Below are positions 1 through 64,000 of a stretch of DNA of 64,000 nt, piece by piece. Both the position numbers and the translations under genes were made by a program. The notes beneath the pieces are model-generated. The model was not told where the DNA came from. It was given only the letters and a program-made list of their open reading frames with translations, and searched no databases. The stretch comes from a bacterium (GTDB taxonomy: Bacteria > DRYD01): contig JAUQQQ010000001.1 in NCBI GenBank assembly GCA_030549815.1, positions 90,873 through 154,872 on the forward strand, read 5' to 3'. How positions within the stretch are numbered: the first letter of the stretch is position 1; every line of letters starts with the position of its first letter.

Positions 1-757
1 TTGTAAAGGATTCCCAATTACTCAATACTTTAACTATATTTCCATTTCTGACTCTTATTTCTATCCCACATGCAACCGGACAAGAAAAACAAAATGAATT
101 TATTTTTTCTGTTTCCCATGATCTTCCCAAATACATTGAATATTTATCAATAAAAGTACCCGTTGGGCATACCTGAACACACAAACCACAAGATACACAC
201 GAAGATTTACCCAATGGAATCCCACCATCAGCAACTATCAATGAGCTTATTCCTTTATTGATTTCAGATAAAACAAAATGTCCCCCAACTTCTGAGCATA
301 CTCTTATACAACGAGAACATAAAACACACCGATTATTATCAAACAATATAAATTCATGTGAATTATCAAGCTCAAAGATATTCTTAAAAGTTGGGAAATG
401 AAAATGGTCTAAGCCAACATAATATCCCAAATTTTGGAACTCACAGTCATTCGTAACAGCACAATACATACAATAATGATTTCTTTCACCAAATAAGAAT
501 TGAAGAATCCATCTTCTTGCTTCTATTAAATCTGGTGTGTGTGTTTCAATATCCATTCCATCCTCTATTAGCGTAGCACAAGAATTTTTATATCTCCCCC
601 TATCCTTTATAATACAAATCCTACAAGATCCAACAGGCCTTAAATAAGGATGATAACACAAAGTAGGAACATATATACCTATATTTTTAAGAAATTCATA
701 AACCGTTGTTTCTTTCTCAACAAAATACTCTTTACCATTAATTTTTATCTTTTTCAT
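1..757 (-). CDS. Partial (N-terminal part present; 3' end off window) NuoG/FdhA-like iron-sulfur molybdopterin-oxidoreductase subunit
   Basis: Reverse-strand translation from ATG at 757 gives MKKIKINGKEYFV. It then shows a 2Fe-2S motif (LCYHP...GSCRIC), a His-ligated cluster (HYCMYCAVTNDCEFQ), two CxxCxxCxxxCP ferredoxin motifs and a molybdopterin-type Fe4S4 motif (SFCFSCPVACGIEIRV). GAGAGG lies 8 nt upstream as a likely SD. The ORF runs to the window edge. Confidence 0.7.
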   Translation of the reverse strand, partial: MKKIKINGKEYFVEKETTVYEFLKNIGIYVPTLCYHPYLRPVGSCRICIIKDRGRYKNSCATLIEDGMDIETHTPDLIEARRWILQFLFGERNHYCMYCAVTNDCEFQNLGYYVGLDHFHFPTFKNIFELDNSHEFILFDNNRCVLCSRCIRVCSEVGGHFVLSEINKGISSLIVADGGIPLGKSSCVSCGLCVQVCPTGTFIDKYSMYLGRSWETEKINSFCFSCPVACGIEIRVRNGNIVKVLSNWESFT

Positions 758-885
758 CTTGGTAACCTCTCTTATAATTTTTCCACAAAAAAAAACAATA
801 TCCTTATTCAAACAGCAAATAAAGGGAAAAAAGAAATATTGTTAAATTAATATAATTGAAGGAAGGATTAAGGGGGTTAATTTTT

Positions 886-1056
886 ATGGCACAAAAAAAG
901 AAAGCAAGTATAAAAAAACCAGGACCTGCTAAATGTAGATACTGCAGAGGATTATTAGAAGGTACAAGATGGGTTAAAATCGGAGGAAAAAAATGGCATA
1001 GAGAATGTGCTCTTAAAGCAGGCAAAAAAATCCCAAGGGAATACTTAGAAGTTTAA
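886..1056 (+). CDS. Small zinc-ribbon (CxxC...HxxC) protein, hypothetical
   Basis: ATG at 886 is preceded by AAGGGGG (871-877). The 56-aa basic protein carries CRYC...HREC. The longer track ORF (856) lacks an SD. Confidence 0.45.
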   Translation: MAQKKKASIKKPGPAKCRYCRGLLEGTRWVKIGGKKWHRECALKAGKKIPREYLEV

Positions 1057-1091
1057 AAAAATAAAAAATAAACTTTAAATAAGGAGGAACT

Positions 1092-3101
1092 ATGACAATA
1101 AAAAATATTTGTTTAACAGGGCATACATCAAGTGGAAAAACATCGCTCATCGAAACAATAGCATACCTACACAAATTAACAAATTCCTTCGGAACAACAT
1201 CATTGTTAGATACCGACGAAGAAGAAAAGAAAAGAAAAACAACAACTTTCTTAAAAGTATTCCCCATAAAAACAAAAAACTACAAAATTAACCTCATAGA
1301 TACCCCAGGCTTCTCCGATTTCATCGGAGAAATATTAGGAGGCATCCATGCTTCAGAAAATATTGGGATAGTTATAAATTCACAAAACCCCATAGAAGTT
1401 GGAGCCGAAAGATCATGGTTCTTAGCAACAGAAAAAACTAAATCACCAATTTTCTTCATCGTAAATCATTTCGATAAAGAAAACCTTAATTTCGAAAACA
1501 TAATTAACCAACTCAACGAAAACTTTAGTCCAAGAATTATACCCCTGACAATACCAATATACGAAAACAACAATTTCAAAGGTATAGTAGACGTAGTTGC
1601 TAAAAAAGCATACCTCTTTGAAAAAGGAGAACTAAAAGAAACAAACAACCCACATGAAAACCTAACAAACACCTATTACGAAAAAATTACAGAAACAGTA
1701 GCAGAAACAAATGAAGAATTGCTAAATAAATACTTGGAACAAGGAGAACTACCACAAGACGAGATAATCAAAAATCTAAAAGAAGCATACAAACAAAAAT
1801 TACTGTTCCCACTATTCGTCACGAGTGCCAAAATCCCTGAATCAGTTAAAATCCTATTAAAATATCTTGAATCAATAGCAATAAACGCAGATGAATTAGA
1901 TTCGATAAAACCAAATGACAAAGATTTAGTTGCGCTGGTCTTCAAAACAATATCCGATCCATATAAAGGAAGAGTTTCTTTCATCAGAGTCTTTAGTGGA
2001 AAAATAACTAAAGATTCAACAATAACAAATACAACAAAAAATGCTAAAGAAAAAGTAACCGTTTTAGTGGAAATCGCAGGAGACCAACATAACCCAATAA
2101 ACGAATGTCTACCAGGAGATATTTGTGCAACTTATAAATTGGAACAAACATTATCAGGAGATATTTTATCATCTTTAGATAATCCACCGATAAAACCTAT
2201 AGAATATCCTGAACCATTGTTTGAAAAAGGAGTTGAACCTAAAACTAAAGCAGACGAAGAAAAATTATCCTCCGCTATAAACAGAATATTAGAAGAAGAC
2301 CCTACCTTCAAAGCATACAGAGATCACGACGTTAAACAATTTGTTATTTCAACCATAGGAGATGTCCATCTTGACTACATCGTATCAAAATTAAAAAATA
2401 AATACAAAGTTAATATTGAAATAACACCAAGAAAAATACCTTACTTAGAAACAATAAAAGGTAAAGCACAAGCCATAGGAAAGTATGTAAAGCAATCAGG
2501 CGGTAGAGGACAATTCGGAATAGCACACATAGAATTAGAACCATTACCAAGAGGACAAGGTTTTGAATTTGTTGATAGAATTGTTGGTGGAGTTATACCT
2601 AAGAACTTCATACCATCTGTCGAAAAAGGAATAAGAAATGCAATGGAAGAAGGTGTATTATCAGGAAATAGAGTTGTCGATGTAAGAGCAATACTCTTTG
2701 ATGGAAAGTATCACGAAGTAGACTCAAGTGATTTAGCATTCCAAATAGCAGGAGCAATGGCATTCAGAGAAGCAATGTCTAAAGCAAACCCAATAATCCT
2801 TGAGCCTATAATGAGTTTACAAATAATGGTACCCGATAGTATGTTGGGAGATGTCATAGGATTACTTAATACAAAAAGAGCCAGAATAATGGGAATGGAA
2901 ACATCAGAAAGAAAAGGATGGCAGTTAATAAAAGCTGAAGCACCATGGATGGAAATCACTGACCTACCAGTTGAACTTAAATCAGCAACACAAGGTAAAG
3001 CAATATTCTACATGAAATTATCACACTACGAAGAAGCACCATCCAACATATCACAACAAATAATATCCGAAAGTAAGAAAAACCAAGAAGAAAAAGTTTA
3101 G
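1092..3101 (+). CDS. Translational GTPase of the EF-G family (EF-G paralog)
   Basis: Strong SD AAGGAGG is present before the ATG. G1 is GHTSSGKTS, G3 is DTPGFSDF and an NxxD-like G4 (NHFD) is present. The 669-aa length and the domain IV/V region are EF-G-like. Confidence 0.85.
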   Translation: MTIKNICLTGHTSSGKTSLIETIAYLHKLTNSFGTTSLLDTDEEEKKRKTTTFLKVFPIKTKNYKINLIDTPGFSDFIGEILGGIHASENIGIVINSQNPIEVGAERSWFLATEKTKSPIFFIVNHFDKENLNFENIINQLNENFSPRIIPLTIPIYENNNFKGIVDVVAKKAYLFEKGELKETNNPHENLTNTYYEKITETVAETNEELLNKYLEQGELPQDEIIKNLKEAYKQKLLFPLFVTSAKIPESVKILLKYLESIAINADELDSIKPNDKDLVALVFKTISDPYKGRVSFIRVFSGKITKDSTITNTTKNAKEKVTVLVEIAGDQHNPINECLPGDICATYKLEQTLSGDILSSLDNPPIKPIEYPEPLFEKGVEPKTKADEEKLSSAINRILEEDPTFKAYRDHDVKQFVISTIGDVHLDYIVSKLKNKYKVNIEITPRKIPYLETIKGKAQAIGKYVKQSGGRGQFGIAHIELEPLPRGQGFEFVDRIVGGVIPKNFIPSVEKGIRNAMEEGVLSGNRVVDVRAILFDGKYHEVDSSDLAFQIAGAMAFREAMSKANPIILEPIMSLQIMVPDSMLGDVIGLLNTKRARIMGMETSERKGWQLIKAEAPWMEITDLPVELKSATQGKAIFYMKLSHYEEAPSNISQQIISESKKNQEEKV

Positions 3102-3475
3102 TAAAATAAATAAGCAAATAGAATCATTTATTTTACAACAAGTAAATAAAAATAAATTAGATGTAAAGAATCTAAAAGGGGCGCCTGTATTATTACAAAA
3201 ACATTAGAAAAATACTTAATGTTAATGTTATTGATAAACGTGGGAATACTTCGTTTCTATTTCTAAATATCATCTTCTTCTATTACCTTCTTTATCGTCA
3301 AAATCAAACACATATCGTCTACACTATATCTTCCATATTCGGTATTTAATTTTCTTACTTGGCTTTTAAATTTATTTCATTTAACTGATTTAATCTCCAC
3401 TTCTACAGAAGAAGTTCACACTCTACAAAAACTACTTTTTTTACAAAAAACTATTTTTTCTACAAACGGGACCCC

Positions 3476-3517
3476 TTACCCCACAAAACTACTTATTGCC
3501 ATTGGTAATTTATTCAT
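3476..3517 (-). pseudogene. N-terminal remnant (MNKLPMAISSFVG*) of a third AAA-ATPase-like/PD-(D/E)XK paralog, truncated by a GC-rich mini-insertion
   Basis: Reverse translation matches the conserved N-terminus MK(R/K)LP.GISSF of the two downstream paralogs. It stops inside the gggaccccttacccca element. Confidence 0.4.
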
Positions 3518-3556
3518 CCATAGACTTCTTTTTTACTATTCCAACTTACAATCCTT

Positions 3557-5071
3557 TCATAATTTCTCCCACCGATAATTCATTTTTCTTTTTTTCATAT
3601 CAAAATTCATCCCACATATTATTACTTCACCTTCCAACGCATACTTCCCATAATATTCCCTATCCCTTATTTGTTCTATCGCTTTTTCCTCATCCTTCCC
3701 TACCTTTACTTCAAATATGTATATCTTCCTGTTTGGTGTTCTTACCATTATATCAATTCTTCCTAATTTAGTATGCAATTCTGCATTACATTCAAAACCC
3801 GTTGAATATAAATACACATACAAAAACGACTTTATACTCTTTTCATCACTCCCATATAAATCATATGGTATATTCTCCAACAATCTGTTTATCATGTATT
3901 CTATCTCTTCTAAATCAACATTTTCCAATGCTTTCCTTATTGGATTTATCTCACTATCTTCTCCTCTCCACTCTCTTACAAATTCTCTTAACACATTCTC
4001 ATTAAAACTTATCTGTACTTCCTTATTTGGATATCTCAATTTATAAAAATTCCTATCATACTCTTCTTTTACTTTGTCTATTGTTAAGTATCCCGTTTGG
4101 AACATTAATGCTTCTATACTTATTTTCTCTACATCCACTCTATTCAAATCTTCTTCTGACATCATTAACTCCACATTTGGCATCTCATATTTTTTCTCTC
4201 TTATCAGTTTTATCAATACCTCTGGATTACCTGTCTCATACCAATAACTGCTTTTTTTTCTCTCCTGAAAATACAATAACACATCGAATGGATTGTATAT
4301 TTTACTTCCCAACCACCAATACCCATTATACCACTCTCTTATTTCTAACAACTCTTTTTCACTTTCTATTATTTCCCCAAACACTTCCTCCAATTCCCTT
4401 TCTGTATACCCACATATATCTCCATATTCTTTACTCAAGCTTATATCTCTTAATTGATTTAGTCCACTAAAGAGTGATACTTTTGCAAATTTACTTATCC
4501 CTGTTATAAATACAAAACGTAAATACTGGTCTAAACCCTTTATCGTCTGATAAAATCCTTTCAACACTTCTCTTATTTCTTCCGCTATTCCACTCTTCTC
4601 TATATTATCCAATATCGGCTTATCATATTCATCTATTAACAACACTACTTTTTTTCCTGTCTTTTTGTTTATCTTATAAATTAATTCTGACAGCATTGAA
4701 TAATATAGCTCTTCCTCTATTTCTACTTCATAATTCTTACTCCAAAATTTTATTATCGATTTAATATACCTCTTCATTTCTTCTTTGTTTTCTACCTTCC
4801 CTCCATCAAATGAAAACCTTACCACTGGATACTTTTCTCCCCAATTCCACTTCTTTTCCAAATACAATCCTTCAAATAATTCTTTTTTCCCTTCGAATGC
4901 ACATCGCAATGTATCTACAAACAAGCTTTTCCCGAACCTTCGAGGACGTGATAAAAAATAATATTCTCCTCCTTCTACTAATTTTTTTACAAAACTCGTC
5001 TTATCTACATAATAATATCCCCCTGTCCTTATCTTTTCAAAACTACTTATTCCTATTGGCAATCTCTTCAT
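3557..5071 (-). CDS. AAA-ATPase-like domain protein with C-terminal PD-(D/E)XK nuclease-like domain (PF09820-like + PDDEXK)
   Basis: Family hallmarks are the N-terminal MKRLPIGISSFEKIR..YYVDKT motif and FLSRPRRFGKS. The C-terminal GRIDIMV...IFEVK motif is PD-(D/E)XK-like. The preferred start is ATG 5071, with GAAGGGG 8 nt upstream. Confidence 0.8.
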   Translation of the reverse strand: MKRLPIGISSFEKIRTGGYYYVDKTSFVKKLVEGGEYYFLSRPRRFGKSLFVDTLRCAFEGKKELFEGLYLEKKWNWGEKYPVVRFSFDGGKVENKEEMKRYIKSIIKFWSKNYEVEIEEELYYSMLSELIYKINKKTGKKVVLLIDEYDKPILDNIEKSGIAEEIREVLKGFYQTIKGLDQYLRFVFITGISKFAKVSLFSGLNQLRDISLSKEYGDICGYTERELEEVFGEIIESEKELLEIREWYNGYWWLGSKIYNPFDVLLYFQERKKSSYWYETGNPEVLIKLIREKKYEMPNVELMMSEEDLNRVDVEKISIEALMFQTGYLTIDKVKEEYDRNFYKLRYPNKEVQISFNENVLREFVREWRGEDSEINPIRKALENVDLEEIEYMINRLLENIPYDLYGSDEKSIKSFLYVYLYSTGFECNAELHTKLGRIDIMVRTPNRKIYIFEVKVGKDEEKAIEQIRDREYYGKYALEGEVIICGMNFDMKKRKMNYRWEKL

Positions 5072-5088
5072 CCTACACACCCCTTCTC

Positions 5089-5409
5089 TTACCTATATCT
5101 CTCTACTTCCATCTTTTTCACTCTCCTTCCCCTACTATCTATAACTATTCCCACTAAATATATCTCTTCTCTATCCTTATACTTCTCATGATATCTCTTC
5201 TCTTTTATTTGTTCTATTGCTTCCTCCCTATCCACCTTCATCTCTATTATATACACCTTACCCCTATTTATCACCGTTAAATCTATTCTCCCTATACTTG
5301 TCACATCTTCCACTATTACTTCTAATCCACTTGACACCAACAACACATAAAACAATGCACAATAAAAACTCTCATATCTACCCACATCTCTATACCACAT
5401 ATTTGGCAC
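5089..5409 (-). pseudogene. Detached C-terminal PD-(D/E)XK nuclease-like fragment of the second paralog
   Basis: GRIDLTVINRGKVYIIEMKV...EAIEQI parallels the C-terminus of the 3557-5071 gene. It is separated from the N-terminal part (5477-6622) by a frame break. Confidence 0.55.
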
Positions 5410-5476
5410 ACTTCCATATTTAATACATTTTCCAATTCTAACAATTTACCATCAACAAATATCTTCCTTACTTCTC

Positions 5477-6622
5477 TTACCCCCAACTTTTTCCTGACCA
5501 AATACTACTTCCTATATAACTATTTAATGCTACTTTTACCTCTTTGTTCGGATAGCACAATCTATACTCTAACCAATCTTCTTCTATCATCTCTTTTATT
5601 GTCAAATATCCTGTTTGAAATAATAACGCTTCTATCCTTATTTCTTCTATATCAAACATATCTAATACATTATCATCTACTACTACTTCTTCTAAATTCG
5701 GTATATAGTACCCCTTCTCCCTCATAACTTTTACTAAAAATTCTGGGGTGGGGTCCCCTTCCCCTGGATTACCCGTTTTAAACCAATACGACCTATATAC
5801 TCTATTTTCCATATACAACAACACATCAAATGGATTATATATCCTTGAACCTAACCAATAATACCCATTGTACCACTCCCTTATTTTCTCTAATTCTTCC
5901 TTCCCTTCTATTAACTCTCCAAATACCTTTAATAATTCTTCCTCTGTATACCCACATATATCTCCATATTCTTTACTCAAGCTTATATCTCTTAATTGAT
6001 TTAGTCCACTAAAGAGTGATACTTTTGCAAATTTACTTATCCCTGTTATAAATACAAAACGTAAATACTGGTCTAAACCCTTTATCGTCTGATAAAATCC
6101 TTTCAACACTTCTCTTATTTCTTCCGCTATTCCACTCTTCTCTATATTATCCAATATCGGCTTATCATATTCATCTATTAACAACACTACTTTTTTTCCT
6201 GTCTTTTTGTTTATCTTATAAATTAATTCTGACAGCATTGAATAATATAGCTCTTCCTCTATTTCTACTTCATAATTCTTACTCCAAAATTTTATTATCG
6301 ATTTAATATACCTCTTCATTTCTTCTTTGTTTTCTACCTTCCCTCCATCAAATGAAAACCTTACCACTGGATACTTTTCTCCCCAATTCCACTTCTTTTC
6401 CAAATACAATCCTTCAAATAATTCTTTTTTCCCTTCGAATGCACATCGCAATGTATCTACAAACAAGCTTTTCCCGAACCTTCGAGGACGTGATAAAAAG
6501 TAATACTTACCTTCTTCCTCCAACTTTTTTACAAAATGTGTCTTTGGGGTAGGGGTCCCCCAATTTTCTACATAATAATATCCTCCTGTTCTTATCTCCA
6601 TAGAGGGACCCCTACCCCACAA
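5477..6622 (-). pseudogene. Disrupted paralog of the AAA-ATPase-like/PD-(D/E)XK gene (N-terminal ATPase-like part), carrying GC-rich mini-insertions
   Basis: Near-identical to the 3557-5071 protein over its FLSRPRRFGKS...YNGY region. The ancestral ATG (~6673) reads into a stop after an inserted GGGGTAGGGGTCCC element. Further in-frame insertions encode NWGTPTP and GEGDPTP. Confidence 0.6.
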
Positions 6623-6828
6623 AACTACTTATCCCTACAAACGGGACCCCTACCCCATGGCAATTTCTTCATTCCACACACCTCGTTTTCTATTACTAAT
6701 ATATTAAAACTACTACCAAATATTAGTTCCTTATTTTAGATCCCTTTTTATTATTTCTTCAGCCAACAGCGATTACCTATATTTTATTTGAAAGTGCAAC
6801 AGTTTACTACTGATTCCAAAATAAAAAA

Positions 6829-6853
6829 TAAAGGGAGCTTTGAGAGCTCCCTT
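6829..6853 (-). terminator. Rho-independent terminator hairpin downstream of the 6883-9699 gene
   Basis: aaagggagctttgagagctcccttt is a perfect 8-10-bp GC-containing stem. It is followed on the minus strand by a T-run (plus strand aaaataaaaaataa). Confidence 0.55.
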
Positions 6854-6882
6854 TGAAAGCAACAATTAATTACCTTCTTAAT

Positions 6883-9699
6883 TTATCTTCTTAAAGTATC
6901 ATATATCCTATATTCATAGCCTCTATACCTTATAGATGCGCTTTGGAGGAAACTAATGTTGAAAAGTGAAGGATCATAGAAGAAATCTACTTTACTCGTG
7001 CCCTTTATCCCAACATTACCCTTAGTTACAACCATTCCACTAAACCATAATCGATTGTTATTACCCGTTATTGCTTTCAGATTCCCACCAACCATTATTA
7101 AACCATTTAATTTAACATCGGTCCCTAATATTTGCTCGTTAGCCTTCCCCCTCTTTTTCTTTTCTTTTTCCATTTGCTGCTGCCCCTGTTGCTGATCCTG
7201 CTGCGTAGTAGATTGATCACTATTTTCTGTAACAAGCCCAGATATAAAATTTAAAGCAGAAGCAAAATCAGAATCAGTAATACTACTGTTAATACTACTA
7301 TATGAACTTGAAACATCAACAGCTATAGTACCTTCATCCGTCGAAGCATTTCCAGTATTAGACAAATTTCCTACATGCAAGTTGACAGAAGGAATATTAA
7401 TATTAACATACAGAATTTTTACTTTACTTTCGCTATCATCATTAACTTCTTCCACTTCCAATTTTATTGTATTAACACTATCATAAAATAAAAGAATAAA
7501 GTCATTAAGCCCATCTCCATCCTGAATATCTATTTTTGAAAAAGTCATACTACCACTATTATTTTTAAGATATTCATAAACAGTGTTAAAAACAGTGTTA
7601 AATTCATTTGTGTTTGACCCACTACCTCCACTTGTTCCACCACCACTTGTTCCTCCACTTGTTCCACCACCACTTGTTCCTCCACTTGTTCCACCGCCAC
7701 CTGCAAAACCTTCACTAAGTGGGTTAATGTATAGGTTATTATCGGCTAAGATAGCGACGTTTTGGTAGCCCTGATAAACTTGGCTAAACCTTGCAATTAT
7801 ATCCCCCTGTTTAACCTGCCCACCTACAGCACTATAATCTTTTGTTTTTAAAGTTCCACTTTTACTATCATAATTATATGATTGCCAATAATTAGTAACA
7901 TTATTATCATAATAAACTGGGGCAATATAGTTAGTTACGTTTAAAGAATCGTTAGAAGAGTCCTTAGTAGCTACTAAAGCTCCTCCACCTTCCTCATCAG
8001 TCTTAACTATTCCATCAATAACAATCGCTCCTTTGTCATACCACAAAACCGAACCATTATCTATCTTAACCCCTACATCAATCTTTCCAAACCTATAATC
8101 ATCTACACTACCATCACTTCTATATTGAGCTTTCCAGGAAGTAATATGGATAAACTTTCCCTGATCATTTTTTTGACCATCTATTTGATCACCTATTTTG
8201 GTATCCTTTTTAACAACGAGGTTCCATTTTTCGGCATATATTTCATTTCCCACAATGCTTGTATTGTATATTTGGACTCCACCTGGTGTTATCTTTGCTT
8301 TGCTTGTGTCTATAGTTCCATCACTTTTAACAACTTGCTTTAGATAGTTATCAATTTGAGTATAACTAACATCTGGTGGGAAATATACAACAGTATTTTC
8401 ATTTACAAAAACATAATATCCTGCATTTAACTGTGCATATGATCCAGGAGTAAATTTAGAGTTAATTTCGTTAATCAATGCTTTTCGCGAGCTATCAAAA
8501 CCGGATTCTATTGTTTTATTTACAAACTCTGCACCAATAAAGTCTTTTATTTGGTTGTATTTATTTTGATCATATTTAATAGCATTAGGATCTGTTCCAT
8601 CTATCATCGTATAAATTGTCTTACCATATTTGAAACTATTACCACTATTAGTTTTAGCAATCACTTCTCCTCTAAGCCCGCCATATTCAGCTTGAAAATT
8701 TCCATTACTATCTTGCTTAACAGTGTAAAATTTTGTAGTTTTGTGATCAGCATTAAGTTTTATATCAAACGTATTAGAATAGAATCTATTATTAACTCTA
8801 TTACTATCATAGGTTCCGACTTCTAAATTAGAATCGATAATAGTGGATCCTTCAGAAACCAGGGATCCACCTAGGGAAAACCCTGCATTAGCAAAAGATT
8901 GATTAATATAGGTTATAACATATCTTTGTGAAGCTGGAACTTTTGAGTATCCAAGAGCCATTATCATCAATGTATTCTGCCCAACTTTTCTACTACCATT
9001 AACATTAATTTCTTGATCTGCAAATGAGCGGTTGTATGAAGAGTACAAAGGCAATCTTCCATTCGTAGCAGACAAAGATAGTTGATTATTATCAAAATCT
9101 ACAAATATTGTGTTAGCTTCATCACCATAATAGGCGTTATTAGAATTGGTTGAATTACCAAAAAATATAACGCTTCCACGCTCTGTTATAGGTAAATTAG
9201 GTTTCCAAAAAACAACAACAGCTCCATTTTTACCTGCAAGATTATTAATTGAAATATCATTAGGTATTCCGGTTCCTCCTTGAACATTGCCATTAGATTG
9301 CCTAATTATCCATCCACTTTGAGTTGTATCTGCTAAATTTATTATAGCAATATTATAAGCCAGGGTGACATTACCAAAGTTGCTAAAGATTTTTCCTATT
9401 TTAGTTGAAGGATTATTTAAAGAGGGAAAAGTTATGGTATTTATGCTACTTGTGCCGCTTCCCGAACCTGTTATAGATTGGCTTGGTGTATTAAGCATAA
9501 AAGATTCAGGAGAGTGACTTATAAGAAAAGTAAGGATTTGAATAGCATCTTCCGCATTATTCATTGCTTCCTGACGAGCAAAGTAATCTTTATTAGTTTT
9601 AAAATTATTTTGTGTTAATCCAAATAGAGCGACTGACATCATTATGAGAACCACTATAAAGAATAATGTGCTTAGTAATAGGACACCTTTTTTATTCAT
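6883..9699 (-). CDS. Large (938 aa) membrane-anchored surface protein with PilX_N-like N-terminus and Gly/Thr/Ser repeat linker
   Basis: N-terminal TM helix followed by TQNNF...ARQEAMNNAEDAI, which resembles the PilX_N pattern of A..AE.G. after a TM segment. An internal GGTSGG tandem repeat is present and the body is Asn/Ser/Thr-rich. Confidence 0.45.
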   Translation of the reverse strand: MNKKGVLLLSTLFFIVVLIMMSVALFGLTQNNFKTNKDYFARQEAMNNAEDAIQILTFLISHSPESFMLNTPSQSITGSGSGTSSINTITFPSLNNPSTKIGKIFSNFGNVTLAYNIAIINLADTTQSGWIIRQSNGNVQGGTGIPNDISINNLAGKNGAVVVFWKPNLPITERGSVIFFGNSTNSNNAYYGDEANTIFVDFDNNQLSLSATNGRLPLYSSYNRSFADQEINVNGSRKVGQNTLMIMALGYSKVPASQRYVITYINQSFANAGFSLGGSLVSEGSTIIDSNLEVGTYDSNRVNNRFYSNTFDIKLNADHKTTKFYTVKQDSNGNFQAEYGGLRGEVIAKTNSGNSFKYGKTIYTMIDGTDPNAIKYDQNKYNQIKDFIGAEFVNKTIESGFDSSRKALINEINSKFTPGSYAQLNAGYYVFVNENTVVYFPPDVSYTQIDNYLKQVVKSDGTIDTSKAKITPGGVQIYNTSIVGNEIYAEKWNLVVKKDTKIGDQIDGQKNDQGKFIHITSWKAQYRSDGSVDDYRFGKIDVGVKIDNGSVLWYDKGAIVIDGIVKTDEEGGGALVATKDSSNDSLNVTNYIAPVYYDNNVTNYWQSYNYDSKSGTLKTKDYSAVGGQVKQGDIIARFSQVYQGYQNVAILADNNLYINPLSEGFAGGGGTSGGTSGGGTSGGTSGGGTSGGSGSNTNEFNTVFNTVYEYLKNNSGSMTFSKIDIQDGDGLNDFILLFYDSVNTIKLEVEEVNDDSESKVKILYVNINIPSVNLHVGNLSNTGNASTDEGTIAVDVSSSYSSINSSITDSDFASALNFISGLVTENSDQSTTQQDQQQGQQQMEKEKKKRGKANEQILGTDVKLNGLIMVGGNLKAITGNNNRLWFSGMVVTKGNVGIKGTSKVDFFYDPSLFNISFLQSASIRYRGYEYRIYDTLRR

Positions 9700-9912
9700 T
9701 CATTATCACCTCCAATATATATATATAACACATTTTTTCAAAAAGTCAAGTGGAGTAATTGTTAAAAAAATGTTAAAATTGCCTTAAAATTGTTAAAAAT
9801 GTTATAAAAGTTTCATATTTTAATCAGGAGCGATCTAAAGAAAGAAGGGTAAACAAAAAGGATAAAGAAGTATAAAAATAGAGTATTAAACTTTAAAACA
9901 TAAGGAACATTT

Positions 9913-11763
9913 ATGTCAAAAACAAATCTTCCAAAGGGATTTTCTTCTCCAGATGAAATAAAAACAATCATAGCCACCGATTGTGGTTCAACTACTACCA
10001 AAGCAATATTAATCGAAAAACAACCAAATGGAGAATACCGATTAACAACCAGAGGAGAAGCACCTACTACAGTTGAAGCTCCATTAGAAGACGTAACAAT
10101 AGGAGTATTAAACGCTTTCAGAGAAGTACAAGAATTAAGAAACAAGAAAATTTTAACAGATGATTACAAAAATTTAATAAAGCCGGATAATGGTAAAGAA
10201 GGGGTTGATATATACGTTTCTACATCGTCAGCAGGTGGCGGTTTACAAATGGTCGTTGCAGGAGTCGTCAAAGAAATGTCTGCAGAAAGTGCCCAAAGAG
10301 CAGCATTAGGTGGAGGAGCAATCGTCCTCGATACCTTCGCAGTTAATGATGGTAGAAAACCATTCGAAAGAATAGAAAAAATAAGAGAACTTAGACCAGA
10401 TATTATCTTACTAAGTGGAGGAACAGATGGTGGCACAGTTAAACACGTTGTTGAAATGGCTCAATTAATAGCAGCAGCAAAACCTCAACCAAGACTAGGC
10501 CTAACCTACCAACTACCCGTCATTTTCGCAGGAAATAAAAAAGCAACAGACGAAGTATCAAGAATACTATCGAAAGTCGTTGAACTTAGGATAACAGAAA
10601 ACTTACGGCCTACCTTAGATGAGGAAAACCTTCAACCCACAAGGTTAATAATCCAAGATTTATTCTTAGAGCACGTAATGGCACAAGCACCAGGATATAA
10701 AAAACTAATGGAAATGGTAGATGTAGAAATAATGCCAACTCCAGCAGCAGTAGGACTTATAATGCAAAAAATATCACGAAAAAACAATATAAACTTAGTT
10801 GGAGTAGATATAGGAGGGGCAACCACAGACGTTTTCTCCGTAATTAAACAAGACGAAGAATGGGTATTCAATAGGAGCGTCAGCGCAAACTACGGAATGA
10901 GTTATTCAATAGCACAAGTCCTCAAAGACGCAGGAATAGAAAACGTATTACGATGGATACCATTTAACACAAATATCGTCCAACTAAGGAATGCCATAAA
11001 AAACAAAATGATAAGGCCAACAACAATACCCTACTTACTTAAGGATTTAATGATAGAACAAGCAATATGTCGAGAAGCCCTGCGACTATCTTTTGATCAA
11101 CACAAATTACTCGCTGTCGGATTAAAAGGAAAACAAAAAGAAAGGAGTATTTCTGACGCCTTTAGTCAAACAGAAAGTGGAGAAACAATAATAGATATGT
11201 TTGAATTAGATATGATAGTTGGAAGTGGAGGAGTTTTATCACATGCACCAAGACGAAATCAAAGCGCAATGATGATGATAGACGCATTCGAACCTTATGG
11301 ATTTACATTATTAACAGTCGATAGCATATTTATGATGCCACATTTAGGAGTGTTATCAACAGTTCATGAAAAAGCAGCAACCGAAGTATTCGAAAAAGAT
11401 TGTTTAGTATACTTAGGCACATGTATAGCACCAGTCGGAAAAGAAAAAGATGGCATAAAAATAATGGAAGCAGAAGTTATTGATCTCGATACAAATCAAA
11501 AATACGATGTCGAATTATTAGCAGGGGAAATAAAAGTAGTACCAATAAGAGGAAATGCAAAGATAAATATAAAATACTTGCATAAAAAATTTAAACTATC
11601 AAAAGAAGGAAAAGTAGAATCAAAAGAGGTAAGGGGCGGAGTTGTAGGGTTGATATTTGACGGAAGAGGAAGACCCTTAGAATTACCTAAAAATGACTCC
11701 GAAAGAAAAGAAAAATTAAATCAATGGTTCAAAAGTATAAACATGTATCCAGAAAATAAATAG
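9913..11763 (+). CDS. ASKHA (actin-like ATPase) superfamily protein, hydantoinase/oxoprolinase-like or GlmL/MutL-like
   Basis: Two phosphate-binding motifs are present, DCGSTTTKAIL near the N-terminus and VGVDIGGATTDVF near residue 298, with a Gly-rich adenosine motif near the C-terminus. Confidence 0.4.
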   Translation: MSKTNLPKGFSSPDEIKTIIATDCGSTTTKAILIEKQPNGEYRLTTRGEAPTTVEAPLEDVTIGVLNAFREVQELRNKKILTDDYKNLIKPDNGKEGVDIYVSTSSAGGGLQMVVAGVVKEMSAESAQRAALGGGAIVLDTFAVNDGRKPFERIEKIRELRPDIILLSGGTDGGTVKHVVEMAQLIAAAKPQPRLGLTYQLPVIFAGNKKATDEVSRILSKVVELRITENLRPTLDEENLQPTRLIIQDLFLEHVMAQAPGYKKLMEMVDVEIMPTPAAVGLIMQKISRKNNINLVGVDIGGATTDVFSVIKQDEEWVFNRSVSANYGMSYSIAQVLKDAGIENVLRWIPFNTNIVQLRNAIKNKMIRPTTIPYLLKDLMIEQAICREALRLSFDQHKLLAVGLKGKQKERSISDAFSQTESGETIIDMFELDMIVGSGGVLSHAPRRNQSAMMMIDAFEPYGFTLLTVDSIFMMPHLGVLSTVHEKAATEVFEKDCLVYLGTCIAPVGKEKDGIKIMEAEVIDLDTNQKYDVELLAGEIKVVPIRGNAKINIKYLHKKFKLSKEGKVESKEVRGGVVGLIFDGRGRPLELPKNDSERKEKLNQWFKSINMYPENK

Positions 11764-11777
11764 TGTCGAGGTGTAAA

Positions 11778-13364
11778 ATGAATAGAAGAAAAAATCAAAT
11801 CATCGATTCTTTACAAAATCAGGAAATCCCTCAAGCTATTGAAATTAAAGAATCGAATAAAATTGAATTGATTATTAGGGAATCAATGGAATTGCAAAAA
11901 GAAAGGGAAGTTCCTGAGTTAGAATTTTTTGGGGTCTGGGATTATTCTAAAGCACCTGAAGATAAATCATTTATTAAAATAAAAGAAAGCTACGATCTTT
12001 TTATTGGTGGTAATTTTGTAAAACCATCTTCAAATAGATACTTTCCCACAATTAATCCTGCAAACGAAGAAGTTTTAACTCATGTGGCTTATGCGACAGA
12101 AGAAGATATTAATAAAGCCGTAGAAGCTGCAAAAACAGCATATGAAAAATATTGGTCCAAAATGAAACCTAAAGACAGAGCAAAATATATATACAAAATC
12201 GCAAGAATAATCCAAGAAAGATCAAGGGAATTGGCAATAATAGAAACCTTAGATAATGGGAAACCGATAAAAGAGACAAGAGATTTCGATATACCTCAAG
12301 CTGCACAACATTTTTTCTATTATGCAGGATGGGCAGATAAATTGGAATACGCTTTCGTAAATAGGAAAGCAAGACCGATAGGAGTAGTCGGACAAATAAT
12401 CCCGTGGAATTTTCCTTTATTAATGGCAGCGTGGAAAATAGCACCTGCCTTAGCTTGCGGTAATACTGTTGTTTTAAAACCTGCTGAAACCACTCCCCTA
12501 TCCGCACTATTCTTAGCAGAAATAATCCAAGAATCAGGGTTACCCGATGGAGTCGTGAATATAGTAACAGGTGATGGATACACAGGATCACTAATAGTTC
12601 AACATCCAGATATAAAGAAAATAGCATTTACAGGCTCTACAGAAGTAGGTAAAATAATCTTGAAAACTGCAAAAAATAAAAAAGTCACGTTAGAGTTAGG
12701 GGGGAAAGGACCACATATAATCCTTGAGGATGCACCAATAGATCAGGCCGTTGAAGCAATAATTAGAGGAATTTACTTCAATCAAGGACATGTCTGCTGC
12801 GCAGGATCACGATTGCTAGTTCAAGAATCCATCGTAGAAACAATCATAAAAAAATTAAAGGACAGGATGAAAACAATAAGAATAGGAGATCCCTTAGATA
12901 AAAATACCGATATGGGAGCAATAAACTCCTCAATGCAACTTGAGAAAATCAAACAATATGTTGAAATAGGATTAAAAGAGGGTTGCGAATTTTACCAAAA
13001 GAAATGCAACTTACCTTCTAAAGGATACTGGTTTGCTCCATCTTTCTTTACAAATGTAACACAATCTTGCACGATAGCAAAAGATGAAATATTTGGACCG
13101 GTATTAGCGATAATGACTTTCAGGACTCCTGAAGAAGCAATAGAAAGGGCAAATAATACATTTTATGGGTTATCTGCAGGGATATGGACAAATAATCCTG
13201 CAAGATTATTAGAAATGTCAAAACAAATAAGAGCAGGAGTTATATGGGCAAACACGTATAACCAATTTGACCCTGCATCTCCATTTGGAGGATACAAGGA
13301 AAGTGGATTTGGTAGAGAAGGCGGATGGCACGGACTGTTACCATACGTAGAACTCGAGGAGTGA
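11778..13364 (+). CDS. Aldehyde dehydrogenase family protein
   Basis: ALDH signatures FTGSTEVGK, ELGGKGP (Glu active-site box) and FNQGHVCCAGSRLLV (Cys box). ATG 11778 has GAGGTG 5 nt upstream. Confidence 0.85.
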   Translation: MNRRKNQIIDSLQNQEIPQAIEIKESNKIELIIRESMELQKEREVPELEFFGVWDYSKAPEDKSFIKIKESYDLFIGGNFVKPSSNRYFPTINPANEEVLTHVAYATEEDINKAVEAAKTAYEKYWSKMKPKDRAKYIYKIARIIQERSRELAIIETLDNGKPIKETRDFDIPQAAQHFFYYAGWADKLEYAFVNRKARPIGVVGQIIPWNFPLLMAAWKIAPALACGNTVVLKPAETTPLSALFLAEIIQESGLPDGVVNIVTGDGYTGSLIVQHPDIKKIAFTGSTEVGKIILKTAKNKKVTLELGGKGPHIILEDAPIDQAVEAIIRGIYFNQGHVCCAGSRLLVQESIVETIIKKLKDRMKTIRIGDPLDKNTDMGAINSSMQLEKIKQYVEIGLKEGCEFYQKKCNLPSKGYWFAPSFFTNVTQSCTIAKDEIFGPVLAIMTFRTPEEAIERANNTFYGLSAGIWTNNPARLLEMSKQIRAGVIWANTYNQFDPASPFGGYKESGFGREGGWHGLLPYVELEE

Positions 13365-13370
13365 TATAAA

Positions 13371-14210
13371 ATGACTAAAATACAAACTTCAAGCATAAAA
13401 GTTTATTCCTCATCAGCCGAAGCTACACTACTAACACAAATATTTGACAACATAGAATTAATAATAACAGAAACAAAAAATAACATTTTCACGATATCTG
13501 AAGAAAAATTGAACAAATTAAAATTAAACCCCAATAAATACCCATTTTGTGTTAACGAAAGTCTTTTCCTCTGGGACACTAAAATAATTATCAATCAAAG
13601 AAACAAAAGGATCTTTATTATAACTGAAAATGACCTTCTGCAAGAGTTTTCAAATTACAAAAAAACAGAAAATATTCCCCCACTTGAAGATTTAGCAAAA
13701 TCTGAAAATTTTAATATCATTTTTAATGAATACAAAAACAATTATCAAACAGTATTACAAAGAGTTAAATTGCAGAGTTTTATAAGAGAAAGTTTTATTG
13801 ATCATATTGTAGGGAAAAATTTCAGAGGCTCTGTTATAAACTTTAATAATACAATGTGGGTATATGTTTATTCGATTAAACAAAAAATAGAAGCAGAAGA
13901 GATAATAGATTATTATCAAGATCTTTTCAATGTAAATCAAAATATTATTTTAAAAGAAGAGGAGAACATTACGTTATTTGATTTTGCTGAATTTGTGCCA
14001 ACTACTGAAAACATTTCATTTCTTGGATATCAAAACGGTATTTATAACCCTTATAAATTTACAGAACTCGATTTTAGGATAGAGTTTTATGAAGGTATAA
14101 AGGAGAATTTGGTTTACGCTCCTTATAAATTGTTAGAAATCAAAGAAAAATTTGTTTTTGATTTATTTAAAATAGAGAAAGAAATTTCTAAGATTTCAAG
14201 AATAATATAA
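13371..14210 (+). CDS. Hypothetical protein
   Basis: Long ORF tightly spaced with neighbours. No recognisable motif. Confidence 0.5.
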   Translation: MTKIQTSSIKVYSSSAEATLLTQIFDNIELIITETKNNIFTISEEKLNKLKLNPNKYPFCVNESLFLWDTKIIINQRNKRIFIITENDLLQEFSNYKKTENIPPLEDLAKSENFNIIFNEYKNNYQTVLQRVKLQSFIRESFIDHIVGKNFRGSVINFNNTMWVYVYSIKQKIEAEEIIDYYQDLFNVNQNIILKEEENITLFDFAEFVPTTENISFLGYQNGIYNPYKFTELDFRIEFYEGIKENLVYAPYKLLEIKEKFVFDLFKIEKEISKISRII

Positions 14211-14218
14211 ACACACGA

Positions 14219-15616
14219 ATGATCCTATATTTAGAGAAGTTAAAGGAAGTAAAGATACCGCCAGATAATTCAGTTTTATTAATAAATTTAGCAGGTAATC
14301 CTGATGAAAATTCGATTACATCCCATCAACCCATCATTTTTACACCAGGTGTTCTTTCAAAGTTTTTATTTAATGAAAACTTAAAGGATGGTCATTTATC
14401 AAAGACAATAGTTTATAATGATTCAGATAAAGCGGAATTCAAAATTTTTTCAAGTATGCTTTCTTTATTTCCCAAGACCCTTGAAAACCTTAATACAGAA
14501 GATATAGAACAGCTAAAAGGATTTATTAGAGAATGTTATGAGAAATATTCAGAGTTTCTGAGTCAAAAAAATAAAGAAAACTATTTGAAATTTTTGGATA
14601 TAATAAACCGTAAAAAATTTGGTGATTTTTCTAATTTTTCTGAATTTTGGCACTCGATATTATCTGAATACCTTGAATCTTTTGGATACAAAGTGAATTT
14701 TACAGTAAATTATGTTTCCCAAATATCGGAAACACCAGAATTCAAAGATTTCTTCGATTTTATTTGCAGTAATTATGAATCTTTTTTTGAGTTATACAAC
14801 GAAGGAGTGGAAATATTTAGAAAAAACATAGGATTTTATCCAATAAAAAAACTTGAAAAAGGTGAATTACCATTTTGGGGCATAAATAAAAATGAAAGAA
14901 AAACGATGCATTTAGATAATATTTCAAAAGATTTTCAAATAAGACCTAAGGCAGTTGCTTGGGCAATATATAGAAGATACTTTTTATATAACCAAAAAAC
15001 CGATATATTAGGTATAGGAAGCACTTACTACAACTTTGTTTGCGACTACGTTGCAACAAATCTACTCAAATTACCCATCCCTAAAACAACAGTAATAAGC
15101 ATAACAATACCATTAAATAAAACCACAAATATGGAAGAAGATAACATAAAAACCAAAATAGAAAAACTTGATAAAATAAAAAGTATCCTTAATGCTTTTA
15201 AATATTCTATCTACCAAAATCCTGAAAGATTAAATAAAATAATCAATAATCTACTAAAAGAAGCAGAAGAAAAAATAACATTGATAAATCTTCAAGATCT
15301 TAAAAAATTAACAAACAAGATTGACCTAATAATAGATAAAAATTTGGTAAAACAAAAAGAAAAATTATTAGAACAGATAAACGATAAAAATAACCGAAAA
15401 ATAAAGAAAGAATTGACTCAAAAAATAAATCAAATAAATCAGCAAATTATTGAACCTATAAAAGAATACCTTGAAGAACTAAACAGAAATGTAGAAATAA
15501 TTGAATTGCACGTAGAGAAATTAATAGAAAATTACAAAGAAGTGGATACAAGAGATTATCCTTATTTTCTTATATCTCCTCAAGAAATACTTGATAAGAT
15601 CTACCAAAAAACATGA
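14219..15616 (+). CDS. Hypothetical protein with C-terminal coiled-coil-like region
   Basis: 465-aa ORF whose stop overlaps the next gene's start (ATGA). The C-terminal third is K/E-rich with heptad-like periodicity. Confidence 0.5.
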   Translation: MILYLEKLKEVKIPPDNSVLLINLAGNPDENSITSHQPIIFTPGVLSKFLFNENLKDGHLSKTIVYNDSDKAEFKIFSSMLSLFPKTLENLNTEDIEQLKGFIRECYEKYSEFLSQKNKENYLKFLDIINRKKFGDFSNFSEFWHSILSEYLESFGYKVNFTVNYVSQISETPEFKDFFDFICSNYESFFELYNEGVEIFRKNIGFYPIKKLEKGELPFWGINKNERKTMHLDNISKDFQIRPKAVAWAIYRRYFLYNQKTDILGIGSTYYNFVCDYVATNLLKLPIPKTTVISITIPLNKTTNMEEDNIKTKIEKLDKIKSILNAFKYSIYQNPERLNKIINNLLKEAEEKITLINLQDLKKLTNKIDLIIDKNLVKQKEKLLEQINDKNNRKIKKELTQKINQINQQIIEPIKEYLEELNRNVEIIELHVEKLIENYKEVDTRDYPYFLISPQEILDKIYQKT

Positions 15617-17577
15617 GAGATAAAAGGAAGATAAAAATAGAGGATTTACTATTAATAAAGGAAGTAGGTAATATTTCAATAAGCCCAGATGGTAGAAAAT
15701 GTGTATTTACAGTAAAATCAATCAACAAAGAAAAAAATAAATATTTTTCACACTTGCACATACTTGACTTAAACACGAGAGAATATTTTCAATTTACATA
15801 TGGAGAAGTTTTCGACTCTTTTCCCAAATGGTCAAAAGATGGGAAAAATATTTTTTTTATTAGAAATAAGGAAAACGATATACAAATATGGAAAATAAGA
15901 GTAGATGGAGGAGAAGCACAACAAATAACAAATTTACCCGAAGGTAAAATCGGAGAATTCGACGTTCTTGATAAAATAGTTTTCACTTTTAGACCTAAAG
16001 GAAACGAATGGACTAAAGAAGCAGTAGAAGAAAGAAAAAAAACAGGAAAATCAGATCCACCAAGAATAATAACAAAAATATACTACAAATTAGATGGATA
16101 CGGCTTTTTGGATAACTACCAAAAGTTATGGATAGCAGAAGAAAATGGCAACACTTATCAATTAACAGATGGGGAATACGATGATTATTCACCTGTATTC
16201 ATAGAAAACGGAAATAAAGTTGCATTCTTTTCAAACAGAAGTAATGACCCAGAAAATACTCCTTATCTCGTCGATTTATGGACCATATCAATAGAAGATA
16301 AAAAACTTGAAAAGATAAATACATTTCCTGGGTATAAACACCAACTGTCCTCTTTTAAAGATAAGTTAATATTCGTTGGGTATGAAAGTGAAGAAGATCC
16401 TTGGATACCAAAAAATAACAAATTATGGATGATAGATTTAAGCAATAATAAAATCGAATGTTTGACGAAAAATTTAGATAGGAATGTCGGTAATGTAACT
16501 CTTTCAGATACACGAGAAATAAATGATACTCCTAAATTTAGCAAAGACGGGAAAGAAATATACTTTTTGGTAAGCGATAAAGGTAACTGTCACATTTACA
16601 AATGTAATGTAGAAAATAAAGAAATTTTGCAAGTGACAAAAGGAAGTATCGATATAAGTAGTTTCGACGTAGGTAAAGAATTCTTAGTTTTAAGCATAAA
16701 CACTCCTACTTATCCAACCGAAATATACATTGATAAACTAGAGGAATTTAATTCTTTAGAGAAAATAACAAGTTTCAACAAGTGGATAGAAGAAATTGAT
16801 TTAAGTTATCCTGAAGAGGTATGGTATGATAGTTTTGATGGAGAAAGAATACAGGGGTGGATTTTAAAACCACCTGACTTTGAGGAAACAAAGAAATATC
16901 CTCTTCTTCTTTACATTCATGGGGGGCCACACGCTCAATATGGAAACACTTTCTTTCATGAATTCCATGTTCATAGCGCCAATGGATTTGTAGTTTTTTA
17001 CACCAATCCACGAGGAAGTGAAGGTAGAGAAGAAAAATTTGCATCCATTATCAGAGGAGATTGGGGAAATATAGATTACAAGGATATAATGAGTGGGGTA
17101 GAATTCATCATAAGTAAAGATTTTATAGATAGGGAAAGATTGGTAGTAGCAGGTGGTAGCTACGGAGGATATATGACGAATTGGATTATTGGAAAAACAA
17201 ATATCTTCAAGAGAGCAGTAACGGATAGAAGCGTTGTAGATTTAGTTAGTATGGCATCAACAACAGATTTTCCATTTATGGAAGATGGATATTGGGAAGG
17301 CAATTTTTGGGATAATACAGAGAAACTCGTTTTGCAATCCCCACTTTATTATGCAAGAAATATTGTTACTCCGCTTCTTATAATTCACAGTGAAGGAGAT
17401 TTGAGATGTCCTATTTCACAAGCAGAACAATTATATATAACACTAAAGAGGTTAAAGAAAGAGGTAGTTTTTGTAAGATACCCTGCAAGTACAAGTCATG
17501 GAATGAGTAGGAACGGCCCACCAGATTTAAGAATTGATAGATTACAAAGAATAGTAGAATGGATCAGCAAAGTTTAG
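15613..17577 (+). CDS. S9 family serine peptidase (prolyl oligopeptidase/acylaminoacyl-peptidase type) with N-terminal beta-propeller
   Basis: GGSYGGYMT is the nucleophile elbow GxSxGG. The N-terminal half is TolB/WD-like repeats, with C-terminal Asp/His regions (DLRCP, STSHG). Confidence 0.85.
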   Translation: MRDKRKIKIEDLLLIKEVGNISISPDGRKCVFTVKSINKEKNKYFSHLHILDLNTREYFQFTYGEVFDSFPKWSKDGKNIFFIRNKENDIQIWKIRVDGGEAQQITNLPEGKIGEFDVLDKIVFTFRPKGNEWTKEAVEERKKTGKSDPPRIITKIYYKLDGYGFLDNYQKLWIAEENGNTYQLTDGEYDDYSPVFIENGNKVAFFSNRSNDPENTPYLVDLWTISIEDKKLEKINTFPGYKHQLSSFKDKLIFVGYESEEDPWIPKNNKLWMIDLSNNKIECLTKNLDRNVGNVTLSDTREINDTPKFSKDGKEIYFLVSDKGNCHIYKCNVENKEILQVTKGSIDISSFDVGKEFLVLSINTPTYPTEIYIDKLEEFNSLEKITSFNKWIEEIDLSYPEEVWYDSFDGERIQGWILKPPDFEETKKYPLLLYIHGGPHAQYGNTFFHEFHVHSANGFVVFYTNPRGSEGREEKFASIIRGDWGNIDYKDIMSGVEFIISKDFIDRERLVVAGGSYGGYMTNWIIGKTNIFKRAVTDRSVVDLVSMASTTDFPFMEDGYWEGNFWDNTEKLVLQSPLYYARNIVTPLLIIHSEGDLRCPISQAEQLYITLKRLKKEVVFVRYPASTSHGMSRNGPPDLRIDRLQRIVEWISKV

Positions 17578-19094
17578 AAAATAAAAGTTTTCTTCAAAAT
17601 AGAATAGTTATTATAATAATAGTAGCATCGTTTTTTCTTATTTTTCTATTATCAACTTACTTTCTTTTTCCCGAAAAACAATCAATAAAAATAGCAGAAT
17701 TAAAAGATGATTTAAGTGATAATTATTTAAACTACATAGATAAGCCATCATGGATGACAAGCCAAGCTTTGAAACTAATAATCCCTCCCTTAATAGATTA
17801 CCAATATGATTGCTATCCAACATCAAAATTATTGAAATCTATACCAACAAAAGATAACAAACAAATGTTTTTAGAGGATGGTAAAACAGTTATAATTTTT
17901 CCCAAAAGCAATTTCATCAACATAGATCCTAACAATATAATTCCAACCATTCAATTACTTAACATGGATAATATTTCTAATAAATGGGTGTATGTTAATT
18001 TAGTAGAAACCATAGACAAAATAGAGATGCTTAACAATGGAGATGTAAAAGTAAAATACAAAACATGTTATTCTTTACCTTATTTTCCATGCCCCGTAAT
18101 ATTTGATAATCCGGAAAAATTTCAGGATCAAATAGTAAATTACACATTTAAAGAAATAAAGAATTTTACGCAATTTCCCAAATACTCTGATTACGTTGTA
18201 AAAAAAGCAGAAACTAACAATTTTATTTTATCTAAAAATAACAAAGAAATTAGATTTATCACCTTTACAAATGTTGAAAAACTAAAAAAAGAAGTAAATA
18301 AATTTGATCTAATAAAGATACCTTCAAATTTGAAGGATTACTTTAGTAAAGGTTTAAGCACAGAATATCAAGTTATAACTTTACCAAACCGAGAAATTTT
18401 CTTCATCTTTTTCAATCCCAATTTATCTAAACAAGAAAGGGTTACGATTTATGAAAAATTGGTTAGTAAAATTTTGAAATATAGCTTGAAAGACTATCAA
18501 ATAAACAAGACATATATTTTGCCTTATCACTTCGCTTGCTTACAACAAGAAGATGAATCAAAGGATAAAGAAAATATAAATACTTCCAAAATAAACAGAA
18601 AAATCAAAGTTTTAATCGCATACAAAGATGAGAAAAGTAAGTTATTTTCAAATCTTCTGGAAGATATAATAACAAAGGACTTACAAGCAGAAGTATTAAA
18701 GGCAAATATAGAAAGGGATTTACCAAAGAAAGAGATATTTGGTGGTTTAATAGAGCCCCCAGAGCCTTCAATAAAAGATTCTGTAAATCCACTAAACTTC
18801 GATTTTATTATTACAAGTATAACTTTCCTACCTTATATGGATTATTACTCTGTTTATTCAAAAAACGGTAAATATAATGTTTACAGTGTTTCAAATAAAA
18901 AGATAGAGGAGCTAATTGATAATATCATGCAAGGTCTTTCATTTGAACAAAAAGATTTACTGATAGAGTTACAAAAAGAGCTAAATGATGAGTTTTTAAT
19001 AGTTCCGTTTGCCATAGATACCCAAAGTTTTATAATAAAAAAGGATAAGATGAATGTTTTAAAAATCAATAGTTTAGGTATCAATTTTGATTAG
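17559..19094 (+). CDS. Hypothetical membrane-anchored (N-terminal TM) extracytoplasmic protein
   Basis: N-terminal hydrophobic helix IVIIIIVASFFLIFLLSTYFLF. The rest is a 480-aa hydrophilic domain, possibly substrate-binding-like; family not assignable. Confidence 0.45.
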   Translation: MDQQSLENKSFLQNRIVIIIIVASFFLIFLLSTYFLFPEKQSIKIAELKDDLSDNYLNYIDKPSWMTSQALKLIIPPLIDYQYDCYPTSKLLKSIPTKDNKQMFLEDGKTVIIFPKSNFINIDPNNIIPTIQLLNMDNISNKWVYVNLVETIDKIEMLNNGDVKVKYKTCYSLPYFPCPVIFDNPEKFQDQIVNYTFKEIKNFTQFPKYSDYVVKKAETNNFILSKNNKEIRFITFTNVEKLKKEVNKFDLIKIPSNLKDYFSKGLSTEYQVITLPNREIFFIFFNPNLSKQERVTIYEKLVSKILKYSLKDYQINKTYILPYHFACLQQEDESKDKENINTSKINRKIKVLIAYKDEKSKLFSNLLEDIITKDLQAEVLKANIERDLPKKEIFGGLIEPPEPSIKDSVNPLNFDFIITSITFLPYMDYYSVYSKNGKYNVYSVSNKKIEELIDNIMQGLSFEQKDLLIELQKELNDEFLIVPFAIDTQSFIIKKDKMNVLKINSLGINFD

Positions 19095-19100
19095 GGTTTA

Positions 19101-20153
19101 ATGATTTACATTTGCCCAAGAGCTTCCAATTGCTTGCTAAAAATTGTAAAACAATTAGAAAAGTTTGAAAGAATTACAATATATTTTCCTGCAAATATCT
19201 GCTATACCTTCCCATTAAGTGTAATTTATTCAGAAGCAAAGATAAAATTTTATGATATAGATTTTGAAACGCTTTACCCTGATTTTAAAACAGTAGAAAA
19301 AGATAACAATTTTCCCATTTTTGTTTGTGTTATTCCTTATGGTGATTGGGATAAAGAGGAAGTAGAAAAAATTAGGGAAAAAATAAGGATGTTTTGGCAA
19401 GACAAAGTTTTCATATTATGGGATTGTGCATTAACATTTCCTACTTATGAAGTATTAGATTACGTTTTGGTGAATATTAAGGAGAGTGAAGGTTTTGTAT
19501 TTAGTTTTTCTTATGCTAAACCATTAGAGTTAGGTTTTGGCGCTGCTCTATTTACAAAAATGAAAATAGAACATAAATTTCCTTTTTGTATTAGTAAAGA
19601 TGAATCTTCCTTTTTGGTCAATAGAGTAGATAAAATTTTCAAAACTTATTTAAATTTACAAAAAGTTAGTCTCAAAAATCAATCTTTCCTGTGTTATAAT
19701 TCTGAACTACATAAAAATGATATTAATTACATAGATAAAATAGTTGAAAAAATTTTAAATAAAGAAGATTTTGAGGTAACACTTAGAAATGGGCAAAAAC
19801 TTACGTTCTTTGAAATAATGGAAAAAAAGAAAGCTAATAACAAATATTTCAGGGAAAATATAGGTTTATCAACAAAATCCAAAATAAAAATTTTAAGCAG
19901 AAGTGATCTTTGTTGGAGATTTAACATAAGAGTAGATGAGGGAGTAAGAGATAGGATAATTGAAAGAATATTTTTGAATGGTGCCTTTGCAAGCAGGCTT
20001 TTCCCCAATTTAACAAGATATTTAAAAACTTCTTCCAAATTTCCCAATACTTCCAAACATTGGAAACACGTAATAAACATTTTTAATAACCAAAATGAGG
20101 ATTACAATAAAAAAATAATAAAATCGATAGAAGAAATGAAGGAAATCTTATAA
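19101..20153 (+). CDS. Divergent DegT/DnrJ/EryC1-like (PLP-dependent sugar aminotransferase fold) protein
   Basis: YFPANICYTFPLSVIYSEAKIKFYDIDFETL parallels the DegT segment IVPSFTFVATA..GAKPVFVDID. IPYGDW matches the DegT HLYG(Q/N) position and SFSYAKPL the PLP-Lys position SF..TKNL. Confidence 0.4.
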   Translation: MIYICPRASNCLLKIVKQLEKFERITIYFPANICYTFPLSVIYSEAKIKFYDIDFETLYPDFKTVEKDNNFPIFVCVIPYGDWDKEEVEKIREKIRMFWQDKVFILWDCALTFPTYEVLDYVLVNIKESEGFVFSFSYAKPLELGFGAALFTKMKIEHKFPFCISKDESSFLVNRVDKIFKTYLNLQKVSLKNQSFLCYNSELHKNDINYIDKIVEKILNKEDFEVTLRNGQKLTFFEIMEKKKANNKYFRENIGLSTKSKIKILSRSDLCWRFNIRVDEGVRDRIIERIFLNGAFASRLFPNLTRYLKTSSKFPNTSKHWKHVINIFNNQNEDYNKKIIKSIEEMKEIL

Positions 20154-20171
20154 AAAATATTGAAATAAAAA

Positions 20172-21380
20172 ATGGTTATGAGTAAAGTAAATAATGTTAA
20201 TAACGCTATTAATTCAACAAAAATTGGTGGAAATCTAAACGTTCAAACAGAGGTAAATTTTCCGAAAGATAAAATCTTGAATGCCCAACTTTTGGAAAGA
20301 AAACCAAACGGTGAAGCAATGATAAGAATAGGTAATCATAACGTCAAAGCTAAAATGCCAAATAATGTATATATCAGACCAGGTGATAGTTTTAGATTAC
20401 AAGTTATAGGGAAAGAAAATGATATATGGAATTTCAGGTTCATATCAATAAATCGCTCTTCTATATTCTACAAAATTTCCCCGGATATTGTTAATTCTCA
20501 TTTACTTAGTTTAAAATTGCCGGTCACTGACAATTCAGTGGAAATAGCAAAAGCTTTGTTTAAATATAATCTTCCTTTAAACGCAGAGAATTATAAATCA
20601 CTTTTGCCTTTTGCTTCCACGAATTCTAAAGTATTCTTAGAATCTGCAGCTTTTCTTAAATCAATGAACATACCTTTAAATAATTATAACGTCAAAATAA
20701 TCGCAGAATTCCTTAACAACAATCAATTTTTAGCCAATATACTCTACTCAATACATTCTTATTTAACTTTAAACCAAACCAATGCTAATCCCGTTGTTTT
20801 AGGTATAATTCAAACATTGGTATCCAACATACTAAAAGGACAAGATAAGAAAGACAGTGAAAGAATAAGAAACTTAAATGAAATAACATCAAAAAATTTA
20901 AAAGGATTGATATCCAGGATAGACAAGGCAGTATCAATGTTACAAGATAGCCCATTGAAAAATAATTTAGAAAAATTAGGATTTATTTTGAAAGGTATGG
21001 GAATAATAAACGGCAGTTTAAATGAGGAGAAAGTTTTCTTTAATATAGTTCCTGCTATTATAAACGGATATCCGACAACTGTAGAAATGAAAATATTTTA
21101 TTATGTTGATAAAGAGTTGAAGACAATAGAAAGGAATAGATTTAGTTTTGAGATAACGGTAAATGCTCCTAAAATTGGCCCTGTTACAATTTCTGCCTCT
21201 GTTGTTGAAAATAATGTATCGGCACATATAAAAAAATCTTTGTTACCAGAAGAAATATTTGTAAATAAAAAAGAAACATTAGAAAAGTTAGTAAAAGAAG
21301 CAGGATATAATTTAGGGAATCTAATAGTAAAATATGTTTATGATCCTTACATTGATGAAGGTGTCAATTTTATAACTTAA
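20172..21380 (+). CDS. Hypothetical protein (weak FliK/hook-length-control-like N-terminal motif)
   Basis: The segment GEAMIRIGNHNVKAKMPNNVYIRPGDSFRLQVIG resembles the G.V.A.....L..G..L.LQV pattern of FliK-like proteins. No flagellar neighbours. Confidence 0.3.
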   Translation: MVMSKVNNVNNAINSTKIGGNLNVQTEVNFPKDKILNAQLLERKPNGEAMIRIGNHNVKAKMPNNVYIRPGDSFRLQVIGKENDIWNFRFISINRSSIFYKISPDIVNSHLLSLKLPVTDNSVEIAKALFKYNLPLNAENYKSLLPFASTNSKVFLESAAFLKSMNIPLNNYNVKIIAEFLNNNQFLANILYSIHSYLTLNQTNANPVVLGIIQTLVSNILKGQDKKDSERIRNLNEITSKNLKGLISRIDKAVSMLQDSPLKNNLEKLGFILKGMGIINGSLNEEKVFFNIVPAIINGYPTTVEMKIFYYVDKELKTIERNRFSFEITVNAPKIGPVTISASVVENNVSAHIKKSLLPEEIFVNKKETLEKLVKEAGYNLGNLIVKYVYDPYIDEGVNFIT

Positions 21381-21592
21381 TATAGTTTTAGTAAACTACC
21401 AACTATCTGGAAGTAGATGATGGTATAGTCCTTGTTTTTAGAATCTCTTTTGACAGCGTTATATGTAGCTTTCTTTAGCTTTATCATCTGCCAGTTGTGC
21501 CTTATAATATCCTGATTTTTATTAATTGTAGATGATTCTGATTTAATTAAAAATAAGGAGGTTGAAATAAGAAAAAAGATAATAGTTATAAT

Positions 21593-23659
21593 ATGAGAAA
21601 ATATTTAATAATTTTGATTGCTTTGTTATTAATATTAACCTGTAAAACAGCTTTTTCCAAAAACTTACATAATCCTCATAGGTTAATAGCAAATGATACA
21701 AAACAAAGTGAAATAAAAAATGAAATATACCAAAATTCAAATAATCGAGAAAAAGAACAAACAAATAAAGAAATTTATGAAATAGCAGTAGAAAAAATTA
21801 TTATTAAGGGTAATAAAAATATACCAACAAGCACAATATTAGAAAACATCAACATAAAAGAAAATACAAAAATAAGCGTAGAAGAAATAAAAAATGCAAT
21901 CAATAGGATCTACGAAACTGGCTATTTTTCAGATATCGAAGTAAATTTTGAACCAGTAGATAAAGAAAAAGTCAATTTAGTTTTTTATCTTTTAGAAAAT
22001 CCTCAAGTTAAAACAATCCAATTCATCGGTAACAAAATACTTTCATCTCTCGATTTAATTGAAATAATAAACACAAGACCCGGTAAGGTTCTAAACTATA
22101 ATGTCATAAGAGAAGACATTATTTTAATCAACGAAGAATACAATAAATTAGGGTTTGTTGGTGTTAAAAATCACGTATCAGATTTACAAATAAAAGATGA
22201 TGGAACACTAATATTTTACATTCAAGAAGCATTCTACCCTAAAAAAATAAACATAATCGGCAATAAAGTGATAAAAACAGAAAAACTACAAAAATTAGTA
22301 GAAATTAAACCTAATGAACCATTAAAGAAAGAACAATTAGAAAACACTCTTAACAAGATATATGAATACTACCAAGAAGAAGGATATATGTTAGCAGATA
22401 TTAGATCAGACATAGATTATGAAAATAATATATTAAATATAGAAATCTTTGAGGCAATATTAGAAGATATAGAAGTTGAAGGAAATACAAAAACCAAAAA
22501 ATATGTTATTGAAAAAATGTTAGAATTAGAAAAAGGTAAAGTAATAAATTCATACAAGTTAAAGAGAGCACTTAGGAAAATGCAATTGGGAGGATACTTT
22601 AAAAATGTTGAGCCTGATTTTAGAGGAGGAAGTGAACCTGGTAAAGTCATACTCGTTATCAAAGTAGAAGAACAACAAACAGGACAATTAGTCCTGGGAG
22701 TCGGCTTCGGAGGACTACCTGGAAGCAATCGAGGAGGATTGGCAGGAAGTTTATCAGTGTCAGAAATAAACTACAAAGGCAAAGGACAACAAATATACAC
22801 AAGCTGGGAAAGAGGTACTTTAATAAATAGCATATCACTATCTTTTTCGGATCCTTATACTTTACCAAACAATAGATTTTATGGGTTTAATATACAATCT
22901 ACTGAATTGTTCCAACAAAGAGCCCTTGTTAATACAAATCCTCAAACTATTGCTTTATACAAAGATTATAGAAGAAACTATGGTTTCTTTTTTGGTAAAA
23001 GATTAATAGATAGAAACATGACTTACAACTTTAATCTTTCATTTTTAACTTTTAAAACATCTCCTACTCCAACACAGGAAAATCCTTACGTTTTACCATC
23101 AACAAAAGGTGATTATATTTCGTTAGGTACCTCTTTAACAAAAGATAACAGAGATGATGAATTTTATCCAACAAGAGGAGTATTATATACCTTATCAACA
23201 GACCATGCAATAAAAAACCAAGGAAATTTAAGTAGTTTTTCAAGAATTTCAGGAGAATACAGGAAATACTTCAATTTCAAAAAAGAAAGAGTATTGGCTA
23301 TAAGGGGATTTTTTGGTTTAGCAACAGATAAAACGCCTTTTGTATATCAATATACCTTGGGAGGATCAGATACATTGAGAGGATATGATTTCAATAGATT
23401 CATAGGAAATAAAGCATTCCTTATAAACTTAGAATATAGATTTCCAATAAGTAAGAAGTTAGAAAACTTCTATGGAGCAGCATTTATAGATTGGGGAGGA
23501 GCATTCTTACCAAACCAAAAAATAAGCTTAGATAAAATGGGATTTAATTACGGTGTTGGTATAAGATTCATACTACCTCAAATCGGTTCTATAAGATTAG
23601 ATTACGCTATATCCAATGAAAAATCAAAAATATCAGTCGGTATAGGACAAATGTTCTAA
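21593..23659 (+). CDS. bamA: Outer membrane protein assembly factor BamA/Omp85 family
   Basis: Signal peptide, then repeated POTRA-like modules (..IKNAINRIYETGYFSDIEVNFEP...) and a C-terminal beta-barrel ending in aromatic-rich strands (GIGQMF). Confidence 0.8.
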   Translation: MRKYLIILIALLLILTCKTAFSKNLHNPHRLIANDTKQSEIKNEIYQNSNNREKEQTNKEIYEIAVEKIIIKGNKNIPTSTILENINIKENTKISVEEIKNAINRIYETGYFSDIEVNFEPVDKEKVNLVFYLLENPQVKTIQFIGNKILSSLDLIEIINTRPGKVLNYNVIREDIILINEEYNKLGFVGVKNHVSDLQIKDDGTLIFYIQEAFYPKKINIIGNKVIKTEKLQKLVEIKPNEPLKKEQLENTLNKIYEYYQEEGYMLADIRSDIDYENNILNIEIFEAILEDIEVEGNTKTKKYVIEKMLELEKGKVINSYKLKRALRKMQLGGYFKNVEPDFRGGSEPGKVILVIKVEEQQTGQLVLGVGFGGLPGSNRGGLAGSLSVSEINYKGKGQQIYTSWERGTLINSISLSFSDPYTLPNNRFYGFNIQSTELFQQRALVNTNPQTIALYKDYRRNYGFFFGKRLIDRNMTYNFNLSFLTFKTSPTPTQENPYVLPSTKGDYISLGTSLTKDNRDDEFYPTRGVLYTLSTDHAIKNQGNLSSFSRISGEYRKYFNFKKERVLAIRGFFGLATDKTPFVYQYTLGGSDTLRGYDFNRFIGNKAFLINLEYRFPISKKLENFYGAAFIDWGGAFLPNQKISLDKMGFNYGVGIRFILPQIGSIRLDYAISNEKSKISVGIGQMF

Positions 23660-23671
23660 ATTAAGGTAATA

Positions 23672-24493
23672 ATGAATGTAAAAATTCTTCGCTTTAAAAT
23701 AGAACCTTACTTTTTTACAAAAAAGCTTATATCTTTTTTTATCCTCGAAGGCTCAAAAAATTTAGAAATAATAGAAATCAGTCCAAATTATGTAATCTTT
23801 CAATGTGAATTGTTTATAAGAGATACAAAAGAGATAATAGATAGATTCAAGAAAAATTTTCCGACCATAGAATTAGTATCAGAAAAAGAATTATCTATGG
23901 AAGAGTGGAAAAGATTAAGATTATCTAAGTTAGAAGTAGGTAAGTTCAAGTTTAAACCAATATTCGAAAAACAAGAAAATGAAGAACGTTTTATTTATTT
24001 GGATACTCTTTTTGGGGCATTCGGTATAGATAACCACCCAACAACAATCATTTGTTTAGAATTTATAGATAGAATAGAAAAAAATTACGAAACAGCTGTA
24101 GATTTCGGCGCTGGTAATGGTATCCTCTCTTTAGCTTTATCTATGATCAATATAAAAAAAATAATAGCAATAGATATATTCTTCAATTACTGCTTGGAAA
24201 TAAGGCAAAATTGTAAAATAAACAAAATAAGTAATATTTTTATACTCAATGGTAATTCGATGAAAATCGTAAAGGAGGTCGACCTTTTAGTTTCAAACGT
24301 CCCTTTATCTGCCTTTAAAGATAAAAATAATAGCATACTACAAAGCAAATTCAAAGAATGTATTCTTTCTGGCGTAAAAATAGAAAATAAAGATGAATTT
24401 TTAGAGATTATAAAAACTAACCAAATAGAAATAAAAGAATTTGCAGAAAAAGAAGGGTGGTTAGGAATAAAGGGAGTAAAAACTTTGTCATAG
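23672..24493 (+). CDS. prmA: Ribosomal protein L11 methyltransferase
   Basis: HPTTIICLEFID aligns with the PrmA HPTT.LCLE motif. DFGAGNGILSLA is SAM-binding motif I. Confidence 0.75.
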   Translation: MNVKILRFKIEPYFFTKKLISFFILEGSKNLEIIEISPNYVIFQCELFIRDTKEIIDRFKKNFPTIELVSEKELSMEEWKRLRLSKLEVGKFKFKPIFEKQENEERFIYLDTLFGAFGIDNHPTTIICLEFIDRIEKNYETAVDFGAGNGILSLALSMINIKKIIAIDIFFNYCLEIRQNCKINKISNIFILNGNSMKIVKEVDLLVSNVPLSAFKDKNNSILQSKFKECILSGVKIENKDEFLEIIKTNQIEIKEFAEKEGWLGIKGVKTLS

Positions 24494-24560
24494 TTAGTAA
24501 AAAATTAAACAAAGATAGTTTAAACAGGTTAAACTTTGATTTTGTAGTAATTTATATATT

Positions 24561-25835
24561 ATGGTAGAAAGGCCAAAAGGAACAAACGATTACATCCACC
24601 CAGAAAGTAGTTTAAGAAAAATAATCGTAGAAAAAATATCCAACTTTTTTGAAATCTTAGGTTACAAACCTATAGAAACTCCCATTTTTGAAAGTGTAGA
24701 TCTTTTCAAGAGATCGGCTGGGGTGGTTAGTGATATCGTTAGTAAAGAAATGTATGAATTCCAGGATAAGAAGGGAAGACATTTAGCATTAAGGCCTGAA
24801 ATAACAGCACCAGTTGTAAGAGCAATCATCCAAAACAATTTGCTCCAACAACAAATTATAAAACTCTATTATGTAGGAAGTATATTCAGGTATGAGAAAC
24901 CTCAAAAGGATAGATACAGACAAGCCACGCAATTTGGAGTAGAATATCTCGGAATAGAAAATTATATTGCAGATTTTGAGCTTATTTTCTCAATCTATAA
25001 ACTATACCAGTCATTCAATTTAGATGTAGAAATTCATGTAAACAGCATAGGTTGTAAGGATTGCCGTCCTCAATACAGACAAAAACTTTATGAATACTTT
25101 TCCAAGCACAAAGAAAATTTATGTAATGACTGCCAGAGGAGATTAGAAGAAAATCCATTAAGAATCTTAGATTGCAAAAACCCTAATTGTAAACTAATCT
25201 CAAAAGAAGCACCAAAATCTATAGAATACCTTTGTCAAAATTGTGATAAACACCACAAAGAATTAACTAATATTTTGAAATTTTATAATGTACCACTAAT
25301 AGAAAACCATTATTTAGTTAGAGGCTTGGATTATTATAATAGGACAGTTTTTGAAGTTAAATTTGAAGGTGTTGATTTAGCAGGTGGGGGTAGATACGAT
25401 TACTTGGTTAATCAGATAAGTGAAGGTAAATACGATATGCCAGCTATAGGATTTGCAGGTGGCCTTGAAAGATTAACCAATATACTAAAAGAAAAACAAA
25501 ACATCAACAAATTTTTAGGTGAAAACATCAAGATTAACCTGGTTTCCCTAACAAATGAAGCAGATAAAATAATAACAGGTATATATACAAGAATAATTAA
25601 TAAAATAGCTGGCAAGAAAAATTCAATAGAAGTAAACTTGATGAAATTTGAAAAATTGTCAAAAGCTCTGAAAATTGCCGATAAAATGAAAGCAAATTAT
25701 ACCTTGTTTATGGGAGAAGAAGAAATAAAAGAAGATGAAATAACGATAAAAAATATGGAAACAGGAAAACAAGAAAAAATAAAAGTAGAAAACTTCATGA
25801 TAAAATTTTTCGAAGAAATAATTAATATTGAATAA
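24561..25835 (+). CDS. hisS: Histidine--tRNA ligase
   Basis: Class II motifs LRPEITAPVVR and GGGRYD are present, with an HisRS-type anticodon-binding C-terminus. An unusual 8-Cys insertion is also present. Confidence 0.85.
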   Translation: MVERPKGTNDYIHPESSLRKIIVEKISNFFEILGYKPIETPIFESVDLFKRSAGVVSDIVSKEMYEFQDKKGRHLALRPEITAPVVRAIIQNNLLQQQIIKLYYVGSIFRYEKPQKDRYRQATQFGVEYLGIENYIADFELIFSIYKLYQSFNLDVEIHVNSIGCKDCRPQYRQKLYEYFSKHKENLCNDCQRRLEENPLRILDCKNPNCKLISKEAPKSIEYLCQNCDKHHKELTNILKFYNVPLIENHYLVRGLDYYNRTVFEVKFEGVDLAGGGRYDYLVNQISEGKYDMPAIGFAGGLERLTNILKEKQNINKFLGENIKINLVSLTNEADKIITGIYTRIINKIAGKKNSIEVNLMKFEKLSKALKIADKMKANYTLFMGEEEIKEDEITIKNMETGKQEKIKVENFMIKFFEEIINIE

Positions 25836-26130
25836 TTATCTTTAACATATGGAAAAATTCTTTTTAATATATTAATATTTAGAAATAACAAATCTTCAAC
25901 CTACTTCCACTAGATTTAAACTCTTTCTGAACCCCAAAAAATTATTTTTAAATGAAAATCTTCAAAATCTTTTCAGAATATTCAGAGCATTCATATTTTC
26001 TTCTATCTTTACTTGAACAAGGATAGACCTTCCAAAATCGGATCCTAAAAATTTTTTAAAGTAAGAATTTCTACTACAAGAAAAATTTAACGAGAATTTA
26101 AGGAGAATTTAGGAAAAATTTAAGAAAAAT

Positions 26131-27723
26131 CTATTTGTTTCTGTATATAACGACTCGCCTGTAAGGTTCCTCTCCTTCACTTTTCGAAAACAATCCATAT
26201 TTTTCCACTAACTCATGTTGTATTTTTCTTATCTCCTGGCTTTGAGGTTCTAACTCTATTTTTTCCAAATTTTGCTCATACATAATCTTAATCTTTTCTT
26301 CAATTTCTTGGACTATTTGGTTTATATCATAATTACTTCCTTCAAAATATCTATCCAATATCTTTGATATTTGAGCAAAAGTATTACTTCTAACTATCAT
26401 TATATTTTTAAGCAATTGTTGAAGTGAAGGATTTTTATGAATTCTTTTCTCTATTTCTTGCTTTTTAGATTTAAGAGTAATGATAAAATCTGCCTGATGG
26501 AGGTCAAAGACTATATCTATGGGTAAATCGAGATCTGAAATTGCCCGTTGTAATCTATCAACACTTATGGCAAAAGGATATATCTTATATCTTTTCTCTT
26601 CAAGTTTCTCAAATTTTTCTTCCTTTTCAACTTTTTCTTTTCTATCATTTTTTAAATCAATCGTTATTTTTTTTTCAAAAGATTCTTTTCGTTCTTCCTT
26701 ACCATACATATATTCTTTTTGTATAACTTTATACCCATTGTTTTCCCTAACCCTTATTTCAGGTTTAATAGGGTATCCTTTAAGTATAAGATCTACAGCC
26801 AATGCAACATTGGAATATATAGCAAACATGTCTCTATCAACTATTTCTACAAGGATATCAAACGTTGGAGGATTTTTTCTTTCCAATACTGTTTTTTGAG
26901 TTCCTCTTCTTCTTGCTTCTTCGTCACTTAAAATAACGGCCTGGATACCTCCAACTAAATCAGAAAGAGTTGGATTAAGAATAAGATTTTCCAAGTTCCT
27001 ACCATGTGCAGTAGCTATCAACTGTACTCCTCTTTCGGCGATAGTTCTTGCTGCATAGGCTTCCTCCTGTGTTCCCATTTCATCTATTATTATCACTTCT
27101 GGCATATGGTTTTCCACAGCTTCTATCATTACTTTATGCTGAAGTTCGGGTGTAGTAACCTGCATCCTCCTTGCTCTACCTATAGCAGGATGTGGTATGT
27201 CTCCATCCCCACCAATCTCATTAGATGTATCAACAATAACAACTCTTTTTTTCAATTCATCATTTATTATTCTTGCTGTTTCTCTAAGGATAGTAGTTTT
27301 ACCAACTCCGGGTTTTCCAAGTAAAAGTAAGCTTTTACCTGTTTTTATGTAATCAAGGATTACATCTGCAGCACCATAAACTGCCCTACCAACTCTACAT
27401 GTTAGTCCAACAATAACTCCATTTCGATTTCTTATGGCAGATATCCTATGTAAAGTTCTGGGAATACCCGCCCTATTATCTTTTCCAAACTCCCCTATCC
27501 TCTTGACAACATACTCTATATCGTCATACATTATTTCTCTTGAAGAGATTATTTCAAAATCGTCTGGAAATCTAATTTCAGGAGTCCTTCCCACATCCAT
27601 TACTATTTCTATGATTTCTGAAATTCTTGGATGCTTCTCTATTTTTGATGAGATGAATGGGGGCAAAACTTGCACCATCAGCAATATTTCTTCAATGTTT
27701 TTATTTTCCATCTTATTTTCCAT
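26131..27723 (-). CDS. R3H domain-containing P-loop ATPase (Ycf45/SpoIIIAA-like)
   Basis: Walker A GKPGVGKTT and Walker B VVIVDTSNEIGGDGD. The C-terminal R3H-like nucleic-acid-binding module is ...YRRVVIYRNK. Confidence 0.7.
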   Translation of the reverse strand: MENKMENKNIEEILLMVQVLPPFISSKIEKHPRISEIIEIVMDVGRTPEIRFPDDFEIISSREIMYDDIEYVVKRIGEFGKDNRAGIPRTLHRISAIRNRNGVIVGLTCRVGRAVYGAADVILDYIKTGKSLLLLGKPGVGKTTILRETARIINDELKKRVVIVDTSNEIGGDGDIPHPAIGRARRMQVTTPELQHKVMIEAVENHMPEVIIIDEMGTQEEAYAARTIAERGVQLIATAHGRNLENLILNPTLSDLVGGIQAVILSDEEARRRGTQKTVLERKNPPTFDILVEIVDRDMFAIYSNVALAVDLILKGYPIKPEIRVRENNGYKVIQKEYMYGKEERKESFEKKITIDLKNDRKEKVEKEEKFEKLEEKRYKIYPFAISVDRLQRAISDLDLPIDIVFDLHQADFIITLKSKKQEIEKRIHKNPSLQQLLKNIMIVRSNTFAQISKILDRYFEGSNYDINQIVQEIEEKIKIMYEQNLEKIELEPQSQEIRKIQHELVEKYGLFSKSEGEEPYRRVVIYRNK

Positions 27724-27727
27724 ACTT

Positions 27728-28975
27728 TTACTCCATCCTTATTAATACTTTATTTATTCTATTTTTCTTTATTTCAAGTATTTTTAAAACTATATTATCA
27801 ATATTAATAATTTCGCCTTCCTGAGGTATCCTTCCTAATTTTGTGTATATAAGCCCTGATAATGTAGTATATTCTCTTTCATCTTTATCAGGGAATTCAA
27901 ATCCCAAAAATTCTTCCAAAGTATAAATATCTATCTTAGGATTAACAATATACTCAAAATCAGAAATTTTTTGAATATTTTCTTCTTCTATTTCCTTATC
28001 ATGTTCATCATGAATTTTACCCAATAATTCCTGTATTAGATCAGTAATAGTAACTATTCCGCTTGTTCCGCCATATTCATCAACAACAATAGCAATAGAA
28101 GATCTATTTTGTTTCATTATTTCCAATAATTCATATACATTTTTTGATTCAGGTACAATCAAAGGAATTCTGGCAATATCTTTTAGCCTTATATATCCTT
28201 GGTTAGTCAATACGTATTTAAGAATATCCTTAAGGAAGACAACTCCAATAATATTATCAATGCTTTCTTCATAAACAGGATATTTAGAATATCCATATTT
28301 CATAACCACACTGCTTATCTCAGAAATTGTCTTATTAGATTCAAGAGCGACAATATCAACCCTTGGAACCATTATTTCTCTTACCAAAGTATCATCAATA
28401 GATAGGAATTTTTCGATTATCTCCATTCTATAGTCATCCCAATTAAAATCATCTAAGAAAACAATCGCCTCAGCAAAGTATTTCTTACTTAAATCTATAT
28501 CTTGTTCAAAAATTCTCAAAATGAGATTAACAAAATTTCCTAAAATTTTTGATAATGGGATAAGAAAAGAAAAGATTTTCATAAATCCGAACACCACGTC
28601 CAAAAATCTTAAAAACCTATTAATACGAATAAACAAAATATCCTTAACAACAGTATCGATAAAAACCCAAGCAGCCAAATAACCGAATATTAATAAAAAA
28701 GCAACTACAATTTTATTACTAAAAAAATACAATGAAGAAGAAAAAAACACTAATAAGAATAAAATAAATAATAGTAGAACAACATAAATATATTCTTGTC
28801 TCTTTTGAAGAAAAATGTTTACTGTTTCGGTATCATCAACTAAATGAGAATAACTTTTCAATATATACGGAGAGCAGAAGACAAAGTAATAGTATATAGT
28901 TCTAAAAAGCAAAGACAGAATGCCTATTATTACTGTAAAAATGATTATTATACTCTGGTTTTCTATTTCACCCAT
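27728..28975 (-). CDS. CNNM/DUF21-CBS-CorC_HlyC family membrane protein (hemolysin-like family)
   Basis: N-terminal TM DUF21 region, CBS pair and C-terminal transporter-associated domain (...LEEFLGFEFPD...TLSGLIY). Confidence 0.8.
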   Translation of the reverse strand: MGEIENQSIIIIFTVIIGILSLLFRTIYYYFVFCSPYILKSYSHLVDDTETVNIFLQKRQEYIYVVLLLFILFLLVFFSSSLYFFSNKIVVAFLLIFGYLAAWVFIDTVVKDILFIRINRFLRFLDVVFGFMKIFSFLIPLSKILGNFVNLILRIFEQDIDLSKKYFAEAIVFLDDFNWDDYRMEIIEKFLSIDDTLVREIMVPRVDIVALESNKTISEISSVVMKYGYSKYPVYEESIDNIIGVVFLKDILKYVLTNQGYIRLKDIARIPLIVPESKNVYELLEIMKQNRSSIAIVVDEYGGTSGIVTITDLIQELLGKIHDEHDKEIEEENIQKISDFEYIVNPKIDIYTLEEFLGFEFPDKDEREYTTLSGLIYTKLGRIPQEGEIINIDNIVLKILEIKKNRINKVLIRME

Positions 28976-30262
28976 TTATTTTGTATAAATTTTAATATAC
29001 TTTACTGCATTTCCTTTTACTTCCAATATCTTTATTTTATACCCCTTATATGTTATAATTTCATCCTTTTTAGGTTTTTTCCCTTTCATAATATCATATA
29101 TAAAAGAAGAAATCAATGAATTTTTTTGATCAAAAACATCTCTTATTTCTTCAGGTAATTCATATACATAAGCATCAGTAGAAATGACGTATCCGTCTTT
29201 AACTTTCATTATTTTTGTCTTATCAAGGTCAAATTCATCAAGTATTGTCCCAGTTACTTTACCAAGTATATCATCAAAAGTAATCACTCCTTTATTTCCA
29301 CCAAACTCATCAACCACAACAGCCATTAAAACATGTTCTTTTTTCATTTGATTCAAAGCAGAAAATAAATCCGAATTCTCAGGAATAAAAAGAACCTTTC
29401 TGTTAATTAAACTTATGATTTCTCCAACTGTAAAAACTTTCTTTCTTATTGCTAAAAAAACATCCTTAATATGTAATATTCCAACAACATTATCCACATT
29501 GTCTTTATAAACAGGATACCTACTGTGTAAAGTATTAACAACAACATCGATAACATTTTCAATCCTGTCGTTATAATTAAGAAATATCACATCAGTTCGA
29601 TGGACCATAACATCTTTAACTTTATAATTACCAAGTTCAAGTACTGAATTAACAAAATTGTATAAATTTTCATTCATCTGTCCCGAATCTTTAATTCCCT
29701 TGATAATATCCTTTATTTCATCAATCGTATACTTTATTTCTTTATGCTCAGACGTATCAACCCCAAAAAGAAGAGCAACTTTATTTTGAACAACTTTAAC
29801 AACAAATGTTATAGGCAAAAACAGAAAACTAAAAAATTCAAGCATTAAAGAAGAAAATATTATTACTCTTTCGGAGTTATAAACACCGATCAATTTTGGC
29901 ACCTGCTCACCCAATATTAAATGTAAAAAAGTTATTAAAATAAACGCAAAAACAATAGCTAAAAAATGAGAAGAAAAGAATGCAATACTTTCTACTTTTA
30001 AGATATTAATAAAAATTTTTTCAAGGACATCGGCAAAAGTAGGCTCAGCCAACCAACCTAATATTAAACTAGCTAAAGTAATACCCACTTGACAAGTTGC
30101 TAAATAGTGGTCCATTTTTAAATACTGATTATACGGCAACGAAAACCTAATTTTTTTTAGCTTCAAAGGATTTGAAGAAACAAGTGCAAATTCAGTTAAA
30201 ACAAAAAAACCATTCAAAAATATCAATAAAAACGTAAAAACTAAATTTTTAAAAAACTCCAT
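28976..30262 (-). CDS. CNNM/DUF21-CBS-CorC_HlyC family membrane protein (paralog)
   Basis: Same architecture as the adjacent gene, with a start/stop junction. Confidence 0.8.
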   Translation of the reverse strand: MEFFKNLVFTFLLIFLNGFFVLTEFALVSSNPLKLKKIRFSLPYNQYLKMDHYLATCQVGITLASLILGWLAEPTFADVLEKIFINILKVESIAFFSSHFLAIVFAFILITFLHLILGEQVPKLIGVYNSERVIIFSSLMLEFFSFLFLPITFVVKVVQNKVALLFGVDTSEHKEIKYTIDEIKDIIKGIKDSGQMNENLYNFVNSVLELGNYKVKDVMVHRTDVIFLNYNDRIENVIDVVVNTLHSRYPVYKDNVDNVVGILHIKDVFLAIRKKVFTVGEIISLINRKVLFIPENSDLFSALNQMKKEHVLMAVVVDEFGGNKGVITFDDILGKVTGTILDEFDLDKTKIMKVKDGYVISTDAYVYELPEEIRDVFDQKNSLISSFIYDIMKGKKPKKDEIITYKGYKIKILEVKGNAVKYIKIYTK

Positions 30263-31012
30263 TTACCCTCCAAACAATCTAATTAAATTAATCAACACAT
30301 AAGTAATAATAATCCCGAATATAGCACCATTAATAATCTCTTGCAAAGTATGGATTTTTGCTTCTAATCTACTTTGAGCAACAAGAAGTGCCAAAACCAA
30401 AGACATAAAGATAGAAACGTAGTCATTCCAATTATGAATAGCTATAAACGTAAAAGTAGAGAAAGCTAAAGCAGAATGAACACTTATTATCCCACCCTGG
30501 ATATTATCTCCCCTACCCTTAATCCTCATATATAATATCTTAACAAACATCGAAGAAAGTAAAACAAAGACAAAAACGAATAAATATACATATTCAGGTA
30601 AAGCAGAAATCTTCTGGATCAACAACGGAGTATTAGAAGAAATTTTCTTAGAAAATATAATAATACCAACAATTACAGAAAGGACAGCAGAAATAAGGAC
30701 AGCAGCAGCAGATATGTCCTTCACCATCTTTATTCTTTCATCTTTATTACTTTCAACCTTATCAGACAATATCTCAATTGAAGTATTAAACAACTCAGTT
30801 ATAAAAACAAGAGCAACAACGATTAATATAATAACTAATTCCCAAGTAGTTAAACTTAAAAAAAATGTAGATAAAATAACGAATAAAGCAAAAATCAGAT
30901 GTATCCTCAAGTTTCTTTCTTGATAAAAAGCTTCAAACAAACCATTAACAGCATTAGAAAAACTTTCTAATAAACTTGAACTAAGTTTATTTCTTCTAAA
31001 TTTATCCGACAT
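30263..31012 (-). CDS. dgkA: Diacylglycerol kinase (DgkA) fused to PAP2-type phosphatase domain
   Basis: DgkA motifs TELFNTSIE and KDISAAAVL. The PAP2 C-terminus has SVHSALAFS (PSGHS-like) and SRLEAKIHTLQEIINGAIFG (SR..G.H...D..G). Confidence 0.75.
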   Translation of the reverse strand: MSDKFRRNKLSSSLLESFSNAVNGLFEAFYQERNLRIHLIFALFVILSTFFLSLTTWELVIILIVVALVFITELFNTSIEILSDKVESNKDERIKMVKDISAAAVLISAVLSVIVGIIIFSKKISSNTPLLIQKISALPEYVYLFVFVFVLLSSMFVKILYMRIKGRGDNIQGGIISVHSALAFSTFTFIAIHNWNDYVSIFMSLVLALLVAQSRLEAKIHTLQEIINGAIFGIIITYVLINLIRLFGG

Positions 31013-31014
31013 AT

Positions 31015-31404
31015 TTACTTTTCTCCATAGAAATCATTAAAAATCATATCTTGAATTTTTTTAGCCTCACTTTCATCTTTACCAACAGCATGAAGTAAAG
31101 AATGGATTAATACAAGTGACAATTCTTTATAGAATGGATGCTTTATCTTTTTTGCATTTTGTCTAATAATATCCAAACACAAATATATTTGCACAGAATC
31201 ATCATAAATCAATGTTATAGTGTCTGTAAACACATTAATACCCCATATTTGTTTTTTTAATCTTCTTATAGTTCGTGGTTCAACAAAGTCAATTATAACT
31301 ATTTTTTGAATAGGAAAGTAATTCTTAAAAAATCTAAAAACCTTACTACAAATACTTTTTATTTTTGAGTTTTTTGTATTAACTATAAGCTGTTTTTTTG
31401 GCAT
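31015..31404 (-). CDS. ybeY: rRNA maturation endoribonuclease YbeY
   Basis: The H..LH..G.D motif is HSLLHAVGKDE. The position between the 7TM-HD gene and dgkA matches the conserved Firmicutes/Thermotogae arrangement. Confidence 0.75.
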   Translation of the reverse strand: MPKKQLIVNTKNSKIKSICSKVFRFFKNYFPIQKIVIIDFVEPRTIRRLKKQIWGINVFTDTITLIYDDSVQIYLCLDIIRQNAKKIKHPFYKELSLVLIHSLLHAVGKDESEAKKIQDMIFNDFYGEK

Positions 31405-33493
31405 ACTTAGGGTAATTAATTCTGGTATGATAAGATATATAAAGATTCTTTATTAATGTGTCCTTTATAATACTTAATTCTTTAAAAGTAAGATCAACAT
31501 CAGAGAATTGTCCCTCTTGTTGTAGCCTACTAATAATATTTTCAGTTAATTTTTCAATAGAAGAAAAAGAGTATTCAGATAGAGTTCTAGATGCAGCTTC
31601 AACACTATCACAAATCATAAGAATAACCATTTCTTTAGTATATGGTTTTGGCCCAGGATATTTAAAATCCTCCTCTCTTACATCAAACGAATATTTTTTA
31701 GCAGTATTTTGTAATTTTTTTGCTTTGACAAAGAAATAGAGAATAGTAGTAGTTCCATGATGAGTTTTTATAAATTCTGATATTATAGGTGGTAAATTGT
31801 ATCTTTGGGCAATTTTTACTCCTTCAGAAACATGAGCCTTGATTATCGAAGCACTTAGAAAAGGTTCTTTTTCATCATGGGGATTTTTTTCTCCCTCAAC
31901 CAAATTTTCGACAAAATATTTTGGTCTTAACATTTTTCCTATATCGTGATATAGAGCACCAATTTTAACAAGTATAGGATTAGCCCCGATCGCCAAAGCA
32001 CATGATTCAGATAATTCTGACACTCTTAAACTGTGATTAAAAGTTCCAGGTGCAGCTTTAGAAAATTCAGATAAAAGGGGATTATTCAAATCTAACAACC
32101 ACCTCATCCTATTTATTCCTATACCTTCAATACCAACACCCGCTAATAATACAAAAAAGTAAGTAAGAATAAACGAAAACATAACTGAGACAATAGAGAA
32201 AGAAAAATAAACTACAAAATTATCTATTAACTTAAGTAAAAACATAAATGAAAACTCCACAATAAAAAATATTATTACCCACAACATAAAACCAATATCC
32301 AACCTATTCAAAAGAATACCTAACCTATTATTTTCATTTTTATAAACAAAATAAAAGAAGAATAAAAAAGTGATAACAAAAAATAAAAGTAGATCATAAG
32401 AAAGTATATTACCAAAAATTTGATAATAAGCAATATTATATAAAATTAGGGAACATATAAAAACTATAGAATATAAAACAAAACCACCCACAAAGAAAGC
32501 AAAGAAAAAAGTTGTCCAAAAAGGAATTAAATAAAAAAATGGCTTATCAATCAAAACAATAAAAATTAAACTAAAAAACAGCAAAAAACTAAGATAGTAA
32601 ATCTCTATATTGCTTACTTTTATCTTAATCGAATAAATAAACGATAAAAATAAGAAGAAGAAAATAGAAACAAAAATAGAAGATAAAAGAAACTTTTGTC
32701 TATAATAATCCTTTGTTTTAGTTTCATTTATTATCTTGAAAGCTTCATCACTAATATTTTGTCCCTTTTTAACTATAACAGATCCCTTTTTTAAACTATA
32801 AATCCTGGGTATCTTATTAATCATTTCAATATGTTTTTCTAAAGTTTTTGTAATATTTACAAATTTATTTGGTAATATTAACTTTGCTAAGTTAAGAATA
32901 ACTGCTTCTTTGTATTTTTGCAAGTATTTACTATTTTTTGCTTCTTTTAGATATATATCCAATTGTTCTTCAATTTTTGATAAAATAAAAGGGATTTCAG
33001 ACAAAGTAATTCCTTTTTTATATTCTATTTCCAACATTTCTAATACTATCCTTCGAATTAATTCTATATCTTCCACATTAATTTCTTTCAATAGTTTTAA
33101 GTCCCCTACATTTTGATTATTTTCCAATATTTTAACTTTTTGATTACTCTTTACTTTTTTTAACAATTCAATTTGGAAATCAAAAAAATTATTTACATCA
33201 TAAATAACTTTTTCTGCGATATTATTATCAATATCGTACTCCTTTATTTTATAAACATCTTGAATCTTTTCTAAATATTGCTTTTCATCTATAACTCCCT
33301 CATAATCTTTGAATAATACAATATTAAATTTGGCTATAGAATTAGGTTTTATATCAAAGAAAAGAAGAAGGTAAAAATAGTAAATAATTCCAGAAATAAA
33401 TGAAATTAAAATAATATTTCTTAATATAGGGAGTTTAGCTTTATAAATAGCTATACGATTCTTAATTTTAGAAAATAAATTGAGAAAATACAT
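31379..33493 (-). CDS. 7TM receptor with intracellular HD hydrolase (PgpH/YqfF-like)
   Basis: An N-terminal extracellular region is followed by a 7TM block and a C-terminal HD domain (LYHDIGKM). Synteny with ybeY and dgkA. Confidence 0.8.
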   Translation of the reverse strand: MYFLNLFSKIKNRIAIYKAKLPILRNIILISFISGIIYYFYLLLFFDIKPNSIAKFNIVLFKDYEGVIDEKQYLEKIQDVYKIKEYDIDNNIAEKVIYDVNNFFDFQIELLKKVKSNQKVKILENNQNVGDLKLLKEINVEDIELIRRIVLEMLEIEYKKGITLSEIPFILSKIEEQLDIYLKEAKNSKYLQKYKEAVILNLAKLILPNKFVNITKTLEKHIEMINKIPRIYSLKKGSVIVKKGQNISDEAFKIINETKTKDYYRQKFLLSSIFVSIFFFLFLSFIYSIKIKVSNIEIYYLSFLLFFSLIFIVLIDKPFFYLIPFWTTFFFAFFVGGFVLYSIVFICSLILYNIAYYQIFGNILSYDLLLFFVITFLFFFYFVYKNENNRLGILLNRLDIGFMLWVIIFFIVEFSFMFLLKLIDNFVVYFSFSIVSVMFSFILTYFFVLLAGVGIEGIGINRMRWLLDLNNPLLSEFSKAAPGTFNHSLRVSELSESCALAIGANPILVKIGALYHDIGKMLRPKYFVENLVEGEKNPHDEKEPFLSASIIKAHVSEGVKIAQRYNLPPIISEFIKTHHGTTTILYFFVKAKKLQNTAKKYSFDVREEDFKYPGPKPYTKEMVILMICDSVEAASRTLSEYSFSSIEKLTENIISRLQQEGQFSDVDLTFKELSIIKDTLIKNLYISYHTRINYPKYAKKTAYS

Positions 33494-33501
33494 TCAATTA
33501 A

Positions 33502-34380
33502 CTATTTCAAAGCCTCTACTCCAGCAGAAATTTCTAACAATTCCTTAGTTATCGATTCTTGTCTTTGTTTAAAGAATAGCAATTTCAAATCTTTTATTAA
33601 TTTTTCGGCATTATCTGTTGCAGTATTCATTGCAGAAAACCGAGCACTAAACTCAGACAGTTTTGCCTCAACCAATAACTTGTATATCAAACTATCAACA
33701 TATAACTCTATTATATAATTTCCTATTACTTCTAAAGAAGGTTCAAATAAAAAATGATCAACAGTTTTCTCGATTTTCTCTTTATCATCACTTTTAAGAT
33801 TCAAAAGGGGTAAAACTTTTTCTACATCAGGTTGATAACGAATAGAATTAATAAACTTTGTATACACAACTTCAACAGAATTAGCATCCTTATTATCCTT
33901 ATAAGCACTGATAACAAATTCATTTATTTTCCTACAAAATTCAAAAGTAGGCACATCAGGTATCTTCTCAAAATTACCCAATATAGTATAATTTCTTTTA
34001 GAAAAGTAAAAATAAGCTTTTTTACCAACCGTTATTAGCTTTACTTTATTCTTATTATACTTTTTTTCAAAGAAATTAAAAAGATTAGTATTATAAGCAC
34101 CACATAATCCTTTGTCAGATGAAATAATCACAACGATTGTTTTATCTGCATTTCTCTCTTTAAAATATTCTAAACTATTCATCATTATCAGAAAATCATG
34201 GTTTCTTAGTAATAGGTTCAATATTTCTTTAATAGAACTAAGGTAGGTTTTAAAAGGGAAAAAAGTTTTTTGAATTTTTTTCAATTTTATACTGGCGATT
34301 AATTTCATTGCTTTTGTAATTTGACGAATATTGTTAGCAGCCTTTATTCTATTTTTTATTTCTTTCAAAGCCATTGACAT
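33502..34380 (-). CDS. atpG: F-type ATP synthase gamma subunit
   Basis: The N-terminus LKEIKNRIKAANNIRQITKAMKLIASIKL and the C-terminus SAMNTATDNAEKLI...ITKELLEISAGVEAL align with AtpG. Confidence 0.85.
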   Translation of the reverse strand: MSMALKEIKNRIKAANNIRQITKAMKLIASIKLKKIQKTFFPFKTYLSSIKEILNLLLRNHDFLIMMNSLEYFKERNADKTIVVIISSDKGLCGAYNTNLFNFFEKKYNKNKVKLITVGKKAYFYFSKRNYTILGNFEKIPDVPTFEFCRKINEFVISAYKDNKDANSVEVVYTKFINSIRYQPDVEKVLPLLNLKSDDKEKIEKTVDHFLFEPSLEVIGNYIIELYVDSLIYKLLVEAKLSEFSARFSAMNTATDNAEKLIKDLKLLFFKQRQESITKELLEISAGVEALK

Positions 34381-34383
34381 AAA

Positions 34384-34896
34384 TCAATCACCTGCTTCCT
34401 TTATTTCTTTTGCTTTATCAATTATTAATACACCCTGGGTATGGTCATATTCATGCTGAAAAACAATAGCTCTTAATTGATCCAACTCTTCAATAATTTC
34501 ATTTCCATAAACATCCAAATATTTAACTTTTATTCTTTTACTTCTTTCAACTAAGCATTCTATGTTAGGAATACTCAAACATCCCTCCCATCCCTCTTCC
34601 TTTTCTTGTGAATAATCCAATATTTGAGGATTAATATACACAATAACTTCACTTAGAGAATCATTCTTATCAAAACCTTCTTTTTCAAAGTCTTTTTTTA
34701 TTATAAAAACTTTCTTAGGTACTCCGAGTTGAATAGCTGACAATCCTATACCATCATAGTCATCCATTACTTTAGCCATAATCTTCAAAAATTCGATAAA
34801 TTCTTTCTTTTTAATTTCAGAAATCTTTACTTCTTTAGATTTCTGTCTTAGTAAAGGATTGGGAACTGTTATTAAATCAATTTTATTCCTAACCAT
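34384..34896 (-). CDS. def: Peptide deformylase
   Basis: Motifs GIGLSAIQLG, EGCLSIP and QHEYDH. Confidence 0.9.
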   Translation of the reverse strand: MVRNKIDLITVPNPLLRQKSKEVKISEIKKKEFIEFLKIMAKVMDDYDGIGLSAIQLGVPKKVFIIKKDFEKEGFDKNDSLSEVIVYINPQILDYSQEKEEGWEGCLSIPNIECLVERSKRIKVKYLDVYGNEIIEELDQLRAIVFQHEYDHTQGVLIIDKAKEIKEAGD

Positions 34897-35660
34897 TTGT
34901 TTATGAGGATATCAAACATTTGGATTGCCAATGATATTCTTGCCATAACAGTATATCCAAAAGCCACACCAAAAGCTATCATTAAAAACATAATACCTAT
35001 TCTCACTATATAATTCACGCCTCCCTTAAACTCAGTAGAAAAATAGAAATACAATAAACTACTCAAAACTCCTATTATTATTAGCAAATCAGATATAGTT
35101 GTCCACCAATCCAAACCTTTTTCGTTGAAATAAATAAACGGTGCTATCGTAGAGCTTATTTGCTTAATGACATCGGCAATACCTATGGAATAAATTGTAA
35201 TACCAGCAGTAACTCCAACCATAAAAGCAATAGGTATTCTACTTACCCAACCTATTGAAGGAACCAATTTAAGTAAAACCATAATTCCTAGTAGTGCAGG
35301 TATTAGAATATTTAATATACTAAAAATATTAACGTTAGCAAATCCAAATTCCAGAGATTTACTAACTGCAAAAGGTAAATCAACATTAAAAATAACCAAT
35401 GGATTTACCTGATTACTTATCATTTCACTACGTATAGAATTAGAAATAATTATATTGGAAAAAGCTTGGAAAACATTAGGGTATATGAAGCTCCAATAAG
35501 TAAGAACAAACCAATATCCTGCAGAAACTCCTACAAACAGATGCTCCGCTATTTTATAGTAAAAATTATCTCTATAAAGAAAACTATAAATCGCAAGTAT
35601 TAAAAGAGAAGAAACCCATACTAATATATCATTCGATATATTAAAAATTATACCCATCAA
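34872..35660 (-). CDS. Hypothetical polytopic membrane protein
   Basis: Six or more predicted TM helices. No catalytic motif recognised. Confidence 0.5.
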   Translation of the reverse strand: MMGIIFNISNDILVWVSSLLILAIYSFLYRDNFYYKIAEHLFVGVSAGYWFVLTYWSFIYPNVFQAFSNIIISNSIRSEMISNQVNPLVIFNVDLPFAVSKSLEFGFANVNIFSILNILIPALLGIMVLLKLVPSIGWVSRIPIAFMVGVTAGITIYSIGIADVIKQISSTIAPFIYFNEKGLDWWTTISDLLIIIGVLSSLLYFYFSTEFKGGVNYIVRIGIMFLMIAFGVAFGYTVMARISLAIQMFDILINKWLGIKLI

Positions 35661-35705
35661 TTATACTATTTAACATTATTAACCAAAACCCTGTTTATTT
35701 TAAGA

Positions 35706-37445
35706 TCAAGATTTGGATTGTAATAAAGACTTATCTTGCTCTATAATTTTTCCGTCCTGGATAGTAAATACCCTATCAACTTCTTTTATCACATCTATTG
35801 TGTGAGAAATTATTATAACTGTTTTATCCTTAAAATAAGTAAATATAGATTTAACTATTTTTTCCGTATTGATTTTATCGAGAGCAGATGTAGGTTCATC
35901 AAGAATAACAATGGGAGAATCTTTTAGGAAAAGTCGAGCCAAAGCTATCCTTTGTCTTTGTCCTCCTGACAAACCTTTCCCATCTTCCATAACAACATAG
36001 TTATATCCCTCTTTTTTTGACATTATTTCGTCATGTATTTCAGCTTTCTTGCAAGCTTCAACAATTTCATCCATAGAAGCTCCCTGCTTAGAATATTCTA
36101 TATTTTTAAAAATACTATCATTAAAAAGATAGATTTCCTGTGTTAAAATAGAAATATTTTTTCTAAGAATATTTGGGTTTATTTTTTCTATATCAATATC
36201 ATCGATATATATTTTACCTTCAATAGGTTTATAGAATTTTACGAGCAAAGAAATAAGAGTGCTTTTACCTATGCCACTTTTACCAATAATAGCAACCTTT
36301 TGCCCAGGATAAATAGTAAAACTAACTTTATCCAGAATTTTATTTTCATCATATCCAAAACTAACAGAATCAAATGTTATCTTTCCCCTAAAAACTATGT
36401 CCTGATTGTATTCATAAAGTGAATTATCAAATTCATTAATATTCAAAGAAGATAATGTTTTCATAAACTCCTTTATATATCCAAAAATAACACGAGTATT
36501 AAAAAGAGAAGCAGAAAGGTTAGTAATAGGAGAAACAGAGATAGCAACATATCCCCAGTAAGCTATAACATCAAAAGGTTTTAAAACACCCTTTATAACA
36601 AGATACCCACTATACCATGTTATAACAATCAAAGACAAAGATGCAACGAATTCTGCAGCAGGTTTTTGCAACATTGAAATCCTGGCTAACCTCAATTGTA
36701 GATTTTTATACTCATCAATTAGTTTAAAAACTCTTTGTTTTTCAAACTCTTCTCGATTAAACACTTTTACCACTCTCATATACCTAAATACTTCATTCAT
36801 TCCAGTAATAAGATGAGAAATCTTTTGTTGAATTAATTCAGCTATATTTTCAACTTTTTTAAAAAAGTGTTTTAAAACAAAAGTTAAAGCGGGTAATGTA
36901 AAAATAGTCATAAAGCCAAGTGTTACATCTTTATAGAAAATCCAAGATAGAGAAAAAATAAGGGTTATAATACTATTAATATAACCAATTATCAATCCAG
37001 GTAAATCAGAAACAATAGCAGCAATATTAGAAATAACAACAGACACTAAATGTCCACTATGATTTCTTTCAAGAACATAAACAGGTTGTTTAAAAACGAT
37101 TTCTATAAATTCCTTTCTTTTTTCTGTCAATACCTCCTGAGAAGCTTTTGCCAATAAATAACCTTGAAAATACTGGGAAACACCTCTTATTAGAAACAAA
37201 AGAATACCTCCCAAAACAATTAAATTCAGAAGCCAAATACTTTTTTCAGAATTTATCAATTCAAATAATTTAGCCAGAATTAAAGGCTGAATAACAGTGG
37301 TAAAATTGAATAATAAAGTAAAGAATAAAATGAGCCAGATATACTTCCATGGTGGTTTTATTTTTTTTACAAAATTTTTTACATCTTCATCGAAACCAAG
37401 ATCTTGCAGAAATTTTTTCCAAAACGGATTAACCTTTTTTAGCAT
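35706..37445 (-). CDS. ABC transporter permease/ATP-binding protein (MsbA-like exporter)
   Basis: N-terminal 6-TM domain. Walker A GKSGIGKST, ABC signature LSGGQRQRIALARL and Walker B ILDEPTSALD. Confidence 0.9.
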   Translation of the reverse strand: MLKKVNPFWKKFLQDLGFDEDVKNFVKKIKPPWKYIWLILFFTLLFNFTTVIQPLILAKLFELINSEKSIWLLNLIVLGGILLFLIRGVSQYFQGYLLAKASQEVLTEKRKEFIEIVFKQPVYVLERNHSGHLVSVVISNIAAIVSDLPGLIIGYINSIITLIFSLSWIFYKDVTLGFMTIFTLPALTFVLKHFFKKVENIAELIQQKISHLITGMNEVFRYMRVVKVFNREEFEKQRVFKLIDEYKNLQLRLARISMLQKPAAEFVASLSLIVITWYSGYLVIKGVLKPFDVIAYWGYVAISVSPITNLSASLFNTRVIFGYIKEFMKTLSSLNINEFDNSLYEYNQDIVFRGKITFDSVSFGYDENKILDKVSFTIYPGQKVAIIGKSGIGKSTLISLLVKFYKPIEGKIYIDDIDIEKINPNILRKNISILTQEIYLFNDSIFKNIEYSKQGASMDEIVEACKKAEIHDEIMSKKEGYNYVVMEDGKGLSGGQRQRIALARLFLKDSPIVILDEPTSALDKINTEKIVKSIFTYFKDKTVIIISHTIDVIKEVDRVFTIQDGKIIEQDKSLLQSKS

Positions 37446-37516
37446 TTTATTCTTGAGAGTTTCTCCTTATATAATTTTAAGATTTTATACTTTAACCTTT
37501 CAAAATTAATAAAAAA

Positions 37517-37547
37517 ATAAAGGGGAGGTAATCCTCCCCTTCAGATT
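37517..37547 (-). terminator. Rho-independent terminator downstream of hup
   Basis: aaaggggaggtaatcctcccctt is a perfect 7-bp G/C stem. It is followed (minus strand) by a T-run. Confidence 0.7.
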
Positions 37548-37569
37548 CATCGTAAATAAAAAGTAACCG

Positions 37570-37887
37570 TTATACAGATTCTTTCATTCTTTTACCAACT
37601 TTGAAAACAGGGACTTTTCTTGCTGGTATGTTTATTTCTTGTCCAGTTCTTGGGTTTCTTCCTTTTCTTGAAGATCTTTGTCTAACTTCCCAGCTTCCAT
37701 ATGGAACCAATTGAACTTTGTGTCCTTTTTTGAGGAATTCGACTACAGTTTCTAAGAAAGCTTTTAATAAGGTTTCTGTTTCTTTCTTAGTTACTTGCAT
37801 TCCCTTATTCTTTTCGACCCACTTAACCATTGCTTCTACTAATTCCTTCTTGCTGACGACTTTTGGAGCTGTCTTTCCTTTTGGCAT
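37570..37887 (-). CDS. hup: DNA-binding protein HU (with short N-terminal Lys-rich extension)
   Basis: KKELVEAM...VQLVPYGSWEVRQRSSRKGRNPRTGQEINIPARKVPVFKVGKRMKE matches the HU arm/body consensus (GFGSFEVR..ARKGRNPQTGE.I.IPA..VP.FK.GK). Confidence 0.9.
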   Translation of the reverse strand: MPKGKTAPKVVSKKELVEAMVKWVEKNKGMQVTKKETETLLKAFLETVVEFLKKGHKVQLVPYGSWEVRQRSSRKGRNPRTGQEINIPARKVPVFKVGKRMKESV

Positions 37888-38246
37888 CTACCTTTCACCT
37901 CCTATATAGTAGTACTTTACTTACAATATAAGTATTAAATAAACTATCTTTTACTCCTTCTTTTAAAAATCTAAAAATTCAAAAAATTAAGAAAGAAATT
38001 TTAGAAAACTCCAGATTTCCTAAAATATACCTTCCATTAATTTAGTATTTTCAATATTTCGTGAAAACAAAATTTTATCAAAAAAATCAATGTAAAAAAA
38101 TATCATTAAAAATATTGCTCTTTATCAATAATTTTTCCTATATAAAAATTTTATTCCCCTTAATCAAAAATATTCTTTTTATGAAGGAATTTTACAATAA
38201 ATCCAAAAAACTACTATTGAATAGATAGTAAAAGGAGAAAACAAAA

Positions 38247-38702
38247 ATGTCAGAAAAAAGGACTTCTATAACAGAACATTTTTCTAACATACTTCATTAC
38301 CTTCAAAAAGTAGATGAAGAAATAAAAAACAATCAAAAAATAGAGGAAATAAGAGAAAAATACAAACTAAAAGAATTAGAAGAAGGAATTAGAACAGATA
38401 TAGAACAAATAGAAGAAATGCTACAAGAGACTTTAGAAAAAAAAGAAGATGATGAAAACAATGAAAATTTGAGTGAAGAAGTAAAAAATGTCATATTAGC
38501 AATGGATGAAGCTGCTATCGACATACATGAACATTTTCTTAACATAGCACAACTTTTTTTAGAATATATCAATAATTTTAATAGTGAAATCTTAGAATCG
38601 ATAAAAGAAAAAATTAATGAAGGAGTAATAAAATTAGAAGAAATGCAAGAAATAAACAAAAAGTTAGAAGAAATTATCAATTACAAAAAATATGAAGCAT
38701 AA
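38247..38702 (+). CDS. Hypothetical acidic coiled-coil protein
   Basis: 151 aa, E/K-rich and helical. Overlaps the ruvC start by 11 nt. Confidence 0.4.
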   Translation: MSEKRTSITEHFSNILHYLQKVDEEIKNNQKIEEIREKYKLKELEEGIRTDIEQIEEMLQETLEKKEDDENNENLSEEVKNVILAMDEAAIDIHEHFLNIAQLFLEYINNFNSEILESIKEKINEGVIKLEEMQEINKKLEEIINYKKYEA

Positions 38703-39201
38703 AGAAGAAATAGTAATAGGTATAGATGCAGGAACAACAAGAGTAGGTTTTGCAATATTAAAAAAAACAAACAAGAAAAAGCTGGAACCTAAATTAATAG
38801 AATATGGATTGATGCCTATAAATTCAAATGAACAAAGTAAAAGAATAAAAGAAATTTATGAATATACAAAAAAACTAATAAAAAAATACAAACCACAAAC
38901 TGTAATCGTCGAAAGATTATATTACTATATGAATAAAAAAACTGCCTTTGAAGTAAGTCAAGCAATAGGAGTAATAAATTTGGCTTGCACTCAAAATAAA
39001 ATTCCATTATTCCTCATAAATCCCAGTCAAGTAAAAAAAATAATAACTAATAAAGGAAATGCTAACAAAAAGGAAATACAAGAAGAAATTTTGAATTTTT
39101 TTAATGGACAAATAAAAATGGAAAAGAAAACAATAATAGACGATATAACAGATGCAATCGCTATAGCTTTATCTTTCTTAAAAATAAACAAAAATGCTTA
39201 A
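38692..39201 (+). CDS. ruvC: Crossover junction endodeoxyribonuclease RuvC
   Basis: IVIGIDAGTTRVGFAIL is the RuvC N-terminal Asp motif. DDITDAIAIALSF is the C-terminal catalytic Asp motif. Confidence 0.8.
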   Translation: MKHKEEIVIGIDAGTTRVGFAILKKTNKKKLEPKLIEYGLMPINSNEQSKRIKEIYEYTKKLIKKYKPQTVIVERLYYYMNKKTAFEVSQAIGVINLACTQNKIPLFLINPSQVKKIITNKGNANKKEIQEEILNFFNGQIKMEKKTIIDDITDAIAIALSFLKINKNA

Positions 39202-40537
39202 CTGTAATTTAAGAATCCCTACCCTATTCATCTTATTTATATTATCCTTATCATTTTGTAAAATAACTCCAATAAACCCATCTCAACCAAATATCTTACC
39301 ATCAATTACAAAAAAAATAGACAAAAAAGTAATTAAAGTAATCGTATTAGAAATATCCGGTCCTATAACACCTGCAACTACTTGGTATTTAAACAATAAA
39401 TTCGAAAAATGCAAAAATAAAGACATTGATTTTTACTTAATAACAATAGACAGTGAAGGTGGATTATTGTCATCAATGACAGAAATAATAAAACTTTTTT
39501 ATAACTCGAATCATCCTATAATAACCTATGTTTATCCAAAGGGAAGCAGAGCAGCCTCAGCGGCAATGTTTATCCTAATAGGAGGTCATGTAGCAGTAAT
39601 GTCAGAATCAACAAATACAGGAGCTTCCACACCATTGGTCCAAGATCCCACACTTCAAAATAAAGTTATTCAAGATCTATTAGCTTTTACAAGAAACTTA
39701 TGTCAAAGAAGAAATAAAAACTACGAAGCAATAAAAGAAACTATTACTAATTCAGTGAGCTATACAGAAAAAGAAGCATTGACCAAAAATATAATAGATT
39801 TTATAGCAAAGGACCCTAATGAAATATTTGAAAAAATAAAGAACAAACAAATAAACTTGGATACCCAAGTAGCAATAAAATTAGTTAATTTTGAAAGGAT
39901 AGAATACATCAAAGAGTCTACAAACATGATAGAGAAGTTCTTTCTTTTTATCTCTAATCCTTCCATTGCTTATTTTCTTTTAACTATTGGCTTTTGGGCA
40001 ATAATTATTGAATTGAACAATCCAGGGCTACTTGTTCCTCTAATTGTAGGTATAATCTGTTTAAGTTTGGGATTATTTGGTTTAGGAATTATATCAGCTA
40101 ACATACTTGGTATAATCCTGGTAATTTTCTCATTTATCGTAATGTTATTAGAGCTTAAATTTCAATCTCATGGAATTCTTTTTATAGTTGGTTTAATAAC
40201 TTTCCTTCTTGGTTCGGTCATGTTATTCAAAAAAACTGATATTTATTATCCTTTACCAATAGGAATAATAACAATAACCACATTGATGATTTTATTAATT
40301 TTTGGATATATAATTTACTCTGTGTTTTCAGTAAAAAAAGTTCAGATAAATTTTGTTTCTGATACTGGAAAAGTGGTTGATATAAAGGGTAATAGTTTAT
40401 TCATTAATGTTGATGGTGTATTATGGGAAGGAATTCCGATTAATCCCAATACAACTTTTGAAATTAATGAAGAAGTAAAAATAAAAAAAATAGAAGATTT
40501 AAGGTTAATAATTGATAAAATTGATAAAAAGGAATAA
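39194..40537 (+). CDS. NfeD-like membrane-bound ClpP-class serine protease
   Basis: A signal/TM N-terminus is followed by a ClpP/crotonase-fold region (DSEGGLLSSMTEI...GSRAASAAMFIL) and a multi-TM segment. The C-terminal domain is OB-fold-like. Confidence 0.75.
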   Translation: MLNCNLRIPTLFILFILSLSFCKITPINPSQPNILPSITKKIDKKVIKVIVLEISGPITPATTWYLNNKFEKCKNKDIDFYLITIDSEGGLLSSMTEIIKLFYNSNHPIITYVYPKGSRAASAAMFILIGGHVAVMSESTNTGASTPLVQDPTLQNKVIQDLLAFTRNLCQRRNKNYEAIKETITNSVSYTEKEALTKNIIDFIAKDPNEIFEKIKNKQINLDTQVAIKLVNFERIEYIKESTNMIEKFFLFISNPSIAYFLLTIGFWAIIIELNNPGLLVPLIVGIICLSLGLFGLGIISANILGIILVIFSFIVMLLELKFQSHGILFIVGLITFLLGSVMLFKKTDIYYPLPIGIITITTLMILLIFGYIIYSVFSVKKVQINFVSDTGKVVDIKGNSLFINVDGVLWEGIPINPNTTFEINEEVKIKKIEDLRLIIDKIDKKE

Positions 40538-40540
40538 AGA

Positions 40541-41854
40541 ATGAGATTTATAGGAAGGATAGAACATTTTGGAAGCCTTATATATGATACAGAAAGAAAA
40601 GAATACATACCGATAGATCAAGACGGAACTAACATAATTCTTAATGTATCTTCTAACGTTGACCTAGAAACACTTTATTACAAATATTTTTCACATAGAT
40701 TTAGTTATCTTAATTTTAAAAGTTTCTTACAACTAATACAGTCAATAGAAATGATAGATAAGGACTATAATTCTAACGTTGTTTTTTTAGAAAACTCTGA
40801 TTTGGAATTTTTTTTGAATAATAAATTCATTTCTGCTCCTTTAAAAGTTCATATTGCTCTTACATACGAATGTCATCTAAAATGTAGGCACTGTTTCTCT
40901 AATTCTGGTAAAAAAAGTGAAGAAGAAAAAAATTCAGAATTATCACCGGAAAAAATTATGGAATTTTTAGATGAAATAAAAGAAAATGGTGTATTTTACG
41001 TTTCATTTGGAGGAGGAGAACCATTCTTGAAAAAAGAATTCATAGAAATACTAAAAAAAGCAAATCAGAATAAAATGAATATTTCCATTTCCACATCACT
41101 AAGCAGTATAAACGCAAAGCAAATCATAGAAACAATGCAAAAAGAGAATATAAAAATTCAGGAATTCAAAATATCTGTGGAGGCAGTAAATTCAAAAGAA
41201 TACACCAATGTAAGAGGAAAAAATCTATTTGAAAATCTAAAGAACAATTTACAATTAATAATCAATTATAAAAAAGAAAATGATACTTTTATTAGATTTT
41301 CATTTGTTCTTAACAAACAAAACTATAGTTTTTTACCTAATTTTCTAAGTTTTGCAGAGCAATACAGTGCTGACGGATTAGTATTCTATCCAATTTACAA
41401 CGTAGGAAGAGCACAAGAACATCCTGAATCATTCCTTACAAACCAAGAATTAGAAAAAATTCAAAGGATGATTAATAACATGAAAGAAAGAACAAAAATA
41501 GAGATAGAATTTTTTAATATTCCCCTAAAATTCGGTAAAAACGGTTTGTATAACAATTTTGGATGTGGATGTGGTAAGACAACTATTTACTTAGATCCTT
41601 ACGGTAATATCCTACCTTCAGGAATGTTTATTAAATATGGTAGCAAATTTTCATTAGGTAATATAAAGGAAAAAAAATTCAAAGAAATATGGAAAGAAAA
41701 TGTAGAAAAAGAGCTCAACAAAATTGAAGCTGATCCTAAATGTAACAATTGTATGTATTTTGAAGAATGTAAAGGCGGATGTATGTTTAGATCTTTTGAT
41801 AAATATCAAAAATTATCTTATAAAGACCCCACTTGTACAATCAATCCCTTATAA
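40541..41854 (+). CDS. Radical SAM enzyme with C-terminal SPASM domain and N-terminal RRE-like extension (peptide-modifying maturase-like)
   Basis: CHLKCRHC is the CX3CX2C radical-SAM cluster motif, with GGGEPF (SAM glycine motif). The C-terminal CGCGK...CNNCMYFEECKGGC Cys-rich region is SPASM-type. About 100 aa precede the core and resemble PqqD/RRE (GSLIYDTERKEY...DGTNIIL). Confidence 0.75.
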   Translation: MRFIGRIEHFGSLIYDTERKEYIPIDQDGTNIILNVSSNVDLETLYYKYFSHRFSYLNFKSFLQLIQSIEMIDKDYNSNVVFLENSDLEFFLNNKFISAPLKVHIALTYECHLKCRHCFSNSGKKSEEEKNSELSPEKIMEFLDEIKENGVFYVSFGGGEPFLKKEFIEILKKANQNKMNISISTSLSSINAKQIIETMQKENIKIQEFKISVEAVNSKEYTNVRGKNLFENLKNNLQLIINYKKENDTFIRFSFVLNKQNYSFLPNFLSFAEQYSADGLVFYPIYNVGRAQEHPESFLTNQELEKIQRMINNMKERTKIEIEFFNIPLKFGKNGLYNNFGCGCGKTTIYLDPYGNILPSGMFIKYGSKFSLGNIKEKKFKEIWKENVEKELNKIEADPKCNNCMYFEECKGGCMFRSFDKYQKLSYKDPTCTINPL

Positions 41855-41857
41855 TCT

Positions 41858-42454
41858 ATGAAAGAAAATATTTATATTATTTTACAAGACATAAATTTTC
41901 TTATAGAAAAATTAGAAAATCAAGAAACTAATGAAGAATTACAAAATATAATTAAGGAAGCAAAAAGTATTATAAACCAAATAAATAAAGCGTTAGAAGA
42001 GAATAATGAAAAAGAAATCTACAAAAAACTCCTTGAATTAAAAGTTTTAGAATTTAAAATAATATTCCAAGAGGTAAAGGAAACAAATTTTTACAAATTC
42101 TGGGAAACTCTCATTAACAACATAAAAAAAAATATGGTAACCAGTGAAGAGCTTTATGAATTTTATAAGAACGAAATGAATAAACTCTTAATAAATGCTG
42201 AAATAATTTCTAACATATTAATCTTAGAAGATGAAGATATTGTATTTAGGACTATATTAGACATAATGTTTGGTGAAGCATTTAAAAGTTACTATCAAGT
42301 ACTTCAAAAATTACATGAATATATATTCAAAAATAATCCCTCGCTTTTAGATGAAATAAAGGAAGATTTGCCATTGGTAATCTTCTATTTTTTACAAATA
42401 CAAAAGCTAATCCCTGAAGAATATTCAGAAAACGTGGAAAGGTTATTAGAATAG
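41858..42454 (+). CDS. Hypothetical acidic helical protein (co-oriented with rSAM gene)
   Basis: The ORF starts 4 nt after the rSAM stop. No motif found. Confidence 0.45.
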   Translation: MKENIYIILQDINFLIEKLENQETNEELQNIIKEAKSIINQINKALEENNEKEIYKKLLELKVLEFKIIFQEVKETNFYKFWETLINNIKKNMVTSEELYEFYKNEMNKLLINAEIISNILILEDEDIVFRTILDIMFGEAFKSYYQVLQKLHEYIFKNNPSLLDEIKEDLPLVIFYFLQIQKLIPEEYSENVERLLE

Positions 42455-42455
42455 T

Positions 42456-43298
42456 ATGAAAAAAGTAGTAGGATTCATTGGGTTATGTAAAAATGTTGGA
42501 AAAACAACCTTTCTTAATAAATACATAAAAGAAAAAGAAAAGTATTTAATAACGAGTATAGGATGGGATGGAGAAGCAATTGATCATATTTTTGGAATAA
42601 AAAAACCATCCATATTCGTAAAAGAAGGTTCATCTGTTTGTACTTATAGCAATCTAAAACCTACAAAATCAGAAAAAATATCAGAGTTACCTATAGAAAA
42701 TCAGTTTTTAGGTAAATTGGAGATATACCGAATGAAAGAAAACGATATAGTTCAGGTAGCAGGTCCTTCTTCAATTACACAACTTAAAACTTTTCTAAAA
42801 TTTGCCGAAAATTTAGAAATCAGCGAAATAATAATTGACGGAGCTGCCGATAGAAGAATAACCCTTTCAGTTTCAAACGAAATTTTTTATATATGTGGGC
42901 CAACATATTCACAAAATGAACAAAAATTAATTAGAACAATAATTGGAATCATCGAAATGTTTAATATACCTATTATGGAACATGGTCAACAATTTATAGA
43001 AATAAAATCAATCAACAAAACAAATATCAACACATTGGATGAAAACCAAAAATATTTAATTGAAGATTTTAGTAAAATAGTTATGGATTATGAATTAATA
43101 CCAAAAGTTTTAAAAAAATTCAAGATATTTGTAAAAAAGAAACCTGAAAAGTTAAACATTGTAATCAATTCGTTTAATGCAGACCTTATGAAACACACTT
43201 TAAATACATTAAAAATAAAAGAGGAAGTAGGCCAGTTAATTGGTAGCACTAATATCATAGAGATTATAGAGCTTAATGTTAACACCTCTACACTGTAA
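42456..43298 (+). CDS. P-loop NTPase, possibly dethiobiotin-synthetase/CobQ-like fold
   Basis: GLCKNVGKTT is a Walker A near the N-terminus. IIIDGAADRR around residue 125 resembles the DTBS VEGAGG segment. It starts 2 nt after the previous stop. Confidence 0.4.
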   Translation: MKKVVGFIGLCKNVGKTTFLNKYIKEKEKYLITSIGWDGEAIDHIFGIKKPSIFVKEGSSVCTYSNLKPTKSEKISELPIENQFLGKLEIYRMKENDIVQVAGPSSITQLKTFLKFAENLEISEIIIDGAADRRITLSVSNEIFYICGPTYSQNEQKLIRTIIGIIEMFNIPIMEHGQQFIEIKSINKTNINTLDENQKYLIEDFSKIVMDYELIPKVLKKFKIFVKKKPEKLNIVINSFNADLMKHTLNTLKIKEEVGQLIGSTNIIEIIELNVNTSTL

Positions 43299-43346
43299 TA
43301 CATGGATTTTTGTTCTTCACCGAAGCAAACATATTTTTTCTTCTTC

Positions 43347-43371
43347 AAAGGGAGGGCATGCCCACCCTTTC
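43347..43371. terminator. Bidirectional terminator hairpin between convergent genes
   Basis: aaagggagggcatgcccaccctttc is a near-perfect GC-rich palindrome centred on gcatgc, flanked by A/T runs. It lies between convergent stops at 43298 and 43412. Confidence 0.5.
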
Positions 43372-43411
43372 TTATTGCTCATTAAAGCAATTATATTACC
43401 CTGTAAGTAAA

Positions 43412-43942
43412 TTAAACCAAAGTACTTCCACCTCGGTAAAGGGGTGATGACCAACTACCTCCACCTCGGTATGCCAAAACTGTCATTTCAGAATAATCAC
43501 TATGGAAATATCCCCAACTATCACCAAAATTACTTACGAAGTTAGAAAAGCTCATTGAAAAATTTGAAGCAAAGTTCATGGTAGATTGATAAAATCCACT
43601 CATGTTAGAAACAAGGGAATTAAATGAGTTATTTAAGAAGTTTGCTCCAAAAGAAAAAGATGATATAGCGTTAAAACCAGCATTCGCAATATTATTAACA
43701 TTCAAATTATTAACTATATTGTTGAAATTAAAAGAATTAAAAGATGCTTGCATTATGTTTGAAAAGCTGCTGTTAGAAATATGCATGCTATTAAAATTAA
43801 TGTTCTTAAAATTGAAATTATTGCTGCTAACAAACTTATCTTTTATTTTTTGCTTAAACGAGAAATGGACATTATTCTTGTTCATCTTAAAATGCGTCTT
43901 CATTGCACACATGTTATGTCCTAATCCTTTTATCTTGCACAT
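43412..43942 (-). CDS. Asn/Ser/Phe-rich low-complexity repeat protein (candidate RiPP precursor or structural protein)
   Basis: Strong SD AGGAGGTG lies 8 nt upstream of ATG 43942. 176 aa with a basic N-terminus (MCKIKGLGHNMCAMKTHFKMNKNN..) followed by dozens of F-x-S/F-x-N/N-F-N triads. No signal peptide. C-terminus YRGGGSWSSPLYRGGSTLV. Confidence 0.6.
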   Translation of the reverse strand: MCKIKGLGHNMCAMKTHFKMNKNNVHFSFKQKIKDKFVSSNNFNFKNINFNSMHISNSSFSNIMQASFNSFNFNNIVNNLNVNNIANAGFNAISSFSFGANFLNNSFNSLVSNMSGFYQSTMNFASNFSMSFSNFVSNFGDSWGYFHSDYSEMTVLAYRGGGSWSSPLYRGGSTLV

Positions 43943-44134
43943 ATAAATCACCTCCTATTAATAATATAAAAAAATAGTTTAGAAAAGGTATAAAACTTCG
44001 AATTGTTTTACAAAATTTTTACATGCTTTCCTGAGCTTTTTTTACATTATTTTTAACATTTTTTTTACATTTTATTTTTATCTTTTCTAACTTTTTTAGC
44101 ATTTACGTTATTTTGTCAAAAAATTAACAAGAAA

Positions 44135-46392
44135 CTAAAAACTCCAGTTTAATCCCAGAAAAATACTCTTTTTATAGCCAGGATACCTTGTCATAGGACG
44201 AGATAAATCTAAACTAAGTGGACAATCATATTTTGTATTAAATAAGTTATTAACGTAAAGAGTAAAATATTTATTTTGGTCGATATAATAACGTAAGGTT
44301 AAATTTGCGAGCCAATATGATTTTATTTTTTTCTCTGGTTCTGGAAAAACACCTTGACTTACCAACCAAGCCCAACCATCACTATTTATTAACCTCCTGT
44401 AATCATCAACTAAAACATCTGAAGTATATTTTAATTCAAAAGCAACAGATAAATTATTTGTAATATTTTGTCCATATTTTGCAAGTAGCAATAATTTAGG
44501 GGAATTTGGCAAGTATTCAAATATACCAGGAATTCCCTTAGTTACTCTAACGTTAGAATATGAAGCAGAAAATCTAATAAATTTTCTATGAGAAAACTGA
44601 TAAACATAATCTAAAAAAGCCCCTGTACTTTCTAAATTTCCATAACTTTTAAATACAAGCACACTTTCATCATAAGAAGCATCACCTGTAGTATCCGCTA
44701 AAGCACTATACTCATTTATTAGATTAGTTATCTTTGTAGAAAATACAGAAAAAGTAAAATAACTATTAACGTTTCTTTTTTTATATTCAGAATAGTATAT
44801 TAACTCCAGTGTTCTATGTCTTTCCGGAAATATTGATATGTCTTCGTTGGGTGCAAGATAATAACTCCACGTTCCATTTTCAATAACTTCATTGAAAAAT
44901 GGGAATCTTATATTTTGGGAATATATCAACTTTATAGCTTTATTATCCTTAATTTTCTTAATTATACCTATATTTGGAATAACTGCTGGTTTCGCATAGA
45001 TATTTTTTATTTGAAAAACATATCCTGTGCTAGTTACCTGGGAAAAGTTTTTATACATATTGGAATAATCATCATATCTTGCCCCTAAAGCTAAAATTAA
45101 ATCGTCCTTCAAATAATAATCCATATGAAAATACAAGGAAAAAAGGTTAAAGTATCTTTTCCCATTTACAAATTCAATTACAATATTCCTTTCTAAAGGG
45201 TTCAAATCTGAGTATAAAGATTCATAGGTATTAAATGAAAAACTCGATCTTTTCCATTCTAAACCCATCAACAATTCCCCTTTTTTAAATTTATAATAAA
45301 AATCATTTTCTACGGAAAAAATGTTATTTTTAAGCGAAGACACTGCCATACCCCAGTAACCAAGAATCATATTTGAAAAATTCGGTTCATAAACAGCTTC
45401 CTGATGTACACCATAAGAATAATAAGATAACTTTGTTATTATTTTTGAATTAGATGAAAGGTTAAACTTTCTTTCATAAAAAATAAACCTATTTCTATCA
45501 TTCCCAAACGAATAAGGGCTATTTATAAGATAAAAATACCCGCGGGATGGAAAATGATACCTCGATTGATAATCTATATATCCAAATTTTTCCGCTTCAT
45601 TATACAAGTAAAGAGCAAAATTAGAAGAGTAAGATCTATCAGAATAGTATAATCTATCATCTATTACAAAACCAAAATTAGGCAATGTAAAATCATTTAT
45701 GATTTTTTCTCAGGAAAGAAAATTTCTCTACCTTTGTAATTAACAAAATCCCACGACAAACTAAAATAATAATTACCAATTTTTTTATTAATCATGAATC
45801 CATTGTTGTTATTGATTTTATTATCATAGAAACTAAAATAACTATAGGTTTTGAAAACAGTATCCTTATAATAATCATCTTTATAGTACTTAAAGGATGG
45901 TATTAGATTTATTGTAGCAAGTAATGAATTGCTTCCAAAGTACACATTTGAATATCCATGGACTATCTCCAAAGCATGTACATAATTAGAAGGAATATTA
46001 ATAGGATATCCAGAGAAATAATTGTTTATTTGGTATCCATCAAATAAGAATAAAGATCTGGAGTTTATTGAGCCCGGTATTTGTATACCTCTATTTCCCA
46101 GGGACCAGTAAGTACCGTTATCTATAACATACAAACCTGGAGAAAAGTTTAGCAACGTTTTTAAATCAGGGTAATAAAAAAATCTTAGCTCCAAAGGCTG
46201 AACTAAAGATATAGTAGCAGCTGACTCTAATACACTCTTTGTGTATTTTGTAGAACTTTGAACAGTATTTATAAATTCTGTCTCCTCCATTATATATTCC
46301 TTATCATCTATCTCAGAAAAAGAGCTTTTTATACATATAAGAAAAAACGATAAAATAAAAATTAATGTTCTCAACTTTATAACCAACTTCAA
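44135..46392 (-). pseudogene. TonB-dependent receptor (plug + beta-barrel) interrupted by a frameshift in an A7 homopolymer
   Basis: The 45697-46392 ORF has a signal peptide and plug domain (NIPSNYVHALEIVHGYSNVYFGSNSLLATINLIP). The 44135-45685 ORF is the barrel, ending ...LGLNWSF. The frames overlap at the gagaaaaaatca tract (45703-45709) and ±1 nt fuses them. Confidence 0.65.
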
Positions 46393-46404
46393 TCCCTCCC
46401 AAAA

Positions 46405-47316
46405 TTATCTTTGATAATTCTTTTCAATGATAACAAACTTTTCTGGAAAAACATTTTCATACTTTATCTTCTTTAGTCCATAATTTTTAATAAAATCAAT
46501 AACTTCAAAAGCTAAATTCCCATAATCAAGAGCATAAACTATATCAACTCCATAGTTTAACAGAATTTTCTGAGTTGAAATTAACAATTTGTCTTTTCTT
46601 TTACAATAATAAATTAGTTTCAAAAGATTGTCTTCGTCAAGTACAAATACATCAGGTAGTAAAAATATAACATCAAATTTATCCAAAATTTCATCTATCT
46701 TATCCACATTGTAATTATTAACATTTATAGGATAAACGTTCAGTCCTTCTTTTTTACCAACATCCACCGCATACTTAACACTATACCCTCCTAAGTTGTA
46801 TATTATACCAACATTATTTTTATCAGGATATCTATTTTTTATGTCTCTAAACACTAATAGAAAATCTGGATAAGGGTAAAATACCACTACTCCTGAAGGT
46901 ACACCGATAACCTCGGGAGATAAAACCAAACACCATATATTTAAAGCTTTCCTATTAAAATTTTCCTTTGATAGATTAGCACCTTCACTCGCTATAGAAA
47001 TAACAACATCATATTTCATTAAATCATATTTTCTAATATCTTTAATACCAATAACATCACAATCATTTTTTCCGTAATAATTTACAAAATTGTCAACAAA
47101 AGATTTTACAACCTGATTTTCCTGCCCCATTAAAAGAGCGACCTTATATGTTTTTTGATCCCTAACTACAGACTGTGAAATATATATTTCATTTTTTGAA
47201 AATTCAAAAAGACTGCTAATAAAAGAATAGTAATCATCTTCATAATCATCTTCAGCAAAAACAGTAAAAGATAAAAAAAAGAATAATGTTAATAAAAAAA
47301 ATAAACTTCTATTCAT
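46405..47316 (-). CDS. Secreted/periplasmic substrate-binding-like protein (possibly ABC_sub_bind-type)
   Basis: Signal peptide MNRSLFFLLTLFFFLSFTVFA. An alpha/beta periplasmic-binding-like pattern is seen; family assignment tentative. Confidence 0.4.
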   Translation of the reverse strand: MNRSLFFLLTLFFFLSFTVFAEDDYEDDYYSFISSLFEFSKNEIYISQSVVRDQKTYKVALLMGQENQVVKSFVDNFVNYYGKNDCDVIGIKDIRKYDLMKYDVVISIASEGANLSKENFNRKALNIWCLVLSPEVIGVPSGVVVFYPYPDFLLVFRDIKNRYPDKNNVGIIYNLGGYSVKYAVDVGKKEGLNVYPINVNNYNVDKIDEILDKFDVIFLLPDVFVLDEDNLLKLIYYCKRKDKLLISTQKILLNYGVDIVYALDYGNLAFEVIDFIKNYGLKKIKYENVFPEKFVIIEKNYQR

Positions 47317-47335
47317 TTTTAGCCCCCTGTTTCAT

Positions 47336-47656
47336 TTATATATTATCTTCCAGAAATTTAATTAATTCTTTTTTAGATATAAAGCCAACAATATTATTAA
47401 CAACTTTTCCATTTTTGAAAAGTAGTAAGGTTGGTATTCCACTTATGTAATATCTTTGTGCTATTTCTATATTATCGTCGGTATTAATTTTGACGAATTT
47501 CACTTTTCCTTGATATTCTTTAGCAACTTCTTCGAAGATTGGTTCAAGCATTTTACAGGGCATACACCATGGAGCCCAAAAATCGACCAATACAGGAACA
47601 GGACTATTTAAAACTTCATTTTCAAAAGTATTCTGTCCTACATGAATTACAGCCAT
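47336..47656 (-). CDS. trxA: Thioredoxin (variant CMPC active site)
   Basis: VLVDFWAPWCMPCKML with typical Trx fold length (106 aa) and cis-Pro region GIPTLLLF. Confidence 0.8.
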   Translation of the reverse strand: MAVIHVGQNTFENEVLNSPVPVLVDFWAPWCMPCKMLEPIFEEVAKEYQGKVKFVKINTDDNIEIAQRYYISGIPTLLLFKNGKVVNNIVGFISKKELIKFLEDNI

Positions 47657-47748
47657 AAACTTCCCCCTATTACATTAAATATTTCAATTATTTTTTTCTA
47701 TAAAACCATTAACTACCCTTCTAATAGAAATGAACTTATTAAGGACCT

Positions 47749-48267
47749 CTATTTCTTTTTTTCAGCCATTTGCATAATTTTATCTTTAACAATATTATAT
47801 ATACCTCCTCCTATTGTGGCTCCTAATATTCCGCCTATAGGACCCCCTAACATAGCTCCAGCAGTTGTCAATAATGCAATATTAAAGAAATCTATAACAC
47901 CATGTTTTACTCCATCCAATCCCTTAAGAACTCCACCCAAACAAGCTACTTTCATTCTATTTTCTTTGTCAACGCCAACATCCTTAGCTGCAAGGTAACT
48001 ATTTATAGCTCCACTAAAAGCACCATATCCCATAACTAAAAATGGATAATAAATGCCCGACGCCAAGGTAAGAGTTCCTTTTAACATACCCTTTGCAAAA
48101 GAATCAAGAGTGCTTCTTTCATATCTATCCGCCTCAATACTTACTTCTTTTTTACCTTTCGGCCCTTTAATAAGCATGCTTTTCTCTTTTATCTCAACAA
48201 AATCATTTAAACCTTTTTTCTCTACAGATAATATTTCAAATTTTTGATTGATTTTATTAACTTCCAT
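47749..48267 (-). CDS. Hypothetical protein with C-terminal glycine-zipper membrane segment
   Basis: The C-terminal GAMLGGPIGGILGATIGGGIY is a GxxxG repeat. The N-terminal domain is soluble. Confidence 0.45.
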   Translation of the reverse strand: MEVNKINQKFEILSVEKKGLNDFVEIKEKSMLIKGPKGKKEVSIEADRYERSTLDSFAKGMLKGTLTLASGIYYPFLVMGYGAFSGAINSYLAAKDVGVDKENRMKVACLGGVLKGLDGVKHGVIDFFNIALLTTAGAMLGGPIGGILGATIGGGIYNIVKDKIMQMAEKKK

Positions 48268-48469
48268 CTAAAAGCACCTCCTTTTGTTTTAATCTCATCT
48301 TTGTTTGTAACCTTAAAAACAATAAAAATACAATAATAATTTAAAAAAAAAATGTTAAATTCAGCAATTATTTAATTATTATTCACAAAACAATAAAAAG
48401 ATTAAAAAATTTTGGAAAGGTAATTTTTGAAAATTATAAAAATAGAAAATGTAAAGGGAGGAAAAAAAT

Positions 48470-49921
48470 ATGGAAAACTATAGAGAAAAACATTTGGAAA
48501 GCTTAAAAAATCTTAATATTAATCCATTCGGATACCCTCTCAAAATTAGACCCAATACAAGCGTAGATCAACTAAAAAACAAATACAAAGATGTTTCGGA
48601 ATTACCTTCCGATAACTACATCGTAGGAGGAAGAGTATTAAATACAAGACACCACGGTAAAAGCATATTCGCAGACCTCTTAGGGCAAGAAGAAAAAATC
48701 CAAATATACCTGAAAAAAGACGAACTAAACGAAAAATTTGACATATTTAAAGATCTAATAGATAACGGTGACTGGATTATAGTAGAAGGATATTTATTTA
48801 GAACCAAAACAAATGAATTAACAATTCATGTAAAAAATTATCATTTCCTATCAAAGTGCTTATTAGAGCTTCCTGAAAAATGGCACGGATTAAAAAATCC
48901 AGAAATAAGATATAGACAAAGATACTTAGACCTATTCATTAATCCTCAAGTAAAACATAATTTTTTAGTAAGAAACAAGATAATAAAATTCATGAGATCA
49001 TTTTTAGATAATTTAGGGTTTATAGAAGTTGAAACCCCCATGTTAAACATAATACCCACGGGTGCATTGGCAAAACCATTTAAAACTTTTCATAACGCAT
49101 TAGGAGTTGAAATGTTTCTACGAATAGCACCAGAATTATACCTAAAAAGATTGATCGTGGGAAACTTTGAAAAAGTATATGAATTAGGAAAAGTCTTTAG
49201 AAATGAAGGAATATCAACAAGACATAATCCAGAATTTACAATCTTAGAACTATACAAAGCTTTCGCAGATTTATCTGATATGATAGATTTAACAGAAAAA
49301 ATGATATCCGAAATGGTAAAATCTTTATTCAATACCACAGTAATAGAATATCAAGGAAAAACTTTAGATTTCAATACCCCATTCAAAAGAATTTCTTTCC
49401 CAGAAGAACTATACAAAAAAGGAGTCGATATAGAAAAAATACGAAAAGATAAAGATTACTTGGAAAAAATTGCAAAAGAATTACATATAACAAATAAAGT
49501 TATTAGCCATGTTATAGATAAAGCTTTTGATGAATTAGTAAAACCAGAACTTATTAATCCTACTTTTGTTTTAGATTACCCTGTAGAGATTTCACCTTTA
49601 GCAATTTCTAAGTTCGACAACCCAATGTATGTTGAAAGGTTTGAATTATTCGTTGCCAATTTTGAAATTGCAAACGCGTTTAGTGAATTAAATGATCCAT
49701 TTGAACAAGAAAAAAGATTTTTACAACAAAGAGAATTGAAGGAAACAGGAGAAGAAGAAGCACACGAATATGATGAAGATTACATAAACGCTTTAAAATA
49801 CGGTTTACCTCCAACGGGAGGACTTGGCTTCGGAATTGACAGAATCGTTATGATCATGACAAACCAAAACTCAATAAGAGAAGTTATCCTCTTTCCAGCA
49901 ATGTTGCCAAAACATGAATAA
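48470..49921 (+). CDS. lysS: Lysine--tRNA ligase (class II)
   Basis: An N-terminal OB anticodon-binding domain (GRVLNTRHHGKSIFADL) is followed by class II motifs FRNEGISTRHNPEFT and GGLGFGIDR. Confidence 0.9.
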   Translation: MENYREKHLESLKNLNINPFGYPLKIRPNTSVDQLKNKYKDVSELPSDNYIVGGRVLNTRHHGKSIFADLLGQEEKIQIYLKKDELNEKFDIFKDLIDNGDWIIVEGYLFRTKTNELTIHVKNYHFLSKCLLELPEKWHGLKNPEIRYRQRYLDLFINPQVKHNFLVRNKIIKFMRSFLDNLGFIEVETPMLNIIPTGALAKPFKTFHNALGVEMFLRIAPELYLKRLIVGNFEKVYELGKVFRNEGISTRHNPEFTILELYKAFADLSDMIDLTEKMISEMVKSLFNTTVIEYQGKTLDFNTPFKRISFPEELYKKGVDIEKIRKDKDYLEKIAKELHITNKVISHVIDKAFDELVKPELINPTFVLDYPVEISPLAISKFDNPMYVERFELFVANFEIANAFSELNDPFEQEKRFLQQRELKETGEEEAHEYDEDYINALKYGLPPTGGLGFGIDRIVMIMTNQNSIREVILFPAMLPKHE

Positions 49922-50775
49922 TGATAAAAGACTTACCTAAATTTATCTTCAGAATAATAACCAGTTTATTATTAGGGAGCCTATTCATTTATTCAGTTAT
50001 CGGAAACAAATATCTCTTTTATTTATTAGTTATAAGTTTCCAAGTAATTTCTGTGATTGAATTAAGGAGGATATTTCCAAATATAATTGATTCAATCCTG
50101 TGGATTTCTTTAACTTTGTGGATAGATGGAATAGTTTTGATTTATCTTTATAAATATGAGTTAATATCCAATCTTTCGTACTTTAATTATTCAATAGCAT
50201 TTCCATTTATTTTAAGCATCATCATTGTAATGCTCATTATGATAATAAAAAACATAATGAATAGTAAAGAATTTAATAACGAGATAGTTTTAGACAAGAT
50301 AGTTAAAGAGTTTTTTTTATTCTTTTACTTTATAGGGGCACTAACTTTGTCTTTCATTTTGTTTGAAATTAAGAACGGTTTATTATTATTGCTGATAGTT
50401 GTTACAAATTATTCGCATGATATTTTTGCCTATTTTGTTGGTAAAACAGTAGGAAGAACTCCGTTTTTTAATAACATAAGTCCCTCTAAAACTTTTGAAG
50501 GATATTTGGGGGGAGTTTTATTTAGTATTATAATTGGTGTAATTTTAGCTGATAAACTTGATTTATTTACACTGGGTCAATACAAGATATTAGCAATAAT
50601 AATTACGATAGCTTTCCTGTGTGCATTTGGTGATCTTTTTGAATCTTTAATTAAAAGAGTTACAAATATAAAAGAGTCTGGAAAAATAATTTTAGGACAC
50701 GGCGGTGTTTTAGATAGAATAGATAGCTTAGTTTTTTCTATCTTTTTATCAACCACTATTTATTTTTTAATCTAA
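49921..50775 (+). CDS. cdsA: Phosphatidate cytidylyltransferase (CDP-diglyceride synthase)
   Basis: The C-terminal signature is KRVTNIKESGKIILGHGGVLDRIDSLVF. Polytopic membrane protein. Confidence 0.85.
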   Translation: MIKDLPKFIFRIITSLLLGSLFIYSVIGNKYLFYLLVISFQVISVIELRRIFPNIIDSILWISLTLWIDGIVLIYLYKYELISNLSYFNYSIAFPFILSIIIVMLIMIIKNIMNSKEFNNEIVLDKIVKEFFLFFYFIGALTLSFILFEIKNGLLLLLIVVTNYSHDIFAYFVGKTVGRTPFFNNISPSKTFEGYLGGVLFSIIIGVILADKLDLFTLGQYKILAIIITIAFLCAFGDLFESLIKRVTNIKESGKIILGHGGVLDRIDSLVFSIFLSTTIYFLI

Positions 50776-51151
50776 TAAAATGAATTTTCATTAAAATTGA
50801 TTGAATGGCTTTTTATTTCATAACAAGAAATGCTTGCTTTCATTGTATTTTTCACAAACCTTACTTTCAAACATTTCCACCAGCAAGTTTGCCAAACTGT
50901 AATTAAACAAATTTAAACACTCATTTACAATTTCCCTAACTAAAACCTCATTTTCAATTCCAATTCCTCGCTTTTTGTCTATTATCCTTTTACGAAGCTT
51001 TTGTTATTTTGTACTCTTATTTTTTAAACTTCTAAAAAAGATAAAAGGGTTTTGAGATTCTATGTATAATAATATAATAGATAAGATAAAAATTTCAACA
51101 CGAATTAATTTTAGATGAACTTAATTCTAACAAAGGAAGGGGCAAGTTGTT

Positions 51152-53939
<2,788 letters not shown>

Positions 53940-53943
53940 ATTT

Positions 53944-54996
53944 ATGGAAATTAATTGCAAAGTATTGAACAAAACAGAATACATAATATTAAGGTCTCTA
54001 TCTGCTTCCTCTAAAACATACTGGGATCTGTTATTAGAATCTTTTGATACAGCAGCAAATACAATAGCTGCTATAAAAAAGTTGCTACAGGAAAATGTTA
54101 TCAATTACGACGGTAAATATTTTAATCTAACAGAAGAAGGTAAAAAAATACTAAAATCAGTCCTGAAAAAAGAATATGTAGATGTTAGATGTAAAGAATG
54201 TGGAGGAAAAGGTATAAATTCAAATGCTTTTCAAGATTTAGCTAATCAATTTAAAGAAGTAATAAAAGACAGACCCGCAGCTATACCTGAATTCGATCAA
54301 GGAGTAGTTAATCTTGAAACAGTAATTAACAGGATCGCTTTTATGTATAATAAAGGTGATTTGGAAAATAAAGACATAGTCTTAATAGGAGATGACGATT
54401 TAACTTCTATAGCTTTATCTTTAAGCAACTTACCTAATAAAGTTGTAGTTCTTGAAGCAGACGAAAGATTAGTAAATTACATAAATCAAAAAGCAAGAGA
54501 TCTAAATCTGAAAAACCTCGAAGCAATAGTTTATAATGTTGAATGGAAAGTTGAAAAAGATCTTCTTAATTCATTTGATGTATTTTTAACAGACCCTGTC
54601 GAAACTGTCCAAGGAATAACACTATTCATTTCAAGGGGATGTTCAATGCTAAAAGAAAAAGGTGTCCTTTATTTCGGTCTAACACACATAGAAGCATCTT
54701 ATAGCAAATGGTATAAAATACATAGAAACTTGTATGAAATGGGATTTGTTATTACGGATATACTCGATAAATTCCAATTATATGAACTAAACCCTGATGA
54801 TATAGTTTCAAAAGGATATAGAGTATTTACAGAAGCAGGAGTTAAGTTATCTAAACCAGAAAAACCCTGGTATAACTCGGCATTCCATAGGTTAGAATTA
54901 GTTGAAAAAGCAAAACCCTTGTTTGACCCAAATCAAACATATAAATTGGAAAGGGATTTATATTATGATGAAGAAGCATATGTTACTCTCTACTAA
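53944..54996 (+). CDS. BpsA-like aminopropyltransferase (DUF43 family; branched-chain polyamine synthase-like)
   Basis: The IVLIGDDDLTSIALSL (GDDDLxS) motif is diagnostic of the DUF43/BpsA family. A methyltransferase-like Rossmann region follows an N-terminal winged-helix-like region. Confidence 0.6.
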   Translation: MEINCKVLNKTEYIILRSLSASSKTYWDLLLESFDTAANTIAAIKKLLQENVINYDGKYFNLTEEGKKILKSVLKKEYVDVRCKECGGKGINSNAFQDLANQFKEVIKDRPAAIPEFDQGVVNLETVINRIAFMYNKGDLENKDIVLIGDDDLTSIALSLSNLPNKVVVLEADERLVNYINQKARDLNLKNLEAIVYNVEWKVEKDLLNSFDVFLTDPVETVQGITLFISRGCSMLKEKGVLYFGLTHIEASYSKWYKIHRNLYEMGFVITDILDKFQLYELNPDDIVSKGYRVFTEAGVKLSKPEKPWYNSAFHRLELVEKAKPLFDPNQTYKLERDLYYDEEAYVTLY

Positions 54997-55702
54997 CGTT
55001 ATTTTATTAAAAAGAGAAAGTTTTAGCGGTATACTGAATATGAAAATAGATGAATATCTTTTTAACAATTTTGAAAGATTAGTTTCCGAAAATAGTGTAA
55101 TAGTTAGATTTTATCAGTTCTCTAATCATACTGTGACACTCGGATATTCTCAGAAAAGCGTAAGCGAAGAAATATTGAAAATTTTTGATAAATGGTTTTT
55201 CATTAGAAGGATAACAGGAGGAAAAGCAGTTTTCCATTATCCTAAAAGAGACCTAACCCTTTGCCTAATTTCATCATTAAAAAATTTCATTAATTTACCA
55301 AAAGAAAACAAATTATCGTTTATCCATTCGTTTATTAACAATCTGTTGTGGAGTTCTATAGAATTTGAAAATATAAAGGATAAAAATATAAAAACAGAAA
55401 AATCTGAAAAAATAAATTATGTTGCTATAAAGAAATTCGATTGTTTTGAAAACCCTCAAAACTTTGAAAAAACCTATAATGGTAAAAAAGTAATAGGTAC
55501 AGCAATAAAAATATCGAATAACAAGTTTATTGTTCAAGCTAATATAAAACTACAAAATATTTTCGAAGAAATAGATAATAAACTAATAGATAAAATAGAA
55601 AGTAATTTTGTAAAAAAATTATGTAAGAATTACCGTAATGAAAACATTATAGATTTTATCAAAAATTCAAAAGGTTCAACTCATTTTTCTGTTTCCTACT
55701 AA
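54965..55702 (+). CDS. Lipoate-protein ligase/octanoyltransferase family protein (BPL/LPL catalytic domain)
   Basis: IRRITGGKAVFH matches the RRxTGGGAV(Y/F)HD motif. The N-terminus is LplA-like. ATG 54965 overlaps the bpsA end. Confidence 0.6.
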   Translation: MMKKHMLLSTNVILLKRESFSGILNMKIDEYLFNNFERLVSENSVIVRFYQFSNHTVTLGYSQKSVSEEILKIFDKWFFIRRITGGKAVFHYPKRDLTLCLISSLKNFINLPKENKLSFIHSFINNLLWSSIEFENIKDKNIKTEKSEKINYVAIKKFDCFENPQNFEKTYNGKKVIGTAIKISNNKFIVQANIKLQNIFEEIDNKLIDKIESNFVKKLCKNYRNENIIDFIKNSKGSTHFSVSY

Positions 55703-55729
55703 ACATATTTTTTCTTATGAAGGTAGTTT

Positions 55730-56584
55730 ATGGATATTGAGCAAGTAGCGGTCTTTTATAATTCGATAAACGTTGATATCATCACTGTAAAGAATTTTTA
55801 TACCAAGCTGAAAAAAATTTGTAAATGCTTAAAACCTGTGGATATTACAAATAGAAGAGAAGTTTCTTTATTTTTAGAAGCAATGAAAAAAATGAAAAAC
55901 ATAAAAAATATTTTCTTGATTAATTTAGGGGGAGATGGTAGCCTTTTCTCTTCATTATCAATATTAGCAAAAACATTAGAAACTCAAAAAATACACACCA
56001 TTTCTTTCAATTTTGGTAATAAAGGTTTTTATTGTTTTTATCCCAAAAATTTATTGTTCGATTTTTTAGAAGATAAAATCAATATAATGGATATAATAAA
56101 GAATGATTATGAAGAAGAAAATTTTGTTGAGGGGTATTTTTGGTTAGCCAATGAAGAACCTTTTATAGGTGATGTTGTTATTAAGCCATACAACCAATAC
56201 AAAACAATAAGGTTAAGTTATAGAATAGAGGATAAAGAAATAGAGGAAATTTGCGATGGGATAATTGTTTTTACCACTTTTGGAGCAACAGGATATTTTC
56301 TTTCTTTGAATGGAGTATATATAGATAATGGTTTTAAGGATTTAATAGGTTTATCATTTATAGCTCCACACTCTTTAAAACATCGCCCGCACTTGTTAAA
56401 AAATAAAAAAATATCTATTACTAATAAAGACAAGAAAACTGCAATTGTAATAAACGATGGACAAGATAAGTTCCTATTAGAATCAAACAAAACAATAGAA
56501 ATATCAAGATCCGATAAAGAATTCATCCTGATAGGACAAAAAAATACATTCAAAAGATGGGTAGAGATATTTTATGACAAATAA
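55730..56584 (+). CDS. nadK: NAD(+) kinase
   Basis: LGGDGSLF is the GGDGT/S motif, ISFNFGNKGFY is NxGxLGFL-like, and DGIIVFTTFGATGYFLSLNG is the C-terminal DG..TPtGSTAYs.SAGG motif. Confidence 0.75.
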   Translation: MDIEQVAVFYNSINVDIITVKNFYTKLKKICKCLKPVDITNRREVSLFLEAMKKMKNIKNIFLINLGGDGSLFSSLSILAKTLETQKIHTISFNFGNKGFYCFYPKNLLFDFLEDKINIMDIIKNDYEEENFVEGYFWLANEEPFIGDVVIKPYNQYKTIRLSYRIEDKEIEEICDGIIVFTTFGATGYFLSLNGVYIDNGFKDLIGLSFIAPHSLKHRPHLLKNKKISITNKDKKTAIVINDGQDKFLLESNKTIEISRSDKEFILIGQKNTFKRWVEIFYDK

Positions 56585-57947
56585 AAACATAAAAAAAATC
56601 GATGATTTAGCTGAATTAAAAGCAATCCCACTAAATACAATAGTTCCTTTCGATCAAGTTATACAAAACAACACCCTTATCCTTAATTATTCCTCACCTA
56701 ACATAAGACTACTATTCAATTTTATCAACCACTTTGCTTTACAAAAAAATAAACAAAACGAAAGTATAAAAATCATTTGCATAATTCCCCATAAAATAAA
56801 ACATTATGAAGAGTATTTAATATACAACTTGCCATTTCCCATATATCAAATAACAGACTTCTTTAATTTTAACATAAATGAAAACACCGTTTTAACAAAT
56901 GAAAATAATTCGTTAGAAATAATCAATCCTTTTGCTAAATATGATGTAGCTTACATATACAAAAATGAAAATACAATAGACTACTGCATACAGAATGAAA
57001 TCACTCCCCAAGATATAAAAGATATAAGTATTAACTTAACAAACACATTAAATTTTATACCTCATAATTTACACTATTCAACAAAAGATTTTATAGTAAG
57101 TGATTTTAGGAAAGGTAGTTTATTAACCGTTTTAAAGAACGATTCCTTACAATCAAGAATATATCTATATTTACTTGAGATAAACAAAGCTCACAAAATT
57201 CTGGAAATTAAGGATAAAAACTTAATAAAATCGATCGATACAATAATTGTCGATCACAATAAAATAATTCTATCTTTACTATTACCCGACAATAATATCG
57301 TATTTAAAGAATACAATTTCAATAATGATTCTATAGATACAGTCCTTGAATTAGATTTAGAATCGAGTTTCGAAAAATTAAAAAACCTTGACCTAAAAAA
57401 AATAAGAATAGATAGTTCAAATATCGTCGTTTGGGATCACAATACAATACATATTCTAAAACATTTTAATCTAAAGAATATTGAATACTACAATAGTAGT
57501 GGTCAAAAAACCAAACAAACACCAAAACCAACAGATGGAGTATGGAAACAAACAATATGGGGAAACATAAATAATATTCATATAAAAAACAATCTTCTTT
57601 TTGTTGCGGATACAGAATATTCAATGATAAGAATTTTAAACCTTTTAACTGGTCAAAGTCAATCTATGTCATTTACTGGTTTTGAAAAAGAATATGAAAA
57701 ATTGAAAGGCAAAATTTCTTCCGTCTTTAATCACGAAAATAAAATATTTCTAATAGATCTGGATTTCAAAAAAATAAGGTTGGTAACCATTCCTGAATAT
57801 AATGTAAAGACAATATTTTTTGATGAAGATATCAACCTGTATTCCCAAGTATATTATTTACCTTCTATAAATTCTTGCATTTATAATACATTGAAAAAAA
57901 TAGTATTACTTGATCTGTATAGAATGGAAATAAGGGAGGTGGAGTGA
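56574..57947 (+). CDS. Hypothetical protein (possible C-terminal beta-propeller/NHL-like repeats)
   Basis: 457-aa ORF, translationally coupled to nadK. LFVADTEYSMIRILNLLTG resembles the NHL repeat core. Confidence 0.4.
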   Translation: MTNKNIKKIDDLAELKAIPLNTIVPFDQVIQNNTLILNYSSPNIRLLFNFINHFALQKNKQNESIKIICIIPHKIKHYEEYLIYNLPFPIYQITDFFNFNINENTVLTNENNSLEIINPFAKYDVAYIYKNENTIDYCIQNEITPQDIKDISINLTNTLNFIPHNLHYSTKDFIVSDFRKGSLLTVLKNDSLQSRIYLYLLEINKAHKILEIKDKNLIKSIDTIIVDHNKIILSLLLPDNNIVFKEYNFNNDSIDTVLELDLESSFEKLKNLDLKKIRIDSSNIVVWDHNTIHILKHFNLKNIEYYNSSGQKTKQTPKPTDGVWKQTIWGNINNIHIKNNLLFVADTEYSMIRILNLLTGQSQSMSFTGFEKEYEKLKGKISSVFNHENKIFLIDLDFKKIRLVTIPEYNVKTIFFDEDINLYSQVYYLPSINSCIYNTLKKIVLLDLYRMEIREVE

Positions 57948-60359
57948 ATGTTAATAAAAAACTCTATCGATGAAAAATTATTGGACAGTTTCTTCAAAGC
58001 TTATTGCTTTCTAAGCGTTGGAATGATATACTTAAGGGAAAATCCTTTATTAAAAGAGGAATTAGATTTTGGACATATAAAGAGTAGGTTACTTGGACAC
58101 TGGGGTGCAAGCCCAAACATAAGTTTCATCTATACACATTGTAATAGGATAGTTAAAAATTTTGAATTAGAAAACAAGGAATTAGATTGTATGATAGTAG
58201 TAGGTCCTGGGCATGGAGCACCAGGTTATATCTCTCCACTCTATTTAGAAGGAACTTTATCAAAATATTATCCTCAATTTAGTCAAGACGAGGAAGGAAT
58301 GAAAAACTTGTTTAGATCCTTTTCATATCCGGGTGGCCTTGGAAGCCATTGCACACCTGAATTACCCGGCACAATACAAGAAGGAGGAGAATTAGGATAT
58401 ACCCTTTCCCATTCCTTTGGAGCAGTTTTAGATAATCCAAACCTTCTGGTTATATCGATTGTCGGTGATGGAGAAGCAGAAACCGGACCATTAGCAACCT
58501 CATGGCATTTAAATAAGTTTATAAACCCAATAACAGACGGAGCTGTTCTTCCAATACTCTCCTTAAACGGATACAAAATTAATAACCCAACCATATTAGC
58601 CCGTATTGATAATAATGATCTAATCAATCTTTTCAAAGGATATGGTTATGACCCAATAATTGTAGAATACAACGATGAAATACATACTCAAATGATAAAA
58701 GCAATGGATTATTGCATTGAAAAAATAAAAACTATTCAAGAGGATGCAAGAAATAAAAATAAAGCATTTTTTGCAAGGTTTCCGATGATAATTTTAAAAA
58801 CCCCAAAAGGTTGGACTGCTCCTAAAAAAGTAAAAGAGCATTTCATCGAAGGCTATTGGAGATCACATCAAGTACCCCTACAAAATTGCAAAAAAGATAA
58901 AGAAGAATTAAGACTTTTAGAACAGTGGCTTAAAAGTTATGAACCACAAAATTTATTCGAAAACAACGGAAAACCCAAAGATTATTTACTATCATTAATA
59001 CCAAACAAAAAAATCGGTGAAAACATATACTCAAATGGAGGAAGAATAAGAAAACCTTTGAAATTGCCAGAAATTAAAAATTACGCAATAGATATCGATA
59101 AACCAGCAGTGAAAAAACATTCAAATACAATGGCATTAGGGACATTTTTAAAAGATGTCATAAAAGAAAATCCAAGTAATTTTTTAGTTTTTGGACCTGA
59201 TGAAACCGCATCAAACAGACTGTCAAAAGTGTTCGAATTCGGAAAAAAATGGGTACTCGAAAAATTACCACAAGACAATGATGAAGGATTCTTAAATGAA
59301 TTTGGTAGAACAATAGAATTATTATCTGAACACTCTGTAGAAGGTATGTTAGAAGGATACATTCTAACAGGAAGGCACGGATTCTTAAGCACCTACGAAG
59401 GTTTTGCACCAATCATTTCATCAATGGTTAATCAATTTGGCAAATGGATAGATATTTCCTCAGATGTCCCTTTCAGACAACCAATAAGCTCTTTAAATAT
59501 CCTCTTGACTTCTGTTGTTTGGAGACAAGATCATAATGGATTTACTCATCAAGATCCAGGATTCATCAACGCTATCGTTGATAAATGGCCAAAAATAGTA
59601 AGATTATACTTCCCCTGTGATTCAAATACCCTCATTTCATGCGTCTATCATTGCTTACAAACCACAAATAGAATAAATATAATCATTTGCGATAAACAAG
59701 TTCATACCCAATATTTACCAATCGAAGTAGCAGATAAGCACTTTATAAAAGGTATAGGGACCTTTGATTTTATTAGCGACCCCGAAGAGCCAGATGTAGT
59801 AATAGCATCTTGTGGAGATATACCAACTAAAGAAGCATTGGCAGCCTCATTCATAATTAAAGAATTATTCCAAGAAGTAAAAATTAGATTTGTCAATGTG
59901 GTAAATTTATTCAGATTAACACCAGAAAGCGAGCATCCAGATGGCTTAAAAGATGACGAATTCGACCTCTACTTTACAGTAGATAAACCCATAATCTTTA
60001 ACTTTCATGGTTACCCTTGGCTAATACATAGATTAACATATAGGAGAAACAATCACAGAAATCTACATGTAAGGGGATACAGAGAAAACAGAAAAATTGG
60101 GATAGATGCTTATCATCTTGTTCCTTTCCTAAGGGGACGAGGAGGCATTACCACTCCTATGCAATTAGCAATTATAAACCAAATAGATAGATTTAGTATA
60201 GCAATCGACACAATCAAAAGAACTGAGAAAATTAAAAACAAAGGAGCAAAATACATTGATAAACTCAAAAATTTACAAATCGATGCTTTAAAATTTGCTT
60301 ATGAAAACGGGATAGATAAAGAAGAATATGAAGATATATTCAGCCCTAAACTATGGTAG
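57948..60359 (+). CDS. xfp: Phosphoketolase (xylulose-5-P/fructose-6-P phosphoketolase)
   Basis: XFP signatures LLGHWGASPNISFIYTHCNR and GPGHGAPGY (TPP-binding). About 800 aa. Confidence 0.9.
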   Translation: MLIKNSIDEKLLDSFFKAYCFLSVGMIYLRENPLLKEELDFGHIKSRLLGHWGASPNISFIYTHCNRIVKNFELENKELDCMIVVGPGHGAPGYISPLYLEGTLSKYYPQFSQDEEGMKNLFRSFSYPGGLGSHCTPELPGTIQEGGELGYTLSHSFGAVLDNPNLLVISIVGDGEAETGPLATSWHLNKFINPITDGAVLPILSLNGYKINNPTILARIDNNDLINLFKGYGYDPIIVEYNDEIHTQMIKAMDYCIEKIKTIQEDARNKNKAFFARFPMIILKTPKGWTAPKKVKEHFIEGYWRSHQVPLQNCKKDKEELRLLEQWLKSYEPQNLFENNGKPKDYLLSLIPNKKIGENIYSNGGRIRKPLKLPEIKNYAIDIDKPAVKKHSNTMALGTFLKDVIKENPSNFLVFGPDETASNRLSKVFEFGKKWVLEKLPQDNDEGFLNEFGRTIELLSEHSVEGMLEGYILTGRHGFLSTYEGFAPIISSMVNQFGKWIDISSDVPFRQPISSLNILLTSVVWRQDHNGFTHQDPGFINAIVDKWPKIVRLYFPCDSNTLISCVYHCLQTTNRINIIICDKQVHTQYLPIEVADKHFIKGIGTFDFISDPEEPDVVIASCGDIPTKEALAASFIIKELFQEVKIRFVNVVNLFRLTPESEHPDGLKDDEFDLYFTVDKPIIFNFHGYPWLIHRLTYRRNNHRNLHVRGYRENRKIGIDAYHLVPFLRGRGGITTPMQLAIINQIDRFSIAIDTIKRTEKIKNKGAKYIDKLKNLQIDALKFAYENGIDKEEYEDIFSPKLW

Positions 60360-61392
60360 TTCCTCATTAAAAATAGCTATCTTCGCCGTAAACAAATCCC
60401 TTTATGAATTAATAAACAAAAAAAACATTACCTCATTTGACAATATTGAAAATGCAATAGAAGAAAATATTAACCTCTTCATAGACAATAAAGTAGATGT
60501 TTTTGTTCATAGAGTTGTTCATGGTTTAGACTACAAAAATCCTTTCCTTATAAATGATGAAACCATAAAAACTTTGGAATATCTTGCAAAGATTAATCCC
60601 TTACATAACGAATTAGCTTTAAAAGGTATAAAAAAGTTGAGGTCAACTTTCAAGGAAAAACTACACTATGCATTATTTGATACATATTTTCATAATTCCA
60701 TTCCTTCTTATGCCAAAGTATATGGAATAAGTTTAGATTTCTTTAGAAGTGGAGTAAAGAGGTATGGCTTTCATGGAATTTCCTATTCCTACATAGTTCG
60801 AAAAATGAAAGAGATTTTAAACAAAGAAAAAGTTGATTTAATCGTTTTACATTTGGGTGCAGGATGTAGTATATGTGCAATAAAAGAAAACAAAAGCATA
60901 GAAACATCTATGGGATTCTCACCTTTAGAAGGGCTGATAATGCAAAAAAGAAGTGGGGATATGGATATAGGGGTCGTTTTTCATCTCATCCAAAATGGCT
61001 TTAAACCTTTCGACTTTTATTCAAAATGTGGATTTACAGCAATGGCAAATGTTAAAAATTTTATAGAATTAGAAGAAAAATATAAAGCAGGTAATGATGA
61101 TGCAGTATTAACTATGAACGCTTTCGTCCATAGGTTAGTAAAATACATCGGATCATACTATGTTTTGCTTGAAAATTTAGATGGTATCGTATTTACAGGA
61201 GGAATTGGAGAAAATAGCTGGCTATTAAGAAATTTAGTTTGTGAAAAATTGAAAAAAATAGGAATTGAATTAAATGAAGAAAAAAACAAAAATAATGAAC
61301 TTTTAATCTCAACAAGTAAAAGTAAAATCAATGTTTTTGTCATAAAAACAGAGGAAGAAGAGGAAATGGTAAGGATTACTGCCCAACAGTGA
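60328..61392 (+). CDS. ackA: Acetate (or butyrate) kinase
   Basis: NYGSSSLK (phosphate 1), VHRVVHG, FDTYFHNS, RYGFHGISYSY, LHLGAGCSICAIKENKSIETSMGFSPLEG and IVFTGGIGENS. Overlaps the xfp end by 32 nt. Confidence 0.85.
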   Translation: MKIYSALNYGSSSLKIAIFAVNKSLYELINKKNITSFDNIENAIEENINLFIDNKVDVFVHRVVHGLDYKNPFLINDETIKTLEYLAKINPLHNELALKGIKKLRSTFKEKLHYALFDTYFHNSIPSYAKVYGISLDFFRSGVKRYGFHGISYSYIVRKMKEILNKEKVDLIVLHLGAGCSICAIKENKSIETSMGFSPLEGLIMQKRSGDMDIGVVFHLIQNGFKPFDFYSKCGFTAMANVKNFIELEEKYKAGNDDAVLTMNAFVHRLVKYIGSYYVLLENLDGIVFTGGIGENSWLLRNLVCEKLKKIGIELNEEKNKNNELLISTSKSKINVFVIKTEEEEEMVRITAQQ

Positions 61393-62416
61393 ATAATCCA
61401 TAACTCAGTCTTGTTTTCGAACCAACACCATAAAATCCTAAAGCTTTCTCTAATAGCTGTTTTATACTTCCTTCTTTCTCCTCTCCTTCTTTTATAAAAT
61501 CATCCACTTTCTCAACAGTTTTATGATCTATTTTCTTCCAAATTTCATCATCGCTTAGATTATTATTGGATTTATTCTTAATTTTACTTTTAATATTGTC
61601 CCACCTGTGTCGATCAAAGAAAACAACAAATCTAAATCCAATCCCTTTCTTTACAGTGATAAAAAAGATTGGATTAGGATTGTCGGATTCAACTGGATAT
61701 TCTACTTGTTCAGAGTAATATGATGGATAATGAACATTCATAACATCAATATCAAATAGATTTTGATTTATAGAAGGGAAAGCATCGAGAAACAGCAAAA
61801 GCCCCTTAAAATCTTGAGCACCAAATAGCAATTGGTAAAACTGAATCTCCAAATCACCTTCATCTTTAACCTCGCTTAATTGATCATTAAATTTTTCACT
61901 TACATTAAGACCATATTTTTCAAAGATTTTCCAAAAGGCTACACTTCTGCAAACACCTTTAATAGATGTTGATGGTATGTAAGGGATACCATAAGTTCGA
62001 TGCAAGGTTATAGAGGTTTCAAGGACACTGGAAGAGCCTAAACCACAAATTAAGCGAGTCTTGGTCTTTAATTCTTTGTCAAAAATTTTTAAATACCCCT
62101 GATTTTTTAAACCATTACAAATGTTATCTATATCCTTGTAAAATGGTAATCTATCAAAATCTTCCTTTTTAATACTCAATTTAGATATTTTTTTGAAAAA
62201 GTCTTTTTTTACTCTATTATCGAAAACAATATTTCCATCTTTTTCAGATAAAGGAATAAATTTTTCCAATAACAAAGAAAAATTTAGATTATTTCCTTTT
62301 TGTTCGCTTAAATCTTTCCAGATACCTTCAAAATGTCTATTTACAAAGATTTCTTTATTTTGGTTATGTTTATTTTCCTTACTGTGTGTTTTTCCTTTAT
62401 GATCTTTATGATTCAT
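61376..62416 (-). CDS. cmr6: Type III CRISPR-Cas RAMP subunit Cmr6-like
   Basis: RLICGLGSSSVLETSITLHRTYGIPYIPSTSIKGVCRS fits the Cmr6 GLG...G.PYIPGSSlKG..R core. The C-terminal G-rich loop is LGFYGVGSKTRLSYGLF. It is the last gene of the operon, as in III-B. Confidence 0.75.
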   Translation of the reverse strand: MNHKDHKGKTHSKENKHNQNKEIFVNRHFEGIWKDLSEQKGNNLNFSLLLEKFIPLSEKDGNIVFDNRVKKDFFKKISKLSIKKEDFDRLPFYKDIDNICNGLKNQGYLKIFDKELKTKTRLICGLGSSSVLETSITLHRTYGIPYIPSTSIKGVCRSVAFWKIFEKYGLNVSEKFNDQLSEVKDEGDLEIQFYQLLFGAQDFKGLLLFLDAFPSINQNLFDIDVMNVHYPSYYSEQVEYPVESDNPNPIFFITVKKGIGFRFVVFFDRHRWDNIKSKIKNKSNNNLSDDEIWKKIDHKTVEKVDDFIKEGEEKEGSIKQLLEKALGFYGVGSKTRLSYGLFTVGQ

Positions 62417-62417
62417 A

Positions 62418-62807
62418 TTATTCTTCCTCCCTTAATTCTACTTCAGCGATTCGTTTTAACCAGGTAGCAATAAGCAAGACCTGACTACTAACAAACCTCA
62501 AAGTATTTGCATCAATTCTAACCAAAAAATCTAATAAATCTTCATTTTCCTTGAAATTTAATAATTTTTGCTTCTTCAATAATTCTGATACAATCTTATA
62601 TACCTTTCTTTTTTCTTGTTTAGATTTGTAAAAAGCCATTGCAGAAATTAGACCGTTAGATACAATAGTAGAAGGTAATCTTCTTATAGCAGTGAGATAT
62701 TTATCTAATTTTTCATTATTACCCTTGGCATCTTTTTTGATTTCTTTTATTTCACTTAAGCACATTTCAGCAATTTCTTGATTTCTTAATCTCAATTTTG
62801 ATGTCAT
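62418..62807 (-). CDS. cmr5: Type III CRISPR-Cas small subunit Cmr5-like (Cas11 family)
   Basis: 129-aa all-helical protein. RRLPSTIVSNGLISAMAFYKSK fits the Cmr5 LP..I..NGL...AF motif. Positioned between the RAMP genes. Confidence 0.65.
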   Translation of the reverse strand: MTSKLRLRNQEIAEMCLSEIKEIKKDAKGNNEKLDKYLTAIRRLPSTIVSNGLISAMAFYKSKQEKRKVYKIVSELLKKQKLLNFKENEDLLDFLVRIDANTLRFVSSQVLLIATWLKRIAEVELREEE

Positions 62808-62813
62808 CTTTCA

Positions 62814-63641
62814 TCACTCCCCATATTTAACAATATTTTTTAATCCTTTAACTTTTTGTTGAAAATCATCCCATAAATGGTTTTCTTTAAGAACATCTTT
62901 AAATCCCCAAATTATCCAGTATTCATTTTTATTAACCAAGATTTTTTTGAGAAAAATGTAATTTACCGTTTTTCTATTCCATTTAGATTCTTTAGACTTT
63001 TTTAAACTTGATAAAAAATTTTGATGTTTATTATTTCCTAACAAATATCCACACAGATTCTTAAAAATTATTGGTGCATCTATATTTACCTTTTTATTTT
63101 CCACTACTTTTTTTATTTTATCAAGCTGATCTTTATACCACTTGATTAACTGATCCTCATTTTGAATTTCACTACCAAAGGTGAATTTAAGGTCAAAATC
63201 TTCGATAATTTGATTTGGTGCTTCTATTGGAATTAAGGAACCACAACCTATTCTTGTTTTTGCCCCAAAATTACCAATAAATAATGAACACCAAAAAGCA
63301 CATAAAAAAATCTTTATATAATCTTTTTGAAGCAAAGGGTTAAAATAAAAACAAATATCAAAGATAGTAGATAAATTTATTTTTGTTTGATTACCTATTT
63401 CAATCTTAACACTTCCTTTCCTTGATTCATTCTTGTTTGCTATACCAAATATTTTATTTTCTATATCTTTATTAGCGACTAACAATCTAAGCCAATGTCG
63501 TATAACACCGTTAAACGATTGTGTCCTTAATTCAAATTGTTTATTTGCATTATACATACATAATTTTACAACTTCTTGAATTCTAAATTTAACCGAAAAC
63601 CAAAAATTACTTGGACCAAAACAAAATTTTTCCATATTCAT
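62814..63641 (-). CDS. cmr4: Type III CRISPR-Cas RAMP (Cas7-group), Cmr4-like by sequence and position
   Basis: SFNGVIRHWLRLLVANKDIENKIFG parallels the Cmr4 S.KGVLRSYL...NKIFG segment. The G-rich loop is GNFGAKTRIGCGSL. ATGA overlap with the upstream gene. Confidence 0.55.
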   Translation of the reverse strand: MNMEKFCFGPSNFWFSVKFRIQEVVKLCMYNANKQFELRTQSFNGVIRHWLRLLVANKDIENKIFGIANKNESRKGSVKIEIGNQTKINLSTIFDICFYFNPLLQKDYIKIFLCAFWCSLFIGNFGAKTRIGCGSLIPIEAPNQIIEDFDLKFTFGSEIQNEDQLIKWYKDQLDKIKKVVENKKVNIDAPIIFKNLCGYLLGNNKHQNFLSSLKKSKESKWNRKTVNYIFLKKILVNKNEYWIIWGFKDVLKENHLWDDFQQKVKGLKNIVKYGE

Positions 63642-64000
63642 AAAACTTTGCGTATTATTTTAAATTTCTCCAAACTCTTAATAAAATTTTCAAGAGCCGT
63701 AAAATCAGGATGTTCCACATTATAATCTATAATCTTGTTTTCCTCCAAAAAATTGAACTGATGTGAACTATTAGGAATAAAAGTTAAAAATAAACCGTAA
63801 TTTTTATTATTAAATTGAACTATCTTAAAAATCAAAGGTGAAGGTCGTCTAACAGATGAAAATTCTTTGGTTTTTTTGATACTACTAAAATAAAAATTCA
63901 AAGGCAATCCGAAAATCATTCTCTCTACTTTAAAATTTTGTTTTCTTCCCAATAGTAAACCTTTAACATTATCGTAATCAGGTTTATAATAGCTTCTAAA
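63638..64000 (-). CDS. 3' end of a longer type III effector gene (Cmr3 expected by synteny), 5' part off window
   Basis: The minus-strand frame is open from the window edge to TGA at 63638-63640. The C-terminal sequence is ...FGLPLNFYF...RRPSPLIFKI.... The track's 104-aa ORF is only its terminal part (TTG pseudo-start). Confidence 0.4.
   Translation of the reverse strand, partial: FRSYYKPDYDNVKGLLLGRKQNFKVERMIFGLPLNFYFSSIKKTKEFSSVRRPSPLIFKIVQFNNKNYGLFLTFIPNSSHQFNFLEENKIIDYNVEHPDFTALENFIKSLEKFKIIRKVL

Follow-up and report, generated by a model that had tools for sequence, protein, structure and literature searches.

A type III-B (Cmr) effector operon with a probable shortened second Cmr1 and a second Cmr5 in a Calescibacterium-like bacterium

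Four co-directional ORFs on the minus strand, all of them Cas genes, occupy positions 61376-64000 at the end of the 64,000-nucleotide stretch of DNA analysed here (the window), and raise the question of which type III subunits they encode and, in particular, what the 275-aa product of one of them is. Type III-B complexes are generally portrayed as six-subunit assemblies. Our analysis indicates that the end of the window is very probably the distal half of an eight-gene type III-B (Cmr) effector operon, in which the 275-aa ORF is a shortened second Cmr1. The host is a Calescibacterium-like diderm bacterium; its EF-G is 83% identical to that of a Ca. Calescibacterium sp.

Gene content and extent of the operon

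The following features were annotated at the end of the window:

57948..60359, plus strand: xfp phosphoketolase, context only (PF09364, PF03894 and PF09363, matched by the near-identical gene of contig L001)
60328..61392, plus strand: ackA, context only (PF00871 on the identical gene of L001)
61376..62416, minus strand: cmr6, 346 aa, last gene of the operon (TIGR01898, PADLOC Cmr6)
62418..62807, minus strand: cmr5b, 129 aa, second Cas11/Cmr5 small-subunit gene (PF09701, TIGR01881)
62814..63641, minus strand: cmr1b ('X'), 275 aa (BLASTP against Cmr1a, AF2 fold match to Cmr1)
63638..64000, minus strand: 3' end of cmr1a, last 120 codons, cut by the window edge (PF21452 Cmr1_like_C)

The ackA gene is convergent with cmr6, their 3' ends overlapping by 17 bp, and the xfp genes of the window and L001 show three nonsynonymous differences. 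A preliminary description, made from the sequence alone, had placed a Cmr-like type III effector operon next to xfp-ackA and expected it to continue beyond the window. Both points were confirmed: all ORFs matched Cas families in profile searches, and cas10, cmr3 and cmr4 were found upstream in near-identical contigs. Positions 54001-64000 are 96-99% identical to contigs L001-L004, which can therefore be used as valid extensions of the window, and cas10-cmr3-cmr4-cmr5a, lying outside the window itself, were read from these contigs. The complete gene order is cas10(HD+GGDD)-cmr3-cmr4-cmr5a-cmr1a-cmr1b-cmr5b-cmr6, of which the 3' end of cmr1a, cmr1b, cmr5b and cmr6 are visible within the window, and not the canonical cmr1-cas10-cmr3-cmr4-cmr5-cmr6 assumed before. 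Packing is tight and some genes overlap (intergenic gaps of -4, 1, -17, 19, -4, 6 and 1 bp), and there is a single cas10, cmr3, cmr4 and cmr6. Proteins identical to Cmr1a of L003, and proteins sharing 90%-identity clusters with the cas10 and cmr5a products of L003, are recorded on one 199,845-bp contig, which presumably also carries the EF-G identical to that of the window.

The six canonical Cmr families (Cas10/Cmr2, Cmr3, Cmr4, Cmr5, Cmr6 and Cmr1) are all represented above curated thresholds, and seven of the eight genes exceed the family cut-offs, the exception being the 275-aa cmr1b. Cas10 was scored on L001 (1181-4003), which is 98-99% identical to the window, and reached 316 bits with TIGR02577 (Cmr2; cut-off 79.4) against 89 bits with the Csm1 model, below the cut-off of 170. 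In its translation the HD and GGDD motifs are intact (FLHDP at residues 23-27, ADHIAS and VVYAGGDDVL), which on sequence grounds points to type III-B rather than III-C. Cmr3 and Cmr4 of L001 scored 148 bits with TIGR01888 (cut-off 100) and 270 bits with TIGR02580 (cut-off 87), respectively. In an alignment with P. furiosus Cmr4, an Asp of this Cmr4 falls on the VVDQP motif, the Asp of which is the catalytic D26.

The Cmr6-like and Cmr5-like genes of the preliminary description were correctly named. Cmr6 of the window matched TIGR01898 (E 5e-53, 180 bits, cut-off 51.1) and PADLOC Cmr6 (E 1e-55), and Cmr5b matched PF09701 (E 1.4e-23) and TIGR01881 (79.9 bits, cut-off 27.9). The operon has another, earlier Cmr5 gene, which is invisible from the window alone. 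Cmr5b shares only 27% identity (E 5e-7) with Cmr5a, encoded upstream of cmr1a, and the two are old paralogues. In a neighbour-joining tree (no bootstrap) it falls among the Cmr5b-type genes, which cluster together and in several related loci occupy the position between cmr1 and cmr6. The ORF truncated at the end of the window, thought likely to be cmr3, encodes the C-terminal domain of a Cmr1: the fragment matched PF21452 Cmr1_like_C (E 2.5e-6, 28.0 bits, cut-off 27) and bears the second-RAMP-domain motifs ERMIFGLPLNFYFSS and RRPSPLIFKI. Complete Cmr1a has 392-393 aa in the near-identical contigs, and the L001 copy (6466-7644) scored 47.4 bits with TIGR01894 (cut-off 28.65) and E 4e-18 with PADLOC Cmr1.

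The search for a nearby repeat array and cas6 gave a negative result. Neither the 64-kb window nor the stretch between cas10 and the 3' end of a 23S rRNA gene, about 1 kb upstream of cas10, revealed a CRISPR array, cas6, cas1/2 or a CARF effector gene. An array was also absent from L001-L006 and L030-L031, and the window gave no Rfam match. Unlinked arrays are common for type III systems, and the array supplying the crRNA could possibly lie elsewhere in the genome.

Identity of the 275-aa protein

The product of the 275-aa ORF had been described as Cmr4-like. Based on sequence and predicted fold, it is a truncated and diverged paralogue of the adjacent Cmr1a (Cmr1b). BLASTP aligned the two with 38% identity across residues 17-201 (E 2e-41), whereas the operon's own Cmr4 gave E 1.2 and the Cmr4 profile models gave zero matches at E <= 1. 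Cmr1b matched PADLOC Cmr1 at E 1e-6; with TIGR01894 it scored 15.3 bits, under the curated cut-off of 28.65, and its copy in L001 did not match this model; it is a divergent outlier of the Cmr1 family. A generic RAMP match (PF03787, E 1.3e-6) and weak Csm3-type matches (PADLOC, E 2.5e-5), which might be taken to favour a variant Cmr4, establish no more than membership of the RAMP/Cas7 superfamily. Among 1.84 billion representatives, only its own cluster was found at >50% identity. The remote matches beyond this cluster (n=83) all align in two stretches, as full-length Cmr1 should, those checked (P0004-P0016) align as Cmr1, and homologues retrieved with the Cmr1b family profile bear the name Cmr1 where the source names them.

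Of 103 family-conserved positions Cmr1b keeps 43, while 28 are missing and 32 substituted. The losses include the glycines of TPLFMGG and, in the G-rich loop, R128, R131 and F133, and RNA binding in the manner of Cmr1 may have disappeared with them. The core of the first RAMP domain and the helical linker are retained; a stretch of some 50 residues inside the protein is missing, as is the greater part of the second RAMP domain. The AF2 model of Cmr1b (pLDDT 80, pTM 0.85) has two domains, but the second comprises only about 80 residues and lacks the signature motifs FGLPL and RRASPL. In the PDB its four best matches, 4l6u, 4w8x and 9l7c_A among them, are Cmr1 structures (E 2e-9 to 3e-8, TMq 0.61-0.68), the only ones found below E 1e-7. 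The best non-Cmr1 RAMP/Cas7 folds have E values of at least 4e-3 and a TM of about 0.33, and no Cmr4-named chain is among the 50 PDB matches listed. The motif GVIRHWLR (residues 45-52), previously considered more Cmr1-like, was a correct lead. The mid-protein G-rich loop GNFGAKTRIGCGS (residues 123-135) is indeed followed by a long tail, of 140 residues; it marks where the first RAMP domain ends in a two-domain Cmr1 and is not an oddity of Cmr4.

Comparison with related loci and known systems

The closest loci, L005 (JANXBF010000049.1) and L006 (JAOABG010000054.1), belong to Ca. Calescibacterium, a relative of the host, and have the order cas10-cmr3-cmr4-cmr5a-cmr1-cmr5b-cmr6-cmr1'. They share with the present operon a GC content of about 29% and the same eight families, with a pair of Cmr5 and a pair of Cmr1 that belongs to the 'large Cmr1' clade, whereas protein identities amount to only 31-47%. 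At 431 aa, their second Cmr1 is of full length and follows cmr6, while that of the window has 275 aa and precedes cmr5b. The best match of Cmr1b in these loci is the terminal Cmr1' (37%), that of Cmr1a the central Cmr1 (45%). Two Cmr5 and two Cmr1 are retained across lineages despite Cmr protein identity of only about 35-47%. Because similar subunit duplication is seen both in Ca. Calescibacterium and in several WOR-3 loci, duplication of the cap and small subunits is recurrent in this III-B lineage.

The six canonical families are common to this operon and the Cmr systems of P. furiosus, T. thermophilus, A. fulgidus and S. islandicus, and judging from the motifs RNA-guided RNA recognition, cleavage by Cmr4 and activation of Cas10 would be shared as well. 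However, those systems have six genes and the present one eight, a short Cmr1 and a diverged Cmr5 being inserted between cmr1 and cmr6, and here neither an array nor cas6 or a CARF gene was seen next to the operon. Type III-D systems have specialised Cas7 backbone positions, and the resemblance to III-D/III-Dv lies in backbone or cap positions that can be filled by specialised paralogues (there several distinct Cas7). The signature genes of those systems are Csx10 and a Csm-type Cas11, whereas here every subunit scores as Cmr-type, as in the 316 bits (Cmr2) against 89 bits (Csm1) of Cas10. P. furiosus possesses two redundant Cmr1 paralogues (Cmr1-1 and Cmr1-2) for one Cmr system, both full length and unlinked. 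The present system likewise has two, but the second copy is adjacent, truncated, strongly diverged and accompanied by a second Cmr5. The name 'Cmr1-2' has no occurrence in PMC4215187.

The gene order cmr4-5-1-6 is known from Pyrobaculum (PMC3396285), and the archaeal arrangement of Pyrobaculum and Sulfolobus (PMC3396285) resembles the cmr4-cmr5-cmr1-...-cmr6 found here, unlike the Thermotoga-type cmr1-cas10-cmr3-cmr4-cmr5-cmr6. In the present operon, however, cas10-cmr3 are directly upstream and co-directional, the organism is bacterial, and cmr1 is separated from cmr6 by the additional cmr1b-cmr5b pair.

Possible organisation of the complex

In Cmr complexes, Cas10-Cmr3 grip the 5' tag of the crRNA, the Cmr4 backbone and the Cmr5 filament extend along the guide, and target binding leads to Cmr4-mediated RNA cleavage and Cas10 activation. 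The intact HD/GGDD motifs of Cas10 and the catalytic Asp of Cmr4 suggest the same activities here. [quoted passage not shown] Cmr1b and Cmr5b could be real structural subunits that form a specialised cap module with Cmr6; the small-subunit filament would then be heteromeric, with Cmr5a near Cas10 and Cmr5b near the cap, and the cap would hold two Cmr1 proteins. The chances of this arrangement seem about even, the alternative being that Cmr1b and Cmr5b are interchangeable alternates. We propose only tentatively, and with some doubt, that the III-B systems of Calescibacteriota and some WOR-3 bacteria represent a distinct eight-subunit Cmr with a heteromeric filament, Cmr5b as dedicated cap Cas11 and two Cmr1 at the crRNA 3' end, the second pared to one functional RAMP domain and a stub. 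The pared-down Cmr1b would perhaps alter target RNA capture or the setting of crRNA length.

It is possible, though rather unlikely, that two III-B modules were fused (cas10-cmr3-cmr4-cmr5a and cmr1-...-cmr5b-cmr6) and that the paralogues build alternative complexes, e.g. capped by Cmr1a or Cmr1b with either Cmr5, and not one eight-subunit particle. The divergence of the old paralogues Cmr5a and Cmr5b agrees with such an origin, as do the occurrence of the cmr1-cmr5b-cmr6 trio as a unit in other loci, the two III-B modules side by side on some WOR-3 contigs (L007, L026) and the redundant Cmr1 pair of P. furiosus. However, the presence of one cas10, cmr3, cmr4 and cmr6 each in a single tightly packed operon argues against it, and the conservation of the eight families in L005 and L006 is more in keeping with co-assembly or obligate sharing than with two independent systems.

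Less likely still, cmr1b could be what is left of a cmr1 duplicate, tandem or relocated, that is decaying and has no effector role although its frame is still open, in an ordinary six-subunit Cmr in which cmr5a or cmr5b is possibly redundant. The losses in Cmr1b (about 60% of the family-conserved positions, the internal segment and much of the second RAMP domain) are considerable. The restriction of cmr1b to one lineage and the lack of a Shine-Dalgarno sequence of its own would also suit decay, and the test of selection is underpowered, with only 2-5 substitutions per class. On the other hand, six independent assemblies with DNA up to 4% diverged all keep the frame open (273, 275 or 278 aa), with in-frame indels only; dN/dS is 0.2-0.55, and the dN of 0.003-0.0075 is below that of cmr1a, cmr4 and cmr5b in the same strain pairs. 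The overlap of its start codon with the stop codon of cmr1a (ATGA) suggests translational coupling, the confident two-domain model superposes on Cmr1, and the relatives also retain a second Cmr1.

A variant or fused Cmr4 preceded by a cut Cmr3 in canonical order is refuted by the homology to Cmr1a, the Cmr1 fold, the Cmr1_like_C match of the cut ORF and the true Cmr4 and Cmr3 further upstream, and hardly merits further consideration.

Implications

The system is of a known type (III-B), with a short second Cmr1 and a second Cmr5 as additional components, the use of which in the complex we infer. These duplicated subunits leave the understanding of type III system function unchanged. Canonical gene order misleads readers into mis-assigning Cmr1b, and annotation pipelines may leave it unnamed or as plain 'RAMP protein', as its score is under the curated cut-off for Cmr1. 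The conservation of two Cmr5 and two Cmr1 suggests specialised filament and target-capture cap positions in some lineages. If both Cmr1 paralogues join one particle, the operon would represent a natural experiment on the parts of Cmr1 needed at the cap, the second RAMP domain and the internal segment appearing dispensable in Cmr1b, and would also bear on the differentiation of Cas11 subunits.

Gene content and organization of the operon

Three complete ORFs and a fourth, cut by the window edge, are tightly packed on the minus strand at 61376-64000.

Genes of the Cmr operon within the window
61376-62416, minus strand: cmr6, 346 aa (TIGR01898, E = 5e-53, 180 bits against a cut-off of 51; PADLOC Cmr6, E = 1e-55)
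62418-62807, minus strand: cmr5b, 129 aa (PF09701, E = 1.4e-23; TIGR01881, 80 bits against a cut-off of 28)
62814-63641, minus strand: cmr1b, 275 aa (a generic RAMP match and weak matches, the best of them to Cmr1 models)
63638-64000, minus strand: 3' end of cmr1a, cut by the window edge (Cmr1_like_C, PF21452, E = 2.5e-6)

All ORFs match Cas families, and the type III-B system, the Cmr6 and the Cmr5 read from the sequence in the preliminary description were borne out. The same applies to the adjoining genes: ackA is convergent with cmr6, meeting it tail-to-tail with a 17-bp overlap, and xfp lies ahead of ackA. Two assignments had to be revised, since the cut ORF, described as a likely Cmr3, encodes a Cmr1, and the 275-aa product, described as a variant Cmr4, is a Cmr1 paralogue. 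Directly upstream of xfp, a 457-aa ORF (56574-57947, plus strand) is conserved in the near-identical contigs L001, L004 and L030; neither this ORF nor one of 938 aa (6883-9699, minus strand) had a Pfam match at E <= 1e-5.

Only three near-identical relatives of the 275-aa protein were found in an index of 5.8 billion proteins. The contigs of these relatives (L001-L004 and L030) align to window positions 54001-64000 with 96-99% identity, and in them the operon continues past the window edge, as had been anticipated, with cas10, cmr3, cmr4 and a first cmr5 gene (cmr5a). The full order is cas10-cmr3-cmr4-cmr5-cmr1-cmr1b-cmr5-cmr6, followed by the convergent ackA-xfp, with products of 940, 367, 321, 130, 392, 275, 126 and 362 aa, respectively. 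The intergenic gaps from cas10 through cmr6 (-4, 1, -17, 19, -4, 6 and 1 bp) therefore indicate a single operon. The upstream genes all score over the curated cut-offs (Cas10/Cmr2 316, Cmr3 148, Cmr4 270, Cmr5 46 and Cmr1 47 bits). A 199,845-bp NCBI contig is on record with proteins that are identical to Cmr1a of L003 or share 90%-identity clusters with its Cas10 and Cmr5a, and an EF-G fully identical to that of the window is listed for a contig of equal length; the same upstream genes are therefore almost certainly present in the window's own genome. Cas10 retains the HD motifs (FLHDP, ADHIAS) and the GGDD cyclase motif, and Cmr4 carries an Asp aligned to the VVDQP motif of P. furiosus Cmr4, which we take to be the catalytic D26.

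Several strain differences were observed. Upstream of the window end, in the Cas10 N-terminus (L001 1181-1700), a tandem repeat of ~29 aa (GHxKEAxxxxEEVGLxEYIENKPKAPDxV, ~2.7 copies) lies in the HD domain between the HD and ADHIAS motifs. Cas10 of L004 lacks 58 aa at the repeat (902 versus 940 aa) and 924-aa variants also occur in the cluster; repeat number in this catalytic domain therefore varies from strain to strain. When window positions 61376-62807 were compared with L001 8475-9945, cmr5b showed a dS of 0.085 and a dN of 0.05, with the neighbouring ackA identical and only three nonsynonymous differences in xfp. Cmr6 occurs in lengths of 346, 351, 362 and 364 aa, which together with the mosaic divergence suggests recombination or rapid turnover within the cmr operon. 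Cmr1a of L004 (6335-7384) has 349 instead of 392 aa, having lost, through in-frame deletions, some of the internal insertion and several stretches of the second RAMP domain (near YKPDYDNVKGLLLGR and YFSSIKKTKEF); with a dN of ~0.057 for the L004 gene, cmr1a is more variable than its shortened paralogue cmr1b.

Identity of the 275-aa protein

None of the Cmr4 models in the HMM scans matched the 275-aa protein, while PADLOC Cmr1 did (E = 1e-6) and TIGR01894 gave 15 bits, under its cut-off. In BLASTP comparisons it shared 38% identity with the adjacent Cmr1a across residues 17-201 (E = 2e-41), against an E-value of 1.2 for the operon's own Cmr4. When 1.84 billion representatives were searched exhaustively with phmmer, the matches were its own cluster, followed by proteins matching in two stretches; those that were checked (P0004-P0016) are full-length Cmr1 proteins, and the two-stretch pattern arises because the 275-aa protein lacks an internal segment present in them.

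In a 99-sequence family alignment, the protein keeps ELRTQSFNGxxRxWxR, FG, W117, GNFG, R130, G132 and G134, and has lost the TPLFMGG glycines, the GG pair, R128, R131 and F133. Also absent are ERxIFGLPLNFxFSS and RRASPLxxK, the motifs of the second domain, and the GxNYxGFSL segment in its entirety. Of 103 conserved positions, the protein retains 43, with 28 lost by deletion and 32 by substitution; Cmr1a retains 94. An AF2 model built on the family alignment was confident (pLDDT 80, pTM 0.85) and comprises a RAMP domain at the N-terminus, one long helix and, at the C-terminus, a small alpha/beta domain. The structural comparison with Cmr4 and Cmr1 also came out on the side of Cmr1: the best Foldseek matches in the PDB were A. 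fulgidus and P. furiosus Cmr1 and the Cmr1 chain of the A. fulgidus III-B effector (E = 2e-9 to 3e-8, TMq 0.61-0.68), with the next RAMP proteins at E >= 4e-3 and a TM of ~0.33.

The similarity to Cmr1a, the motif pattern and the fold matches therefore identify the protein as a compact, strongly derived Cmr1 paralogue, named Cmr1b. The mid-protein G-rich loop that had been considered unusual for a Cmr4 is the normal end of the first RAMP domain of Cmr1, and GVIRHWLR, rightly noted as more Cmr1-like, is the Cmr1 helix motif.

Membership of a compact Cmr1 family (267-292 aa) from WOR-3 loci was rejected, as the E-values are only 1e-5 to 4e-3 and the proteins of that family keep both RAMP motif sets. 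The N-terminal extension MEKFCFGPSNFWFS (residues 1-15, window 63597-63641) resembles the conserved second-domain motif ERMIFGLPLNFYFS, which is otherwise missing from Cmr1b, with 8 of 15 residues identical (E = 0.25, not significant). A permuted-duplication junction was discounted on account of this E-value, a pLDDT below 50 for residues 1-11 and the implausible multi-step history needed; the likeness is probably due to chance and could be a duplication scar.

Duplicated Cmr1 and Cmr5 genes in related loci

Cmr5b and Cmr5a share only 27% identity (E = 5e-7). A profile-guided scan, with one genome per species, yielded 25 loci with relatives of the Cmr1a/Cmr1b family, which were annotated by phmmer with the eight operon proteins. 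The closest, L005 (Ca. Calescibacterium sp. SKYB25) and L006, have 29% GC, like the window, and the order cas10-cmr3-cmr4-cmr5a-cmr1(416)-cmr5b-cmr6-cmr1'(431). The eight families are the same as in the window operon; in L005 and L006, however, the second Cmr1 is full length and last in order. The best match of Cmr1b in these loci is Cmr1' (37%) and that of Cmr1a the central Cmr1 (45%), so that the BLAST best matches mildly favour Cmr1' as the relative of Cmr1b. In a neighbour-joining tree, the Calescibacterium-type Cmr1 clade that includes Cmr1b, Cmr1a and the Cmr1 proteins of L005 and L006 had 88% bootstrap support; as sister of Cmr1b, its own Cmr1a and Cmr1' received 10% each.

Genes of the Cmr5b type form one group (neighbour-joining tree without bootstrap) and in L005, L006, L007, L010 and L026 they lie between cmr6 and a cmr1 that immediately precedes them. 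WOR-3 loci with a large and a compact Cmr1 (267-292 aa), or with two Cmr5, are L008, L011, L012, L014, L019, L023 and L026, and dual Cmr1 genes seem common in the phyla concerned. The compact Cmr1-like family, with both RAMP motif sets kept, is encoded beside or near the large Cmr1 in L008, L011, L014 and L026 (e.g. L026 1100-1987), and L019 and L023 have another Cmr1-like gene, of 403 aa, between cas10 and cmr1. Duplication of the cap and small-subunit genes thus recurs and is retained in this III-B lineage, and is not an assembly artefact.

Upstream region and host

The contig end ~1 kb upstream of cas10 is formed by the 3'-terminal 164 nt of a 23S rRNA of bacterial type (L001 1-164), and all assemblies break at this place because of this rRNA 3' end. 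The spacer (L001 165-1180) contains a conserved lysine-rich ORF of 41 codons (727-852) and a relatively GC-rich stretch (~880-1020), both without an Rfam match. The array and cas6 that might be expected near the operon were found neither in the window nor in this 1-kb spacer. No CRISPR array was detected, either in the window or in close relatives, by TRF (run on the window), by searching for direct repeats upstream of cas10, by scanning k-mer spacing in all loci or by Rfam; the spacer holds no CRISPR-type repeats, and arrays appear only in the distant loci L008, L013, L016 and L025. No cas6, cas1/2 or CARF gene adjoins the operon, and the window has no Rfam match and no tRNA. Type III systems often have their arrays located away from the effector genes.

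The host, a diderm bacterium, belongs to the Calescibacterium lineage and has a GC content of ~29%. The window encodes BamA (POTRA and Omp85), a TonB-dependent receptor and an EF-G that shares 83% identity with its counterpart in Ca. Calescibacterium sp., the next named matches being at ~43%. One member of the Cmr5a 90%-identity cluster (Cmr5a, L003 6285-6677) is labelled as a Candidatus Aenigmatarchaeota MAG in NCBI (MEM5875652.1), which is likely due to mis-binning or recent transfer, given the clear diderm bacterial origin of the window. An archaeal host was discounted on the basis of BamA and the TonB-dependent receptor, the EF-G and the upstream rRNA, which matches best as bacterial LSU.

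Possible role of the paralogous subunits

In published Cmr complexes the crRNA is bound by Cmr2-5, and Cmr1 and Cmr6 cap its 3' end, both being needed for target RNA capture (PMC4215187); a stoichiometry of 1:1:1:4:3:1 was determined (bioRxiv 10.1101/2020.06.24.163345), and a cmr4-5-1-6 order is known in Pyrobaculum (PMC3396285). On these grounds, the genes in the window are those for the cap end of the effector, where target RNA is captured. Cmr1b and Cmr5b could be specialised structural subunits of this cap, an assignment that we consider about evenly balanced, and a heteromeric Cmr5 filament with a two-Cmr1 cap would result. That the paralogues instead build interchangeable complexes we consider less likely.

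A non-functional Cmr1b is less probable still. Six assemblies carry an uninterrupted cmr1b, whose length variants (273, 275 and 278 aa) all stay in frame, and the dN of cmr1b is below that of cmr1a, cmr4 and cmr5b in the same strain pairs. The dN/dS of 0.2-0.55 is underpowered, resting on only 2-5 substitutions per class, and its direction fits purifying selection. The start codon of cmr1b shares an ATGA with the stop codon of cmr1a and lacks its own Shine-Dalgarno site, cmr5b and cmr6 having one GGAG-type site each; this fits translational coupling to cmr1a. The intact frame, low dN and ATGA overlap, although no proof of function, argue against a dead remnant.

What stands out is a III-B variant of eight genes in which both Cmr1 and Cmr5 are present as paralogues. 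Neither this variant nor any operon with a second Cmr5 or Cmr1 gene was found described in the searchable literature, and it varies a theme that is very well known.
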